Origin: an uncultured delta proteobacterium
Lineage (GTDB): Bacteria; Desulfobacterota; Binatia; UBA9968
Reading direction: 5' to 3'
DNA: 64,000 nt
NCBI GenBank assembly: GCA_963745835.1
Contig: CAVUZH010000013.1
Location: 608,001 to 672,000, forward strand
The notes under the pieces are model-generated. The model had not been told where the DNA came from and did not search any database. It saw only the letters and a program-made list of their open reading frames with translations. The translations under genes were made by a program, and so were the position numbers. Each line of letters begins with the position of its first letter. The stretch's first letter is position 1. This document shows, in pieces, positions 1 to 64,000 of this stretch.

Positions 1-707
1 TAGGCTCCATGATTAACCGAGATGATATAGGCACAATTTTCGTAAGCGCGAGTCCGGCGCGAACACTCCCAGGCATCACGGTGCGGTCCATAAGGCTCGC
101 CCGTGGGATAAATCAAAACTTCAGCGCCTTTAAGCGCCAGCGCGCGCGCTACCTCGGGAAAATTCATGTCGTAACAGAGAAGACAGCCGAGCTTGCCGAT
201 GGGCGTATCCACTACCGGGAACAGACCGTCCTCGCCGTACTTTCCCACGTAGTCGGCGTGGCATCCGGACGGCGTAGAGTAGGTCGTATGGCCTTGAACG
301 TCGGCGCCGTTGTGCTTCCGATACCGCAGGATCACGTCACCGCTGGGCCCGATAATGAAAGCGCTGTTGAACCAGCGGTTGGGCCATTCAGGGTCGTATT
401 CCATGGTGCCGCCGGCGATGTACATCTTAAACTGTTGCGCCGCCTTACCTAGAGCGTCGGTCTCGGGACCGGGAATGCGAACGCCCACCTTGGTCCATTG
501 CTCGATGGTGCGGTGCAGATGATCCGCGCCTGTAAGATAGAATTCAGGCAACACGACCAGCTTCGGCTGACCGAAGCGAATCGAGGCGTATTCCATCAGC
601 GAGATGCTGCGATACAAATTCTCACGTATCGTTTCATCCCTAGTTGCAGGATCCCGCACCTGTCGTATGCTCGTCTGAATGCACGCGACGTTATATGGTT
701 CAATCAT
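1..707 (-). CDS. Carbon-nitrogen hydrolase (nitrilase superfamily), 3' end runs off the window
   Basis: Not in the ORF track (no stop in window). Manual translation from ATG at 707 gives MIEPYNVACIQT...VVLPEF...RYRKHN...LLCYDMNFPE...RAYEN, i.e. the Glu-Lys-Cys triad motifs. SD AAGGAG upstream. Confidence 0.9.
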   Translation of the reverse strand, partial: MIEPYNVACIQTSIRQVRDPATRDETIRENLYRSISLMEYASIRFGQPKLVVLPEFYLTGADHLHRTIEQWTKVGVRIPGPETDALGKAAQQFKMYIAGGTMEYDPEWPNRWFNSAFIIGPSGDVILRYRKHNGADVQGHTTYSTPSGCHADYVGKYGEDGLFPVVDTPIGKLGCLLCYDMNFPEVARALALKGAEVLIYPTGEPYGPHRDAWECSRRTRAYENCAYIISVNHGA

Positions 708-1309
708 GTTTTCTCCTTTTAGGATGAATCGATTGATTAATCCGGATTTCCCGAGATCGCACAAGTATATAGGGCGATAAGTAATCCTCACCTTGCGCAG
801 AGGTGTGGATACGGAATAGCGCTGGAATTGCCCACGTCTCCTCGCGAAAACTCCCAAGAAGATTCTCACGGCAGAAGCCGTATCGGTAGCGGTACAGACC
901 AGCACATGCTTTCGGAAAGCGCCCGTTCGGTTCCGGCTTTCTTCTGTGATAGGCCCGGCGCTGCCGCGATCATCATAGCCCGCCCGGTAGCAGCCTCGTC
1001 TAGCTTCGAGACGCGGAGCGTTGTCAAGCTCTGACTGAGAGTACTACACCGGAAGCGATAATGTGAGAAACTCAGCCCGTTTTTGAAAACTTTACGGGGA
1101 ATGCGCACATCCGATTCGAGCGCCGACCGTCCGGTTTAGCGGGTGATCCGGGGTCACCATTAGCCGAGCCCGGCGTTCTTCTGATAACTTTGTCAGTCCG
1201 ACATTTCGTATCTCTCCCACTACCGCTCATCTCGCGTCCGGATACCACCAATTAGAATCAGAATTCGAACTCGCATGCCGCATCCGGTATCGAACCCCAT
1301 ATTGGACCA

Positions 1310-1625
1310 AGATCAAATTGAAACAAGATGGTGTCGCGCATTTTCTCGTGGCAGGGTTTCACCAAATCGTCATCTATAAACCTGGCAAAACAGACGATGA
1401 TGTCGTCCTCGGAAGTGGTCCGTTGTTTTATCAACGACGCGATTGACCAATTCTATTTAGGAGTTGAGCCGGCCGGAGGATCTCCCGCCGCTTTGCCAGT
1501 TAGACCGATCCTTCCAATGCACGAAGGAATCGGTATCGTTCTGAGAGCCTGGCACGTACCTGGTCATTTGCAACATGCGCGGTCATTTTAATGACGCCAT
1601 GTTCGGTTACGTCGGAGTGGACTAA
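1310..1625 (+). pseudogene. Degraded cupredoxin-like (blue copper) gene remnant
   Basis: Frames stitch to IKLKQDGVAHFLVAGFHQIVIYKPG...ESVSF*EPGTYLVICNMRGHFNDAMFGYVGVD*. Type-1 copper C-x4-H-x4-M motif, with an internal stop, frameshifts and no start. Confidence 0.55.
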
Positions 1626-1916
1626 CACATAAGCGCCACAACCGAGACTGTTCTCGATCCAGCTGCTGCCGGATGCGCTTCTTTCGGCTATCTGGCACGG
1701 CTGTGATTTAGCTAATTGGGATTTTTGGTGCGGGAGTTCGGCCGCATAAGCAAGCAGTGAGGACGATTGCTCTTGGCCAAGCTATGCTGCAAGAATATTC
1801 ATCGTCGCTACTCTATGCGGCTCAATGCAGGGAACGAGTCATTATGGTAAAAGGCGGTCGGAGCACTGCTGCGGATTGGATATAAACTTAGCGCCTTTGC
1901 ACCTTGGCGGGAGAAA

Positions 1917-3197
1917 TCAGCGCAGCGCTTTAAGGGCTTCGTTCAAGTAATCGGCAACGGCGGCGCTTTGCAGGATGCTCGTGTGTGTTTCGTCGAAGCC
2001 ACGCTCCGTGCGAGCTTCCTCTTGCGCCTCTTGTCGAAGCTGGCTCGACAACGCGACGATCCCGTCGTTGGGCCCCGAGCCGCGAAATCCGAACAGCAGG
2101 TGATATGTCATGGTCTTGGGCAGGCGTCGGCGTTTGGTCTTTGCGGCCGGATCCTCGTAGAAGAGTCCGTCGAGATACTCGCTACCGGGCGCCAGCCCGT
2201 ACCACGAACGAACGACGATCGGGGACACCTCCACGCCTTTGCCGGCCGAGGCCATACCGCCCATGGGCGACGAGATCGTCACGTAGGTGCGTACGACATC
2301 GGCTGCGTTGGTCTCGTAGTCTTGTAGCAAGAACCCGCGTGTCACGAGCCCGCCCATGCTGTGCGCAACGACCGCCGCCCGGTCGAAGCCGTACTGCACG
2401 CGAAGCCGAACGAAGAGTTGGGTGAGCAGAGCAGCTAGATTATCCAAGCGGGCTCCGGAAGGATAGTAGAAGACCCAAGGCTGGAAGCGCGTGCGATCCA
2501 GCCTATCGATCAGCGGAGCGAATTCTAGCGGTGTCCCGGCGATTCCGTGAACGAAGAGCACCGGGATTTTTTTCGGATCGTACGCTTGAAGGAAGTAGAT
2601 GCCGGGTCGGGTATCGAGCAGGAAGTCGTAGAACTGCCACATACCCTTCGTGGCAACCTCGCGGCTGAAGCGGGGGTCGGCAAGGGTCGTCACCTCACCG
2701 GCCACACTTAGGGCAAACACACTGACGCGGTGCTGGTCGGTGGTATCGCGGGCCTGGAGGTCGCTTAGGGCAAACTTTTCGCGGGTGAAGCGCCCCTGCA
2801 ACGGAATACGCAGCTCAATCCCCTCCAGCTTCTGACCGCTTGCGAGCGCAATAGCCTGGTTCGGGTCGGGACGAAGGGCCGGTTCTTCGTTGTAGCGACC
2901 GTCGCCATCGATGTCCTCGAACGCCCCGAGCCAGTACGTCCCGGGCTCTACGGCAAAGATCCAAGGGCCTGGCTTCTCCGTCACGAAGTGGTCGAGGAGG
3001 AACGGACCCGACTTGCCCTGGGCCAGGATCCCAACGATGAGAGGACCCCGCGATTCATGATCGGTCGTCACCGTCCCACTGATGACAGCGTTCCGGTCGG
3101 CGCGCCGTTGCTGTTCGCGCACGGCTAAAATGGTCGAACAGCCGCTGCAACCGATCGCCGTTCCTGCCAGCGCCAGTGCCAGGATCCGATGACACAA
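1917..3197 (-). CDS. Lipoprotein alpha/beta-hydrolase (esterase/lipase-like)
   Basis: Signal peptide with lipobox-like IGCSGC; PVLFVHGIAG oxyanion motif; AHSMGG nucleophile elbow; NDGIV and THTSIL acid/His motifs. Confidence 0.85.
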   Translation of the reverse strand: MCHRILALALAGTAIGCSGCSTILAVREQQRRADRNAVISGTVTTDHESRGPLIVGILAQGKSGPFLLDHFVTEKPGPWIFAVEPGTYWLGAFEDIDGDGRYNEEPALRPDPNQAIALASGQKLEGIELRIPLQGRFTREKFALSDLQARDTTDQHRVSVFALSVAGEVTTLADPRFSREVATKGMWQFYDFLLDTRPGIYFLQAYDPKKIPVLFVHGIAGTPLEFAPLIDRLDRTRFQPWVFYYPSGARLDNLAALLTQLFVRLRVQYGFDRAAVVAHSMGGLVTRGFLLQDYETNAADVVRTYVTISSPMGGMASAGKGVEVSPIVVRSWYGLAPGSEYLDGLFYEDPAAKTKRRRLPKTMTYHLLFGFRGSGPNDGIVALSSQLRQEAQEEARTERGFDETHTSILQSAAVADYLNEALKALR

Positions 3198-3520
3198 CCT
3201 GTTCAGGAAAGATCTAGAGGAAATTTATACACCCTTTTTTCGGCAGCGAGCTGTCGCCCTGATCCAGTGAGCAGTCAAATTAAAGTGATTGCTTGCCGGG
3301 CACCGGTCGGAAAACGAAGGCTACAGCCGAGATTTACCTAAATGATGCTGCCCCGTTCTCTACTCTACGGGTATACGAGACGAGCCGCGTCATGGATATT
3401 GGGATATACGCGTCGACGAAATCCTGGATGAGTCGCAATAATCAATTCGCGCCATAGGCAATAACTCATGCCTCACCTGCAACCCCTACTTGTACCGGTG
3501 AATTGTACTACATCCGATCC

Positions 3521-4513
3521 TTACCGGTACAGTCGCGAGTAGAACCCGCTGTCTTCAAGCTCTTTGATAAAGCGCGTCTCGATAAATTGTTCAGGTTTCG
3601 CATTGGCAACCTCTGGGGTGCTTGCCGTCATGAAATTCATTAGCGTCTGAAGTCCGCTCTTTGTCGGATAGGGGATTTTCGGTGCGGCTTTGAGCACGAC
3701 TTCCCGATATGCCTCTTCGATCGATTTGTCGTCGCCTTTTAAATATTTCTTCATGATCTGCTGCGTGCCTTTTGGATTGGTATGGATGTAGTGAATGCCT
3801 TCCGAATAAGCCATGACGAAACGCCGCAGCGCGTCTGCTTTCTGGTTGATAAAAGTTCGGGTGGTATAAATGGCGTTTTGCTGGAATTCGACATCGATAT
3901 CCATGAAGTTCGACAGGACACGAAATCCCAATTCCCTCGCTTTGCTGGTTTCAGGCGGTATCAACAGAGTTGCCGCGACGGCGCCGTTGACCAATGCCGC
4001 GAAACGGCTCGGCACGGCGCCCACCGCGATCAGACTCAAGTCCTTTTCCGGCTGCAGACCAAGCCTCGGCAACACGAACAGAACCGCGGTGTGATCGGCG
4101 GCCCCGAGCCGCGCGATCGCAAAGCGCCTGCCTTTCAAATACGTGATGTCTTTTGTATTGGGCGTTGCCACCAGTTGGTAGGGAAATCTATTGGTATTAC
4201 CTAGAATGATATAGGTGCCAGCGCCTTTGAGATTGGTTTGGATCGACGGCGCCGGACCTCCCTGGGCAATGGCGACTTCGCCGGACAAAAGCGCGGCGTT
4301 GACGATCGGCGCGCCGCTGATCAACACGAGATCGACATCGAGACCATGTTTTTTAAACAAACCGATGTCCCGGGGCACCCAGAGATTTACTTGGCTCGTA
4401 CTGATCGACGCCATCGCCACGCGAAGACGTTCCGCTTGTGCATGCAAGTCACGAACGCCGACTGAATTTGCGAAAACAGAGACAAGCAAAATAAAAACAT
4501 TGGTGAGTTTCAT
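3521..4513 (-). CDS. ABC transporter substrate-binding protein, NMT1/THI5/SsuA-like
   Basis: Signal peptide; GLFKKHGLDVDL, LKGRRFAI and terminal FIKELEDSGF patterns typical of the family. Confidence 0.85.
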   Translation of the reverse strand: MKLTNVFILLVSVFANSVGVRDLHAQAERLRVAMASISTSQVNLWVPRDIGLFKKHGLDVDLVLISGAPIVNAALLSGEVAIAQGGPAPSIQTNLKGAGTYIILGNTNRFPYQLVATPNTKDITYLKGRRFAIARLGAADHTAVLFVLPRLGLQPEKDLSLIAVGAVPSRFAALVNGAVAATLLIPPETSKARELGFRVLSNFMDIDVEFQQNAIYTTRTFINQKADALRRFVMAYSEGIHYIHTNPKGTQQIMKKYLKGDDKSIEEAYREVVLKAAPKIPYPTKSGLQTLMNFMTASTPEVANAKPEQFIETRFIKELEDSGFYSRLYR

Positions 4514-4939
4514 GGTTTGGAACTATTCCGAAAGTCCGAAAATATCAACTATAAGATCTCCTCGAACCAGTAATTCAAATCATACGTGACCTTGGGATCT
4601 CTCTTCACCTTTTCCAAAGAACGGTGCGGGAACACTGGCCGGCAGATGCATCGGTGCGCCCGCAGACTCAAGCAGATTTAGCAAGCTTGATGATCTTGTG
4701 TGTCACAGCACGACTCACCCGTCGGGAGGGCTTTCTTCGCTGGGAGAAAGCGTCTATACGCAGCAACTAGGATGATAAGCGTGATTTCGGGTATGGCGTC
4801 GGAATTTACAGGTGGCGACACTGGCGGGATTTTAGTATAGAAATTGGTCACGCGATAAGGACTCCTGAGATCGAGTGTTGGCAACGTTGCAGGATGCGGA
4901 TGACAGCCGGTGATTCGCGGCCTGGCAAAGGGAGAAACT

Positions 4940-6297
4940 ATGACGGATCACGCTGATGCGTTCGTCGCCACAATCGAAGCAAGGGTGAGCGACATCCTTG
5001 ACCGCTGCACCCGTTGTGGAAAATGCGTCGAGGTCTGCCCGACCGCGGGACCTGCGGGGATTGATACCAGCGAGCCCGCCGCGATCGTCGGCGATGTGCT
5101 GGATATCCTGCGCGGCGGGGGTGATCGATCAAGCCGCGGCGCGCGTTGGGCAAACGCATGCACCGGCTCCGGCCGTTGTATTTCCGCCTGCGACGACGGC
5201 ATTAACCCACGTTTCATGCTGGCAGCGACCCGTCTCAGGCTCAACGAGCGGCGGCAAGCGGACGAACGGCGCGCCACCGGTCGCGCCGGATTTAAAAAAA
5301 TGTCCACAGCAGTGAAAGTGCTCTCACGTCTTCAGCTTCCCGCCGATCTGCTCGCTGGCCTCACGCGAGCGCCCGACGGCGACTCCGAGCCCGCCCGGAT
5401 ATCGTCATGTATCTCGGTTGCAACGTTCTCAAGACCCCTCACATCGCGCTTTTGTGTCTCGAAGTCCTGGCTCGTCTCGGCACGCGCTACAAAGTCTTTG
5501 CAGGCCCGGCCTATTGTTGCGGCGTGATTCAGTACCGCGCCGGCGACACCAAAACATCCGGACGAATTGGCGGCAATACGGTGGCCGGGTTCGCCGGCAC
5601 CGGCGCTCCACGCGTGCTCACGTGGTGCCCGACCTGCAACATCCAACTAAGCGAGATCGTCATGCCGAGCACCGACGCAAGCTTCAATCTTGAGCACGTC
5701 GTGCCGTACATCGCAGCACGCATCGAATTGCTCCGCCCCCACTTCATCCATTCGATCAACAAGCGGATCGCATTGCATGAGCATCCGGGCGTGGCCGGCG
5801 TGACCGAAGGCGCCATTAAAATTCTCACGGCAATCCCCGGTTTGGAACTGGTCGACCTTGAACAACCTCGGGTCGGCTATATGTGCAACTCGCTTGCGCC
5901 CGTGCCGGCGTACAAACGCGAACTTCACGCCCGTGAGCTCGATGCCGCGACAGCCGCCGGCGTCGACTACCTCGTGGGAATCTACCATGCCTGTCATCGC
6001 GAACTATGCGCTCACGAAAGCACTTCGCCGTTCAAGGTCGTCAACTTTCTAGAACTGGTCGGCGAGGCCATGGGCATCAAAAAAGCCGATCTGTTCAAGC
6101 AATGGAAGATGATGCAAGACGTCGATCGCGTTCTGGCCGAAGTGGCCAAGCAGGCAACGGATGCGGGGCTAGACTTGGAAAACGTCCGCGAAGTACTGGT
6201 TGCCCATATGTTGGGCGAGCAGCCTCTACCGATCGGTTTCCGTGACACGCCAGCGATTGACTCCGCGAATGCGCCGGTTCGGGTGATCTCGGAGTAG
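4940..6297 (+). CDS. (Fe-S)-binding protein: 4Fe-4S dicluster + CCG domains (GlpC/HdrD-like), split by a frameshift near 5395
   Basis: N-part has CTRCGKCVEVCP and CTGSGRCISAC; C-part (5407-6297) has YLGC, YCCG, TWCPTC, YHAC. Adding one C in gcccgcccggat gives continuous ...SEPAPDIVMYLGC. SD GGGAG before ATG 4940. Confidence 0.8.
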
Positions 6298-6520
6298 CGT
6301 AGGAGAACCACTGCGCTCGGAGAACTCTGGATAATTAGGCCAAATTGTAGCGAGTGCCTCGGTAGTTCAAAAAGGAGAGTAGAAGGAATGAAAGATCAAA
6401 ATGCGGAATTCCAGTAACGAAAGGAACTCACGTAAAACACCAGCTAATCGGTATTTGGGCTGAATGCAAAAATAGGCGTCGCGGTGTAGAAGAGATTGCT
6501 GACCCATGAGGGAGATCATC

Positions 6521-7898
6521 ATGGCCAAATGGCGAATATTGTCGATCTCTAAGTTGCTTCTTTCCTGGTTATGTTGAGCGTCGGGATACCGCAAGCGGTC
6601 GCTCAACTAATCACAGAGGAGGTTGTCTTAGGCGACGGCGCGCTCGGCCGCTATCGTGCCCCGGCGGTCGGGCCTGTGTCCCACATCGCATTCCTTGCGA
6701 TCCATCGGACCTCGGACTATCGGAACCACGCGTCAAGCACGAATTTGGCAGATCGGGGCTTCGGCACTCTCGGCATCCGAACTAGGTTCGGCAACAGCGA
6801 AGCCGCCGTAAACTTCGAGCTAATCGCTCTCGATGTCCGGAACGGAATACGATTCCTGAAGAACGTGAAAGGGCACACCCGCGTCATTTTAATCGGCCAT
6901 AGCGGCGGCGGTCCCACCACGTCCTATTTTCAGGCCCTAGCGGAAAACGGCCCATCGTATTGCCAGGGGCGTAACAAGATTACCGAATGCCCGTTTACGG
7001 GAGCTGAATTTTTGCCCACAGACAGGGCCGCTGGAATCGTTTACGTTGATGCGCATCCGGGCATCGGGGTTAATCAGCTGCGTTCGCTTAATGCCTCCGT
7101 AGTCAATGAGGACCAACCCTTCGGTCCTGCGACCAATAAAACGCTCGATCCTTTCGACCCGGCACACGGGTACAACGGCCTCCCGCCAGACCACGAACCG
7201 GATGGCGATTCGACCTACTCGGATCATTTTGTCGATAAATACGCTCAGGGGCAGTCGAGACGCATGAACGGTCTGATTGAAGAAGCTCTGCTACTCAGGA
7301 AGAAGATAGGACTTGGGTTGATTGAGACGCCTAATCCTAATGACCTGACTCAGCACCCGTTTCCCATCTTTCGCGCCAACGCGCGGCTGGTGCAACTTAG
7401 CACGGAGGTTCAGTGCTGCACCCTGAACCCGACCAGACTTCTACAAGACAGCACGGGGACCCTCTCTGTTCCTCCGCAGATCATTCACACGGTGCGAGTT
7501 CCTCAGCCAGAGATCAGGGAGGATGATCAAGATGAAAACGAGTTTGAAGATTTATCGCTCACGTCGTTCTTGACCGCCAATGCCATCCGATCCAAGCATC
7601 GCTGGATGAGAGCAGGATCGATTGGTGTAGCACTAACAACTCCACACCGTGCGCGGTCGCGAATATTTCCGTGCCAACCTTGGTAATGGCGATGCAGGGG
7701 CATTACTTCATTCGTGACGGTGAATACATCTATGAAAGCTCGGCCAGTAAGGATAAGCAGTTTGTGGTAGTGGAAGGCGCGACCCACGGGCTTGGCAACT
7801 GCAATGCATGCGCAGACTACCATGGAACTGGCCCTTACACGAACGTTCCGCGAAATCTTTGGAACTACGTGCGCGATTGGGCCAACTCTCGGTTTTAG
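6521..7898 (+). CDS. Secreted alpha/beta-hydrolase with frameshifts near 6560 and 7598
   Basis: GHSGGG nucleophile motif. ORFs 6571-7686 and 7671-7898 join as ...IDWCSTNNSTPCAVANISVPTLVMAMQGHYF...VEGATHG when one T is restored. SD GAGGGAG precedes ATG 6521, which is out of frame by one base. Confidence 0.75.
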
Positions 7899-7920
7899 CG
7901 ATTATTATTAGCAGTTGAAA

Positions 7921-7961
7921 CTAAAAGGCCGGACGTTAAGTTGAAACGCCCGGCCTTTTAG
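7921..7961. terminator. Rho-independent terminator, probably bidirectional
   Basis: ctaaaaggccgg...ccggccttttag perfect 12-bp inverted repeat with A/T tails, just after the stop at 7898. Confidence 0.8.
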
Positions 7962-8096
7962 CTATCTGTGAACACGAGAGACGCCGGTTAGCCTGGCTTA
8001 GCTGGCTAGATCGTCGGCTGAAATCATTAGTTTTTGACCACTGTATATCGCTGTATATATATAGTCGGTTTTTCACAGCCTCTCCGCGGCAGAGAT

Positions 8097-8225
8097 GGGT
8101 CTACTCTTGAATCTTGACGTTTTTTAATTGCTCATGTTGTCAGTTCCTCGAAGTTTCGAATTCAACTCCACTACCTCTTGCTCGCGATCGCCACGCCGTC
8201 GCGCAGCTTGGCCCAGGCGATTTGC
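8097..8225 (-). repeat. Dispersed repeat, likely 3' end relic of a Y1-transposase element; related copies at about 12805-12985, 46380-46511 and 48630-48720
   Basis: Core ctcgcgatcgccacgccg..cgcagcttgg..caggcgattt at 8181, 12930 and 46456. ctcttgaatcttgac at about 8105 and 48641. The minus strand ends ...tcaagattcaagagtagaccc, like Y1 element termini. Confidence 0.55.
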
Positions 8226-8361
8226 GGATGGACGCGCGCTGCGGGAAAGCGCTTGTTTCGCCGTGGCGGTTGGAATAGATTGCCCGATAGCTTGCAACCA
8301 ATGTCGCGCATACGGCGACTTTCCCGATTAATCCGTTGGACGATAAATTAAGGAGACTGCC

Positions 8362-9387
8362 ATGATCGACATGCATGCCCATTGGAGGCCCGCCGAGCTG
8401 ATCGACGCCCTGCGCGCCCGCACCAAGGAACCGCGCATCGTGCGCAATCAGGACGGCGTAGAAGTGGTGAAAAGCCGGATCGGTGAGGAACCGGTATCCA
8501 AGGCGTTTGATGACGTGGAATTCCATCTCGCAAGGATGGATCGCCAGGGCGTGAACACCAGCGTGCTGTCGCTGCTCGGTGCGTTCTGCTGGATCGAGTC
8601 GCAGCCGGTCGAGGTTTCGCTGCCGCTGTGCAGGATGGTCAACGATGCGCTATCGGGGCTTTGCCAGAAAAACGAAGGGTGCTTCAATGCGTTTGCCGCC
8701 CTGCCGCTTGTGGATATGTCCGGCGCCGCCGCCGAGTTCGAGCGCGCGCTGGCGCTGCCGGGTGTCGTCGGCGCGCAAGTGCCGGGAAACGGGTTTCTCA
8801 CCAAGAAAGACGCCGAGAACATGCGCCCGTTGTTGGAGGTGGCGAACCGGCACCGTGCGGTCGTGTTCATTCACCACGGGCCGCGGCCTGGCGATACGTT
8901 TCCCAAAGTATCCGGCGACACCGATAATGCGCGCCGCCGTAACGGCACGCTCGATATGCAAGCGAGCCTGTCCTCGGTGATGGTGACCCTGTGCCTCACC
9001 GATTACCTCGCGCCGTACCCCGATGCGACGGTCCTCGTTCACAATCTCGGCGGCAATATTCCTTACGAGATCGAGCGCATGGATCACCGCTCCCTGCTGG
9101 ATACCCCTAACGAGGAACTGCCGTCGTCGCGCTTCCGCCGCGCAAAAGTTTTCGTGGATTGCAACTCGTTCGGCCCCGGCGCCATCGAGGCCGCGGTGCG
9201 CTTGTACGGCGCTGAGCGCATCGTGTGCGGCACCGACGGAACGGAATTTGGCTGCGAGTGGACCAGCAAGGCGCTTGCGGAAGCGCAGATCGGCGAGGAA
9301 GCACGCGAGAAGATCTTGCGCAGCAATGCCGCGGCGATGATGTCGCGGCTCGCCAAGGTCGCACAGCGCGAAATCGTCGCCGCGTAA
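8362..9387 (+). CDS. Amidohydrolase_2 family protein (decarboxylase/hydratase-like)
   Basis: IDMHAHW metal-binding HxH, VFIHHGP, VHNLGG, CGTDG motifs; SD AAGGAG. Confidence 0.88.
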   Translation: MIDMHAHWRPAELIDALRARTKEPRIVRNQDGVEVVKSRIGEEPVSKAFDDVEFHLARMDRQGVNTSVLSLLGAFCWIESQPVEVSLPLCRMVNDALSGLCQKNEGCFNAFAALPLVDMSGAAAEFERALALPGVVGAQVPGNGFLTKKDAENMRPLLEVANRHRAVVFIHHGPRPGDTFPKVSGDTDNARRRNGTLDMQASLSSVMVTLCLTDYLAPYPDATVLVHNLGGNIPYEIERMDHRSLLDTPNEELPSSRFRRAKVFVDCNSFGPGAIEAAVRLYGAERIVCGTDGTEFGCEWTSKALAEAQIGEEAREKILRSNAAAMMSRLAKVAQREIVAA

Positions 9388-9400
9388 TCCTCGCGCGGGC

Positions 9401-9528
9401 GCAGTCTGCTGAAAAAGACCCATATGCTTCGTTGCGCTCAATCGTCTCGCCTCAACGTACTGCGGATGTACGCCTCCGCTCGTCGATTTTTCGCGCGCCT
9501 CGCCTCTGGATCTTTTTGAGCAGCCTGC
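9401..9528 (+). mobile_element. MITE-like palindromic element, family A, copy 1
   Basis: Ends gcagtctgctgaaaaaga / tctttttgagcagcctgc (18-bp IR, 2 mismatches). Internal tgcttcgttgcgctc..caacgtac..gtacgcctcc..cgcctcgc shared with copies at 29314 and 40907. Confidence 0.75.
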
Positions 9529-9917
9529 AAGAAGGTTTTTCCACCAAGCTGTACTAGACGTTTAGAGAATTCTGCGGTTCATAAAAGCGCTTGAAGGGCG
9601 GTTGCTACCGGTGGACGCCGCTCGCTCATACCGCGCAGGCGCTCTTAAGTTCACCTTGCTGCTTGGATCGCGGCGTCGTCGCTTAAGGCGCGCAGCCTTG
9701 CTCACGCGACCTGCGGTTAGGCGCGGCCGCTAGGCGGCAATCGGTTCCAGCGATTACATTTTCACATGCTGAGAGTGGACCGCTGTTGACTACTTGGACA
9801 TAGTTCTCGTTGGGACCTTCGAAACCTGGACGTCAAGGGCCCGACCTGGCGACCACTCGGCAACCTCTACTCGTTATTCCGAATAGCAGCAGAACTCCTG
9901 CAGCTTCCTCGCGGATT

Positions 9918-11201
9918 TCATCGAGTGACGAACGCGGCGCGGCGTTCCGTCACGTTTATTTTACCCATCATGTATGGGTGGATCGAACAGAGATATTCAT
10001 AATCGCCGGGATGATCAAAGTTTGTGCTGTAGCTGGATCCCGGTATTAGAGTCTCCGAAGCCGCGCGATCCTTCACGGATATGCTGTGCGGCGCGCCGTC
10101 ATCGTTCATCCAGGTCACCGTCTCGCCGGGACTCAGTTCGACTAGCGATGGCACAAACGCAAATCCGTTGATCGTGATGCGTCGACTCGAAGATCGTTGC
10201 TGCGCTGCGGCTGTTTGCACCACGATCTTCCGCGGTGCGTTGCCGACACGGATGTTCGTAACCGAGCCGGTCTCCAAGTCGACAATCGAGACATCGTTGG
10301 AATCTTCGTTGGCGGTCAGCGCGGTCCTGCTATCCGGACCGCCGGCTACCCAGTGCGGCCGCGTCCCGACCTTGATCGACTTTTCCACGGTGTTGCTCTG
10401 AGTATCGAAGACGGCGAGGAGACTTGGCCCCTGAACTGCGGCAAGGCCGCGCTTTCCGTCGGGCGTGAAGTTGGCGTAGTGCGGCGAGACACCTACCGGA
10501 ATTTCCCCGACGATGCTGTTCCCGACCGGGTCGAAGACAACCACCGATTCGCTTCCAGCCTGGGTGATATATAAGCGGTTTCCGTTCGGGTCGAACTCGA
10601 GTCCGCGAGGAGTCTTTTCGAGAGCGATGGTATCGCTCAGTCGTCGCGCCGTGAGATCGACAACGGCTAGTGAGAATTTCCCCGGTGTTTGCGAGCCCAC
10701 ATAAGCAACGCGCCCGTTTGGATGAACGGCGATGTTGTGCGGTTTTCCCACCGAAACGCTGCCGATTACTTTCCGGGTAGCAGTGTCGATGAATGAGACC
10801 GAATCTGTGTCATACACGCCGACCAGGACATATTTACCGTCGCGGGTGACGGCAACTCCGTGAGGATTCTTGCCGACTTCGATATTCTCGACCAGTTTAT
10901 CCGTCGCGGTATCGATGACACTGACGGTTGACGCTCCGTCACTGGCAACGTACAGCCAGCGATTATCCGGTGTGATGACCATACCGTGGGGACCGGGCGG
11001 AATCGAAATGGTTGCCGCGACGCGCTTCGAATCCAGATCGATGACGCTGATGGTATTGTCCTTGAAGTTGCCGACGTAAGCTTTAGTCCCGGCAGCGTCC
11101 GCGGCTGTTACAAAGATTAGCACGGCTGCCAGAAACGCAAGCGTAAACCAGTAGCCGTTGCGCGTGAATCGCAAATGTTCAATGGTGGTTTTCCGTGTCA
11201 T
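9918..11201 (-). CDS. Secreted YVTN beta-propeller protein with C-terminal amicyanin/plastocyanin-like cupredoxin domain
   Basis: Repeated (A/L)YV..D.VSVID...VG..PHG blades. C-terminal PGETVTWMNDDGAPHSI...YLCSIHPYMMG copper ligands. SD GAGGTG before ATG 11201. Confidence 0.88.
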   Translation of the reverse strand: MTRKTTIEHLRFTRNGYWFTLAFLAAVLIFVTAADAAGTKAYVGNFKDNTISVIDLDSKRVAATISIPPGPHGMVITPDNRWLYVASDGASTVSVIDTATDKLVENIEVGKNPHGVAVTRDGKYVLVGVYDTDSVSFIDTATRKVIGSVSVGKPHNIAVHPNGRVAYVGSQTPGKFSLAVVDLTARRLSDTIALEKTPRGLEFDPNGNRLYITQAGSESVVVFDPVGNSIVGEIPVGVSPHYANFTPDGKRGLAAVQGPSLLAVFDTQSNTVEKSIKVGTRPHWVAGGPDSRTALTANEDSNDVSIVDLETGSVTNIRVGNAPRKIVVQTAAAQQRSSSRRITINGFAFVPSLVELSPGETVTWMNDDGAPHSISVKDRAASETLIPGSSYSTNFDHPGDYEYLCSIHPYMMGKINVTERRAAFVTR

Positions 11202-11245
11202 GTTATTCACCTCTCGTGTTTATTGACCTGCAGAAGCTACTGGAG

Positions 11246-11313
11246 AGACTGGCGGCGGCGGTATTTTATTCCATGGTGGAATTTCGGGAATAATATCGGC
11301 TTTGGATCAGTCT
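11246..11313. promoter_or_regulatory. Back-to-back putative ECF-sigma promoters GGAATA-N17-GTCT on both strands
   Basis: Plus strand: GGAATA 11287-11292, 17 nt, GTCT 11310-11313 (toward the sigma gene). Minus strand: GGAATA 11272-11267, 17 nt, GTCT 11249-11246 (toward the propeller gene). Confidence 0.7.
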
Positions 11314-11330
11314 TAGATAAATGGGGGTTT

Positions 11331-11888
11331 GTGTCGGCTTCAGACAGCAAGAGAGCTCGTTTCGAGAGCACCGTCTCGCCGCATCTGGATGCCGCGTACA
11401 ACTTAGCCCGCTGGCTTACCGGCAATGACGACGATGCCAAAGACGTGGTGCAAGAGACGATGCTCCGTGCCTTTATGTATTTCGACGGGTTCCGAGGCGG
11501 CGATGCGCGTTCGTGGCTACTCAAAATTGTTCGCAACACCTGTTTCACCTGGCTGCAGACGAATCGACGAAGCGAAACGTCAGCCATGGCGGCGGAAGAG
11601 CTGGAGGAACTCGCCATACCGGCTTTCCACTCAGGACCTGCTGAGGATCCTGAGACGCTGGCGCTTCGTCGGACGGCCGCTGTTCAGCTCAATGATGCGA
11701 TCGCCACGATACCAGCGGCATTTCGGGAGGTGATGGTTTTACGTGAGATGGAGGGACTTTCGTATAAAGAAATTGCCACTATCGTCGCCGCGCCGGTGGG
11801 CACTGTGATGTCGCGCCTAGCGCGAGCCCGGGCCGAGCTTCGACGCATCCTTGTGCAGTCATCATCAGCTGGGAGAGACGAGAAATGA
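11331..11888 (+). CDS. ECF RNA polymerase sigma-70 factor
   Basis: HLDAAYNLARWL, DAKDVVQE, SWLLKIVRN (region 2) and EGLSYKEIA..PVGTVMSRLARAR (region 4). Probable GTG start at 11331. Confidence 0.93.
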   Translation: MSASDSKRARFESTVSPHLDAAYNLARWLTGNDDDAKDVVQETMLRAFMYFDGFRGGDARSWLLKIVRNTCFTWLQTNRRSETSAMAAEELEELAIPAFHSGPAEDPETLALRRTAAVQLNDAIATIPAAFREVMVLREMEGLSYKEIATIVAAPVGTVMSRLARARAELRRILVQSSSAGRDEK

Positions 11889-12652
11889 CACCCGAGAACA
11901 CTCGCATCCTATTGAACGCATATATCGACGGCGAGCTCGATGTCGCCTCGACCATTGAAGTGGAGTCTGAGATCGAGAAATCGGCCGCGTTGCGACAGGA
12001 ACTGGAGCGTCTATCCGCACTGCAGGACCTGGTGCAGAGTCGGGCGGCGCGGTTTGATGCTCCGTCTCATTTGCGTAGATCTCTGGCTGCCGCGTCCCAT
12101 GACGCTGCAGCCGAATCGTCGGGAGTTTCGGCCTGGTGGCGTACGATTGCTATTGGCGCAAGCGCCAGTGCTGCCGCTGCTGTGGCACTTTTACTCTGGA
12201 GTCTTGGTTCTACTTTCTTGGATCAGCAAACTCGCGGTATCCTCATCGATGAGGTTGTCAGCGCTCATCTCCGTTCTCTGATGGCGGATCACCTGACCGA
12301 CCTCGCGTCTTCGGAGCGCCATTCGGTCAAGCCCTGGCTTTCCAACCGATTGCATTTCGCACCGCCGGTACATGAACTGGCGCGCGACGGGTTTATTCTC
12401 CTGGGTGCGCGACTGGACTACGTCGGCGGGAAACCGACCGCGGCAATCGTCTACCGTCAGCGCCAGCACCTGATCAATGTCTTTATCCACCCGGCGGAGG
12501 CGAGCAGCGAAGGTTCGATCAAGCTTTCGAGCCACCGTGGCTACAACTCTGTCACATTTGAATTTGCCGGCATGAGTTATTGGGTAGTATCCGATCTTAA
12601 TCAGAACGACCTTGCCCAACTGGCTAAGCTTCTCCAACTGCCGGCGACATAG
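11885..12652 (+). CDS. Transmembrane anti-sigma factor
   Basis: ATGA overlap with the sigma gene; LLNAYIDGEL N-terminal domain, TM helix, SERHSVKPW and GARLDYVGG periplasmic motifs. Confidence 0.9.
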   Translation: MTPENTRILLNAYIDGELDVASTIEVESEIEKSAALRQELERLSALQDLVQSRAARFDAPSHLRRSLAAASHDAAAESSGVSAWWRTIAIGASASAAAAVALLLWSLGSTFLDQQTRGILIDEVVSAHLRSLMADHLTDLASSERHSVKPWLSNRLHFAPPVHELARDGFILLGARLDYVGGKPTAAIVYRQRQHLINVFIHPAEASSEGSIKLSSHRGYNSVTFEFAGMSYWVVSDLNQNDLAQLAKLLQLPAT

Positions 12653-13139
12653 ACAATCCCCCCACAGCTTCTTACTCGTAAGCCAGCGCATTCGGATAGC
12701 CGCGCTTTACCCAGGCGATCTGCAGATTGATCCGCCGGCCCAGGCCGCAATCGCTTCCACGGAAAGGCTCAAATCGTTTGTTGACAGTTACGTGTCGGGT
12801 AGCCATGGGTCAGAGTTTTGCGTACTTGATGTCTCTGGAACAGATTCAACACGATACTTTCGTTCTAGACTTTCTAGCTGTTCTTTCGTACATTCGCACA
12901 GGCACTTTGAATCCAACTCCACAACTTAGCTCGCGATCGCCACGCCGTTGCGCAGGCCGCGCAACTTGACTCTAGGCGATTTTACACGGGTCAACATACT
13001 CGCGGGGTCACTCTGAGCTAGACGACTCCAACTGTCTCCACGTGACCCAATTGTCCAACGACCGTCCTAACTCTGAACGGCCTTCGCAGCACAGATATAA
13101 GCCGGGGCGGAGCAGGTCTCGGCTCACCTCTTTCCACGC

Positions 13140-13508
13140 GAGCTAAAAAAAAGTGAAACCATACTCAAACAAGCCGCCAAGGAGGTTCGCGCCGACGGCG
13201 TGCTCTTGATGCGATCCGTCAGGGTGGAAGAGAGGACCAACTATCCTCCGGTCGGGCCGGCAATTTCGTTCGGGATCTTTGGCTCAAACGCCGGCGCTGA
13301 GTGGATTGGAATTCCCGGGTCGTCCGGTCCTTACCGTTACAACGAATACACCTCCGAGACCGCGCTCTACGAGCTCGCCAAGAACGACTTGGTGTGGACC
13401 GGCACCCTCACGATGAGAGAGCCGACAAATGTGCAAACAGCGATCAAGTCCTATGTGCAAACCGTCACGGAAGCGCTCGCCGAGCAAAATCTGTTTCCGA
13501 AAAAGTAA
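13140..13508 (+). pseudogene. C-terminal fragment of a DUF4136-like lipoprotein gene
   Basis: ...AKEVRADGVLLMR...ETALYELAKNDLVWTG...AL..QNL pattern; no N-terminus or signal peptide upstream. Confidence 0.45.
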
Positions 13509-14000
13509 TTGGCCCTGGCGGATGGACGCAGCCGCTCAGGCCGCGATCAGTGCCGCTAGCCAGTGTCGCGCTGGTGATAAATGATCGCGCTCATGCTTCG
13601 CATAGAATTTTTCCCGTGCTAATCGTGTGATGTGACAAGGCGCTTGAAGCTTGCGCCGTTCAAAATATGCCGTTCAACCTATTTTCTCAATCCGTTTAGC
13701 AGTTCAACGGTTCAACCATCCAACGACCGCACACCCTACCGCAATTCTTCCGAACGTTTTCCAATTCTCGAAAAAAGGAACCCCCCTTCGGTTTCTGTCG
13801 CTCAGCTCGTTCACGTCGCTCGGAGCGGGCACGTCTTTTATGAGTGGAGGGTACGATTGCTGGAAGCTGAAGTTCGAGCTGAAAACTGACACTAATAGCT
13901 AGCGCGTCTTTTGACTCTGAGGCGACCGACCCGCGGCGGAGGTTTGCGCTTCGCCGACTGGCTGCTAGTGTATGATGTAATTTTCGGGTGCGTTGTAGAG

Positions 14001-15920
14001 ATGAATTCTTCAGACGATGTCCTCGATGCGGTGCAGGCGCCTGTCCGCGATGCCGATGTGAGCAGTTTGGAAAGGGCCCGGTTACTAGTCGCTAGTAAGT
14101 TTTCTGCGGATGAACGCGCCCACGACTCTATCGACCGCGGCAGAGAAGCCGCTGACATTCTCGGTAAACTCGGAATGGATGCCGAGACGCGTGCAGTTGC
14201 GCTGCTGCTTCCGTTGATCGACGAGGGTGCGCTCGATCCGGCGGCGGTCGAGAAAGGGATCGGCGCTGAGGTTGCCCGCTTGACTCACGGAGCCCTTCGT
14301 CTCGCCAGCCTTAAAGATCTGCGCAAAACCACAACGGAGACTTTACAAGCCAATCGTCTGCGGCAGATGCTGTTGACGATCGCGGAGGACCCACGCGTTG
14401 TCCTTGTGAGCCTGGCACACCAGATCTGTGCTCTGCGCGCCGCCAGGAACGCCGTGGAACAGACACGACGCGCAGTCGGTCAGGAAACCCTCGACGTCTT
14501 CGCGCCACTCGCGAACCGCTTGGGCGTCTGGCAGCTCAAAGAGGAGCTCGAAGATCTCGCCTTTCGATACTTAGAGCCAGACACCTATCAGCGCATCGCA
14601 AACGGGCTGGACCAGCGGCACACGGACCGTAGAGGTTACATCGCGCAGGTTACTGCGCGGTTGCGCGAAGAATTAAGTCGCGCCGGCATAAGCACCGAGA
14701 TTAGCGGTCGTCCAAAGCACGTTTACAGTGTCTGGAACAAGATGCGCCAAAAGGGCCTCGACCTCAGTGAGGTTTTCGATGCCCTTGGCTTTCGGATCCT
14801 GGTGCATGATGTGAGCGATTGTTATGCGGCGCTTAGCGTGGTGCACGGGTTATGGGAGCCGATGCTGGATGTATTTGACGACTACATTGCCAAACCCAAA
14901 ACCAACGGTTACCAATCGCTGCACTCGGCAGTGACAGGTCCGGAGGCAGTAACGATGGAGGTGCAAATCCGGACCTTCGCCATGCACCGCCACGCCGATC
15001 TGGGAGTGGCGGCTCATTGGCAATACAAGGAAGGTCTGCAAAAGCGCATCGCATGGTCACGCAGCTTCCTGGAAACCGGGGAGAGCGCGCCGCCGGACTC
15101 AGACCTTATTGAGCGCTTCAAGCAAGCGGCTTTCCACGATCGGATCTACGTGCTCACGCCGCAGGGTCATATAATAGATCTCCCGCCTGAGGCGACGCCG
15201 CTCGACTTTGCCTACGCGGTTCACACGCAGGTGGGTCACCGCTGCCGCGGCGCCAAGGTTGACGGGATTATGGTCCCGCTTACGAAGGCACTCGTTAGCG
15301 GCCAACAAATAGAGATTTTGACAACGCGGGAAGGCCATCCTAGTCGCGACTGGTTGAATCCCCATCTTGGATATCTGAGAACGGCCTCTGCGCGCGCGAA
15401 GGTCCGTCGCTGGCTCAAGCAGCAAGATCATGAAGCACACGTAGCCCAGGGCCGGGCCGTGCTGGAGCGTGAGCACCGGCGCTTGGGTCTCAGCGAGATC
15501 AACATTGCCGAACTCACCAAACGTTTCAAAATGCGGCGGCCCGAGGATCTGCTAGCAGCGCTCGGTTGCGGCGACATCAGCGCTGCGCGGCTCGGCCAGG
15601 CGCTCGGCACCGAGGCATCTCCTCAAGCGCCGAGCACTGCGGCATCATTGCCTTCGACAGCTTCGCGGGGCAGCTTGCTGGTGCAGGGTACCAGCAATGT
15701 TCTGACCAAGATTGCAGGTTGTTGCAGGCCCGCGGCGGGCGAGCCCATTGGCGGCTACGTCACCGCGCAGGGCGGCGGCATCTCGATTCACCGACGCGAT
15801 TGTAAGAACCTCGAACGGCTCGCGATGCTACGGCCTCACAAGCTGGTGGAAGTTGCGTGGGGTGAAAGTCGGCAGCGCCGTGCCGCTCGGAGAATGGAGC
15901 GAAAAACGGACGCGGATTGA
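14001..15920 (+). CDS. relA: RelA-like (p)ppGpp synthetase with degenerate HD domain, TGS and zinc-finger domains, lacking the ACT domain
   Basis: FAPLANRLGVWQLKEELEDL, GRPKHVYS, FDDYIAKPKTNGYQSLH, EVQIRT, AAHWQYKE, TPLDFAYAVHTQVGHRC, PSRDWL, CCRP...IHRRDC. The HD motif position reads LLPLIDE. Confidence 0.88.
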   Translation: MNSSDDVLDAVQAPVRDADVSSLERARLLVASKFSADERAHDSIDRGREAADILGKLGMDAETRAVALLLPLIDEGALDPAAVEKGIGAEVARLTHGALRLASLKDLRKTTTETLQANRLRQMLLTIAEDPRVVLVSLAHQICALRAARNAVEQTRRAVGQETLDVFAPLANRLGVWQLKEELEDLAFRYLEPDTYQRIANGLDQRHTDRRGYIAQVTARLREELSRAGISTEISGRPKHVYSVWNKMRQKGLDLSEVFDALGFRILVHDVSDCYAALSVVHGLWEPMLDVFDDYIAKPKTNGYQSLHSAVTGPEAVTMEVQIRTFAMHRHADLGVAAHWQYKEGLQKRIAWSRSFLETGESAPPDSDLIERFKQAAFHDRIYVLTPQGHIIDLPPEATPLDFAYAVHTQVGHRCRGAKVDGIMVPLTKALVSGQQIEILTTREGHPSRDWLNPHLGYLRTASARAKVRRWLKQQDHEAHVAQGRAVLEREHRRLGLSEINIAELTKRFKMRRPEDLLAALGCGDISAARLGQALGTEASPQAPSTAASLPSTASRGSLLVQGTSNVLTKIAGCCRPAAGEPIGGYVTAQGGGISIHRRDCKNLERLAMLRPHKLVEVAWGESRQRRAARRMERKTDAD

Positions 15921-15939
15921 AAATAGATAGGTAATTAAA

Positions 15940-16260
15940 AACCCGAAGCGGTTCGGATTGTTCGTGCTGAACTACGCCGTAACGGCCAACCATATTAGCC
16001 TGCTAGTGAAGGACACAGGCGGAGACGTGATTCCGTGAAACGTGCAGCTACTCGCTGAGAGAGCGGCCACGAGATCAATCAGCCCAAAGACTGGAATTCG
16101 GGAGCCATACCGATCAGTCTAAGCGACGGGGACGGCGGAAACGTTTACTCTATGGAACGAAGGGAAGCTTACAGCGATGTTTTTGCCAAGCGAAAATCAC
16201 GCTCCAAGAATAGACAACCGGCGATTTTAGGACGAAAGGCGCAGAACAAGTACACAGCTT
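15940..16260 (+). pseudogene. Y1/HUH (RAYT-like) transposase relic
   Basis: KRFGLFVLNYAVTANHISLLVKDTGGDVIP*NVQLLA resembles the HUH region, followed by a degraded C-terminal segment. Confidence 0.6.
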
Positions 16261-16280
16261 GGTCGCCGAGAGTCAGGTGA

Positions 16281-17162
16281 TTACTGATCCTCGAAGAGAT
16301 ATCTGGCGGTAAAGCCGAGCAAGTCCCGAGCCTTTTTACAGTCGTAACCGCTCCAGTTTCCTTGCAGATCTGTGCGCAGGATCACATTGGGAAAATACTC
16401 TTTAGCCAGCTCTATAGTCGGATTGGCCATGATCGTGTTTGAAGCGCAAATGTTGAACGGCTCATGATTTGAAAAATCGCTTTCGGCCGCGAGGCGGCAC
16501 GCGACCGCGGCATCCCTAACGTCGATATAAGTCCACAAGGGTCCCGCCCACCTCAGCGGGTTTTTACGCCGCTCAAGGAGGTTTCTTTGAGTGAAATCGG
16601 CTGAGATTCCGGCGAATCGGAGGCTGGCGATTTGCATTTCGCTCCTGCGCGCGAAAGCATCGCAAATGCGTTCTCCAGCGAGCTTCGAGACGCTGTAAGG
16701 ATCCTGGGGTACCAGGGGGTGAGCTTCGTCCACGGGCATGTACTCAGGCGCGACGAATCGGCTGGGATAGTAGAAGCCGTAGATCGTCAGGCTAGATCCC
16801 ATCACGAGCTTCTTCACTCCGGCGGCAAGTGCGGCGGCGACTACGTTGTAACTGATGGTGATGTTGTAACTGAAAACTTGCGCGTCTCCGAACACGTCGG
16901 GAATGTTCCACGTGCGGGATGTCGGATTGAAACCGTTGCTCGTGTAGGGAAACTTTTGTCGCGCAAGATGAATGACGGCGTCAGCCCTCGCAAATACCTC
17001 GGCGAGCTGTTGCGCTTGGGCCAGGTCAACCACCAACGAATCGCATCCACGATCTTGGATGGGAATTTTGTCAATTGCCAGCACATGGTGACCGTGACCA
17101 ACCAGTTCTTTGGTAGTCAACCGTCCAAGCCTGCCGGCGCCGCCAGTCACGACGATCTTCAT
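16281..17162 (-). CDS. NAD-dependent epimerase/dehydratase (extended SDR)
   Basis: MKIVVTGGAGRLG Rossmann motif, DAVIHLA, YSVSK catalytic YxxxK, YIDVRDAA. Confidence 0.9.
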   Translation of the reverse strand: MKIVVTGGAGRLGRLTTKELVGHGHHVLAIDKIPIQDRGCDSLVVDLAQAQQLAEVFARADAVIHLARQKFPYTSNGFNPTSRTWNIPDVFGDAQVFSYNITISYNVVAAALAAGVKKLVMGSSLTIYGFYYPSRFVAPEYMPVDEAHPLVPQDPYSVSKLAGERICDAFARRSEMQIASLRFAGISADFTQRNLLERRKNPLRWAGPLWTYIDVRDAAVACRLAAESDFSNHEPFNICASNTIMANPTIELAKEYFPNVILRTDLQGNWSGYDCKKARDLLGFTARYLFEDQ

Positions 17163-17281
17163 AACGATAATTTTTTCCCCACTCGGTTTCTCGTTTAACG
17201 TGTTCCCCAAGTCGTTGTCAACGAAACTCAGGCATCACTGACGATCACAATGTGGTTTTATACCTCTCTCTTTCAGGCGGT

Positions 17282-17310
17282 TTGACTTGAAAGAACCACT
17301 TGAATAAGCT
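17282..17310 (+). promoter_or_regulatory. Putative sigma-70 promoter of the SBP-Rieske-aldolase operon
   Basis: TTGACT-17 nt-TAAGCT, about 45 nt upstream of ATG 17355. Confidence 0.5.
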
Positions 17311-17354
17311 CGGCGGCATCTACGGGCACTGTGATGACAATAGGAGGGAAGCCG

Positions 17355-18338
17355 ATGAGATGCCGAACTTGTTTGTCATTTTTATTGAGCTTCTTCCTCG
17401 GTTTGGTGTTTTTCTCGCGCCAAAGCTTTTCCGCGGAAACCACCAAAGCAATCATCGGCGTAGAGGCGCCGACGCTTTCCGATCTGCCGCTGTCCATGGC
17501 GCTCAAAAAGGATTTTTTTAAGAGCGAGGGATTGAACATCTTGGAGGTGCTTTTCAGAAGCGGACCGACGGCCATACAGGCCCTTGTTTCAGGATCAATT
17601 CAATTCAGCACCGGCTTCGGTACGGGAACTCGGGCTGCGATGGCGGCCGCGCCGCTCAAAGGCATCGTTGGATTCAACAACAAACCGGCGTTTATTCTTT
17701 ACGGCCGGAGGGAGTCCGGCATCCGCTCTATCGCCGATATTAAGGGAAAAAAGATCGCCGTCACCGGCGTCGGCAGCACTACGGACTATGCCGCGCGAGC
17801 GATCCTGACGCATCACCGCATTGATCCCGACAAAGAAGTTTCCATTTTGGCGGTTGGCAGCGAGAGCGTCTTTCCCGCGCTGCAAAAAGGGTCGGTCGAT
17901 GCGGCCATATTGTGGGCACCAAGCTTTGCGGTTGCGGAGAAGCTGGGTATGGTCAGGATCCAGTCCTTGGCCGAGATTCTGGAACTCCCGGGATCGGGAG
18001 TGGTCGTTTCCGATCAGCTCATAAAAGAAAACCCGATGCTGATCAAGAAATTTTTGCGCGGTACGCTGAAAGGTTTTCAATACGTGCATGATCCGAAAAA
18101 CCGAGATGACATTATCAACTCGATCTCCAAAGATTTCCGTTTGGAACCGGACATCGCCACAATCAACTACCAGTTTATTTTGGGAATTCTAACCAAGGAC
18201 GGTTTGATTTCCCGGCGCGCCATCGAAACCGGAATCGAGCTGACGCGCCAGCGTGTCAAAACCAACGAGCCGACCGCCGACTTAGCGAAAAAGATGTACG
18301 ACTTTTCCTTGTTGGAAGAAGTTCAAAAGGGAAAATAA
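17355..18338 (+). CDS. ABC transporter substrate-binding protein, NMT1/SsuA-like
   Basis: Signal peptide, FFKSEGL, IKGKKIAVTGVGSTTD; SD AGGAGG. Confidence 0.85.
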   Translation: MRCRTCLSFLLSFFLGLVFFSRQSFSAETTKAIIGVEAPTLSDLPLSMALKKDFFKSEGLNILEVLFRSGPTAIQALVSGSIQFSTGFGTGTRAAMAAAPLKGIVGFNNKPAFILYGRRESGIRSIADIKGKKIAVTGVGSTTDYAARAILTHHRIDPDKEVSILAVGSESVFPALQKGSVDAAILWAPSFAVAEKLGMVRIQSLAEILELPGSGVVVSDQLIKENPMLIKKFLRGTLKGFQYVHDPKNRDDIINSISKDFRLEPDIATINYQFILGILTKDGLISRRAIETGIELTRQRVKTNEPTADLAKKMYDFSLLEEVQKGK

Positions 18339-18361
18339 GGCGGCACCGGGAGATAAACGAT

Positions 18362-19567
18362 ATGGAAGCAAGAGAGGAAAAGTCAGGATTGTCGGCAATT
18401 TGTCACGTCGGGCCGGGCACTGTCGGCGGTGAGATGTTCAGGTGCTACTGGCTGGCGATTTGTCGCGCCGAAGATTTAAAGGACATCCCTCGGGCGGTTA
18501 AAGTTCTGGGCGAGGAGTTAGTACTTTTCCGCGATGGCAACGGCCGCCTTGGGCTCGTGGGACTTCACTGCTCCCATCGGGGAACGTCGCTGGAATACGG
18601 TGACATCGAAGCCCGTGGAATCAGATGTCCCTATCACGGCTGGCTTTATGATGTCGACGGAAACTGTTTGGATCAGCCGCTCGAACCCAAGGGAAGCACC
18701 TTCTGTCAGAAGGTCAGACACTTAAGCTATCGGGTGCGAGAATCGGGCGGACTGCTCTTTGCCTACATGGGTGCCAAGGAGAGCGAACCTCCGCCCCTGC
18801 CGCGCTATTCGACACTGGTTCGCGACGACGGGGTACGGTTAGTGCTTCCACCGCGATATTGGGATTACAACTGGTTCAACTTTTTTGAAAATACCATCGA
18901 CTCTCTGCATGCCTTCTTCTTACACAAACCGAGTCGCGCTGATCGCTCCTGGGAAAACGCATTTTGGGATTATCCGGGCGATCATCATATCGAAGCGCTA
19001 CGAACGGAGTATGGGCTCAAGACGATCGTTCATTGGCCAGGCCCGACGCCGGACACACTTTATGTGCGGCTCACGAGCTTGGCCTTGCCGACGGTTTTTT
19101 CACTCGGCGGTCGCGGCGTGGAAGAAGAAGGGTTTGAACGATTGCTGTTTGTTACACCCGCCGATGACGACAATTTTATGGTCTTCAGTAGCGACTTTGT
19201 TCCGCGCGATAAGGCGGAAGTCATCAAGAAAAGAGATCAAACCCGTTATATTCCGCCGACCGCGGAGCCGGTAAAAGAATATGACAAGCGCAAGAATGTG
19301 CCCTATCGGGGTCAAGTGTGGAAAGAAGACTATATCTGTCAGTCCACACAAGGAAAAATCGGCTACCGTGACGAGCAATTGGCAACCTCCGATCGCGGCG
19401 TGATTCTGCTCCGCAGGATTCTCTTGGAAGCGATTGAAACCGTGCAAAGGGGCGGCGCACCCCAGGGGATTATTCCCAAAGAAAAAGAACATGAGATGAT
19501 TACTCTGGATGCTTTTCGGCGAATCCTTCCTCGCTCGGAACTGGATCAGGTCACGCGAGCAGCTTGA
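18362..19567 (+). CDS. Rieske non-heme iron oxygenase alpha subunit (phthalate 4,5-dioxygenase/VanA/LigX-like)
   Basis: CSHRG...CPYHGW Rieske ligands; ENTIDSLHAFFLH and KED mononuclear Fe motifs; EQLATSDRGV. Confidence 0.92.
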   Translation: MEAREEKSGLSAICHVGPGTVGGEMFRCYWLAICRAEDLKDIPRAVKVLGEELVLFRDGNGRLGLVGLHCSHRGTSLEYGDIEARGIRCPYHGWLYDVDGNCLDQPLEPKGSTFCQKVRHLSYRVRESGGLLFAYMGAKESEPPPLPRYSTLVRDDGVRLVLPPRYWDYNWFNFFENTIDSLHAFFLHKPSRADRSWENAFWDYPGDHHIEALRTEYGLKTIVHWPGPTPDTLYVRLTSLALPTVFSLGGRGVEEEGFERLLFVTPADDDNFMVFSSDFVPRDKAEVIKKRDQTRYIPPTAEPVKEYDKRKNVPYRGQVWKEDYICQSTQGKIGYRDEQLATSDRGVILLRRILLEAIETVQRGGAPQGIIPKEKEHEMITLDAFRRILPRSELDQVTRAA

Positions 19568-19634
19568 TCCTGCCTTCATCCTACAGAATGCGTTATGGTG
19601 TTAAATTAAGAAAACATCTTTTGTGGAGGCGTAA

Positions 19635-20606
19635 ATGGTAAGTGCCGATGATGTGCAAGGGGTAATGGCGATGATGCCTGCGTTCTCAACGGACGAGGCC
19701 GGCGATCTTAATGCGACATCGACGGTAGCCGTTGACAATTTGCAGGCGGGCGTGGACCGAATAATCCGCGATGGGATCGACGTCATTACTACTACCGGTA
19801 GTTTCGGTGAGTGTTACAACGTGTTCTGGGACGAGTTTAAGACCATCGCATCAGCTACAGTTGAAGCCGCTAAGAAGCGTGTACCGGTTTTCATCGGCAG
19901 TACCAGCCCCAACGCACGAGAAGTGGTCCGGCGTCTCAAGTTCGTGCAAGACCTCGGCGCTGACGGTACATTGCTTGGCGTGCCCTACTATGATGCTCAA
20001 TCGCCAGACTATATCGCCGACTTTTATGCGCAGATTGCAGAAATGTTCCCAAAGTTGGGAATCCTGATTTACCACAACCCTGTCAATCACAAGGTTAAGA
20101 TTCCCGTCTCGGTGTTTCCGAAGTTGGTGAAGTATCGGAATATCATCGGTATGAAAGATAGCCATCGCGACACCCGTGAGTTCGTCAGACTTATCGATAT
20201 CATACGTGGCAAGATCAGTGTCATGACGAATCAAGCGCAGATGTTTCCATATTATAAGATGGGTGCGGCCGGTTGCTGGTCGATTGATGCGTGGATGGGC
20301 CCGTGGCCGGTGCTCTACCTACGTAACCTTGTTAGAGCAGGCAAAGACCAAGAAGCGCTTCAGGTCATTGCAGAAATCATGAGTGCCGCTGGTGGGGAGA
20401 GATCTGGGGGCAGTGAGGGGGCCACCGCCAAGCTGCCGATCGAGTACGCTGGATACGTCAAACCTGGCCCTGCGCGAACTCCGATCGTGAAGTTTCCAGA
20501 GACCGTTAGCGAACGCGCCAAGAAAAAAGCAGAAGGTTGGAAAAAACTTTGCGACAAGTATCGGCCGCTCGTAGAGGAAGAAAATAAGGTAAAAGCGGCG
20601 TCCTGA
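19635..20606 (+). CDS. DapA/NAL-family aldolase, NahE/PhdJ-like hydratase-aldolase
   Basis: TTGSFGEC (GxxGE), IYHNP, GMKDS Schiff-base Lys; operonic with a Rieske oxygenase. Confidence 0.8.
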   Translation: MVSADDVQGVMAMMPAFSTDEAGDLNATSTVAVDNLQAGVDRIIRDGIDVITTTGSFGECYNVFWDEFKTIASATVEAAKKRVPVFIGSTSPNAREVVRRLKFVQDLGADGTLLGVPYYDAQSPDYIADFYAQIAEMFPKLGILIYHNPVNHKVKIPVSVFPKLVKYRNIIGMKDSHRDTREFVRLIDIIRGKISVMTNQAQMFPYYKMGAAGCWSIDAWMGPWPVLYLRNLVRAGKDQEALQVIAEIMSAAGGERSGGSEGATAKLPIEYAGYVKPGPARTPIVKFPETVSERAKKKAEGWKKLCDKYRPLVEEENKVKAAS

Positions 20607-20789
20607 AGTCTTCAGTTGGTCGGGGCCCGCGCCTCTCCACTTACTCCCGCTTTCTTCACTAGCCGTTGTCATTTACTGGAGTTTGTCAACTTGATCAACT
20701 ACAATCCCACATCACTGCACACGCATGCTGCGGGCGCTGCGCAACGCGAATTTGTTTTTTGCAAATTGAGCGCTAGATCAGTGCCGGGT

Positions 20790-20992
20790 TAGTGGAAAAC
20801 CTCTTGAAGCTCGACGCCGGTCGCCGAGCGGTTCTATACTCCCTACCGCGAGCAGTTTAATCCCGATCTCAGGGTACCCGACGCGGTGGTCGAAGAATGG
20901 ATTTCCGTGGGAATGTTTAGAGCAAAGAAAAAATCACCGCCAAGCCGCAACAGGTCGTCGATTGGACGTTTGCCGAAAGAGCCCGACGCTGA
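20790..20992 (+). pseudogene. C-terminal remnant of another substrate-binding protein gene
   Basis: Frames stitch to ...VAERFYTPYREQFNPDLRVPDAVVEEWISVG...PQQVVDWTFAERARR*; no 5' part. Confidence 0.5.
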
Positions 20993-20995
20993 TCA

Positions 20996-21060
20996 TTGAA
21001 AGTAAAGACCTGACCCCAAAGCACAACGTCAAAAAGCAAGACTTGACCGGAGCCTGACAT
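20996..21060 (-). repeat. Y1-element-type end motifs (agtaaagacctgacccc; gcaagacttgacc)
   Basis: Reverse complement shares gtcaggtctttacttt with 28015-28030; the motif is reiterated within 60 bp. Confidence 0.55.
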
Positions 21061-21255
21061 TCGCTACCCCCGAAGCACGAGCCCAATCTTCTTTCTCTGC
21101 TGATACTGACGATTCATCTTGATTGCGTCTCTAGGACTACACCTTAATTTAATTGTATCTAATTGAACGATCGGTGGGGTAAATAGGATCCACCAGCTTT
21201 CGCATTCGGTAAGAAATCTGATAAGAGACGCTGATCAACTTGAGGAGAGCGGAGA

Positions 21256-21747
21256 ATGGCCAAAGAGACTAAGTCGGCGGTGACAATGAGGGTTCGGGTT
21301 GGTGACAGCGAATTGGAAGTAAGTGGGCCAAAAGAGTTTGTCGAGGAAAAGATTGACGAATTCTTGAAAAAGTCTCGACAGACGGTCGTGACCCCTTCCC
21401 ACCAGCATTCGACGTCGCTCGCCGAATCAGTCGAGACCACGGTAAGGAAGATGTCACTGGCTCAATTTTTTAAGAAAACTAGCCCGCAAACAGACAATGA
21501 TCGTGTTCTTTTGGCCGCATATTTTAGAGAAAAAATGCAAAATGCTGAGAATTCCACAGCGGCTGAGATTCGAGACATGATTAGAGATGCGAAGCGCCCT
21601 CCGCCGAAGAATACGAGCGATGCAGTAAATCAAAATATAAAAAAGGGCCTGCTTATGGCGGCTGGTGACCGCGACAACAAGATGGCGTTTGTTGTAACTA
21701 CGGATGGTGAGGAATCAGTCGCTGAAATGCTTGAATCCACAAAATAG
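21256..21747 (+). CDS. Hypothetical protein: small N-terminal domain + C-terminal winged-helix-like domain
   Basis: SD GAGGAG. RVGDSELEVSGPKEFVEE N-domain; SLAQFF...LLAAYF...TAAEIRD...NTSDAVNQNIKKGLL...FVVTTDGEE wHTH-like pattern. Confidence 0.7.
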   Translation: MAKETKSAVTMRVRVGDSELEVSGPKEFVEEKIDEFLKKSRQTVVTPSHQHSTSLAESVETTVRKMSLAQFFKKTSPQTDNDRVLLAAYFREKMQNAENSTAAEIRDMIRDAKRPPPKNTSDAVNQNIKKGLLMAAGDRDNKMAFVVTTDGEESVAEMLESTK

Positions 21748-21753
21748 CTGCTT

Positions 21754-22599
21754 GTGGACGCCTCTGCTTTCGATCCTTTCAGATCTGAACTGCGAGCGCT
21801 TAGTCAGGCCGTTGCCAGCCTGGAACCCAAAACCATACGCAACGTAGACCTTCGCGAACGATTCCGAACGGTCTTTCGTGTTTGGATTACTAACGTCGAG
21901 CCGGGCTTACGAACGACTGTTTCAAATACGCGCGACCTAGTCAAACTGTCGGCAGAACTTGAAAGACTAGCTCAGCTCACATCAAAAATTAAGCCGGTCT
22001 CTGAATATCGAAAGCGATTGCGGCGAGCGATCGAACTGGCCGACGGGTTAGTGCTTTATTTACCCGCGAGCGGTGACACTAAACACCCAACGATTGGGCC
22101 ACGCCATGAGCTGTTTATTCCAAGTATTCCGGATCTGCCGCTGAGTTTAGTCCCAAATCCGATCGTCGGGTGGCGAAGTAAGTTGGAAACGTTTTTGAGG
22201 GAGCACCCCTTTGAGAAATCCGTCTTCATCATGATCCGCTACCGTAAGCGCAATGCTTCTTTGATAAAGGCTGTAAAAAACATCCTGCGAGAGCACGATC
22301 TGTTCGGCGTTCTTGCGTCAGATCACACGTTAACAGATGATCTTTACAATCCAATTGCGTGCCTACTTTGTTGCGCTCGTGGAATTGCCATTTTTGATCA
22401 AGGTGAGACCGATCAGCAGTTCAATCCGAATGTGGCGTACGAATTGGGGATGCTGCACTTGCTCAGTCGACCTTGTTTGATTTTGAAGCATAGGAGTCTG
22501 CAAAGCCTTCAAACGGACATTCTAATGAAGCTATACCAGCCTTATGCGACATTAAAGGAAGCTGCAAATTTTGTTTCCAAGTGGTCACAGCCCGATTGA
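21754..22599 (+). CDS. Hypothetical protein with C-terminal nucleoside 2-deoxyribosyltransferase/TIR-like domain
   Basis: SVFIMIRY beta-1, GIAIFD, NPNVAYELG (catalytic-Glu motif), PCLILK, LQTDI; 6 bp after the upstream gene. Confidence 0.72.
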   Translation: MDASAFDPFRSELRALSQAVASLEPKTIRNVDLRERFRTVFRVWITNVEPGLRTTVSNTRDLVKLSAELERLAQLTSKIKPVSEYRKRLRRAIELADGLVLYLPASGDTKHPTIGPRHELFIPSIPDLPLSLVPNPIVGWRSKLETFLREHPFEKSVFIMIRYRKRNASLIKAVKNILREHDLFGVLASDHTLTDDLYNPIACLLCCARGIAIFDQGETDQQFNPNVAYELGMLHLLSRPCLILKHRSLQSLQTDILMKLYQPYATLKEAANFVSKWSQPD

Positions 22600-22781
22600 C
22601 CTATATAGCAGGTTGCGTAATCTCACCAATGTCTCTCTCGACAGCAGTGTTGCGCAAAAAGAAGCTTTGGATCGAACATTGGTAATGCCTGAGTATTTAA
22701 TCATTCTTCTGACTCGCCCTGTGCAGGGGGTTCCTTCGAGACGTCTCTGGCGTGAACCCTGCGGTAGGACGACGCGAACGC

Positions 22782-22838
22782 GTGGGATATGGGATATTAT
22801 GGGATATGGGATATTAGGGACGTGGGATATTAGGGACG
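22782..22838 (+). repeat. Tandem truncated reiterations of the transposon left-end junction (gggatat...)
   Basis: gtgggatat gggatattat gggatat gggatattagggac gtgggatattagggacgctg: five nested copies of the same start. Confidence 0.85.
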
Positions 22839-23882
22839 CTGTTGACTAACTGGACAAACTAGAATAGAGAGGGAGAGAATCGATAAGGGCTACACCGTAT
22901 GCCGAGGCAGGCTAGACTGGATAGTCCCGGGACACTGCACCATGTAATGATCCGAGGGATTGAAAAGAAGCGGATCGTCGTTGACGAGCAAGACCGAAAA
23001 GACTTTGTGCGCCGATTGGGTTTATTGGCCGTGGAAACGAAGACGGCGGTCTATGCATGGGCGTTGATGAGTAACCATGCTCATTTGCTGGTTTGCAGCG
23101 GGACTGCGGGGTTAGCCAAGTTTATGCGGCGATTTTTGACCGGTTACGCGGTGAGTTACAACCTGCGCCATCGCCGCCAGGGTCATCTTTTTCAGAACCG
23201 TTACAAATCGATGGTGTGCGACGGCGACAGCTATTTCACCGAGCTGGTGCGCTACATCCACTTAAATCCGTTAAGAGTGGAGTTGGTAAAGGATTTGAGG
23301 CAACTGGAGAGATATCCCTATTGTGGACATGGAACAATCTTGGGAGCGCAATCAAACGCCTGGCAAGACCGCGACAGCGTGTTGGCCCAATTTAGCCAAC
23401 GCGAAGCGGAAGCGAAGGAGGCATACCGGCGCTATATTGCCGAAGGAGTCGTGCTGGGGCGGCGGCCGGAGCTGGTTGGGGGGAGTGGATCGGTTGGCGA
23501 ATGGTTTGCGGTGAAATCCCAGCGGCGACGCAGGATTGAAGAGTCAACTGATGAGCGGATTTTGGGCAGCGGAGCATTCGTAAAGCGTGTTCTAAAAGAA
23601 GCAGATGCGCGGACACTCCGGCAAAACGCCTTCAAGAAAACCAAACGCTATGCGGAGCGTGTCGTTGCCGCGACCTGCAAGAAAGACGGCATATCGCTAA
23701 CAGAACTCCGAAGCGGGAGCCGCCGTGGGAAACTGCCCGCCGTGAGAGTGAAGATCGTTCAGGGGCTTGTGGAGGATTATGGCGTGCCGATCGCCGAGGT
23801 CGCTCGCCAAGTGGGTATCTCGACATCTGGAGTTTCAAAGATTCTGACACGAAGTTTGTCCAGCTAGTCAACAGCGTCCCTA
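22831..23882 (+). mobile_element. Y1/HUH transposase element bounded by 30-bp inverted repeats
   Basis: Left tagggacgctgttgactaactggacaaact (22831-22860); right agtttgtccagctagtcaacagcgtcccta (23853-23882); 29 of 30 complementary. The right repeat overlaps the stop codon. Confidence 0.85.
22899..23867 (+). CDS. REP-associated-type tyrosine transposase (Y1_Tnp, HUH) with C-terminal HTH
   Basis: HHVMIRG, MSNHAHLL (HUH), LFQNRYKS, YIHLNP (catalytic Tyr), C-terminal IAEVARQVGISTSGVSKIL HTH; intact ORF. Confidence 0.93.
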   Translation: MPRQARLDSPGTLHHVMIRGIEKKRIVVDEQDRKDFVRRLGLLAVETKTAVYAWALMSNHAHLLVCSGTAGLAKFMRRFLTGYAVSYNLRHRRQGHLFQNRYKSMVCDGDSYFTELVRYIHLNPLRVELVKDLRQLERYPYCGHGTILGAQSNAWQDRDSVLAQFSQREAEAKEAYRRYIAEGVVLGRRPELVGGSGSVGEWFAVKSQRRRRIEESTDERILGSGAFVKRVLKEADARTLRQNAFKKTKRYAERVVAATCKKDGISLTELRSGSRRGKLPAVRVKIVQGLVEDYGVPIAEVARQVGISTSGVSKILTRSLSS

Positions 23883-24115
23883 GCTCACTCAATTTGCTGT
23901 TTTCGGCAAACGTTAAAGGACAGTGTCTCGGTTCACAAATTCCTTGCCGGCCGTACTTACACGTGCCGTGGTGGCCAGAAGCCCATGCTTTGCACTACGT
24001 CTGCCCAAGCCTTTCCATCAGGAAAAACTTGACATCTCTCCCGGTCCTGCGATATGGGTTCGGCCTATAAAAAACGTCGTTTAAATTCTATTCATTCGAC
24101 GAGGCGCATCACACG

Positions 24116-24622
24116 ATGACACACACGATCGAAGCGCATCCGCTGCCGGCTCCAACGCGCGCGCCGGTGTTCAAGGGCATCACACTTGCCGTTCTCCTCG
24201 TCGTGATCGCCGGCTGCGCCACTGGCGACGTCGGGACCAAGACGGCGGTCGGGGGACTGGGCGGGGCAGCGCTCGGTGGCCTCATCGCGAGCGCCGCAGG
24301 AGGCGGGGGTACGGCCATCGCCGCGGGCGTGGTCGGAGGCGCCCTGGTCGGTGGGCTCGTGGGCAGCATGCTCGACGAGCGAGACAAGCGTATGGTGGCG
24401 GAAAGCCAAAAACGCGCGCTGGAAACGACCCCGTCGGGCCAGAGCGTGGCGTGGAACAACCCCGACAGCGGTCGTTCCGGCTCCGTGACACCCATCCGAA
24501 CGTATCAGTCCGGCGGGACCTACTGCCGCGAGTATCAACAGACCGTGACCATTGGGGGCAAGCAGGAACAGTCGTACGGGACGGCGTGCCGTCAGCCCGA
24601 TGGCAGCTGGAAGGTGGGCTGA
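24116..24622 (+). CDS. Glycine-zipper lipoprotein, RT0821/Lpp0805 (17-kDa surface antigen) family
   Basis: IAGC lipobox, GxxxG zipper, [31 protein letters not shown]. Confidence 0.9.
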
Positions 24623-24623
24623 G

Positions 24624-25049
24624 ATGGTCCGCCGACTCGTGCCCGGGGCGCGTCCCTGGTGGTGGCCGAGCCTCGCCGTCCTCTCCCTGGTCGTCATGGC
24701 CGCGTTCTCGGCGTCCGCCCAGGCGCCCGGGCCATCCGACTTGGGCCAGATCTTCAAGGACCATGATCGGAACAGCGACCGCACGCTCGACCGGGAGGAG
24801 TTTCACCTCATGATCGTCGAGGCGTTCTTCTTTCGCGATCGCGACAAGGACGGCTACCTGGTCATCGTGGAGCTGACCGAGCTGAGCGCCGAAGGCTTCC
24901 GAGCGGCCGACCGGGATGGTGACGGCCGGCTCTCCCTGCAAGAATATGGTAACGCACTCTTCAAGGATTTCGATTCCGCCGATCGCGATACGGACGGCGT
25001 GCTCACCTACGAGGAGATCGAGATCTACATCCGCACCACGCGCCGCTGA
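24624..25049 (+). CDS. Secreted EF-hand protein
   Basis: Signal peptide then four DxDxDGxLxxxE-like loops ([44 protein letters not shown]). Confidence 0.85.
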
Positions 25050-25084
25050 GGGCACCCGCCGAGAACTGCTTCCCAAGAGACCAA

Positions 25085-25710
25085 ACAAGCTCAGGGGCCC
25101 AGGCGACAGCGGCAAGACGGGATCTTTGCGATCCAATGCTTGAATCGCGGTTTTCTCATCGACAGAGAATATTGCCGCGTGTTGAGGAGGATTCAAATAC
25201 AACCGATAATGTCGGCGCCTTGCTCTCAAAATCAGCATCCTGGCTTGCCATGTAACGCTCAAGGCGATGCGGTTTGAGCCGTGCTTGGTCCACACCGCGC
25301 AACGCTCATGTGCGAAACATCACCGAATTGAGCCGACAGCTTGCGACTGCTCCAGTGAGTAGAGCCATCCACGGGCTTTCTCTGGGTGGTCCATTTAAGA
25401 ATGCGGGCCTCCTGGTCGTTCGCTGCCACGGCGGCGCTCGGCCTGCATGGCGCGAGTAAAGTCCGGCCAAGCGCTCAGCAACAAATCGGCTCTTCCACGA
25501 GCGATGAAATTGGTGTCGCAGTCCAGTTTCTCGCGAATCGAGCCGTAACGCTCGCCATCGGCGAGCAACAAGATCAACCGCGCCCGTCGGGCTTGCGCAG
25601 CATCGCGCGATTGACCTCGCTACCCATCGATTCAATTCTTGTCGCTCGCTCGTTTCAATGTGATTTTATCCATCAAAGCTTAGACGCTTTTCATGGTTAC
25701 AATTCACTAG
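25085..25710 (-). mobile_element. Degraded IS630-family element
   Basis: [35 protein letters not shown] (first D of the DDE triad), ILLLADGERYGSIREKLDC N-terminal HTH, LAGLYSRHAGR. Many frameshifts; probable end ...ggttacaattcactag at 25710. Confidence 0.85.
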
Positions 25711-25904
25711 CTGCGCGTCGTGCTGAGATCCTCGAGTTGCTAGAGTCTAATTGGTTCTTCTGCAGGCCTTTCCGCGATTCCGCAATCACACAAAAAAATG
25801 AATCCGAGTCCGTGCATAGTCCGTGCGCTCCATCACAACGGGACCCAAAGCGATCATCCTAAATATCAGCTTTCCCTCGTACGAGAAATATTACGGCATC
25901 GGAC

Positions 25905-26088
25905 GGGGTTAGCTCTTGGGGTGCCACATCAGTGCTGATAAAAAACATTCTACCTATAGCACGACCCTCCGACTTGAATTTGCCGGTGCCATCTACCATC
26001 TGACCGGCGGGCAACGCACGCCAGAAATTGTTTTTTACTGATGCCGACCGAGAGCTATTTCTGAGTACTCTAGCCGCGGTTGTCAGGT
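25905..26088 (+). pseudogene. Left end + 5' relic of a Y1/HUH transposase
   Basis: ggggttagctcttggggtgccacat end motif, then (M)ARP.RLEFAGAIYHLT..GNARQKLFFTDADRELFLSTL with frameshifts. Confidence 0.75.
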
Positions 26089-26161
26089 GCGCGGCGGCTC
26101 ATTTCGGATGGCAGCAAATGATGTTGTTATTTTCAATATCTGACAAAGATGCGATAAATGT

Positions 26162-26800
26162 TCACTTGAACGCATCCTGCGCTGCGTGTTTCGCTAATTC
26201 AACAATTGAAGGCTCTGCTTTTGCGATGGATCCAGAATCGAAAGGCGGTTTTGGATCGTATTCGATAATCAATTGAATGGTCTTCGCCATCTCCGGTCCT
26301 GAGACCTCCTGCGCAAGGTGAAGAGCCATATCAATGCCCGAGGAAACCCCAGCCGCGGTGATGATTTTTCCTTGCCGAACAACTCGCTCACTCAGGTACT
26401 GAGCTCCGAACTTCTCCAGAACATCTCGGGCATACCAATGCGTTGTTGCCTGCAGCCCTTTTAAAAGCCCTGCCGCGCCGAGTATTAGTGATCCGGTGCA
26501 GACAGAGGTAGTCCACTTCGAAGTTTCGTGTGCTTTTCTAAGCCAGGAGAGTATGCGCGGATCTTCGGCCGCGACCATCGTTCCCTTTGTTCCCCCCGAA
26601 ACCACAATGATTTCAGGATCCGAGATATCATTCAGCGTGTAATCTGCCATAACAGAAAGAAAGTTCGTATGCGCTCGCTTCGGACCGAGTTCGGTAGAAA
26701 CAAAGTGGACCTTTGCTCCCGGTAAACAACTCAGGACTTCATAAGGACCGACCGCATCGAGCGCGGTGAAACCATCGTAGATCAAAATCGCAATCTTCAT
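26162..26800 (-). CDS. DJ-1/PfpI family protein (isonitrile hydratase-like)
   Basis: LDAVGPYEV, SVCTGSL catalytic Cys, TAAGVSSGID, IEYDPKPPFDSG; SD AAGGAGG. Confidence 0.92.
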   Translation of the reverse strand: MKIAILIYDGFTALDAVGPYEVLSCLPGAKVHFVSTELGPKRAHTNFLSVMADYTLNDISDPEIIVVSGGTKGTMVAAEDPRILSWLRKAHETSKWTTSVCTGSLILGAAGLLKGLQATTHWYARDVLEKFGAQYLSERVVRQGKIITAAGVSSGIDMALHLAQEVSGPEMAKTIQLIIEYDPKPPFDSGSIAKAEPSIVELAKHAAQDAFK

Positions 26801-27032
26801 GAATCCTCCTTAAGAAAACCATTGTACTGTAACAGACGATACTCGGGATTGGATGGTCGAAAAATTCCAACTGGGCAAAAGTAAAACTCAGCGCTGCTCT
26901 TCGCCGGCAACTCGATGATTCAGGAGATGACGCGCTCGAGATTGTTGGCGAGGGATGTCGCGTCAGTCATCATGCCTGTTGCCAGATACGCTGCCGGCGT
27001 GAATCCTTCAACGGTAGAGATCGAGCGTGTGG

Positions 27033-27983
27033 TTATTGCACTTTTTCTAACTGCAGCGCGAGCCCTTCAATTTGCTCTTGCCAATAGTGCTCGGTACCGA
27101 AGTCAGGAAATGCCGCTTTGAAAGCGCTGTCTTCCCAACGGCGCGCGATCCACGCGGAAAAATGAATCATGCGAAGCGCCCGCAATGGTTCCATGAGCTG
27201 CATAGTACTCATGTCGAAACTTCGCATCTGTTCGTATGCCTGGAGCAAGATACGCCTTTGCTCTTTCCCGTAGTCGTCGTCTGCGCCCGTGAGCATCCAG
27301 ATGTCTTGAATGGGAGGCGCGTAGAGCATGTCGTCGAAATCGATGAAACACGGATCGTCTCTATTCCACAAGATGTTTCCGGAGTGACAATCTCCGTGGA
27401 GCAGAATGTACTGGACTCCCTCAAACCGAGGAGTAATCGCGTCACAAATTTGCGTGACGATCGTTTCGAATCGACTCGCGAGTTCCATCGGAACGAAGTG
27501 TCCGTCTTTTAAGAATTTCAAAGGGTCTCGGCCATAGGTTTGAGGATCAAGTCGTAACCGGGGCGCGGCTTTTACGGTCGCGCCAATGTTATGAAGGCGA
27601 GCCATGAACCTTCCCAGACGCGTCAGCTGTTCCCTCGTCAGTTCCGGCTCCAGTCGGCCGGGACGCTTTGGAAAGATTGTGAACATGACTTCGTTAATTT
27701 CAAAAATACTTTGTCCCTTGTCATCCGTGAGTGGCGAGACGACGGGAATTTCACTTTCTTCAAGGGCCTTCAGAAAATCGTGCTCGGCCTGAATCGTGGC
27801 ACGACTCCAGCGGTCGGGGCGGTAGAATTTGACGATGACGTGCGGGCCTTCTTCCATCTCGATGTCGTATACACGGTTTTCCAGCGCATTAAGCGCGTAC
27901 AAGCGACCGGTGCAACGCCCGCCCAACTTCTCGGCGGCCTCGAAAATAACCTCTGGAAGAATCTGCAGGAAGTTGTCTTGCAT
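27033..27983 (-). CDS. srkA: Ser/Thr protein kinase RdoA/SrkA (YihE) family
   Basis: LENRVY, VKFYRPDRW, LHGDCHSGN, FIDFDD, QDIWM, AWIARRWED.AF..AFP. Confidence 0.9.
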   Translation of the reverse strand: MQDNFLQILPEVIFEAAEKLGGRCTGRLYALNALENRVYDIEMEEGPHVIVKFYRPDRWSRATIQAEHDFLKALEESEIPVVSPLTDDKGQSIFEINEVMFTIFPKRPGRLEPELTREQLTRLGRFMARLHNIGATVKAAPRLRLDPQTYGRDPLKFLKDGHFVPMELASRFETIVTQICDAITPRFEGVQYILLHGDCHSGNILWNRDDPCFIDFDDMLYAPPIQDIWMLTGADDDYGKEQRRILLQAYEQMRSFDMSTMQLMEPLRALRMIHFSAWIARRWEDSAFKAAFPDFGTEHYWQEQIEGLALQLEKVQ

Positions 27984-28010
27984 GGCTTTATCCTAGACCA
28001 GTGAAGCATC

Positions 28011-28200
28011 GGGCGTCAGGTCTTTACTTTTGCTGTTACCGTTATGACTGCGAGTATTCGCCTGATTGTAGAATCTTGTAGATTCGAAGTAGGCGCTCTG
28101 GGGTCAGGGTAGTGCCCAGGCGATCACGATAGAGCACTTAGGGGGTCACGATCGGTCAGGTCTTGCCGTGCCACATCATTCATTTCATTTGCTCAATCTG
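28011..28200 (+). repeat. Cluster of Y1-element end motifs
   Basis: gggcgtcaggtctttact (28011), ggggtcaggg (28100), gggggtcacgatcggtcaggtcttgccgtgccacat (28141-28176). Confidence 0.65.
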
Positions 28201-28230
28201 TTTGAGTCTACGCGCTACTGATTCTCTCGG

Positions 28231-29301
28231 TTATTTCGGAAAAATTTTTAACTTGTCGGCCGGTAGGCGCACGTGCGCTTTGCTCCCGGGTACCAATTTT
28301 CCGTCCGCTTGGGTGGTCTTGCCACGCAGCCTGGTACCGCCGATCGATAGATTGTAAACGGTGATGTCGCCAAGAAATGTCTTGGACAGAAGCTCTGCGG
28401 CAAACTCGTTACTTGCACCGCTGCACTCGCGCGAAACGGCCACATCTTCCGGACGAATTGCCACGATGACATCCTTGGCGCCGTTGGGGAGCGCACAATC
28501 TAACACTCCCACATCGAGCTTTACCCGGCCATCACTTTGGACCGAGCCTGCGAATTCATTCATCGATCCGAGGAACTCCCCGACCCTGCGATCCCGTGGT
28601 CCATCGTATAGCTCTTGCGGCGCGCCGATCTGGAGAATCTTACCGCCGCTCATAACCGCAATTCGGTCGGCCAGCGCCATCGCTTCGACTTGATCATGGG
28701 TGACGTACAGCACGGTGATGCTGAGCTTGGTTGCAAGAAGGCGGATCTCGTCGCGAACTTCTTCACGTAGCCGCGCATCCAAATTGCTCAGAGGTTCGTC
28801 CATGAGCAGCACTTTGGGCTCGACCGCTAGCGCCCGCGCCAGCGCCACCCTTTGCTGTTGGCCGCCGCTCAAAAAGGGCACGGGTCGATCGGCAAGCGCC
28901 GCCAGTTGAACCAGCTCCAGTGCGCCCATAACACGCTCGCGAATTTTGGCGCGCGCTAGTCTGCGCTTGCCGTTAGCCAGGGGAAAAGCGACGTTCTGGA
29001 AAACTGTCATGTGCGGCCAAACCGCATAAGATTGAAAAACCATACCGAGCGCGCGATCTTCGACCGGGATAAAAATTCCCCGCTTCGGCGCGCTTACGGT
29101 TTCGTCACCGAGCTTTATTTCTCCAACTTCGGGTTTTTCCAAGCCGGCGACGCACCGAAGCAATGTCGTCTTGCCCGAACCGCTCAGCCCGAGCAACACA
29201 AAAAACTCCTGCTCGCGCACTTCCAAGTCGACGGCGTCCACCGCGCGAACCACATCGCCGCCGCTCTTGAAGATCTTTGTCAGTGAACGAATATCGATCA
29301 T
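28231..29301 (-). CDS. ABC transporter ATP-binding protein (FbpC/PotA-like)
   Basis: GLSGSGKTT Walker A, LSGGQQQRVALARAL, LLMDEPLSNLD, YVTHDQ, TOBE-like C-terminus. Confidence 0.95.
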   Translation of the reverse strand: MIDIRSLTKIFKSGGDVVRAVDAVDLEVREQEFFVLLGLSGSGKTTLLRCVAGLEKPEVGEIKLGDETVSAPKRGIFIPVEDRALGMVFQSYAVWPHMTVFQNVAFPLANGKRRLARAKIRERVMGALELVQLAALADRPVPFLSGGQQQRVALARALAVEPKVLLMDEPLSNLDARLREEVRDEIRLLATKLSITVLYVTHDQVEAMALADRIAVMSGGKILQIGAPQELYDGPRDRRVGEFLGSMNEFAGSVQSDGRVKLDVGVLDCALPNGAKDVIVAIRPEDVAVSRECSGASNEFAAELLSKTFLGDITVYNLSIGGTRLRGKTTQADGKLVPGSKAHVRLPADKLKIFPK

Positions 29302-29313
29302 TTTTGCTTAGCC

Positions 29314-29457
29314 GGCTGTTGAAAAAGTCCCACCTGCTTCGTTGCGCTCGAGCGATTTCGCGTCAACGTACAAGAGTACGCCTCCACTCGTCGCTCTTCG
29401 CCCGCCTCGCATCTGAGACCTTTTTGAACAGCCTTGACGCAGTTTGTTCAACACTCT
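29314..29457 (+). mobile_element. MITE-like palindromic element, family A, copy 2
   Basis: ggctgttgaaaaag...ctttttgaacagcc plus distal ttcaacactct; internal sequence homologous to the 9401 copy. Confidence 0.75.
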
Positions 29458-29495
29458 TTAGGCGTTGAGGCTCTACTCACGCAGTCACCCATCTT

Positions 29496-31244
29496 CTACG
29501 CCGACGACTCGACATGTTGCAGGCGCCGCGCATAGATCCAAAATGTCGTCACAAGGGGCGCCATCACCGCCATCATGATGATTGCGATGGCGGCGGCGTC
29601 GCCGAGGCCGCCGCCGTGCCACTGCCCCCATATATAGGTGGAAAGCACCTGGCTTTTCGGTGACGCCAGGAACACCGCCATGGTCAGTTCGCGATAAGCG
29701 GATAGCGACGTCCAGATCCAGGCGTAGACGATGCCGGGGCGAATCAACGGCACGATCACTTTGGCGAGAATGCGCAGAGTTGAAACTCCCCCGACCTGCG
29801 CCGCCTCCTCCAGCTCGCGGTGGAGTTGAATCATACTGTTGTTCAGCACCCGCGTGCCGAAACTCACCCAGCAAACTACATAGACAGCGACGATGACATA
29901 GATCGTGCCGTACACCGGCAGGACATTTGAAATCAATAAGGCGAAGTAAGCGATTGCCAGAGCGAAAAGCAAGTTCGGTACGGGGTGTGGCAGGAAGGCA
30001 ACGGCGTCCAATGCGACACGCCAGCGCAGCCGCGATCGTGTAACGATCCACGAGATCGCGGCGCAAATGATAACGATAAGAGTCGGCACCACTACCATGA
30101 GCAGCAGTGTATTCAAACCCGCCTGAATTAGCCCGCTGTCAAGAGCGAGCGCGCTGTAACGCTCAAAGGAGATCGAAGCGAGCGCTTGGCGCGATGGAAT
30201 TTGCACGTAAGGTAAGAGCGATACCCAGAAAATCGCGAGCAGCGGCAGAATGAAAGCAAGTGTGAAATACAATCCAAGCATTGCCCAGCCGAGCAACCAC
30301 CAGCGGCCCAATTGCACGGGCCGGCATTGGTACGATTTTCCCGAAATGATCTGATAACGATGGCTCTGCTTTAGGGCGATGAAATAAGGAATCATGAGAA
30401 TCAGCGAAAAGATGACCATCAACGTGCCGTATGCGCCGCTCAGGCCATAACGCGGCAGACCTTCGTTGGGATTGATCATGAAATAGACGGCAGTGCTGAA
30501 GGTAAAGATATTGTTGGCCATGCCGATGACGCCGGGCACGTCGAACGCAGCCATAGCCACTGTAAACATCCAGATGACGGCTGAAAACAACGCCGGCCAG
30601 ATCAGTGGCAGCTCAACCCAGAGAAGGGTTTTTAGCTTGCTGACCCCGTGCACGTTCGAGGCCTCGACCAGCGCTGGATTCATGCTACGCAGGGCCGCCG
30701 AGATCATTACGTAGGCGAGCGGCGTCAAAGTCAGGCCCTGGACGAATCCAATGCCGCCCAAGGTCGCGACGTTGAGGGGTGCGCTTTTGAGATCCAGGAG
30801 CTGCATCAAAAAAATGTTGATGACGCCGATGCGCGGATGACAGAGAAAGACCCAACCCATCGCCTTGAGAAAGGTTGGAAACAGAATTCCGATGCTCAAC
30901 AGGCTCATGGCCAGCGCTTTGTAGCGCAGATCCGTGCGCTCGATGAACCAGGCGAACAAAAAACCAAGCGGGATCGCAACGGCAATAGTGACGGCGGAAA
31001 AAATCAGCGTCGTCACCATCACGCGGTAGTTATAAGAATCCGCGATCAGTGAAGTGTAATTGCTGAGCGTATAGGGCGAGTACTGGCCGGGCACTCCGGT
31101 GCGAAAGCTCATCCAAACAATTGTGATGAGCAGTCCGAGGATTGCTACCGAGGCAAGGCCGGCCACCGCCAGAATGGACATTTGCGACCAGTTGACCTGC
31201 GATCGCCGCGGACGCAGAATTTGCGTGTTGTCGATGACGCTCAT
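29496..31244 (-). CDS. ABC transporter permease, FbpB/AfuB-type (duplicated TM domain)
   Basis: About 12 hydrophobic segments; two EAA loops (LVEASNVHG, LEEAAQVGG). Confidence 0.93.
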   Translation of the reverse strand: MSVIDNTQILRPRRSQVNWSQMSILAVAGLASVAILGLLITIVWMSFRTGVPGQYSPYTLSNYTSLIADSYNYRVMVTTLIFSAVTIAVAIPLGFLFAWFIERTDLRYKALAMSLLSIGILFPTFLKAMGWVFLCHPRIGVINIFLMQLLDLKSAPLNVATLGGIGFVQGLTLTPLAYVMISAALRSMNPALVEASNVHGVSKLKTLLWVELPLIWPALFSAVIWMFTVAMAAFDVPGVIGMANNIFTFSTAVYFMINPNEGLPRYGLSGAYGTLMVIFSLILMIPYFIALKQSHRYQIISGKSYQCRPVQLGRWWLLGWAMLGLYFTLAFILPLLAIFWVSLLPYVQIPSRQALASISFERYSALALDSGLIQAGLNTLLLMVVVPTLIVIICAAISWIVTRSRLRWRVALDAVAFLPHPVPNLLFALAIAYFALLISNVLPVYGTIYVIVAVYVVCWVSFGTRVLNNSMIQLHRELEEAAQVGGVSTLRILAKVIVPLIRPGIVYAWIWTSLSAYRELTMAVFLASPKSQVLSTYIWGQWHGGGLGDAAAIAIIMMAVMAPLVTTFWIYARRLQHVESSA

Positions 31245-31279
31245 ACAAGAGGGGCATTAGCCAATAGGCGATGGCTTTT

Positions 31280-32338
31280 TTACTTTAGCAGTATCTTGGT
31301 CAGCTCATCCTCGAACGGTGTATCGTCTTTCATGAACACTTCATTCAGCTCCCGTGGATCTTGGAGTTTGATCTTGTTGCCGCGGACGTACTTTGCCATC
31401 AGGGTGCCGTCCACCAGATAGGACGAGCGCCAGTCATGTTTCTCGATCACCGCTTGCGCCTCGCGGGTGCTCATAAATGCGACGAGCAGTTTGGCGGAAT
31501 CCGGATGGACGGAGTTCCGGGGCACTGCAAGTTGATAGTAAGACGAAGTCGGCGGTGTCGAGCCCGGCAGGCCGACCAGCGGCGCTCCTTTGGCTTGCCA
31601 CTTCCACATCGCTTCCAAGGCGCCACCGGTGCTGGCCATGATCGGAAACTCGCCGCTGACGATGCGCTCCTCTTCGCCCTGGCGCAGCCGCCCTCCCGCA
31701 AGCGTCGCCAGCTTGCGCGCGTAGGCTAGCACTTTTTCCTTTCCCCATATCGAAGACAAACGAACCAACCAGTGGATGTACGAAGGAATGGCAATTTTGC
31801 CGGCCCAGGTCGGGCTGAGCGCCGGATCAATCAGATCTTCGTAGCCCTTGGGAGCTTTATCTTTTGGGATTGCGTTGGAGTTGTAAATGATGCCGTGAAA
31901 CGAAGCATAGACCAGCAGCGTCTCGTTGGGAAGGATCTCCATCTCTTTGGTCACCCATGGGAAAGTCTCCGACCAGTTGACCTTCTGCAAAGCCTTCTCG
32001 CGAGACATATCGCTCATGGTGCCGTCGGATCCGAGATACAAGTCAGTAGAAGATTTCGCGCCGGACTTGAGCTCGGTCAGGACCCGCGCCGCCACTTGCG
32101 GGAAACTGGGCCCGGGAGCCAGGTTGACTTTGTGCTTAAGTCCGAACCGCTTATTGAAACCCGCTTCCAATTCGGTAAATCCTTTTTTGCCACCGAAGGT
32201 CGAAGCGCTCGCCACAAGCGTCACCTCGCCTTCCTTTTTGGCGCCGGCGATCAGTTGTTCGAGCGTCTGCGCTTCTAGCGGGTATGCTCCCAAAACGAAT
32301 GGTAAAAACGCGGCCAACACTGCAATGGTTCTAAGCAT
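31280..32338 (-). CDS. Extracellular solute-binding protein, AfuA/FbpA-like
   Basis: Signal peptide, LIAGAKKEGEV, IIYN..IP..APK.YEDL.DP, HPDSAKLLVAFM. Confidence 0.9.
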   Translation of the reverse strand: MLRTIAVLAAFLPFVLGAYPLEAQTLEQLIAGAKKEGEVTLVASASTFGGKKGFTELEAGFNKRFGLKHKVNLAPGPSFPQVAARVLTELKSGAKSSTDLYLGSDGTMSDMSREKALQKVNWSETFPWVTKEMEILPNETLLVYASFHGIIYNSNAIPKDKAPKGYEDLIDPALSPTWAGKIAIPSYIHWLVRLSSIWGKEKVLAYARKLATLAGGRLRQGEEERIVSGEFPIMASTGGALEAMWKWQAKGAPLVGLPGSTPPTSSYYQLAVPRNSVHPDSAKLLVAFMSTREAQAVIEKHDWRSSYLVDGTLMAKYVRGNKIKLQDPRELNEVFMKDDTPFEDELTKILLK

Positions 32339-32381
32339 TAGTTTTTCTCCTGCAAACGTCGCACAAACAGGACCGCCTGTG

Positions 32382-32466
32382 CGTTTTTCCCGTGGCAGCG
32401 GGAATCCAGGTTTTGCATCTTCTCAATCAGAAGCGAAACTGGATGTCCGCATTCGCGGACACGACG
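32382..32466. repeat. REP/RPE-like palindromic repeat, family B
   Basis: ttcccgtggcagcgggaatccag...ctggatgtccgcattcgcggacacgac; a related copy ctggattcccgcgttcgcgcgaatgac lies at 33843-33869. Confidence 0.7.
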
Positions 32467-32514
32467 GAGTAAACGCAGAAGTGCTAAAGTTCCCAATCGC
32501 AAATTGAACTTCTC

Positions 32515-33642
32515 TTACGTCAGAGCTTCAACCGCATCCCGACTCGAATCGAAAATTATCGGATCGTGCGCGCTTCGAAATACGCCGGCGGGATCTTTGC
32601 CCTGTTTCACCGCATCAATGGCTTCACGGATCATCTTACGTAGCATGAGGATCCCCTGATCGGAAGTCGCCAGATGCTCCTTGGTGCGGTCAGCGACCGC
32701 GCCCTGCGTTTCTTGCGCCACCCGGTCTTGTTCGCGATTGGGCAAATTCCACCAGCCATCCTCGACCCGCTGGTAAACTCCGGGTTGATCTTTTTTAAAG
32801 CCTCTCGTTTTTAGCGGCTCAGGCCGCATTGGTTGGCCGTCCTTATGCGGATAAAAATCAATCCAAAAAGTAACAGTAGTGGTATCGTCGGCAGGGACGC
32901 GGAAGCGAATAACCTGACGCGGCTGCTCACCAATGCGCGCCGCCGAGTGACGTACATGAGACGGAAATACAAAATGAGAAATCCGCGGCTTCGTCACCCC
33001 TTCAACCCAGGTGGTTTCCTTGATGCCGAGCGCGGTGGGTTCCCATTTCATCGTCGGCCGCTTCATTGCCATATTGGGATAGCCGGCTGCATGCAACGCG
33101 ATGGAATGCGCGCCGTCGGAGGAATTCTCCGCGCGCTGCAGCCAGTTGCAAAACTCCTCGCCGCCGCCGACCACGCGGCAGCCATCTTCGCGCACCAGCA
33201 AATCGTAATTGGGCAGCAATGGCGCAGGCTCCGGGCCGACATAGGCGAAGACGAGACCACCGGCGTCCTGAGCATGAAACGCCGGATGCTGAATGCGGTC
33301 CTTGAACGTGCTCCCTTCCGGCTCGGCCGGCTGCTCCAGGCACTTTCCGGCGCGATCATACAGCCAGCCATGGTAGCAGCAGCGGATTCCATTCTTTTCG
33401 ACCCTGCCGAACTCAAGCGAAGTACCGCGATGCGAACAATGAAGCTCGAGCAGGCCTAGCTTACCGCTGCCGTCGCGAAACAAGACAAACTCTTGGCCCA
33501 ACAATTTCACTTTGGTAGGCCGTGCTTCCGGTTGCACGACTTCCGTGAACGCGACCGGCCACCAGTAACGCCTCAACATCTCGCCGGCCGGCGTGCCGGG
33601 CCCAACGCGGGTCATGAGTTCATTTTCTTCTTTGGTCAGCAC
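32515..33642 (-). CDS. Rieske oxygenase alpha subunit (third in operon)
   Basis: CSHRG...CCYHGW; ENSSDGAHSIALH; EQDRVAQETQG; EHLATSD. Confidence 0.93.
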   Translation of the reverse strand: MLTKEENELMTRVGPGTPAGEMLRRYWWPVAFTEVVQPEARPTKVKLLGQEFVLFRDGSGKLGLLELHCSHRGTSLEFGRVEKNGIRCCYHGWLYDRAGKCLEQPAEPEGSTFKDRIQHPAFHAQDAGGLVFAYVGPEPAPLLPNYDLLVREDGCRVVGGGEEFCNWLQRAENSSDGAHSIALHAAGYPNMAMKRPTMKWEPTALGIKETTWVEGVTKPRISHFVFPSHVRHSAARIGEQPRQVIRFRVPADDTTTVTFWIDFYPHKDGQPMRPEPLKTRGFKKDQPGVYQRVEDGWWNLPNREQDRVAQETQGAVADRTKEHLATSDQGILMLRKMIREAIDAVKQGKDPAGVFRSAHDPIIFDSSRDAVEALT

Positions 33643-33704
33643 TTAATTAACCCTCCGGAGTTCTAGTCTTTGGTTTCGAGTTTTGATGATCAGTTTAACC
33701 CCCA

Positions 33705-33930
33705 TAGGCTGCTCAAAAAATGTTGAGGCGCGCCGCGCGAACATCGATAAATCGAGGCGTACTCATTTACGTTGATCCGAAATCGATAGCAACACCGCAA
33801 ACCGTCATCTTCGAGACGGGTATCAAGATTCGTCCCGGAAACCTGGATTCCCGCGTTCGCGCGAATGACGCCTCTCTCCCGACGCCAAACGTTTTGAACT
33901 GCTTGAACATTTTGAGCGTTTTGAACCCGT
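33705..33930. repeat. Stacked repeats: degenerate family A, family B and a 9-nt-period ttgaac array
   Basis: aggctgctcaaaaaa..gaggcgtac..tacgttga (A); gtcat...ctggattcccgcgttcgcgcgaatgac (B); gttttgaac tgcttgaac attttgagc gttttgaac. Confidence 0.65.
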
Positions 33931-33935
33931 TGGTA

Positions 33936-35069
33936 TCAAGCCAGCGGCCCGATCTCCTGCATGCTCGCGTCGAAGCCGATGTTTCGATTCTCGGCCGTAT
34001 CTCTCAGAATCCATATCGGGTCTTTGCCGTTAGCCGCAGCATCGATGGATTCTTTGATCATCGCGCGCAGTAGAATGACACCTTCATCCGCTGCGCCCAA
34101 ATGCTCTTTGGTCCGGTCATAGATGGATCCCTGGCTCTCCTGCGCCACCCGATCTTGATCGTTCGAAGCGATGCCCCACCAGCCGTCATCGACCCGCTTG
34201 TAAATGCCCGGCTGGTCGTCTTCAAAACCTACGGTTTTGAGAGTCAGCGGCCTGCCTTTATCGCTCTCAGTGTATGGATAAAAGCGCAACCAGAAAGTTT
34301 TTGTATTGGTGTCGTCCACCGGGACGCGAAAGCGGAGCGCATGATCCGGAATCCGCCCGATCCGCGCGGTGGTATGCCGCGTATGCGAAGGAAAAATCCA
34401 ATGGGAAAATTTCGGCTTGGTCACACCGGTAACGTGCATGGAAATTTTGGCGCCGTAAGGTTTGCGCTCCCAACCGATGATCGGCCGCTTCAAGGCCATA
34501 TGCGGATACTCGGGCGCATGGAGCGCAACCAGATGACTTTGGTCCACAGAGTTTTCGGCGCGCTGGAGCCAATTGCAATAATCATGGCCGGCGCCAACGT
34601 GGCGCTCGCCATCTTCGCGCAGAAAGAGATCGTAGTTGGGCAATAACGGGACCGGCTCGGGACCTATGTAGGCAAATATAAATCCGCCAATCTCCTGAGC
34701 CCGGTAAGCTGGATGCTGCACGCGGTTTCTGAAGCTGCTCTCAGCCGGTTCGGCGGGCTGTTCCAGGCATTTTCCAGCGGTGTCATAGAGCCAGCCGTGA
34801 TAGCAGCAGCGAATTCCGAGGTCCTCGACGCGGCCGAACTCCAAAGAGGTGCCGCGGTGGGAGCAGTGGAGCGCCAGTAACCCGAGATTTCCAGCGCCGT
34901 CGCGGAAGAGCACCAAGTCCTCACCAAGCAGGCGCACTTTCGTCGGTTGGCCTTTTCTAGTGACCAACTCTGAAAACCCTACAGGCCACCAGTAGCAGCG
35001 CAGCATCTCGCCGCCCGGCGTGCCCCGCCCCACGCGTGTCAAAATCTCATTTTCTTCCTTGGACAACAT
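33936..35069 (-). CDS. Rieske oxygenase alpha subunit (second in operon)
   Basis: CSHRG...CCYHGW; ENSVDQSHLVALH; DQDRVAQESQG. Confidence 0.93.
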   Translation of the reverse strand: MLSKEENEILTRVGRGTPGGEMLRCYWWPVGFSELVTRKGQPTKVRLLGEDLVLFRDGAGNLGLLALHCSHRGTSLEFGRVEDLGIRCCYHGWLYDTAGKCLEQPAEPAESSFRNRVQHPAYRAQEIGGFIFAYIGPEPVPLLPNYDLFLREDGERHVGAGHDYCNWLQRAENSVDQSHLVALHAPEYPHMALKRPIIGWERKPYGAKISMHVTGVTKPKFSHWIFPSHTRHTTARIGRIPDHALRFRVPVDDTNTKTFWLRFYPYTESDKGRPLTLKTVGFEDDQPGIYKRVDDGWWGIASNDQDRVAQESQGSIYDRTKEHLGAADEGVILLRAMIKESIDAAANGKDPIWILRDTAENRNIGFDASMQEIGPLA

Positions 35070-35127
35070 TTGGCCCCTCAGAATTTCTGGTATCTAGTCT
35101 CAAGTTGCTGGTTGAAGTCACAGGCTG

Positions 35128-36355
35128 CTATTGTTTTAAGATTTTTGCCAACTCAGCCTTGAACTGTAACCCGTCGTCCGTTTCACCCTTGAGGTAGTAA
35201 GCAATCGATTCCTTTGGCTCTTGCACCTGGATGCGATTCTCCTTTAGATATTTCTGCATCATGGTTCCCTCCACGAGGTGTGAGCTGCGCGACTCGTGTT
35301 TCTGGATGATCGCTTGCGCCTCTTTGGTCGCCATGAACGCGACGAAAAGCTTGGCTAAATTTGGGTGGGCGACATTCTTCGGCACGCTAAGCTGAAAATA
35401 ATCGGTATTGATCGGCGACGTCCCGGGAACCGCGATGATCGGCGCGCCTTTAGCTTGCCAGGTCCACATGGCGCCCAGCGCATCGCCGAGATTCGCCATG
35501 ACGGGAAACTCGCCGCTGACGATCCGCTCCTCTTCGCTGTAGCGCAGCCGACCGCCGCTGATCGCCACGAGTTTGCGCGCGAAGTCCTTAACTTTTTCCT
35601 GGCCCCAGTTGAGCGATAGTTCGGCCAACCATGCAACGTACGGGGGGATCGCCAGCTTCCCCGCCCACGAGGGACTCAACCGCGGATCCACGAGGTCGAT
35701 ATAGTTCTTCGGCGCCTTGTCTTTGGGAATCAAGTTCGCGTTGTAAACGATGCCATTAGGCGAGGTGTAAACCAGCACCGCTTCGTTGGGATAGATTTCC
35801 ATTTCTTTGGTCACCCAGGGAAAGAGCCCCGCATAATTCACTTTCTCGAGAGTGTTTTCCACGTGCATCAGTGCCTGATGCGACTGCGAGCCAAGAAAAA
35901 TATCCGACGACGCTTTGCGTCCCGACTTGATCTCGGTGATGTGGCGCGCCGCCCGCGCGTTCATGTCGGGGCCGGCCGCAAAGTTGATGCGTGTTTTCAA
36001 GCCCGAATCGCATGTTGAATGCGGCCTCGAGATCGCTCAGACCTTTTCTCCCGCCGAAAGTCTGGGCGCCGGCAACGAAGGTTATTTCATCTTCTTTCTT
36101 AGCCGCGGCGATCAATGAGTCCAAGGACTCAGCAGTAAAGCAGGGCGCAGCGGTGAAGAGGAACAGGATTGAGAGCGAAAGACATTCGAGATAGCGGCGC
36201 CGGCTATATATTCGAAATCCGAAATCCGAAGTTCGAAACAAACTCGAACGATGAAAATCAGGAAAGTTCCAAGGGAGCCGGCTTCGAATTTTGTAATTTA
36301 TCCGCTTCAGCTTTGTTTCGGATTTCGAAATTCGGATTTCGGATTTATTCCGCAT
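35128..36355 (-). CDS. AfuA-like solute-binding protein, frameshift near 36002, with a palindromic repeat in its 5' coding region
   Basis: ORFs 35756-36355 (signal, LIAAAKKE) and 35128-36000 join if one G is removed in ttcgggcttg. Full-length paralogue of 31280-32338. ATG 36355 has SD GAGGTGAGG and overlaps the upstream stop. Confidence 0.82.
36210..36346. repeat. Heptamer-based palindromic element (cgaaatc)n...(gatttcg)n
   Basis: ttcgaaatccgaaatccgaagttcgaaacaaa ... tttgtttcggatttcgaaattcggatttcggattt; the arms are complementary. Confidence 0.85.
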
Positions 36356-37520
36356 GCCTCACCTCGTTCGGGTCGAGTTTGAACTCTGCTGGACTCCAAC
36401 GGAGGATTTCGTTTTTGGCCGGATCGCGAATAATTCCAACCGGGTCTTCGCCGCGTTGCACCGCTTCGATGGACTGCTTGAACATTTTACGCAGCAAGAT
36501 AACGCCTTCATCCGATACACCGAGATGCTCCTGGGTACGATCAAAGATCGCGCCCTGGCTCTCCTGGGCGCAGCGGTCCTGGTCGCCGCGCGCGATCCAG
36601 CCTGTCTCCTCGTCCCAGCGGTACTTGCCATGGACGCTGTCGATAAGCCCCTTGTCCGACTGATCAGACGGTATCTTCGCCGCCGTGCCATCAATGATTG
36701 GCGAGAAGTAAAGCGTGAAATGCATGGTGTTGGTGTCGTCGATGGGCACGCGCCAGCGCAGCGCTTCATAACCTTCATGCGTCGCGGCAAAAGCGGCCGG
36801 ATGATCCTCCGGCAGATGGTAACCGACCTTGTTCATATTCGGCATCAAGAACAAACTTATCGTGCGGAAATACTCATCGCCGACGCGGCGGGTGAAGGTA
36901 TCGCGGATGCCGAACTCGGTGGGATCCGAAGTCAATTTTTCATCTTTCCAGAAGCGGGTTTTAGGCGTGCGGTGCAGCCATTTGAAGTGATGCTGATCCA
37001 CGCTGTTCTCGACCATCTGCAAGAAATTGCAATGGACGATTCTAGCGCTGAGCGAGCGAACACCATCATCGCGTACAAGAACATCGTAGCGCGGCAACAG
37101 CGCCGCCGGATCGGGTCCGAGATAGGCGAAAACGATCCCCGCAAGCTCCTGCACCTTGTAGGCTGGGTGATGAATGCGCTGGTAAAACGTGCTGTCCTCG
37201 GGCTCGCCGGGTGTTTCTAGGATTTTCCCGGAAACGTCATAAAGCCAACCGTGATAACAACAGCGCAGGCCGCCGTCTTCCACATGGCCGAACTCCAGTG
37301 AGGTGCCACGATGCGTGCAGTACAATCCAAGCAGACCGGCGCGCCCTTTGTCGTCGCGGAATAGCACCAGGTCTTCCCCAAGCAGCCGCCTTTTCACCGG
37401 ACGATTTTTCAATTCATTAGTAAAACCGACCGGATGCCAGTAGCGCCGTAACATCTCACCACCGGGCGTGCCCTTGCCAACACGGGTTAACATTTCGTTC
37501 TCTTCACGACTCAAAGCCAT
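36345..37520 (-). CDS. Rieske oxygenase alpha subunit (first in operon)
   Basis: CTHRG...CCYHGW; ENSVDQHHFKWLH; DQDRCAQESQG. Confidence 0.93.
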   Translation of the reverse strand: MALSREENEMLTRVGKGTPGGEMLRRYWHPVGFTNELKNRPVKRRLLGEDLVLFRDDKGRAGLLGLYCTHRGTSLEFGHVEDGGLRCCYHGWLYDVSGKILETPGEPEDSTFYQRIHHPAYKVQELAGIVFAYLGPDPAALLPRYDVLVRDDGVRSLSARIVHCNFLQMVENSVDQHHFKWLHRTPKTRFWKDEKLTSDPTEFGIRDTFTRRVGDEYFRTISLFLMPNMNKVGYHLPEDHPAAFAATHEGYEALRWRVPIDDTNTMHFTLYFSPIIDGTAAKIPSDQSDKGLIDSVHGKYRWDEETGWIARGDQDRCAQESQGAIFDRTQEHLGVSDEGVILLRKMFKQSIEAVQRGEDPVGIIRDPAKNEILRWSPAEFKLDPNEVRHAE

Positions 37521-37611
37521 GACATTTTCCTCGCTTCACGGGCAAACTCTGTCACTGCGCCAGAAATAGCTGAGCACGTCCGGAGGTGTCAATAAGCACC
37601 CGCGGGAGGCA

Positions 37612-37830
37612 GGACCGGGCCAGGCATGAGTCTGGATTTTACGGCTTAAGAAGAGTTTCTTTTCTCTTTGCAGGTCCCGTTTCCTTTCATAATCTCGATA
37701 TAACCGGCTAATCATCGATGGATCGCGTCCCAGCCGCTTGCCTATCTCACCGGTGGTCATTTCGCTCCAGCTTCGCGGAGATATCGAGCAAACGAAACTA
37801 TCCAATGTGGCACGGCAAGACCTAGACCCC
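37612..37830 (-). mobile_element. Internally deleted Y1-transposase element (left end fused to C-terminal HTH relic and right end)
   Basis: Minus strand: ggggtctaggtcttgccgtgccacat, then TTGEIGKRLGRDPSMISRLY (HTH), ending aaaatccagactcatgcctggccc; ctctggacg duplicated just outside. Confidence 0.7.
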
Positions 37831-37869
37831 GCCCTCTGGACGCTCTGGACGATTGTCTCTTAATGGCCT

Positions 37870-37960
37870 AAACGGAGCGTGAAGGCGATTGAACCGCTTG
37901 AACAGTCGGAACGTGGCATGGTTACGTTGAACGTTTGAACTATTGAAACCTTGGAACCGC
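37870..37960. repeat. 9-nt-period ttgaac/ggaac short-repeat array (also at about 13658-13725 on the opposite strand)
   Basis: cgattgaac cgcttgaac agtcggaac ... acgttgaac gtttgaac tattgaaac cttggaac. Confidence 0.6.
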
Positions 37961-37993
37961 CGCATCGCGGCTCGTGCGGCATCGAATTGTGCT

Positions 37994-38875
37994 TCAGTCG
38001 CAGTTCTTAAGCTTAGACTCCTGACAGCGTCGTGCCATCTCCTGCGCGGTTTCGATCTGCTCGGCTGTCATTTTTGACGCAATTCTATCTCGATTCTCTG
38101 TTGCCGTATCTCGAGACTGGCCGGTCGATGCTGCGGCAGCGAGATTAAACCACATATGCGCACGCACGAAGTCCTGCCCCAGGCCTCTCCCCTTGGTATA
38201 CATCATACCCAGATTGACCTGCGCCGATTCGTTTCCTTGCGCTGCCGCGAGGCGATACCACTTGACGGCTTCGCGATAATCCTGCGGCACGCCCTGTCCC
38301 TTTTCATACGCCGCACCCAGACTGTACTCTGCCGGTGCATATCCCTGCACCGCCGCGAGGCGATACCACTTCACAGCCTCCTGATAATCCTGCGGCACGC
38401 CTTTCCCCTCGGCGTATATCGAACCCAGCCTCGTCTGCGCCCACTCGTCTTCCCGGGTCGCCGCGATGCGATACCATTTTATGGCTTCCTGATAATCCTG
38501 CGGCACGCCTTTCCCCTTCTCATACGCCAGACCCAGGCTGTACTGCGCCGGGACATTTCCCTGCGCCGCGGCGAGGCCATACCACTTTACAGCCTCCTGA
38601 TAATCCTGCGGCACGCCTTTCCCCTCGGCATACATCAAACCTACCCTTCTCTGCGCCCATTGGTGTCCGTTCTCGGCAAGCTGGCGAAAGAGTTTCATCG
38701 CCTGCACATAGTCGCCGCGCTCGTACACAGCGAGAGCGTCATCGAAAGTGGTTGCTGCGGCAAAACTAGCGCTACAGAGCAAACAAAGAGTGGCGAACAG
38801 CAGGCTCTTGAAAAAGACCCACCGCATCAGGTCGGATGAATTATGAAAGCTGAAAGCAGAAATTTCCGTTTTCAT
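37994..38875 (-). CDS. Secreted Sel1-repeat (SLR) protein
   Basis: Signal peptide, then five 36-aa repeats AQ..LG..Y..G.GVPQDY.EAVKWY..AA.QG and terminal AHMWFNLAAA..MTAEQIETAQ. Start uncertain (38875 or the MRWVFF ATG). Confidence 0.93.
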   Translation of the reverse strand: MKTEISAFSFHNSSDLMRWVFFKSLLFATLCLLCSASFAAATTFDDALAVYERGDYVQAMKLFRQLAENGHQWAQRRVGLMYAEGKGVPQDYQEAVKWYGLAAAQGNVPAQYSLGLAYEKGKGVPQDYQEAIKWYRIAATREDEWAQTRLGSIYAEGKGVPQDYQEAVKWYRLAAVQGYAPAEYSLGAAYEKGQGVPQDYREAVKWYRLAAAQGNESAQVNLGMMYTKGRGLGQDFVRAHMWFNLAAAASTGQSRDTATENRDRIASKMTAEQIETAQEMARRCQESKLKNCD

Positions 38876-38912
38876 CCTTCCGCTTTCATCCTGTCTTTTT
38901 GCGACTCGCATC
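38813..38912. repeat. About 100-bp segment duplicated at 48517-48618, containing a heptamer palindrome
   Basis: ccgcatcag..cggat.aattatgaaagctgaaagcagaaatttccgttttca.ccttccgctttcatcct..gtcttt..gcg.ctcgcatc in both; (nnntgaa)n...(ttcannn)n arms. Confidence 0.85.
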
Positions 38913-38949
38913 TGAAGCTTTTTGACCAGCCTGGAATCAGTTGCACCGA

Positions 38950-39858
38950 CTATTGTTCCAATTGGAAACACCGTCCGGGAGGATAGCCCGCCTCGAACTC
39001 CACTAGTTTCATGCGCGGGACCGAGGTGCCGCTGCAAACCTTTTGGATTTTTATTAGCTGGGTAGGCCTTTTCAAGTCGGTCTTCGACTCGCAGGTGACT
39101 TGCACGCAGGAGATCTTCTTTAACCAGGAGCATACTTTCACGTCGCGCCCGAAGGCATCCTCGAGTTCGGTCAGATACAAGGTGCCGAGTTTATCCTTGC
39201 CATCCTCTAAGTGCACCCCCGTGGCCAGCGTGTAGAAGCTACCGCCGATCTCCAACAAGCTCAGCACCTTGTCAACGAACAGGGACAAGTCTTCGGTATA
39301 GGTGAAGCCGCCGTACACGTCGGTAATGATCTGGAATTTTCCAAGCTCGTCGGGCGAATATTGCCGCAGGCGCTTGCCGAAGAGATAACGTATACGGTCA
39401 GCACCGAGGCGAGCGGTCTGCTGTTTCCAGTTGTCGGTCCGGCGGTCTTCGATGGAGATCGCCACCGCGCGCGCTCTGGGGCCGGACCCGAGGCATTTTT
39501 CAGCCGGCGCCGCGGCATCTTCGGGTAGGTAGTAATCTAGGATGGCCTGCGCTTGGCCCGCTCCGATATCGAGCCATCGGTCCGAGCTGCCCAGCCGCCC
39601 GAGAGCGTCGCAGAAGCCGGAGGGAAGAAGCTCCGAATAGCGCGAGAGCCCGCGATCGGTGGTGTAGACCCTGCGACCATCGGCACCCCGGCTGCGGTAG
39701 ATTTTTTCCTGCTCTAGAAATTCCTCTTTGATCCGCGGTTGAACGGGTTCCTGTGACCAGCCGGCCCGCGGCCCCAGCGCCTGTATGATGACGATCACAA
39801 CGGCCAGGCGCGCTGCCGCGGTTTGCCATCGTGGCACCGACGAATTGATTCTCCGCAT
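38950..39858 (-). CDS. Exported class I SAM-methyltransferase-like protein, copy 1
   Basis: Signal-like N-terminus; RWLDIGAGQAQA motif I; FQIITDVYGGF, LSLLEIGGSFY; several Cys conserved with copy 2. Confidence 0.7.
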   Translation of the reverse strand: MRRINSSVPRWQTAAARLAVVIVIIQALGPRAGWSQEPVQPRIKEEFLEQEKIYRSRGADGRRVYTTDRGLSRYSELLPSGFCDALGRLGSSDRWLDIGAGQAQAILDYYLPEDAAAPAEKCLGSGPRARAVAISIEDRRTDNWKQQTARLGADRIRYLFGKRLRQYSPDELGKFQIITDVYGGFTYTEDLSLFVDKVLSLLEIGGSFYTLATGVHLEDGKDKLGTLYLTELEDAFGRDVKVCSWLKKISCVQVTCESKTDLKRPTQLIKIQKVCSGTSVPRMKLVEFEAGYPPGRCFQLEQ

Positions 39859-39863
39859 GACGG

Positions 39864-40835
39864 CTACTTCCTCCTCGCATTGAAAAACATGCCATTCTTG
39901 AAAGCGTTTTCAAAGCTGTTCCAGGCATAGTCGATGTCGCCGGTGGCGGCAAGGCCAAAGGCGGAGGCGGTGAGTGCGCTCACGAACCTAATCTGCGCCT
40001 CCTCCGTGTCGTCGGGGTCGTCCTCGAACGTGCGCAGCGTAAGCTGGTTGGGATACTGTGCATCTTCATGCACCGTATCCCGTATCGAGATCTCTCCCAC
40101 CGCGCGTGGAATGAAGCGGTAAAATGGCCCGCGATTGCGGGCGGGCCGTATGTCCTCGTCCGCGCCGATCACCATCACTGGAACGGCGATCCGCTTTAGC
40201 GATTCCGACAAGCCCCGACCGATTGCAGTGGGATCGAGTAAGACACCGCCCAGCGCGGGGGCGCCTTCCCCTAAGGCGGTGGCGACGGCGGTGGCGCCGA
40301 ATGAGTGGCCGACGAGAATAATTTTGTCCCCGTCTATGCGCCGGTCGACGAGCTGCGGCGTTCGATGAATGATATCGACGAGCTTGGCAAGGATTCTGCC
40401 GTTGCCGATCCACGGGCCGCGCTTGGGTAGGTCCAGGGCAAGGCCATGCATGCCCCAGGAGGCCAAGTGCATCGCTTGGAAGGCATGGTCTTCCTTGGAA
40501 TTGTTGTTACCGTGCAACACGATGACCAGAGGCGCCTTACCGGCCGCGGCGCACAGGTATAAGTCCGCTGTCACCGTCAGATCGGAATCGAGGGGAATTT
40601 CCAGGCCCCTGCGCTCGACCATGGCGAACGGCCCGCGAAACCTGAATTGCGCTACGTCAGGCTTGCTGGAAAGTAGATAGCGCTGGAGCTCGGCGGGGTT
40701 TGCTGCCTTTATGGTTGTAACTTTAGTCGTCGGAAACTGGCGAGTACAACCAACCGCATGCGCTATCAAGGCAATCAGCAGCAGGACTGCAATACTAAAA
40801 CTCGATCGGCCGATTATAGCCGCGGTTGTTGGCAC
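39864..40835 (-). CDS. Lipoprotein alpha/beta-hydrolase, copy 1
   Basis: AVGC lipobox-like; PLVIVLHG, HLASWG, VGHSFGA, LLDP, GADED, TVHEDAQYP. Confidence 0.82.
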   Translation of the reverse strand: MPTTAAIIGRSSFSIAVLLLIALIAHAVGCTRQFPTTKVTTIKAANPAELQRYLLSSKPDVAQFRFRGPFAMVERRGLEIPLDSDLTVTADLYLCAAAGKAPLVIVLHGNNNSKEDHAFQAMHLASWGMHGLALDLPKRGPWIGNGRILAKLVDIIHRTPQLVDRRIDGDKIILVGHSFGATAVATALGEGAPALGGVLLDPTAIGRGLSESLKRIAVPVMVIGADEDIRPARNRGPFYRFIPRAVGEISIRDTVHEDAQYPNQLTLRTFEDDPDDTEEAQIRFVSALTASAFGLAATGDIDYAWNSFENAFKNGMFFNARRK

Positions 40836-40906
40836 GTTACCTCCGAGAACTAAACGCTACCTTAAACCCGAGCGTAATATGAATGAGCTTAATATCAATG
40901 CTTGCC

Positions 40907-41055
40907 AGAGTGTTGAAAATGACTTTGATCCAGGCTGTTCAAAACGGTCCAGATGCAAGGCGCGCGAGAATGGGCGAGCGCAGGCGTACTCCTTTGGTAC
41001 GTCGAGCGAGGCCATCGGAGCGCAACGTAGCAGGTGGGCCGTTTTCAACAGCCTG
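40907..41055 (-). mobile_element. MITE-like palindromic element, family A, copy 3 (inverted)
   Basis: agagtgttgaaaa...caggctgttcaaaac...ggcgtac..gtacgt..gagcgcaacg.agcaggtggg..gttttcaacagcctg is the reverse complement of the 29314 copy. Confidence 0.75.
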
Positions 41056-41081
41056 TTGCCCTTAATCGAAAAGATTGACTT

Positions 41082-41116
41082 AACATAATGAGATGTCCAT
41101 CTCGTATTATATTGTT
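41082..41116. promoter_or_regulatory. Imperfect palindromic operator-like site upstream of an SBP gene
   Basis: aacataatgagatg-tc-catctcgtattatattgtt directly after a TTGACT hexamer. Confidence 0.4.
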
Positions 41117-41151
41117 CTGCCCCGCAATAAGTTAGCGGAGAAACTTTTTCA

Positions 41152-42306
41152 ATGATTGCTCGAGTTCAGAAGAGAGCCGGTATGAGGCGCGGAGTCTTAT
41201 GCGGAGCCTTGATGGTTGCGGCGTTGATTTTGGCAGGTCTCGTTGGCGCCGCGCCGGCTCAAACGGGCCAGGGCCAGGCCGGCGAGTGGGACAAGATCCT
41301 CGAAGCTGCCAAGAAAGAAGGCAACGTGGTCGTCTCGATTCCGCCGAGTCGTAAGCTCCGCAGGGCCATGGAGGTCGCGTTTACCCGCCGCTACGGCATC
41401 GGCGTTGAGTTCGTATCGGCGCGCAGCAGCGCGAGCATTCAAAAAATGATCAGCGAAGCCAAAGCGGGGATCCCCTACGTTGACCTCCATATCGGTGGCA
41501 CCGAGCCGGCCGTTACCATGTTACTGGCTGAAAAGGCACTGGAGCCGGTGGAGCCTTATTTCGTCCTACCGGAAGTCAAAGATTCCAAGCAGTGGTGGGG
41601 CGGCCACATGTGGATGGACAACGACAAACGCTTTATCTATCCCTTCGCCGCCCATCAAATCGTCAGCCTGTGGTGCAATCCCAACGAGTACAAGCCCGCA
41701 GAGTTTCAATCGTTCGACGATCTCTTGAACCCCAAGTTGCAGGGCAAGATCGGCATCAGCGATCCGCGCACGCCGGGATTGGGCAATTCGATGTGGTCGT
41801 ACATGCTTTCGGTCAAAGGCGAGGAGTACTTAAAAAAGTTGGTTGCGCAGAAGCTTTTTGTCGCGCGGGATCTCCGCTTGCTGGGCGAGAATCTAAGCAC
41901 TGCGAAAATCGCCGTCACGTTGGGCATTGGTTATTCCGAGCTGCTGCCGTTTATCAAGACCGGCTTGCCGGTCGTGCCGCTCCCCTATCCGAAGGAGGGC
42001 CTCTACACCACCGGCGGTAACGGCCATTTGATGGTCATCAAAAACCCGCCTCATCCCAACGCGGCCAAGGTGTTCGCCAACTGGCTGTTGGGAAGGGACG
42101 GCCAAGAGCTTTTCGGCCGGACCATGGCGGTCGGCAGCCGGCGTCTCGACGTCGACACGAAATGGCTCAAAGATTTCGGCGTGATCGGATCGAAGGACTC
42201 GCTCACCGTCGAGCAGTTTCACCGACTCGAAAACGACTCCGAAGAAAAATTCTACAAGCTCAGGGAGCAGGGCGCCGCCGCGGCGCGCAGGCTATTGGGC
42301 ACCTAA
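41152..42306 (+). CDS. Extracellular solute-binding protein, AfuA-like
   Basis: Signal peptide, WDKILEAAKKEGNVVV, DLLNPKLQGKI..DPR, PHPNAAKVFANWLL..GQ. Confidence 0.88.
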   Translation: MIARVQKRAGMRRGVLCGALMVAALILAGLVGAAPAQTGQGQAGEWDKILEAAKKEGNVVVSIPPSRKLRRAMEVAFTRRYGIGVEFVSARSSASIQKMISEAKAGIPYVDLHIGGTEPAVTMLLAEKALEPVEPYFVLPEVKDSKQWWGGHMWMDNDKRFIYPFAAHQIVSLWCNPNEYKPAEFQSFDDLLNPKLQGKIGISDPRTPGLGNSMWSYMLSVKGEEYLKKLVAQKLFVARDLRLLGENLSTAKIAVTLGIGYSELLPFIKTGLPVVPLPYPKEGLYTTGGNGHLMVIKNPPHPNAAKVFANWLLGRDGQELFGRTMAVGSRRLDVDTKWLKDFGVIGSKDSLTVEQFHRLENDSEEKFYKLREQGAAAARRLLGT

Positions 42307-42402
42307 TGGGCGGTACAATCGCGCCTGTTTCGCATTCACATCCCTCCCCGTGGAGCACGGAGTAGACTTTTCTCTCGTCTTGGAGTAATTGGGCCCTTAC
42401 CG

Positions 42403-43452
42403 ATGGGAAAAGACAACAACAGATCAGGTTTTTATTTTGAGCGGCCCAAGTGGCGGGCCACCAACGCCGATTTCAGCTTAATCGTTGCCGCTTTCATTTT
42501 TCTCGCCGCGACCGGTGCGGTTGCGCGCGCCGCCGATCAGGTGACGTCGGCGTATCAATCCGTGTCGATCGGGAGTTCCACCCCGTTGTGGATCGCCAAA
42601 GACGCGGGTTTTTTTGAGCGGCAAGGACTCGACGTGAAGATTGTGTTTGTCGAGGGAAGCCCTCGCACTCTGCAGACGCTCATCGCGGGAGAATCGCAGA
42701 TTGTCGAATCCACAGGTCCGGCGGTGCTCAACGCCCGCGCGGCGGGCTCGCCCGTCGTCATTGTCGCCGGCTATGTCAATGTGATGCCGTACTATCTTAT
42801 CGTTGACAATTCGATTAATTCTCCGGCGGACCTAAAAGGCAAAGTGGGCGCTAATCATATGCCCGGAACCGCGGCGGACACCGTTATTCGCATCGGACTT
42901 AAAGCGCTCGGGCTGGATCCCGACCGAGACGTATCGCTCCGCGGTGTCGGCAACACGCCGATGCGTTTGCAGGCGATGTCGGCGGGTGTCGCTCAATTTA
43001 TGGTCGGTCAAGATTTGGAACTTCAGCAGGCGAAGCGCCTCGGTTTTAAGGTTCTTGTGGATTACGTGGCCGCCAAAACCCCCTTCCCAATGGGCGGCGC
43101 GGTGACAACTCAGCGCTACGTGCGGGAGAAGCGTGACGTCGTGCTGCGCTACGTGAAAGCGCTGGCGCAAGCCCTGCAGTATTTGAAGACAAATAGAGAA
43201 GGCTCTATCGCCATCATATCCCGCTACGCGCGCTCCTTGAATCCCGAGGTGATGGGAGCCGCTTTCGATTCTGCTCGACGTCTCTACAACGAGATTCCTG
43301 CGCCCACGACCGAAGGGTTCGAACTCGTTGCCAGGGAACTCGCCCAGCGCAATCCAAAGCTACGCGATTTCGACACGAGCTCTGCGGTGGACCTGCAGTT
43401 CGTGAGAGAGCTTGAGCAAAGCGGCTTTCTGAAAAGCCCAAAGGGGAACTAG
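42403..43452 (+). CDS. ABC substrate-binding protein, NMT1/SsuA-like
   Basis: PLWIAKDAGFFERQGLDV, DLKGK, FVRELEQSGF. Confidence 0.87.
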   Translation: MGKDNNRSGFYFERPKWRATNADFSLIVAAFIFLAATGAVARAADQVTSAYQSVSIGSSTPLWIAKDAGFFERQGLDVKIVFVEGSPRTLQTLIAGESQIVESTGPAVLNARAAGSPVVIVAGYVNVMPYYLIVDNSINSPADLKGKVGANHMPGTAADTVIRIGLKALGLDPDRDVSLRGVGNTPMRLQAMSAGVAQFMVGQDLELQQAKRLGFKVLVDYVAAKTPFPMGGAVTTQRYVREKRDVVLRYVKALAQALQYLKTNREGSIAIISRYARSLNPEVMGAAFDSARRLYNEIPAPTTEGFELVARELAQRNPKLRDFDTSSAVDLQFVRELEQSGFLKSPKGN

Positions 43453-43913
43453 GTTCGGCTTTCATGCTGCGCGAACAGCGCGAGCAGCTTTGGATCCTCG
43501 CGGAAAGAATAACTAACCGGCGAAGCTGGGCTGCAGCCCTGCATCCGGGAGCCAAACCCGCCCGGCTTCCTGCTCGACGTGCCACACCGGAGTATGCCGA
43601 CGGCATCGATGTTAGCGAATTCGATTTTTCCGCGGCCAATTTTTTGGCCTTCTCGCCGTCTCCGTTTCCAGCGCTAATTTGATATCCAACTTCCTCGCGA
43701 TCGCAATCAATTATTGTAGTGTCGTACTGAAAACCCTCTGACGATCGCTTGTCGTTGAGAGGATTGGATGGAATGGAGTCCGTGGAGTTCGATTTCCGAT
43801 ACAGCGCACGAGGGGCGGCTGCTACCATCGGAACAACCGCCCCTTCTTGTCATCAATGCAACGATCATCGATGATCGCCGGCTTGCCAGTGTGGCGGCTT
43901 CGCCCGACTCCAA

Positions 43914-44363
43914 TTATTTTTTCGCTTTTTGGTCCACAACCTTGAGGTCGAACTTCCCGGGCGACTCCTCATAGAACAGCGCGCCCTCTTTCGCATCTCC
44001 GCTGCTCACGTGCACGGTACCGGCCGGAATGGAGAGATAGGATCCGGCACCAACTCGCCTCTCGTTGCCGTTCTGGGGCTTGTAGATGTAGGCGCCCCGC
44101 AGCACGACGATCCGGACTTCGTTGGTATGGGTATGCAGCGGATTAGTAAGGCCTGGATCGAACTTCGTGAAGGCGCCGTAAGCCGCCGCATCGTGATTCC
44201 CCCACAGAATCTTTTTCTTGACTCCCGGAACGACCTCCTTGAACTCCGCTTTTTCGGATTCCACGAAAACCGGCTCCTTCTTACTTTGGGCCAGCGCCAT
44301 GCCCAGCGAGCAGGCTACGATCGCGACTCCGACAACCGAAACCAACTTTGATTGCATCTTCAT
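43914..44363 (-). CDS. Secreted cupin-domain protein (DUF4437-like)
   Basis: Signal peptide; PLHTHTNE and GSYLSIPAGTVH cupin motifs; SD AGGAGG. Confidence 0.8.
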   Translation of the reverse strand: MKMQSKLVSVVGVAIVACSLGMALAQSKKEPVFVESEKAEFKEVVPGVKKKILWGNHDAAAYGAFTKFDPGLTNPLHTHTNEVRIVVLRGAYIYKPQNGNERRVGAGSYLSIPAGTVHVSSGDAKEGALFYEESPGKFDLKVVDQKAKK

Positions 44364-44491
44364 AGCTTCCTCCTGTGATGCGATTACGGGCAACTTTCCT
44401 AGGCGATCACTATTGGATTTCGGCTCCGGAGAGAGCCTGAAGGGCGGCTGCTACCCTCGAAACAACCGCACCGTCGTGTCATCCGTGTCAT

Positions 44492-46180
44492 CTATGTAGT
44501 GATCACGTCGATGATCGCCGGCTTGCCGCTCTGGTTGGCTTCGAGCCCGCGCTTCAGCGCATCCTGGAGCTTCTCCGGATCCGTCACCTGCTCGCCGTAG
44601 CCGCCGACGGATTCGGAGACCTTCACGAAGCTGGGTGGATTGATGTGGGTGCCGTGGTAGAGATCGATCTCCGCCGCGATCCCGTCCGGATACATCTTCT
44701 GGTGCATGCCCTGCATCGCGGCGTATTTCTTGTTGTTGAAGATGACCGTCATTGTTGGCAGCTTGTAATCCCGCGCCGCGCCCAGGCTACCGAGAGCCGG
44801 GTTGTACAGGAACGCGCCGTCACCGATCAAGGTCACGACCTGCCGTTCCGGCTTCCCCAGCTTGATTCCGAGCGAAAGACCCAGCCCTTGTCCGAGACCG
44901 CCTTGCCGGGTGAACAGACACTGCGGGTCGTTCCATACGAGATGTTGTCGCAGAGTCGCGGTGTGAGTGGTGACCTCGTCAATGTAGATCGTATCTCTCG
45001 GCATTACGGCGTTTAGAGAAGCGCACAGCCACACCGGATCGATCGGTGTCTTCTTGCGCGCCGCCGCCTGCGCCGCATTTCTTTTCTCGACCAGCGCATC
45101 GTGCGCCGCCGCGAGCTCCTTCCGTCTTGCCTCCACTAGAGCCTTGTCAACTTTGGCGGCGTTCGCCAGATCGCGCAGCGTCTGCGCCGCGTTGCCTTCG
45201 AGGTACATGTCGGCCTGATGGCTCTGATAGACCATGGCCGAGTTGTGCGGCGCCTCGTCCACCATGGCGACGACGGCTTTGGACGGGCGGTTGCTCGGCG
45301 GATACCAGGGTGCGCGTGACCGCACCACGATCGCCAGGTCCATGTCGGTCCAGAAAGGTTTGATGTCGGTTCCCTGATAAAGCGGATGATCCTTGGGGAA
45401 GTTCGCGAACAGAGCGCCGGCCTTCTCGACCACCGGCAGAGCGAACTTCTCGCACAGCGCCACCAGTGCCTCATAGGTTTCGACCTCCTGGCCGGCGCCC
45501 TCGGTGAGCACGACCGGGTGCTTCGCCTTGGAGAGCTGGGCGGCGAGCTTTTCGATATCCTCCGGCGCCGTCAGCATGCGCGGCGCGGGCGGAACCTTGC
45601 GCGGATTGGCCGGCGGTGTCCAGCCATCCATTAGAGTTTCCGTCGAAACGGACAGATAAGTGGGTCCTGTCGGTTGCCGCTGCGCCAGCTCTCCGGCGCG
45701 GATGACGCTTTCATAGAGCGTGTAGGCGCTGCCCGCGACCGAAGAATACTTGACGATCGTATCGACCAGGCTCGTCGTACCGCCGACGATGCTAAGATTG
45801 TTGATCCACTGGGCGCCCGGATCGAACTCCGGTTGCTCACCATAGGTCATCGACTCTCCGGAGATCACCACCATCGGAACTCCGCTGACAAAGGCGCCGT
45901 GGATGCCCATGGCGCCCTGCAGCAGGCCGGCGCCCGCGTGCAGCAACACCGCCTGCATCTTCCCCGTGGCCAGGGTGTAGCCCGCCGCGATGTCTACGGC
46001 AAGCGTTTCATGCCACACATCCAGCAGCTTCGGGCCTTCCTTCTTCCGGTGGATCTGGTCGGCCATCGCTTCCCACACGGGCGCCCATTCGGTACCCGGC
46101 GAGGACAGAATGTACTCGACTCCGAGCTTGCGAAATGCTTCGACTAAGGCGCTGCCGCCATCGAACTGGTTTTTTTTCAT
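44492..46180 (-). CDS. Thiamine-pyrophosphate-dependent enzyme (acetolactate synthase/benzoylformate decarboxylase-like)
   Basis: SPGTE, WHETLA catalytic Glu, IGDGAFLYN...IFNN TPP motif; probable start ATG 46180. Confidence 0.9.
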   Translation of the reverse strand: MKKNQFDGGSALVEAFRKLGVEYILSSPGTEWAPVWEAMADQIHRKKEGPKLLDVWHETLAVDIAAGYTLATGKMQAVLLHAGAGLLQGAMGIHGAFVSGVPMVVISGESMTYGEQPEFDPGAQWINNLSIVGGTTSLVDTIVKYSSVAGSAYTLYESVIRAGELAQRQPTGPTYLSVSTETLMDGWTPPANPRKVPPAPRMLTAPEDIEKLAAQLSKAKHPVVLTEGAGQEVETYEALVALCEKFALPVVEKAGALFANFPKDHPLYQGTDIKPFWTDMDLAIVVRSRAPWYPPSNRPSKAVVAMVDEAPHNSAMVYQSHQADMYLEGNAAQTLRDLANAAKVDKALVEARRKELAAAHDALVEKRNAAQAAARKKTPIDPVWLCASLNAVMPRDTIYIDEVTTHTATLRQHLVWNDPQCLFTRQGGLGQGLGLSLGIKLGKPERQVVTLIGDGAFLYNPALGSLGAARDYKLPTMTVIFNNKKYAAMQGMHQKMYPDGIAAEIDLYHGTHINPPSFVKVSESVGGYGEQVTDPEKLQDALKRGLEANQSGKPAIIDVITT

Positions 46181-46583
46181 GTTTGGTCTCCCTGAACTGC
46201 TTTTTGATGGGTGTATTATCTCACGCCTGAACACGCAAGACCCTGGCGCGCTCCCCGAGATTAATGGAAAAAAATTCAGCAACAGCCCAGTCGCGCAATC
46301 CTGATTTGCTACAATGCTGGAGCCTAGGCGAGCAGCTTCTTGACCTCGGCCGCTACTGCACTGCCGGAGAAAATCACCGGTCGGACGATTACTTTAGACT
46401 TTGTTGTTTTTTTGTTCAGCCCGCACACGCACTAAATTCACTGCCCAATTTGTTCCTCGCGAATCGCGGCGCCGTCGCCCCGGACGCGCAGCTTGGCGCA
46501 GGCGATTTGCGACGCGCCGACGCATCCAGGTGACTTTGTATTCATGAGCAACCCTGAGCTCTCCCGTTGTACGAATTCATTCC

Positions 46584-47495
46584 CTACGGCTCTAATTGGA
46601 ATCGCCTTCCCGGAGGATTCCCCGCCTGGTACTGCAATAGCTTCACGCGCGCGACAGAGACATCGCTGCAAACCTTCCGAATGTTTATCAGCTCGGTCGG
46701 CGCGTCCCACTCGCTCTTCGACTCGCAGCCGACTAGGGCGCAGGTGGTTTTCCTGAGCCAGGAGCACACTGTCACGTCGCGGCCCGCTGCATCCACGATC
46801 TCGGTCTCATATCGGGCACCGGGCTTGTCGTTGCCATGCTGCAAATGCACGCGTTGCACCATCGTGTAGAAAACGCCGTCAACCTCGAGCAAGCTCAACA
46901 CCTTCTCCACGAACTGAGACAAATCTTCGGTATAAGAGAAGCCACCGTACACGTCGCTAATAATCTGGAATTTTCCAAGCTCCTCGCGCGAATACTGCCG
47001 CAGGCGCTTGCCGGAGAGATATCGTATACGGTCTTCGCCTAAGCTCGCGGCCTGCTGTTGCCACTTCTCCGTCCGCCGGTCCTCTATCGACATCGCCACC
47101 GCGCGCGCCCTGCCGCGATACCCGGTGCATTTTGCGATCGGCGGCGCGCCGCCTACGGGTGCATAGTAGTCCAGTATCGCCTGGCCATTGCCTGCGCCGA
47201 TATCCAGCCACCGGTCCGAGCTGCTCAGACTAGCGAGCGCATCGCAGAAACCGTAGGGAAGAATTTCCACGTAGTCCGAGAGCGCTCGGTTGGTAACGTA
47301 ACCGCTGGGAACGTCGCCGCCCCGGCTACCATAAATTTTCTCCTGCTTTGCGATCTCCTCGTCCGTCCGGAGTGAAGCGGATTCCTGTGGCCAGCCAACT
47401 TCCATCCCAAGCACCTGCACGACGATAACCATCAGAACGGCCAGGCCCATCGCCGCGCCCTTCCATCCTTTCGATGATATTTTGAGTGAAAACAT
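46584..47495 (-). CDS. Exported class I SAM-methyltransferase-like protein, copy 2
   Basis: Full-length paralogue of 38950-39858; RWLDIGAGNGQA; signal-like N-terminus. Confidence 0.7.
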   Translation of the reverse strand: MFSLKISSKGWKGAAMGLAVLMVIVVQVLGMEVGWPQESASLRTDEEIAKQEKIYGSRGGDVPSGYVTNRALSDYVEILPYGFCDALASLSSSDRWLDIGAGNGQAILDYYAPVGGAPPIAKCTGYRGRARAVAMSIEDRRTEKWQQQAASLGEDRIRYLSGKRLRQYSREELGKFQIISDVYGGFSYTEDLSQFVEKVLSLLEVDGVFYTMVQRVHLQHGNDKPGARYETEIVDAAGRDVTVCSWLRKTTCALVGCESKSEWDAPTELINIRKVCSDVSVARVKLLQYQAGNPPGRRFQLEP

Positions 47496-47500
47496 GATGT

Positions 47501-48580
47501 TTACTTTCTCCTCCCGTTGAAAAAGATCCCGTTCTTAAGAGCGTCCTCAAAGCTGTTCCAGGCATAGTCGATGCTGCCAGTGGCCGCAAGACCGAAGGCT
47601 GAGGCGGTTAGTGCGCTAACGAATGCGATCTGCGCTTCCTCCGTATCATCGGGCCTGTCTTCGAAGGCGCGCAGCGTGTACTGGTTGGGATACTGTGCAT
47701 CTTCGTGGACCGTGTCTCGTATGGAAATCTCGCCTACGGCGCCCGGAATGAATCGGAAAAATTGGCCGCGGTTGCGGGTGGGCCAAATGTCCTCGTCGGC
47801 GCCGATCAGCATAACTGGAACTTTGATTCGATTCAGGAATTGCCGCAATTGCCGGCCAATCCCGGCGGGATCGAGAAGGACGCCTCCCCGAGCCGGGGCG
47901 CCTTCTCCCAACGCAGTGGCGACAGCGGTCGCGCCGAATGAGTGGCCCACAAGGATTATCTTGTCCGGGTCTATATGCTCATCGACGAGCTGAGGCGTCC
48001 GCTGAATGGTTTCGACCAGCCTGGCAAGAGTTCTGCCGTTGGCGCTCCACGGGCCGCCATTGGGCAAATCAATGGCAAGGCCGTGCATGCCCCAGGATGC
48101 CAAGTGCATCGCTTGGAAGGCGTGGTCCTCTTTGGAGTTGTCGAGACCATGCAACACGATCAACAGCGGAGCCTTGCGCGCCGCTGCGCACAGGTATAGG
48201 TCCGCTTCCACCGTGAGACCCGAAACCAGCGGGATTTCCAGATCCCTGCGCTCGATGACCGTAAAGGGTCCACGCGACCTGAACTGCGCCACATCGGGCT
48301 TGCGGGAGAGTAGATACCGTTGGAGCTCGGCGGGGTTTGCAGCCTTTATCGGCGTGACTTCGGTCACCGGAAAGCGGCGAGCACAGCCGACAAAATGCGC
48401 CATAAACGCGATCAGCAGAAGGGCTGGAATGCAAAAACCTGATCGCGCGAGCCCCGCTGCGGTTCCTGGCGCGTTACTCCAGAACGACTCAGGTCGAAAT
48501 TTTGATAGCCTGCTGAAAAAGGCCGACCGCATCAGAACGGATAAATTATGAAAGCTGAAAGCAGAAATTTCCGTTTTCAC
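47501..48580 (-). CDS. Lipoprotein alpha/beta-hydrolase, copy 2
   Basis: Full-length paralogue of 39864-40835 (FVGC, GHSFG, GADED, TVHEDAQYP); true start may be downstream of 48580. Confidence 0.82.
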   Translation of the reverse strand: MKTEISAFSFHNLSVLMRSAFFSRLSKFRPESFWSNAPGTAAGLARSGFCIPALLLIAFMAHFVGCARRFPVTEVTPIKAANPAELQRYLLSRKPDVAQFRSRGPFTVIERRDLEIPLVSGLTVEADLYLCAAARKAPLLIVLHGLDNSKEDHAFQAMHLASWGMHGLAIDLPNGGPWSANGRTLARLVETIQRTPQLVDEHIDPDKIILVGHSFGATAVATALGEGAPARGGVLLDPAGIGRQLRQFLNRIKVPVMLIGADEDIWPTRNRGQFFRFIPGAVGEISIRDTVHEDAQYPNQYTLRAFEDRPDDTEEAQIAFVSALTASAFGLAATGSIDYAWNSFEDALKNGIFFNGRRK

Positions 48581-48882
48581 CCTTCCGCTTTCATCCTTGT
48601 CTTTCCGCGGCTCGCATCAGTCTGAATCTGAGCTTCAACTCTCTTGAATCTTGACATTTCTACTTTCGATTTTGCTCTTATAGCAGTTCGACATGATTCG
48701 GTTAAGCCTTGAAGTGGAATTGGGCAACTCAATAGTCTTGACGAACCCTTCATTCACTCTTTTCTCATAGGAAGCGCTTCTTGATCCTCGGGCGATCATC
48801 CATGCGCTGGAAACGCGCGGCAATGATATTGAGATCTCTCGCGCGTGTTGACCCGTGGCTGGGATTACGTTTGAATTTAGCG

Positions 48883-49896
48883 ATGCACAAACAGATTGCG
48901 CTGCTTTTGATAATTTTACTCGGCGCTGGATTGAACGGCTTTGCTCAAACCGACTCGACACCAGGCGCGCCGACCGCAGCTATCGTCGCAGCCACGAAGA
49001 AATTCCTCGCGACGCTTAACGATACGCAGCGTGGCAAGATCGTCTTCGATTTCAAAGACGAGGCGCAACGCAAGCGCTGGTCGAATCTTCCCGCGGCAAC
49101 CTTCAAACGGCAGGGTTTGCGCATGGGCGACCTGACAAAGCCGCAGCGCGAGGCGGTGCTGGGGGTCTTGGCAGCGGCGTTGAGTCCGCAGGGATACACG
49201 AAAATTCTGCAGATCGTCGAGGCTGACGAGGTACTGAAGAACTCGGGCGGTCAGACGATGTTCGGGCGCGATGAATATTATCTCTCGTTTCTCGGCCAGC
49301 CTTCCACCACCGAGCCGTGGATGATTCAGTTCGGCGGGCACCATCTCGGTCTCAACATCACGCTTGCCGGCGAGCAGCGCACGCTCGCGCCGAGCCACAC
49401 CGGCGCGCAGCCGGCGATTTACGAGCTCGAAGGCAAGACGGTGCGCCCGCTCGGTCGCGAGACCGACAAGGCGTTTGCGCTGCTTAGCTCGCTGAACGAA
49501 GCGCAACGCAAGCAGGCCATTCTTGACTTTCAGATGCGCGACCTTGTGCTCGGACCCGGCCGCGACGGCCAGACGATTCAGCCGGAAGGAGTCAAAGGCT
49601 CGAGCTTGAACGAGAAACAGCGCGAGATGTTGCTGGATCTCGCCGGCGAATGGACCGGCATACTTCACGAAGCGGTTGCGAAATCGAAAATGCACGAGAT
49701 GAGAAAAAATATCGCCGAAACTTACTTCGCATGGAGCGGCCCAACTGAAAAAGGCAGCGCCGCTTACTTCCGCATCCAAGGGCCAACGGTCATCATCGAA
49801 TACGCGCCGCAGCGCCTGGGCGGCGACGCGACCAAGCACATTCACACGATTTACCGCGATCCAACCAACGATTACGGATTAAAATGGAAGCCGTGA
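48883..49896 (+). CDS. DUF3500 family secreted protein
   Basis: Signal peptide; RWSNLP, QFGGHHLGLN, FAWSGP, YFRIQGP..IIEY, HIHTIYRDPTNDYG signature. Confidence 0.88.
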   Translation: MHKQIALLLIILLGAGLNGFAQTDSTPGAPTAAIVAATKKFLATLNDTQRGKIVFDFKDEAQRKRWSNLPAATFKRQGLRMGDLTKPQREAVLGVLAAALSPQGYTKILQIVEADEVLKNSGGQTMFGRDEYYLSFLGQPSTTEPWMIQFGGHHLGLNITLAGEQRTLAPSHTGAQPAIYELEGKTVRPLGRETDKAFALLSSLNEAQRKQAILDFQMRDLVLGPGRDGQTIQPEGVKGSSLNEKQREMLLDLAGEWTGILHEAVAKSKMHEMRKNIAETYFAWSGPTEKGSAAYFRIQGPTVIIEYAPQRLGGDATKHIHTIYRDPTNDYGLKWKP

Positions 49897-50456
49897 TCCG
49901 GACACTTCGTAATCTGCCGCTGCTGTTCGCGTTGATCGCGTTTCCGCCCGCCGTTTTCGCGCATCGGGATGACCAATATCTGCAAGCGACGCTTGTGGCC
50001 ATCGAACCGAGCGTTGTCCGGCTGCAAATCAACCTTACGCCGGGCGTCGCTGTCGCCGAACGGGTAATCGCCGAGATCGACCGCGATCACGACGGCGCGA
50101 TTTCCAAAAACGAAGCCGCAGCCTATGCCGAGTTGCTGAAGCGTGATCTCACGCTGCGCATCGACGGGCGAGATTTAGAGTTGAAACTCACCGGGTCCGA
50201 ATTCGTCGGGCCTACGGAGCTGCGCACCGGTTCGGGAACCATTCAGATGGAATTCTCCGCGATCTTCGGCCTGCCGGCGACCGGTCCCCACAGGCTCACG
50301 TTGGAGAACCGGCATTCAACCGCAATGAGTGTTTATCTCATCAACGCTGCTCGGCCCAGGTTTGCCACGGTCCAGATCACCAGACAAAAACGCAACCAGA
50401 ACCAGAGCGCCGGCGAAATCGAATTTACCCTTTCATCCGTTGCGCCCCAAAGATAA
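49884..50456 (+). CDS. Hypothetical secreted protein, coupled to the DUF3500 gene
   Basis: Overlaps the upstream stop; signal peptide ending AFAH; EF-hand-like DRDHDGAISKNE. Confidence 0.7.
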   Translation: MEAVIRTLRNLPLLFALIAFPPAVFAHRDDQYLQATLVAIEPSVVRLQINLTPGVAVAERVIAEIDRDHDGAISKNEAAAYAELLKRDLTLRIDGRDLELKLTGSEFVGPTELRTGSGTIQMEFSAIFGLPATGPHRLTLENRHSTAMSVYLINAARPRFATVQITRQKRNQNQSAGEIEFTLSSVAPQR

Positions 50457-50654
50457 CTGAATCCGTTGCGCGGCCTTTAAGTGGATGAGGTGACAACAAG
50501 CAGAACAAACTTCAGTTTCGATTCTGAATAGGTAGGGGAAATGGCGAAACCTGAAATGTTCACCTCACCTGGCAATGCCGAATTAACATAGAGAAGAAAA
50601 ATTGTCCGGCGGTGAAATAGTCGAACGAGTACTCGCGCCCGGCCAGCCTATCGT

Positions 50655-50972
50655 CTATCCAGCTTTTAATTCCCGCTGCAAACGCTCAGCCAGCCAAATA
50701 CGAGCAAGAGTCGTTGCATCCGTGGTGCGCTCGCGCGCGAGCTTGCTGAGCACCGCCTTCATGGCCGGTGGAAGCCGCATGTTGAGCTGGGCGGTGTTGT
50801 CCTGGAAGATCGCTTCATGGAGAACCGCGTCTAAATCGGTATGGTTTTCAATTATTTCAGATACGCCAGCTTCCAAACGATCAAATACATCATTGGATTT
50901 TGTCCAGCGGATAATCTCATTATCGCTAGCGTCCCTACTTAATCGGGAAATTTTTCTTCTAGGTTTTTTCAT
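50655..50972 (-). CDS. Antitoxin-like protein with C-terminal ribbon-helix-helix (CopG-like)
   Basis: TAQLNMRLPPAMKAVLSKLARER..ATTLARIWLAERL RHH pattern; ATGA-coupled to the upstream small gene. Confidence 0.75.
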   Translation of the reverse strand: MKKPRRKISRLSRDASDNEIIRWTKSNDVFDRLEAGVSEIIENHTDLDAVLHEAIFQDNTAQLNMRLPPAMKAVLSKLARERTTDATTLARIWLAERLQRELKAG

Positions 50973-51226
50973 TTCCGGTACCTTCGATAGCGCTTTTTCT
51001 GTGCTTCTGTCATGGAGTTGATATGGAATACCCGTAGCGTGCGATCGGGCAACACCGGATAAATCACATGGAGATAGGTTCCACTTAGGCTTCTTCCGAG
51101 TAACTCATAAACATCATCGAGTCCGCGCTGGCTTCTGATCTTTAAATATTTTGTCGCCAATAATCCATAGAAATCTTGCTCGGCATAGCCACACCGAAAC
51201 GCGGAAGCGGAGAAACTCACTTCCAT
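50969..51226 (-). CDS. Putative BrnT/RelE-fold toxin of a toxin-first type II TA pair
   Basis: 85 aa from ATG 51226; YELLGRSLSGTYLHVIY...RVFHINSMTEAQKKRY resembles BrnT-like toxins. Confidence 0.65.
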   Translation of the reverse strand: MEVSFSASAFRCGYAEQDFYGLLATKYLKIRSQRGLDDVYELLGRSLSGTYLHVIYPVLPDRTLRVFHINSMTEAQKKRYRRYRK

Positions 51227-51440
51227 CGTTTGGATTGAAGCAGTTGCTATACTTCGCAAACTCTAATGACAAACGCTGCGGCAGACTCACCCCAAGTCCC
51301 AACTCTCGGCAGAGCGCGTAGGCTATTATCCTTGACCTGAAAGGGCAATTGTTATTAGCGTCAGCCGACCTTCCGGAAGTATGAGGCGACAATCGATGCA
51401 GATATCCATGATAAAGACCGGGCGAGTTGGCGGATTCTTC

Positions 51441-52391
51441 ATGCGCGTGCTGATGGCGGCGTTTTTGTTTCTGCTTTCCGCGAGGGCGGGAGAAACGGCG
51501 GAGCTGAAGAAGTTCACTCTTGGTTACTCCACGGTGGGACCGGCAGGCACCGGCTTGTGGATGGCGAAAGAGATCGGCGCGTTCGAAAAATACGGCATCG
51601 ACGCGGAGCTGATATTCGTTTCCTCCGGACCGATCGTTGTGCAGGCGCTCTTGGGCGGAGACATGAAAGCCGGTTTAGCGGCGACCAATGCGGTGACAGC
51701 AGCAGTGCTGGCCGGCGCGCCATTGGTATCAGTGATGAGTCTCGTCAATCGTCCGTATTATCGTTGCTGGGTGCAGCCGGAAATTACCAGGATCGAGGAC
51801 TTGCGCGGGAAAACCCTCGGCGTCTCGCGCTTTGGCTCTGTCACCGATAACTTGACGCGCATTCTGCTGCGCCGATACAAGCTCGAAGGCGCGGTTCAGA
51901 TCCGCCAGATGGGCGGGACGACGGAGATGGCGGCGGCGTTCCAGCGCCGGCAGATCGACGGCGCGGTGATCTCGGCGCTGCGGATCAATGCGCCGATGCG
52001 CATGCTCGCCGATCTGGCGGAGTTGGGCATCCGCTATTCGAACATCGTGATCGCGGTATCGCGCGATTACCAGCGGCGCAGCCCCGATGACGTCGAGGCG
52101 ATGGTGCGCGCCTATCTAGAAGGCGTTGCGGCAGCAAGCCAGCAAAAGGAAAGAGCGCTACAGGTAATCCAGAAATACACCCGCCTGCAAGATCCGAAAT
52201 TGATCCACGAGCTCTACGCCGACGGCGTCAAATTCCTCGAGAGAGTGCCGCGGCTGGACGCGGAAGCGCTCGCGCCGATCGTCGAGTTCATGGGCAAGAA
52301 GCCGATACCGGTCGAGATTGTCGCTGACAATAGCATCGTCAACCGCCTGGAACGAGACGGCTTCATCGACAAGCTGTACGGCAAACGATAG
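51441..52391 (+). CDS. ABC substrate-binding protein, NMT1/SsuA-like
   Basis: LWMAKEIGAFEKYGID, DLRGKTLGVSRFGS, LERDGFIDKLY. Confidence 0.87.
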   Translation: MRVLMAAFLFLLSARAGETAELKKFTLGYSTVGPAGTGLWMAKEIGAFEKYGIDAELIFVSSGPIVVQALLGGDMKAGLAATNAVTAAVLAGAPLVSVMSLVNRPYYRCWVQPEITRIEDLRGKTLGVSRFGSVTDNLTRILLRRYKLEGAVQIRQMGGTTEMAAAFQRRQIDGAVISALRINAPMRMLADLAELGIRYSNIVIAVSRDYQRRSPDDVEAMVRAYLEGVAAASQQKERALQVIQKYTRLQDPKLIHELYADGVKFLERVPRLDAEALAPIVEFMGKKPIPVEIVADNSIVNRLERDGFIDKLYGKR

Positions 52392-52480
52392 CCCTCCCTT
52401 AGATAAACACTTCGGTTGATGACAACTGTTGGCGATCGCATCCGGTAAGGATCGTATCGAATATCGTTAAGGAGACCCAG

Positions 52481-52864
52481 ATGCCTAACAAAGAAATTAT
52501 TCAGGTGAATCTTGCTGCGGCCAATCCGAATCTCTCACCCGCTACACGTTTCGGCGATCTCGTATTCGTCGCCGGTCAAACCGGCCGGCATCCGATCAGC
52601 GGAGAGGTCGGCAGAGACGTTCGCGAACAGACCCGATACGCCATCGAACGCATCAAAATGATTTTGGAAACCGCGGGGACCTCTCTCGATAACGTCCTGA
52701 CCGTGTTGACGCATCTGACCAAACGCGAGGACCTTGCGCCGTACAACGAGGAGTATGCGCAATTTTTCCCGACCAACAAACCGGCCAGGACCACGGTGGA
52801 GGCGATGTTGAACTTTCCCGAGCTCCTTGTGGAGATAACCGTTACGGCTTGCATTCCCGACTAG
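52481..52864 (+). CDS. RidA/YjgF family protein
   Basis: LVFVAGQ, LETAGTSLDNV, YNEEYAQFF..KPARTTV, LVEI; SD AAGGAG. Confidence 0.92.
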   Translation: MPNKEIIQVNLAAANPNLSPATRFGDLVFVAGQTGRHPISGEVGRDVREQTRYAIERIKMILETAGTSLDNVLTVLTHLTKREDLAPYNEEYAQFFPTNKPARTTVEAMLNFPELLVEITVTACIPD

Positions 52865-53140
52865 CAGCCAACGATTCAAGATTGATTGCGCTCTCTCGGC
52901 GTCTGCGGGCAATCATTCATTTCTTTATCGTAGACGATCAGCTTCTGATCCTCGGCGTAAACTTCATTTGGTTGTTCGAATACTCACGGCGGATGATGGG
53001 ATGACGCTTTTGCGGCTGTTGAAAACTTTTGTCGAAACCCTCTGAAATTTCCTATTGACGGCCCTCCCTGAGCGCGCCTAATGTGCCATCTCAGACCGCT
53101 CTTGTTCCCGCGCGTCTGGGGCTTTGAAGGGAGATTCATC

Positions 53141-54178
53141 ATGTATATCGACTGCGACTCGCATTACTTTCCGGTAAAATTTCTCGAGCCGGTGAGTGCC
53201 AAGTACCCTCACTCTCCGCGGGTGGTTCGCCAAGGCGACGATGTCAGATCGGTTCTGCCCGACGGAACTTTGATTAAAAATCAGGCGCCGAAAGGCCGCT
53301 GGCATCTCGATACTCGCGACCAGCATGTCGACTGGGAAGGCTTCGACGTTCACGTTCTCATTCCCGAAAACCGCGAGCTGCTCTACACGTGGGATCGCGA
53401 TCTCGGTTGCGAGCTCGCCCGCGCCTATAACGACGCCGTGGCACAAGACCTTAAGGAATGCGCGCATCCGGAAAAATACATCGGTGTCGCCTGGGTGTTT
53501 CTGCCGGATGTCGAGGAATCCTGCCGCGAGGTTGAAAGAGCGGTAAAAACCCTTGGACTCAAAGCAGTCAAGTTCATGGGCGGATTTGAAGGGGCCAACC
53601 TGGGCGCAGAGAAGCTCTGGCCCTTCTACGATAAAATCTGCCAGCTCGATATTCCAATTCTCGTCCACGATACCGCGTCGGACCGCGATGGCCATCCCAA
53701 TCCCGCGCTCGTGGGCATAGAGCAGTTATTTCTGGAGGCGGACAATAATGCTCTGGCCTTTTTGCTCGCCTTCCCGTTCCGCTACATGGTCGATATCGGC
53801 AGTCTGATTCTCCGCGGCGCGTTAAAGGAGTTTCCCAAGCTCAAGATCTGCTTCGTCGAAGGATCGGCGGCGTTTGTTCCCTGGCTGATGGAACGGCTCG
53901 ATATGGATATCAAAGCGAAGGAACGGCTCGGCAAGCTGCCGAGCGAATTCTTCAACCAAATCTGGGTTTCGGCTTTCGCCGCTGAGACCTCGCTAAAATA
54001 TGCCTGCGATTTCTGGAAGGACCATAACCTGACTGTGGGCAGCGATTATCCGCACGGCGATCCATCCGCCACTTGGAACATAGGCACCGTCAAGATGATA
54101 AAAGAGATGGACGGAATGGCGGCGAGCGACAAAGAAAAAATTCTCGGTGGCAATGCCATGCGCTTATTCGGCATGTAG
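53141..54178 (+). CDS. Amidohydrolase_2 family protein
   Basis: IDCDSH, PILVH, FVEGSA, GSDYPHGD, KILGGNAMRLF. Confidence 0.9.
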   Translation: MYIDCDSHYFPVKFLEPVSAKYPHSPRVVRQGDDVRSVLPDGTLIKNQAPKGRWHLDTRDQHVDWEGFDVHVLIPENRELLYTWDRDLGCELARAYNDAVAQDLKECAHPEKYIGVAWVFLPDVEESCREVERAVKTLGLKAVKFMGGFEGANLGAEKLWPFYDKICQLDIPILVHDTASDRDGHPNPALVGIEQLFLEADNNALAFLLAFPFRYMVDIGSLILRGALKEFPKLKICFVEGSAAFVPWLMERLDMDIKAKERLGKLPSEFFNQIWVSAFAAETSLKYACDFWKDHNLTVGSDYPHGDPSATWNIGTVKMIKEMDGMAASDKEKILGGNAMRLFGM

Positions 54179-54266
54179 CGGTGGCGTGCCGAGTGCTGTT
54201 TAGGCACGCTGCGGCCGGCGGCGTGCTGGCCGCCCAGCTTCAACGGGGTTGTCAAGGAGGCGAGCT

Positions 54267-55298
54267 ATGGTCTGTTATAGAATCGCTATTCTGGCGCTGT
54301 TTGCCGGGCTAGTTGCGTTTCATCAGTATTGCATCGAGGTACACGCTGCGGCGGCACCCCCCAAGGTTGTCATCTCGTTTGCCGGAGTGAACCCGAGGCA
54401 AACTCCGCTCTGGATTGCGCAAGAACAAAAATTTTTCACCAAGCACGGCGTCGATGCTGATGTCGTCTTTATCCGCACGGGACCGATTCAAGTGGCGGCC
54501 GTAAGCTCCGGCGCCACACAACTCGCCTACTCCGGTCCCGCATCGGTCCTCGGCGCAGCTGCGGGTGGAACCGATCTCCGGCTGATTGCTTCTTTCACCA
54601 ACAAGCTTACTTACACAATGATCGCACGGCCGGAAATAAAAAGGGCCGAAGACCTGCGCGGCAAACGCTTCGGCGTGCAAGCCATCGGCGGATCTGTTTG
54701 GATGGGAGCAGTCTTGGGGCTCGAACACCTGGGCCTGGAGCAGCGGCGCGATAATATCAACATCATTAATGTCGGCGATCAGACGGTGCTAGCGCAGGCG
54801 ATGGAGAGTGGAACCATCGATGTTACCGTGCTCGATGGCGTTTTCAGCCGCAGGTTGAAGCAGAAAGGCTTCTCCGTCCTGGTCGAGCTTGCCGACACGA
54901 CCATCCCGTATGTCAGCAATACGATCGTTGGAACCCGGACATTTTTCCAACAGCAACCGGAACTGACCGAGAACATCATGAAAGGCTTGATCGAGAGTGT
55001 GGCATTTATTATGGCGCCACAGAACAAACCAATCGTCGTGAATACCATCATGAAACGCCTGAAAATCAGCGACCCATCGGTGGCCGAGCAGGGATACCAG
55101 GACCTGGTTCAGATCTCGGACCCAAAGCCGTACGTCTCCTTGGAAGGCCTGCGCAATATACAGCGGCTGATCAAAATCCAAAATCCACCCATCGGCAACG
55201 TCAAACTGGAGGAACTGATCGATAACCGGCCCCTGAAAAAACTCGAAGACAGCGGGTTTGTTCAGAAGACTTACGCCGCGTATGGAGTCGTAAGATAA
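54267..55298 (+). CDS. ABC substrate-binding protein, NMT1/SsuA-like
   Basis: PLWIAQEQKFFTKHGVD, DLRGKRFGVQ, LKKLEDSGF; SD AAGGAGG. Confidence 0.87.
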   Translation: MVCYRIAILALFAGLVAFHQYCIEVHAAAAPPKVVISFAGVNPRQTPLWIAQEQKFFTKHGVDADVVFIRTGPIQVAAVSSGATQLAYSGPASVLGAAAGGTDLRLIASFTNKLTYTMIARPEIKRAEDLRGKRFGVQAIGGSVWMGAVLGLEHLGLEQRRDNINIINVGDQTVLAQAMESGTIDVTVLDGVFSRRLKQKGFSVLVELADTTIPYVSNTIVGTRTFFQQQPELTENIMKGLIESVAFIMAPQNKPIVVNTIMKRLKISDPSVAEQGYQDLVQISDPKPYVSLEGLRNIQRLIKIQNPPIGNVKLEELIDNRPLKKLEDSGFVQKTYAAYGVVR

Positions 55299-55671
55299 GA
55301 GACAGAATAAGAATGAAGGGAAACTTCGGTGTTAGACTTTCGTACTGACTCTTCCTTGAGCGTGTTCAGGGCCGGTGCGGCGTGTCTTCACTTTTGACAG
55401 TTCTCCTCCTTCCGCAATGCTCCAGGACTCATGACGAAGGGGATCCGTTTGGCGTCAGATTGAGTTAGCCCCAGTTTTACCCGAGCCCATCCATCAGCAC
55501 GTACAGCACTTTCATCCCGCCTCTTTACGCAAGAAGTTGTGGAATTTGCGTTGACTCCCGCCGGTCACCCGATTTATAGCTCCATCTGGAAAACTTGAGA
55601 GAGAAAATGATTGGTTCTATGCGCCCGGAAATTGCAAAATCATTTAGCGCGCTATCCTGAGGGAGGCTTAG

Positions 55672-55851
55672 ATGAAGGAACTACTTAGAAAAATTGACGC
55701 TGAATACGGGTTTAAATTAACTGAAGAGGAAATGAGTCGAATAGAAAACGACGCAAAAGAAGCCGAATGGCTTTTTCAGCAAGTCAATGAGGTCGACGTT
55801 TCGGGAAAAGCTCCTTTTATGAAGCTTGCTTTGAAGGGATCCAAGTCATGA
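55672..55851 (+). CDS. 59-aa small protein coupled to the amidase (GatC/AtzG-like partner)
   Basis: Below the ORF-track cut-off. MKELLRKIDAEYGFKLTEEEMSRIENDAKEAEWLFQQVNEVDVSGKAPFMKLALKGSKS; SD GGGAGG; ATGA overlap with the amidase start. Confidence 0.75.
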   Translation: MKELLRKIDAEYGFKLTEEEMSRIENDAKEAEWLFQQVNEVDVSGKAPFMKLALKGSKS

Positions 55852-57299
55852 GGGAAACGGATCTTGAAGATCTGACCATCACGGAGATTTCACCGCGCAT
55901 CAAGACTGGAGAAATATCGCCTGTAGAACTGACGAATTTGTTTTTGGAGCGTATAGAGCGACTCAACCCAGTTCTCAATGCTTTTACCACCGTTCTGCTT
56001 GACTCGGCGAGAGCTGAAGCCAAAGCAGCGGAAAAGGAAATACGCAACGGCGAATATCGCAGTCCCCTCCACGGCATTCCGATTTCGATCAAAGATAATC
56101 TTGCAACTACGGGTGTTCGCACCACAGGAGGATCTAAGATCCTGTCGGATTGGAAACCAGACTTCGATGCCACGGTTGTCACGAGACTAAAAGCAGCCGG
56201 CGCGATCAATTTGGGCAAGAATAATATGCATGAATGGGCGTTGGGCGGGACCACCATAAATCCTTATTTCGGGACCACTCGAAACCCATGGGATATAACT
56301 CGGATTCCCGGAGGATCGAGTGGCGGTTCCGCAGCGGCTGTGGCGGCCACCATGTGTCTCGCATCCATTGGAACCGACAGCGCAGGATCTGTACGTAATC
56401 CCGCAGCCATGTGTGGCATCACGGGCCTGAAACCAACCTACGGTCGTGTCAGCTGCTTTGGCGGTGTTCCTGGCACGGGTGCGTATTCCACGAATCATTT
56501 CGGAGTCTTGACGAAGACCGTCAAGGATTGCGCTTTAGTGCTGCAGGAAATCGCGGGCTTTGACCCAAAGGACTCTCTAAGTGCCGATGAACCGATTGAC
56601 AATTATTCAGAGAATCTAGGGAAAAAGCTCGATGGCATGAGAATCGGGCTGATCGTGGGATATTACAGGAAATTGACGGTAGGAGATGTTGCGCTCAAGT
56701 TTTCAACTGCGGTTAGGTTGCTGGAGTCGCTTGGCATGAGGACGCAGGAGTTATCGATTCCTCATATGGAAATAATTCCCGCAGTGCATACGATTGTTAG
56801 CCGATCAGAACTTGTTTCTGATCATGATCGTTATTTGAGAAGCAGACCCCGTGACTATAGCTCGGAATTGCTTTACAGGCATATCCAGGCCCTGATGTTT
56901 CCCGCTGGAACCTATGTAACTGCTCAGCGGGTGCGGCGCCTCATATGCGAGGAGTTCGACGAGGCTTTCAAGCAAGTCGACGTGATCGTCACTCCCGTAT
57001 CAATACCTGCGCCGAAAATCGAGGATTGCGGCCGTGGCGTAACAGAAATTGACAGTGAAAGGGTTACGCTAAGAGATGCCAGGGGGAGTTTTTGGGGCTT
57101 GGGAACCGTTCCATTCAATGTGACCGGACACCCTGCGATTAGCGTGTGCTGCGGTTTTTCCAACTTGGGTCAACCGTTAGGGATGCAAATTGTCGGGAGG
57201 CCATTTGAGGAAAAGACCGTTTTGCAGGTCGCCGGCGCATATGAGACCGCGGCCCAATGGTATAAGAGAAAGCCGCCGCTGCAAGCTGTAGGGCGCTAA
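55848..57299 (+). CDS. Amidase signature family enzyme (GatA/AtzE-like)
   Basis: SIKDN (Lys), GGSSGGSAAAV, GTDSAGSVRNPA (Ser-cisSer-Lys triad). Confidence 0.93.
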   Translation: MRETDLEDLTITEISPRIKTGEISPVELTNLFLERIERLNPVLNAFTTVLLDSARAEAKAAEKEIRNGEYRSPLHGIPISIKDNLATTGVRTTGGSKILSDWKPDFDATVVTRLKAAGAINLGKNNMHEWALGGTTINPYFGTTRNPWDITRIPGGSSGGSAAAVAATMCLASIGTDSAGSVRNPAAMCGITGLKPTYGRVSCFGGVPGTGAYSTNHFGVLTKTVKDCALVLQEIAGFDPKDSLSADEPIDNYSENLGKKLDGMRIGLIVGYYRKLTVGDVALKFSTAVRLLESLGMRTQELSIPHMEIIPAVHTIVSRSELVSDHDRYLRSRPRDYSSELLYRHIQALMFPAGTYVTAQRVRRLICEEFDEAFKQVDVIVTPVSIPAPKIEDCGRGVTEIDSERVTLRDARGSFWGLGTVPFNVTGHPAISVCCGFSNLGQPLGMQIVGRPFEEKTVLQVAGAYETAAQWYKRKPPLQAVGR

Positions 57300-57377
57300 A
57301 ACGAAGCAAGTAACGCCCCCGCAGTAGAAGCAGTGGTTTTGCTGAACGCAAATCATTCAAAGAGCCAAGGGGGTACT

Positions 57378-58415
57378 ATGCGGCATCAGCTGAGACAGTT
57401 TCTATCAATTTGTTTCATCGTTGCGGTCATTGTCGGTGTTCAGGTTTCCAAAGCGAGCGCTCTAGAAAAAATTACTCACGTGGATTGCGGGCTGGTGCCG
57501 TCATTTTCTGTTGTCTGGGTGGGAGTGGACGCGGGCATTTTTAAGAAAAACGGCTTGGACGTGAATACCGTGACTGCGCAATCGACCGCTGCTTGCGTCC
57601 AATCTATGCTGGCAGGAGAAGCGCAAGTGGGCAATCCGGAAACGGTCGCTGGATTGATCGCCAACCAAAACGGGGCGAGTTTTGTCAACATCATGAATTA
57701 TCAGAAAACGATTCTCTACGAGATGTTCGTTCGTAGCGAGATCAAATCCGCACAAGATCTAAAAGGTAAGAAGATGGGGATCAATAGGTTCGGAGCGACG
57801 GCGGAAGCCATGTCGCGAATCATGTTGAAAAATTTGGGCCTCGACCCGCACAAGGATATGAGTTTCATTCAAGTCGGAGGCGGACAGGAAAGGGCATTAG
57901 CCTTGATGAACAACGCCGTACAAGCATCCCTGTTTTCACCCCCGGAGCCTGTTAAGCTGGCTAAGGAACCATCACTCAGGCGCTTCGCAACATTGTCGGA
58001 TCAGAATGTCGAGTACCCCTATTTAAATTTGGTTACCACTCGGAATTATTTGAAAGATCGGCGAGATATTATTCGGAACTTTGTTAGAGGTTATTTAGAA
58101 TCGTTGAAATTTTATGCCACCTCCAAGCAGCAATCGATGGAGATTATTTCAAGGCGGCTGCGGATCACGGATACGGAATTAGTGGATTATGTTCACAAGA
58201 CCACGGTCGAAAACAGTTACATGAAACCGTATGTCCCCAAGGACGCCGATATACTCTACGAATTTGCGCAGCTCCAGCTGAAGAAACCCATCACTGTAAA
58301 ATGGGACGACACGTACGATAACAGTTTCGTCAGGGAATTAGACGCATCGGGCTTTATCGATAAACTATTCCAGGGAGTGACAAATGTCATTCGTGAACCT
58401 GTGGCTCATAAATAA
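57378..58415 (+). CDS. ABC substrate-binding protein, NMT1/SsuA-like
   Basis: GIFKKNGLDV, DLKGKKMGINRFG, FVRELDASGFIDKLF. Confidence 0.87.
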   Translation: MRHQLRQFLSICFIVAVIVGVQVSKASALEKITHVDCGLVPSFSVVWVGVDAGIFKKNGLDVNTVTAQSTAACVQSMLAGEAQVGNPETVAGLIANQNGASFVNIMNYQKTILYEMFVRSEIKSAQDLKGKKMGINRFGATAEAMSRIMLKNLGLDPHKDMSFIQVGGGQERALALMNNAVQASLFSPPEPVKLAKEPSLRRFATLSDQNVEYPYLNLVTTRNYLKDRRDIIRNFVRGYLESLKFYATSKQQSMEIISRRLRITDTELVDYVHKTTVENSYMKPYVPKDADILYEFAQLQLKKPITVKWDDTYDNSFVRELDASGFIDKLFQGVTNVIREPVAHK

Positions 58416-58703
58416 TGTTTCACTGGGTTTCTTTGCTTAGTCGCTGTCTGAAATACTTAGATCCATCGCTGCTCTTTTTTGCCAACTGTAGCATCTTTCC
58501 CGATTCACACAGCTCTGTTTGTTCACATTCTTTGCCTGGCTGAAAACCATCATTTTCGTACGCTGTCGTACGGACCCACCCGATTTTGGCTTCCTTTTTG
58601 TCAGTTAATACGCCCTATCGCGGGCTTTTGCGCCTCATGGCTGCCCGTGTCGACGCGGTATTTCAGGGGCATGGTCATTGCGGAAGTAACCTTCCTCTGA
58701 GCC

Positions 58704-59369
58704 ATGCACTGTGCAATTACAAGATCATCAATTTCAACCTGTTTTGAGTTGCCGCTAGGCGCATGGATGATAACGGCAGCGGCAGCGTTGTTGTCAACCG
58801 CTCTAGGGTGCGGCACCATTTCAGACGCACCTCATCGATCGATAGCGACGAGCGCAGTGTTGCCGGCTGAGACCCTGAGCGACAATCCTCCGGTGGACGA
58901 GCCACAGACCGACATTCCCCCTCTTGAGAGTTCATCTGCGCCGATTTTGCCGCGCTCTCCCGAAATGCAGGAAGCTTTGCCGCCGGCAACTCTTCCCAAT
59001 CCTGCGCCATCGACGATCATAGAGACCGGGCTAGCCTCTTGGTATGGAGCAAAACATCACGGCAAGCGGACGGCGAGCGGAGAAATTTTTGATCAGAAAA
59101 AATTCACCGCCGCGCATCGAACTCTTCCGTGGGGCAGCATCGTAAAGGTAACCAACCTCGACAATGGAAAATCGGTGGAAGTGCGGATAAACGATCGCGG
59201 GCCGTTTCCCAAAGGCCGGATCATCGATCTCTCGCGGGCCGCGGCAAGGGCTCTGGGCATGGTGGAATTGGGAGTTAGCCCGGTGCGAATGGAATTGCTT
59301 TCGCCGCGCGAAATCTCAAGTGATCTGGTGTTGCAAAATAGCCAATCGTCTTCGGGCAACAGACAGTAA
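58704..59369 (+). CDS. rlpA: RlpA-like lipoprotein (DPBB lytic transglycosylase domain, no SPOR domain)
   Basis: ALGC lipobox, Pro-rich linker, GLASWYG, TASGE, TAAHRTLP, VRINDRGP, IIDLSRAAA. Confidence 0.88.
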   Translation: MHCAITRSSISTCFELPLGAWMITAAAALLSTALGCGTISDAPHRSIATSAVLPAETLSDNPPVDEPQTDIPPLESSSAPILPRSPEMQEALPPATLPNPAPSTIIETGLASWYGAKHHGKRTASGEIFDQKKFTAAHRTLPWGSIVKVTNLDNGKSVEVRINDRGPFPKGRIIDLSRAAARALGMVELGVSPVRMELLSPREISSDLVLQNSQSSSGNRQ

Positions 59370-59539
59370 TTAGAACCCGGATCATTAACCGACTTTCCGA
59401 TCGTTCAGACGTCGCTAAGTCCAAGTTATCTACAGCGTAATCTTTCCCTCCGTTCACTGCTTCGTTGACCGCAGAAAACCCGCTCAAATTGGGTAAAGCA
59501 ATTGGACAGGCCGGCTGGAACCTCGTAACAAAGGTCTGA
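59322..59539 (+). repeat. Diverged direct repeat, copy 1 (copy 2 at 60904-61130)
   Basis: Shared blocks caacagacagtaattaga, cgct.agtccaagtta, tttccctccgttcac.gcttc, acccgctca, ggccggc.gg, gtaacaaa in the same order. Confidence 0.8.
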
Positions 59540-59673
59540 GCTGACCGGCCGCAGGTTGTGCGTGCTAATGAGCGATCTGGATAGTGATTAACAGCTAGAC
59601 TAGGTCCATTCGGTATCGGGGATCAGCCGACTATTCCAGTTAGTTAACAAGGTTTTCCGAAGTGGTGCCGAGT

Positions 59674-60663
59674 TTACGGAAGTCTAAAAAAGTCCCGGGC
59701 GTTTTTATGACCCACTTTCTCCCGCTCTTCGTTGGAAAAACAATCCGACTCGATAAGTCTTACTGCTTGGTCGAGATAAGCATCTTCAATGGGATGATCG
59801 CTGCCGAACATTATATGTTCTGCTGCAAGGGTCTCAATTGCGCAGTGCAGTTCCGGCTTTGACCAGCGTGGCGGCGCCGTATCAAAGAAGATGCGCTGCA
59901 AACGTGACTCTAGTGTTTGCCGCAGTCCCATGTCGTAATGGCGGCCCAGGATGCGTTGTTTGAGGACGCCGAAACTGCCACCTAGATGTGGATAGATAAA
60001 ACGGAGCTTGGGGAAGCGATCGAGCAGATCGCTCAGCAAAACCCGCAAAAACGAGACGGTCGTATTATAGGGTCGCCCGTAACACATGAGTAAGTTGTAG
60101 TCCGACAATGGCAGCCTGGCGCTCGGCGTACCCGACACGTACTCCAGGGGCTCGCATGCGGGATGTGTGATAATGGGCAGGTCGAGCTTACTGACAAGTT
60201 CGAAAAATGAGTTTAGGCCGGGATTGTCCAGCGACCACCCCTTACGGGACAGATGCACGATGCTGTAAACGCCCGCAACACCAGGGCCGCGGACCGTTCC
60301 AGCTCCTCCAAAGCGCCCTCTTCACCGATGGGCACGTGCGCTAGTGTAAGCAGCCGCTCCGGGAAACGTCGCCGCAGCTCGTACATGGCATCGTTAACCT
60401 CACGGCACATTTTCAAATCTAACCACTCGATCCAGTTTGCGACGCTCAACACCGCTTTGTCGATGTTGTAGCGGTCCAAATCAGCGATCAGCCGATCCCC
60501 GATGAGATCTTTTCATCATACAGAAACAATACGCTGTCACCGCTGGCGATTCCGACCGTGCCGGGGCGCAACTCGCGCACCGTCTGGCCGGCAGGACGAC
60601 TTTGTGCAGTTCCTTCATCTGATGCGGTGGAATCCAATGATGATGAACATCGATTATTCCCAT
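59674..60663 (-). pseudogene. Amidohydrolase_2 family gene with at least 3 frameshifts (pseudogene or sequencing error)
   Basis: MGIIDVHHHW (60663), DRYNIDKAVLS, PIITHP, PHLGG, FDTA, MFGSDHP spread over ORFs 60481-60723, 60213-60479 and 59674-60258. Confidence 0.82.
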
Positions 60664-60903
60664 AGAGGTGAACCGCTCTTTGGCATCGAGAGTCGATGTG
60701 AAATGGATTTCCGGCAAGCTCACTTCACGTCGACGGAAGATAGATGGAGAGAGAACGTGATTTTCGTCTGGCAGGCTACAGTCCGATTAGTGCGCAACCG
60801 CTCAGCCTTGCCAACCGTTTTGCGACAGCGCGTACAGGTTACCTTCTGGATCCACGAGTTTAACTTCGTCCGTTTCACCCTCAGCCGCCGGCAGTGTCAA
60901 CCC

Positions 60904-61130
60904 GATCTGCTGAAAGCGCTATATCCGATCGCCTTCAACAGACAGTAATTAGACCCCGCATCTTTTACAGATCTTCAATCATTCAGGCATCGCTGAGTCC
61001 AAGTTAGCTATGGAGGCTTTCGCCTAATGGTTTTTCCCTCCGTTCACCGCTTCCTTGGACGAATACCCGCTCACTTCGGGAAAGCGATCGGACGGCCGGC
61101 CGGTCTTTCAAACAGTAACAAAAGATGTGA
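60904..61130 (+). repeat. Diverged direct repeat, copy 2
   Basis: Homologous to 59322-59539 (rlpA 3' end and downstream region). Confidence 0.8.
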
Positions 61131-61249
61131 TCGAGAAATTCTCGGCACGCAGCGCTTCTCGCATACGAGCCGTCTGCCTTTCAATGAATAAGTAGCTTGC
61201 GCTCTTTTCTTTTTCCGTTCGTTTGCTGTGTCTGCTCATTTCGCAGCGG

Positions 61250-61882
61250 TCAGTAAAGCTCGGTCTTCAGGCGCTCGGCATATTTCTCGTTATAACTTCT
61301 GGCGTAGGCAGCATCCTTGCCGTCGCGGGCGGCGGCGAAGTCGCCGTGGGTCGGGGCGCCGCTCGGCCGCTCCGTCGCCTCCCACAGCTTCGCCCGCACC
61401 AGAGCTTTAGGACAGTGATTGAAGGCTTCCTCGACAGCGACGACCACGACCACGCGCGGCGGCTTGCCGCCCACCTCGAATCGCTTCAGCAACTCCGGGT
61501 CCGTGCTGATCGTCGCACTGCCAGTCACGCGATAGGTTTCGTTCGATCCCGGGATCATGAAAATGATACCGACCTTCGGATTGACGAGCAGGTTCTTCAT
61601 CCCGTCGATGCGGTTGTTGCCTGGCCGGTCGGGGATCAGCAGTGTGCGGTCATCGAGCAACTGCACAAATCCCGGCGCATCGCCTTTGGGCGAACAATCG
61701 ATGCTGGTCCCGTTCGAGGTCCCGATCACCAGGAACGGCGATGCCGCGATGAAGGCGCGCCCGACCTCGGTGATGTGGTCGGTTTCCTTGGTGGCGACGT
61801 GGGGCAACGGCTTGGCATATATTTTCGCGAGATGGTCGAGTGAAGTAACGGTATAGGCATCGTTCCGGTCTATCGCATCCAT
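61250..61882 (-). CDS. Pyridoxamine 5'-phosphate oxidase-like FMN-binding protein (MSMEG_1061 family)
   Basis: FIAASPF, DCSPKGDAPGFV, IPDRPGNNRID, HCPKALVRAKLW; SD GAGGAGG. Confidence 0.92.
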   Translation of the reverse strand: MDAIDRNDAYTVTSLDHLAKIYAKPLPHVATKETDHITEVGRAFIAASPFLVIGTSNGTSIDCSPKGDAPGFVQLLDDRTLLIPDRPGNNRIDGMKNLLVNPKVGIIFMIPGSNETYRVTGSATISTDPELLKRFEVGGKPPRVVVVVAVEEAFNHCPKALVRAKLWEATERPSGAPTHGDFAAARDGKDAAYARSYNEKYAERLKTELY

Positions 61883-61895
61883 GTCATATTCCTCC

Positions 61896-62033
61896 TCGGG
61901 TCGGTGACGGTGGCAAAAGTCTTCGTTGGATTCTGCAATATCGATTGCTAACTGAGTATTGTCAACATTGCAATTTGCCGCATAGGCCGAACGGGGAAGC
62001 GGGTCGTCTCCCTAACGAACGGCGGCTTATTTC
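61896..62033. repeat. About 140-bp direct repeat, copy 1, containing the minus-strand promoter region of the FMN-binding gene
   Basis: Near-identical to 63818-63957. Minus strand TTGACA-17-GATATT with an overlapping gcaat-cgat-attgc palindrome. Confidence 0.85.
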
Positions 62034-62289
62034 AAACGAACGGTCGGGATCAGGTCTTTTACCTCTGACAGTCAGCCGCAGATCTGAGAGTTTATTTTCA
62101 GGATGTTCCGGCCGCCGGGCAGCGGAGATTCCGATTGCCTTCAATTTTCAAAAAGCAGCCTGCGATGATATGCCCTCTGAACTCCGGCGGCCGCCGTGGC
62201 TCGTCTTCTTTTTGCAGTCCCGTCAGCGACACTCCGTTCTTTTTGCACATTCCGCAACACGCTCGGCCATTCGGTTCTCCTTTACACAT

Positions 62290-62395
62290 TTTGCGCATCG
62301 GCGTCTGTCGTCGTTGAACGATACGCCACCGTTCAATCCCTTTGATCATGACGTGATGCAGGTCCCGGGGTATCTATTCTCGCTTGCCGCGACAT
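62290..62395 (-). pseudogene. 5' relic of a Y1 transposase of the same subfamily as 22899
   Basis: MSRQARIDTPG.LHHVMIKGIERWRIV versus MPRQARLDSPGTLHHVMIRGIEKKRIV; frameshifted and truncated. Confidence 0.8.
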
Positions 62396-62466
62396 GTCAT
62401 GCGCACTCTGGGAGGTCGTCTCCTTATCGGGCTCCGTCAAGCTACCACTTCCCCTCAGATATTCTC

Positions 62467-62496
62467 TTGACAGGGGCTACCCGAGCCGAATAGATT
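62467..62496 (+). promoter_or_regulatory. Putative sigma-70 promoter
   Basis: TTGACA-18 nt-TAGATT upstream of the 62758 ORF. Confidence 0.4.
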
Positions 62497-62757
62497 TTGG
62501 CGGTCTCACAGCTCGATCCACCACTTACGGGGGGATACGAATTAGTCGCTCGAGCATTACCGGACCGTAATGCCCAGACGAGGCGATGGCCGTTAACATC
62601 CATCCAGTCGTCGGCGATCGCGTCTTGGTTCGCGGCGACCCGTTCGCCGAACTATCGACCATGTGCAAGGTTTGTTTGTTCTGGACCAGATTGGGTGAAT
62701 AATTCGGCACCGGTCAGACTGGAGTCTTGGTCTGCTGAGCCTCTGAGGTTACCTACC

Positions 62758-63717
62758 ATGCCTAAGTTCACGGAATCGCAAATCAAGGCGGCGATCTCTG
62801 CACGCGACAAGGAGACGCGTGCAGATTCGAAGCTCCGCAAGACGATGTTGGCTCGGATGCAGACGATGCAGCGCCAAGGAGAAAAAGCTCTCACTTCCTA
62901 TCTTAAGAAGACCGGGTTCGATTTCAAAGGCTACGACAGGATCAGTGCACAACAGCAGGCGGAGATGCACCGGCTCTTGAAGGAAGCGCAGAAAGCCGCG
63001 ATCAAACGGTCTTCCTCACGAAAAAAGGAGCTCGCGTACGGCGTTGAGAACTGGCGCAAGAACGTCGAACGGTTTCGCGACGCCACCCTCGTGTCCAAAT
63101 TCGTACCCGCCTTCGAGGTGGTGGATACTCCCTTCCTGATCTGGCCGACCAACAACCTGGAGCTTGAGGACTCGCATACCGAGCCGTGGAACAACACGGC
63201 AAAGGTTCGCGGTCTGTGGTCCGGCAGCACGGGAAGCGAAAACTTGCGGTTCATCTTCGTCTGGGAAAACCCGATCGACAAGTGGGCCGTCGTGAACGTC
63301 GAGTCGAATCTGGCTGTCAACGGCGCCTGTGATGCGTTCGCGGAAGGAGGATTTCTGGCAGGCAGCCTGAATAGCGTGTTTGTTCAAGCATCCCTGAACG
63401 TCTGGGAGTGGTGGAATAACCCACCGACCATGCTTTCGCCGCAGGCGACGCAAGCTCAAAGGGTTCTGGCCGTGGCGGCTAGCGGCGGAGGGCCTCTGAG
63501 TAATCTGGGCGGCGGCAGTGTTGATTCGAAGAGCGCAAGTGGAATCCATGATCTCAGGCGCACGTTGTTTTCGCTTCCCCCCAATGGTGTCGCGGTGTTC
63601 GAGGTTGCGTTGGAGTTTTTCTACGACAATACCGGCGGCGGCATGATCCAAGCGAACTTCGCAAGCGGTGACTTTGGGGTTAAGTGTCCTGCGGTGGTGA
63701 TTGCCGTTCTAAGTTAA
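62758..63717 (+). CDS. Hypothetical protein: charged helical N-terminus + beta-rich C-terminal domain
   Basis: Long open frame with coding-like composition; GAGG before ATG 62758; no family recognised. Confidence 0.7.
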   Translation: MPKFTESQIKAAISARDKETRADSKLRKTMLARMQTMQRQGEKALTSYLKKTGFDFKGYDRISAQQQAEMHRLLKEAQKAAIKRSSSRKKELAYGVENWRKNVERFRDATLVSKFVPAFEVVDTPFLIWPTNNLELEDSHTEPWNNTAKVRGLWSGSTGSENLRFIFVWENPIDKWAVVNVESNLAVNGACDAFAEGGFLAGSLNSVFVQASLNVWEWWNNPPTMLSPQATQAQRVLAVAASGGGPLSNLGGGSVDSKSASGIHDLRRTLFSLPPNGVAVFEVALEFFYDNTGGGMIQANFASGDFGVKCPAVVIAVLS

Positions 63718-63817
63718 CTGAAGACTCGCTCGTTCTCGCGTACCTCACGAAGTCGCAGCCCGCACCTGCGAGCTCTTCCGGGCTGTCCCGTCACGCCAAT
63801 GCCAACGTTCCGAGTTT

Positions 63818-63957
63818 TCGGGTCGGTGACGGTGGCAGTAGTCTTCGTTGAATTCTGTAATATCGATTGCTAACTGAGTCTTGTCAACATTGCAATTTGC
63901 GGCTTAGGCCGAATGAGGGAAGCGGGTCATCTCCCTAACGAACCGGCCGCTTATTTC
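63818..63957. repeat. About 140-bp direct repeat, copy 2
   Basis: tcgggtcggtgacggtggca...aatatcgattgctaactgagt.ttgtcaacattgcaatttgc...tctccctaacgaac...gcttatttc, as at 61896. Confidence 0.85.
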
Positions 63958-64000
63958 GACCAATGAGTTTACTTCGGCGTAAAGTAGCTGCACTTTTTTA

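Follow-up and report, generated by a model that had tools for sequence, protein, structure and literature searches.

Transposable elements with a TIRYT gene, the TIRtrons (Di Nocera, De Gregorio, Rocco 2013, BMC Genomics 14:522), are equivalent to subclass 2.1 of TnpA-Y1 (Quentin, Siguier, Chandler, Fichant 2018, BMC Genomics 19:475), which the latter paper equated with RAYT Group 1 of Bertels 2017. Subclass 2.1 is the second-largest group of Y1 HUH proteins and is present in 14.9% of strains (Quentin 2018). For RAYT Group 1, near-identical duplicates amount to 6.3%, second to Group 6 at 30%; it is one of only two RAYT groups on plasmids, and Groups 1 and 6 were named the most IS-like (Bertels 2017). 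The tip GGGGWSAS is common to 'some' terminal inverted repeats (TIRs) of TIRtrons and is thus not strictly defining (Di Nocera 2013). Because the main text of that paper mentions neither duplication nor target site, end stutter, absence of target-site duplications (TSDs), and exact copy boundaries are not described in it. The word 'tandem' does not occur in the main text on subclass 2.1, whose authors questioned a reading of the repeats by the HTH, given that the tip is unlike a DnaA box (Quentin 2018).

The element described here lies in a 64-kb stretch of DNA (the window) and is a TIRtron of subclass 2.1, the latter placement being made by motif and domain features. A sequence-only reading of the locus was correct in stating that Y1 subgroups of this kind were already known from bioinformatics. 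The element type itself is already known; the part that appears to be new is a stutter of short tandem copies at the element ends, found across the family. No published description of TIRYT end stutter was found in the main texts searched, with most subscription journals and the TIRYT supplements outside the search. To our knowledge, TIRYTs have been described from sequence only, with no bench study or biochemistry of any of them.

Element in the window

Positions 22833-23880 hold an intact IS-like TIRtron of about 1.05 kb, with a single TIRYT gene and TIRs of 28-30 bp (Table 1). The sequence-only reading had reported an intact Y1/HUH gene bounded by a 29/30 inverted repeat with its right arm over the stop codon, two similar 9-mers in the repeat, and stuttered copies of the junction outside the left repeat. 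All of this was confirmed: the arms, 30 nt each, are complementary at 29/30 positions; the right arm contains the stop codon TAG (23865-23867); the adjacent 9-mers tgactaact (22843-22851) and ggacaaact (22852-22860) are identical at 7/9 bases; and five nested junction copies span 22783-22838. No inverted-repeat match like the arms was found in sequence shuffles (0/100), and the window contains no further element copies or solo repeats besides this one pair of arms. The outermost bases of either arm are TA, the tip of the element is TAGGGACGC, and array and element are flanked by ...acgcgaacgcg and gctcactcaatt. Local hairpins are absent from the element ends, where folds are no better than those of shuffles (z -0.1 to -0.4); IS200- or REP-style hairpins are thereby ruled out.

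Table 1 Position of the features of the element and its left flank in the window
Feature	Position	Strand	Description
Stutter array just outside left tip	22783..22832	+	TGGGATA (22783-22789) / TGGGATATTA (22790-22799) / TGGGATA (22800-22806) / TGGGATATTAGGGACG (22807-22822), then genuine flank TGGGATATTA (22823-22832)
Left terminal inverted repeat	22831..22860	+	tip core GGGACGCTGTTGAC (22833-22846), conserved; tandem 9-mers are candidate HTH sites
Candidate inward promoter	22842..22880	+	TTGACT (22842-22847) at family-conserved TTGAC position
TIRYT gene	22899..23867	+	intact, 322 aa; RAYT-like HUH/Y1 domain at about residues 1-190
C-terminal three-helix DNA-binding domain	23694..23864	+	about residues 266-322; resembles DnaA domain IV (predicted)
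Right terminal inverted repeat	23853..23882	-	encodes final four residues and stop codon

The units of the array have a common outer start and inner ends at -3, 0, -3, and +6 relative to the tip; from 22823 onward the sequence reads TGGGATATTA+GGGACGCTG.... TRF returned a period of 16 with 3.2 copies (91% matches, score 83), and a repeat search a 17-nt unit present twice at 100% with a third copy at 82%. The word TGGGATAT occurs eight times in the window against 0.99 expected, 5/8 of the occurrences being inside the array. Outside the right arm, no stutter was found.

The left repeat may hold a promoter -35, which would make autoregulation possible; the promoter reading is weak. Left ends of the family have a conserved TA 17 nt downstream of the TTGAC position, and TAnnnT is present at 15/69 left ends against 2/54 right ends. 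A promoter scan gave a single match, TGGACA-18-GAGAAT (22851-22880), which is at chance level (1 vs 0.9 expected). Two short ORF pieces at 25961-26105, resembling a Y1 N-terminus, were rejected (BLASTP E 0.11 only, no family match).

The 322-aa protein

The protein joins a RAYT-like HUH/Y1 nuclease domain to a C-terminal HTH that, as modelled, resembles DnaA domain IV. The HUH motif is H60-A-H62 (codons 23076-23084) and the tyrosine motif Y119-IHLNP (Tyr119 codon 23253-23255); H60, H62, Y119, N123, and P124 are conserved, invariant or nearly so across the family, P124 being invariant. Domain profile searches gave Y1_Tnp (Pfam, E 5.9e-9), REP_Tyr_transpos (NCBIfam) at 57.1 bits, under the cut-off of 80, and no match to any DDE family. 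A sequence search of the PDB yielded no meaningful match; the AF2 model (pLDDT 89.5) was closest in fold to E. coli TnpA-REP (4er8; E 8.8e-7, TMt 0.70), followed by the TnpA structures of ISDra2 and IS608. Homodimer prediction with two copies scored 0.00, which speaks in neither direction on dimerisation.

Past the Y1 domain follow a linker, a long helix (225-262), and the C-terminal HTH. The model of the C-terminal domain (pLDDT 86) was best matched by the DNA-binding domain of DnaA on DnaA boxes (3pvp; TMt 0.65, rmsd 1.8 A), with 1j1v, 2hcb, and 1l8q also matching; Foldseek E-values of these matches are weak (0.2-1.2). The HTH profile scores of the window protein itself are sub-threshold (HTH_24, 0.0012; HTH_23, 0.0026). 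Among 50 C-termini of the family, Pfam identified HTH_23 in 41/50, Bac_DnaA_C in 29/50, and HTH_28 in 5/50, so the C-terminal HTH claimed from the sequence is upheld, with a predicted DnaA-domain-IV-like fold.

Relatives of the element

The comparison set comprised 80 related loci (of at least 596), almost all from metagenome-assembled genomes (MAGs); flanking DNA of the relatives closest in sequence (96-85% identity) was not part of it. The sequence-only reading had proposed to look for the repeats in homologues: an inverted repeat scoring at least 14 was present in 56/77 loci, 55 of these with the tip motif (controls 0/72). The family consensus of the tip is (TA)GGG(G)ACGYTGTTGAC, and the bases directly outside it are weakly conserved as T-a-G at both ends. 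DNA similarity between copies ends 0-5 nt from the tips (e.g., L001/L003, 86% over 1053 bp). Relatives form separate, exactly delimited units of about 1,066 bp, and more than one copy per genome occurs: L064 and L070, from one genome, are 98.6% identical over 1065 bp in unrelated flanks. Four internally deleted derivatives (187-287 bp) have retained both repeats. The clade counts 937 clusters at 50% identity (E at most 1e-30), with uncultured Binatia, Desulfobacterota, Methylomirabilota, and Nitrospirota as hosts; the plasmid collection held distant relatives only (at most 37% identity), none covering 80% of the protein.

The outermost TA had been considered a possible target duplication. This is ruled out, as no TSD was found in 59 loci at offsets 0-4, counts being equal to the expectation from shuffled pairs; L001, L002, L003, and L043, which are nearest to the window element, likewise show no conserved TA. 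Covariation of the repeats with the HTH, another proposed check, gave at first a partial r of 0.43 for the HTH against 0.18 for the catalytic domain. The right arm was then dropped from the test because it itself encodes the tail of the protein, upon which HTH and catalytic domain were equal (0.274 each), so that no HTH-specific covariation was found.

Stutter at the ends of the family

End stutters proved general in the family and far above controls: direct repeats of at least 10 nt touching the tip junction were found at 20/134 ends against 32/3193 control positions (Fisher p 1e-15). With repeats of at least 8 nt, left (16/73) and right ends (13/61) were both affected, and 23/75 loci had junction repeats. 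An exact tandem duplication ending at the junction was present at 17/134 ends (controls: random positions, 58/3193; GGGAC sites elsewhere, 11/606). Enrichment over controls is 7- to 15-fold. The refuting case named in the sequence-only reading, homologues that lack repeats or stutters, did not hold. Stuttering is nonetheless occasional and not found at most ends, since 111/134 are without any exact repeat of at least 8 nt. It is absent from the deletion derivatives (0/8 ends) and from the three chromosome-level MAGs and one isolate chromosome among the loci; a distant Pseudomonas TIRYT (L082, the plasmid record of an isolate) shows the same pattern. Stutters were seen in megahit, SPAdes, and long-read contigs, and their lengths are below assembler k-mers.

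The duplications have their outer boundary 4-13 nt from the tip, on the flank side; the inner one varies between 0 and 693 nt, with peaks at 0-3 and 6-7. In three large duplications the outer edge is 12 nt (L017, period 84), 12 nt (L036, period 713, with 14 nt of filler), and 4 nt (L074, period 84) outside the tip. Support for a pinned outer edge comes chiefly from the large duplications and those that span the junction, because short periods in flank-only units may partly reflect detection limits. In the fragment map, 13/42 fragments contain at least 5 nt of the element tip and therefore arose post-insertion. Many units copy flank only and are not the short end-derived tracts of the sequence-only reading, one of them (L021) being a flank-only triplication without tip sequence.

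Read from 16 junction tracts, units mostly start with G or GG. GGGA is present 5-16 nt outside the tip at 24/122 ends against 5.6% of controls, and at many ends an isolated tip fragment (GGGGACG) is located 7-16 nt outside. The G or GG starts and the GGGA enrichment also fit plain slipped-strand mispairing between GGGA repeats, a point against a nick.

Proposed mechanism and alternatives

The explanation that we hold, on balance, to be probable combines a TIRtron, a Y1 domain docked through its HTH, and a recurrent strand break beside the bound end with resynthesis and rejoining. The HTH would bind the 9-mers on duplex DNA and so place the Y1 domain at the tip; judged from the sequence, the inner 9-mers are probably a better candidate HTH site than the tip. 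The strand break would recur next to the bound end, 4-13 nt (mostly 7-10) outside the tip; DNA synthesis would begin at the break or run off there, and the strands would be rejoined, with either the Tyr-linked 5' end or else template switching or fill-in restoring continuity. Every event would thus copy the stretch between a fixed outer and a variable inner point, and successive events would stack nested units, as at 22783-22838. Where a copy of GGGA is present outside the tip, ordinary GGGA-to-GGGA slippage may enlarge the array. Purified RAYTs cleaved several short sites on both sides, 5' and 3', of the structure recognised (Corneloup 2021). The enzyme itself may make the breaks beside the tip, as the nick and strand-transfer cycles of the sequence-only reading would require; polymerase slippage at a blocked end accounts for much of the same stutter pattern. 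That the stutter is a record of enzyme chemistry, in which a Y1 HUH nuclease docked on duplex repeats by a DnaA-box-type reader repeatedly breaks a strand at a set position about 7-10 nt outside the tip and abortive cycles are repaired as templated tandem duplications, is put forward only tentatively.

Rather unlikely, in our estimate, is an origin without any nick, in which the protein, tightly bound to the repeat, or a panhandle that the two repeats of one strand form in replication, blocks the replisome at the edge of the element, and the nascent strand slips between short GGGA repeats and so duplicates the junction. The G or GG starts of the units, the GGGA enriched just outside the tip, the equal effect on left and right ends, the microhomology of 1-2 nt in several duplications (periodic runs longer than the period), and the filler DNA of L036, which suggests template switching, all agree with it; several other duplications lack microhomology (the run length equals the period of 16 in the window element and in L072), the stutter rate of other GGGAC sites in these loci is at background level, and duplications reaching 74-693 nt into the element with the same outer edge are not obviously explained by it.

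It is improbable that the tracts are footprints, i.e., tip fragments left by imprecise excision of earlier copies, with re-insertion at the same hot spot via tip-like targets. The isolated GGGGACG fragments would be such remains, and the weak T-a-G hints at a target preference, but the intervening flank is also duplicated, often exactly (window element, 16 nt; L030, 26 nt; L034, 14 nt), which argues against footprints because these would duplicate flank only with a TSD, of which the family has none; triplications of flank alone, as in L021, hold no tip sequence. Very improbable is a domesticated, immobile RAYT-like gene with regulatory inverted repeats and a tract that is a microsatellite-like repeat or assembly artefact: the window holds one copy only, RAYTs are mostly single-copy (Bertels 2017), and most loci are MAG assemblies, but against this stand the exact, discrete ends in unrelated flanks, the near-identical copies within one genome, the deletion derivatives, the 55/120 closest protein clusters (counted among the best 120) on contigs of at most 2 kb, the enrichment over controls, and stutters shorter than assembler k-mers in three kinds of contig and in the plasmid record of an isolate.

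With its pinned outer edge, its presence at both ends, and no TSD, the stutter gives a testable prediction of the position of the strand break, and its recurrence in many other genomes is a first sequence clue to how the enzyme handles DNA ends. If it is a record of chemistry, it would map the cleavage geometry of this transposase class and reveal one way for an HUH enzyme, normally confined to single strands, to act on inverted-repeat ends; should it be slippage at a protein block and nothing more, it could still serve to mark active ends.

Comparison with known systems

Elements of the IS200/IS605 family carry imperfect hairpins in subterminal position, lack terminal inverted repeats, encode proteins of about 130-150 aa without HTH, and integrate 3' of a fixed tetra- or pentanucleotide that adjoins the left end only. 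The HUH/Y1 fold (IS608 and ISDra2 TnpA) and the lack of target duplication are shared with the window element, whereas its ends are inverted repeats without hairpins. Just outside the tip, the family has a weak T-a-G preference, at both ends. Membership by end structure is rejected, inverted repeats being present and end folds at shuffle level. A DDE-type IS with TIRs is likewise rejected (no DDE family match, no fixed-length TSD).

AAV Rep (at the ITR) and pT181 RepC are HUH initiators: they bind repeats in duplex DNA and nick close by, and at termination RepC runs about 10 nt past its nick. They serve only as a working analogy for a Y1 HUH protein on short duplex repeats with a fixed nearby nick and host synthesis coupled to rejoining; they belong to unrelated families, and the replicons they serve are no transposons.

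E. coli TnpA-REP (4er8), to which the catalytic domain is most similar in structure, forms a Tyr-5'P link leaving a 3'-OH, carries out strand transfer, and cuts short sites outside the structure it recognises (Corneloup 2021). It acts on single-stranded REP hairpins with a GTAG tag, whereas the window element has no hairpin and an extra domain predicted to bind duplex DNA. Membership of the RAYT/REPtrons is rejected by the profile score (57.1 bits vs 80) and by hairpins at neither end.

With subclass 2.1 the window protein shares its length and the class-2 Tyr motif Y---NP (here Y119-IHL-N123-P124), the family the C-terminal HTH as Bac_DnaA_C, HTH_23, or HTH_28, and the element the absence of REP-like hairpins nearby (Quentin 2018). 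Like TIRtrons, it encodes a RAYT-like Y1 protein that carries an HUH motif and the catalytic Tyr, and it has long terminal inverted repeats where REPtrons have REP hairpins, a G-rich repeat tip, and a repeat reaching over the 3' end of its gene, which can occur in TIRtrons ('3'ov'); additional repeat copies, single or paired, are common to TIRtrons and this family (Di Nocera 2013). The family tip TAGGGGACGT, GGG(G)ACG(C/T)T, agrees with GGGGWSAS at 6/8 positions, fitting GGGGWS and not the final AS; that of the distant Pseudomonas relative, GGGGACAG, fits it in full.

Element in the window

The element (22833-23880) comprises one transposase gene of the TIRYT kind between two terminal inverted repeats, with exact ends and no target duplication; the duplications linked to its tips keep a nearly constant outer edge. 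Tip denotes the outermost conserved bases of a repeat and junction the border of tip and flank; positions outside are negative, those inside positive. Repeat finding and a mismatch search returned one inverted repeat, 29/30 complementary, with arms at 22831-22860 and 23853-23882; no further copy was present in the 64 kb, and 0/100 shuffles gave a match. The ORF (22899-23867) is open over 322 aa, and its stop codon lies in the right arm, which therefore encodes the last four residues. Two tandem 9-mers within the arm have 7/9 bases in common. Outside the left arm, tract 22783-22838 reads TGGGATA / TGGGATATTA / TGGGATA / TGGGATATTAGGGACG / TGGGATATTAGGGACGCTG... The description in the sequence-only reading (inverted repeat, 322-aa ORF, 9-mers, stutter tract) was recovered in full. 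A plausible but weak candidate promoter lies within the left arm.

The heptamer GGGGACG, the family-consensus tip, occurs once in the window (9.15 +/- 3.25 expected from shuffles; present at least once in 100/100 shuffles); the host genome may be depleted in this motif, or the scarcity may follow from composition. The two ORFs directly upstream (21256-22599, + strand; 163 and 281 aa) match no Pfam family at E <= 0.01. Downstream, frameshifted ORF pieces at 24282-25635 (- strand) show a weak HTH_29 match (E 0.0012) and resemble what is left of an IS630-type transposase. At 25961-26105 (+ strand), two short pieces of ORF that do not share a frame (RLEFAGAIYHLT... / FFTDADRELFLSTL...) match the element's protein at the corresponding position with a BLASTP E of 0.11, and have neither a family match nor a tip motif beside them; as a weak reading, they could be the frameshifted, truncated N-terminus of another Y1/RAYT-like protein.

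Protein

The window protein matches Y1_Tnp (Pfam, E 5.9e-9), has weak HTH matches at residues 289-318, and falls below the cut-off of the NCBIfam model for REP-associated tyrosine transposases (57 versus 80 bits). H60-A-H62 and Y119-IHLNP are kept across 22 close and 70 diverse relatives. The best structural match of a full-length AlphaFold model (70 sequences, pLDDT 89.5) is E. coli TnpA-REP with REP hairpin (4er8, E 8.8e-7, TMt 0.70), followed by the ISDra2 and IS608 transposases. The C-terminal 108 residues, modelled on their own (pLDDT 86), best match the DnaA DNA-binding domain with DnaA-box DNA (3pvp, rmsd 1.8 A over 70 columns), then 1j1v, 2hcb, and 1l8q, with weak Foldseek E-values (0.2-1.2). 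At family level, Pfam matches among 50 C-termini back the DnaA-like reading: HTH_23 in 41/50, Bac_DnaA_C in 29/50, HTH_28 in 5/50.

Relatives and mobility

The family is extensive: at least 7994 clusters of a 90%-identity protein set match the window protein (8000 candidates scored), as do 937 representatives of a 50%-identity set at E <= 1e-30. Out of 596 stretches confirmed in a genome scan, 80 loci were compared, most from MAGs of Binatia, Desulfobacterota, Methylomirabilota, and Nitrospirota. Homologues also carry inverted repeats: a repeat scoring >=14 surrounds the gene in 56/77 loci with enough flank, 55 of the 56 with the same tip motif, versus 0/72 mismatched control pairs. The family end consensus is (a)TaG/GGGACGTTGTTGACtAa.TtgAC and the median tip-to-tip length 1066 bp.

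Between genomes, DNA similarity of copies ends 0-5 nt from the tips; one MAG holds two copies with 98.6% identity along 1065 bp and unrelated flanks. Four derivatives (187-287 bp) have lost internal sequence and kept both repeats, and solo ends are also present. The outermost TA, earlier considered a possible target duplication, was rejected as such, since none was found in 59 loci under any of five end definitions; folding revealed no local hairpins at the family ends. Taken together, the repeats, exact boundaries, missing target duplication, deletion derivatives, and lack of hairpins argue that the family consists of discrete mobile, or recently mobile, units. Neither an IS200/IS605-type nor a REPtron-type unit fits this combination of end and mobility features. 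In one relative's contig (L031), two right-end copies (2-194 and 3812-4004) are alike for ~13 nt past the tip, either a longer repeat in that subfamily or a bit of flank carried along.

Features in the window and in loci of relatives (L numbers; L082 is a plasmid record)
Feature	Locus	Position	Remark
17-kDa-antigen-like lipoprotein gene	window	24116-24622	opposite strand to, and overlapped by, ORF pieces 24282-25635 (-)
EF-hand gene	window	24552-25049	opposite strand to, and overlapped by, ORF pieces 24282-25635 (-)
MITE-like internally deleted derivative, both repeats	L009	2914-3176	first gene codons joined to last
MITE-like internally deleted derivative, both repeats	L041	1685-1972	first gene codons joined to last
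MITE-like internally deleted derivative, both repeats	L064	1506-1693	
MITE-like internally deleted derivative, both repeats	L047	3959-4239	
Stutter at solo end	L043	2642	
Stutter at solo end	L066	144	
Stutter at solo end	L073	3717	
Stutter at solo end	L074	2845	
Regions examined	L082	5820-5960 and 8120-8260	

Stutter across the family

Every end was anchored at GGGACG, and junctions were set against control positions. Exact tandem duplications ending at -6 to +30 of the junction were found at 17/134 ends versus 58/3193 random positions, and at 11/606 other GGGAC sites of these loci. Direct repeats of >=10 nt within 45 nt touched the junction at 20/134 ends versus 32/3193 controls (Fisher p 1e-15), so that the end stutter first seen in the window is general. 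Left and right ends are alike (repeats >=8 nt, 16/73 and 13/61, respectively), and 23/75 loci carry a stutter. The stutters are considered independent events because the unit sequence differs in every case. In a fragment map, 13/42 fragments include >=5 nt of the tip (at most 18-20 nt); such copies are therefore younger than the insertion.

The innermost unit of exact duplications begins 7-13 nt outside the tip (7-10 nt in 15/16 junction cases). Of these 16, ten have the inner end of that unit at the tip (to within ~1 nt), four at +5/+6, one at +2, and one at +17. Units in the window share a start at the T of TGGGATA, with inner ends at -3, 0, -3, and +6. G or GG are the usual first bases, and 24/122 ends have GGGA in the flank 5-16 nt from the tip, an enrichment over controls (5.6%); the short periods of flank-only cases may partly stem from detection limits. 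In three larger tandem duplications the outer edge remains in the flank, 4-12 nt from a tip, and the copied stretch reaches 48, 74, and 693 nt inward. One locus (L036, 3288-4705) holds a 705-bp tandem repeat (99.9% identity, period 713) composed of the element's 3' 693 bp, its right tip, and 12 flanking nt; a 10-nt stutter of flank sequence and a 14-nt filler separate the copies.

Proposed origin of the stutter

We propose that the DnaA-IV-like domain would read both 9-mers on duplex DNA and set the Y1 domain at the tip, where a strand break would recur a few nucleotides outside; synthesis from or up to the break, then rejoining, would duplicate the interval. Rejoining could proceed by religation of the Tyr-linked 5' end onto the extended 3' end, by filling in of staggered nicks, or by run-off and template switching, and the resulting GGGA repeats would permit further slippage. 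Purified RAYTs are described as cutting several short sites on both sides of the bound structure (Corneloup 2021). Covariation with both arms was higher for the HTH than for the catalytic domain (partial r 0.43 versus 0.18); the HTH-specific signal, which the sequence-only reading suggested testing for, was lost once the right arm and its encoded tail were removed (left arm only, 0.274 for each domain).

The main rival is polymerase slippage, with no nick, at a protein-bound or panhandle-paired end; G-rich unit starts and microhomologies of 1-2 nt fit it, whereas the large duplications, and those without microhomology, fit it less well. Re-insertion at sites with earlier footprints, a chance microsatellite next to a domesticated gene, and an assembly artefact in the tract are less likely.

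Comparison with known elements

Di Nocera et al. (2013) describe the TIRYT, a RAYT-like gene between long inverted repeats, the whole unit being a TIRtron with tip motif GGGGWSAS, and some repeats overlapping the 3' end of the gene. Repeats of 32-38 nt that fit this motif flank distant TIRYTs in a Pseudomonas aeruginosa plasmid record (L082, NZ_CP116719.1), in which three places match the window protein and two are transposase genes; one left end is duplicated (short stutter GAATAAAGGGGACA/AGAATAAAGGGGACAG... and a 77-nt tandem copy), and a degenerate extra left end lies upstream of the other gene. Most TIRYTs are assigned to TnpA-Y1 subclass 2.1, equated with RAYT Group 1 and characterized by C-terminal Bac_DnaA_C, HTH_23, or HTH_28 and by no REP hairpins nearby (Quentin et al. 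2018). Group 1 is presented as one of the most IS-like RAYT groups; near-identical duplicates make up 6.3%, a share exceeded only in Group 6 (30%), and 1.2% of the group is plasmid-borne (Bertels 2017). In the literature searched, TIRYTs or TIRtrons were found only in Di Nocera et al. (2013) and Quentin et al. (2018), and no description of an end stutter was found in the main texts covered. The type of the window element is thus already known, through sequence analysis alone; what the present analysis adds is the end stutter running through the family.
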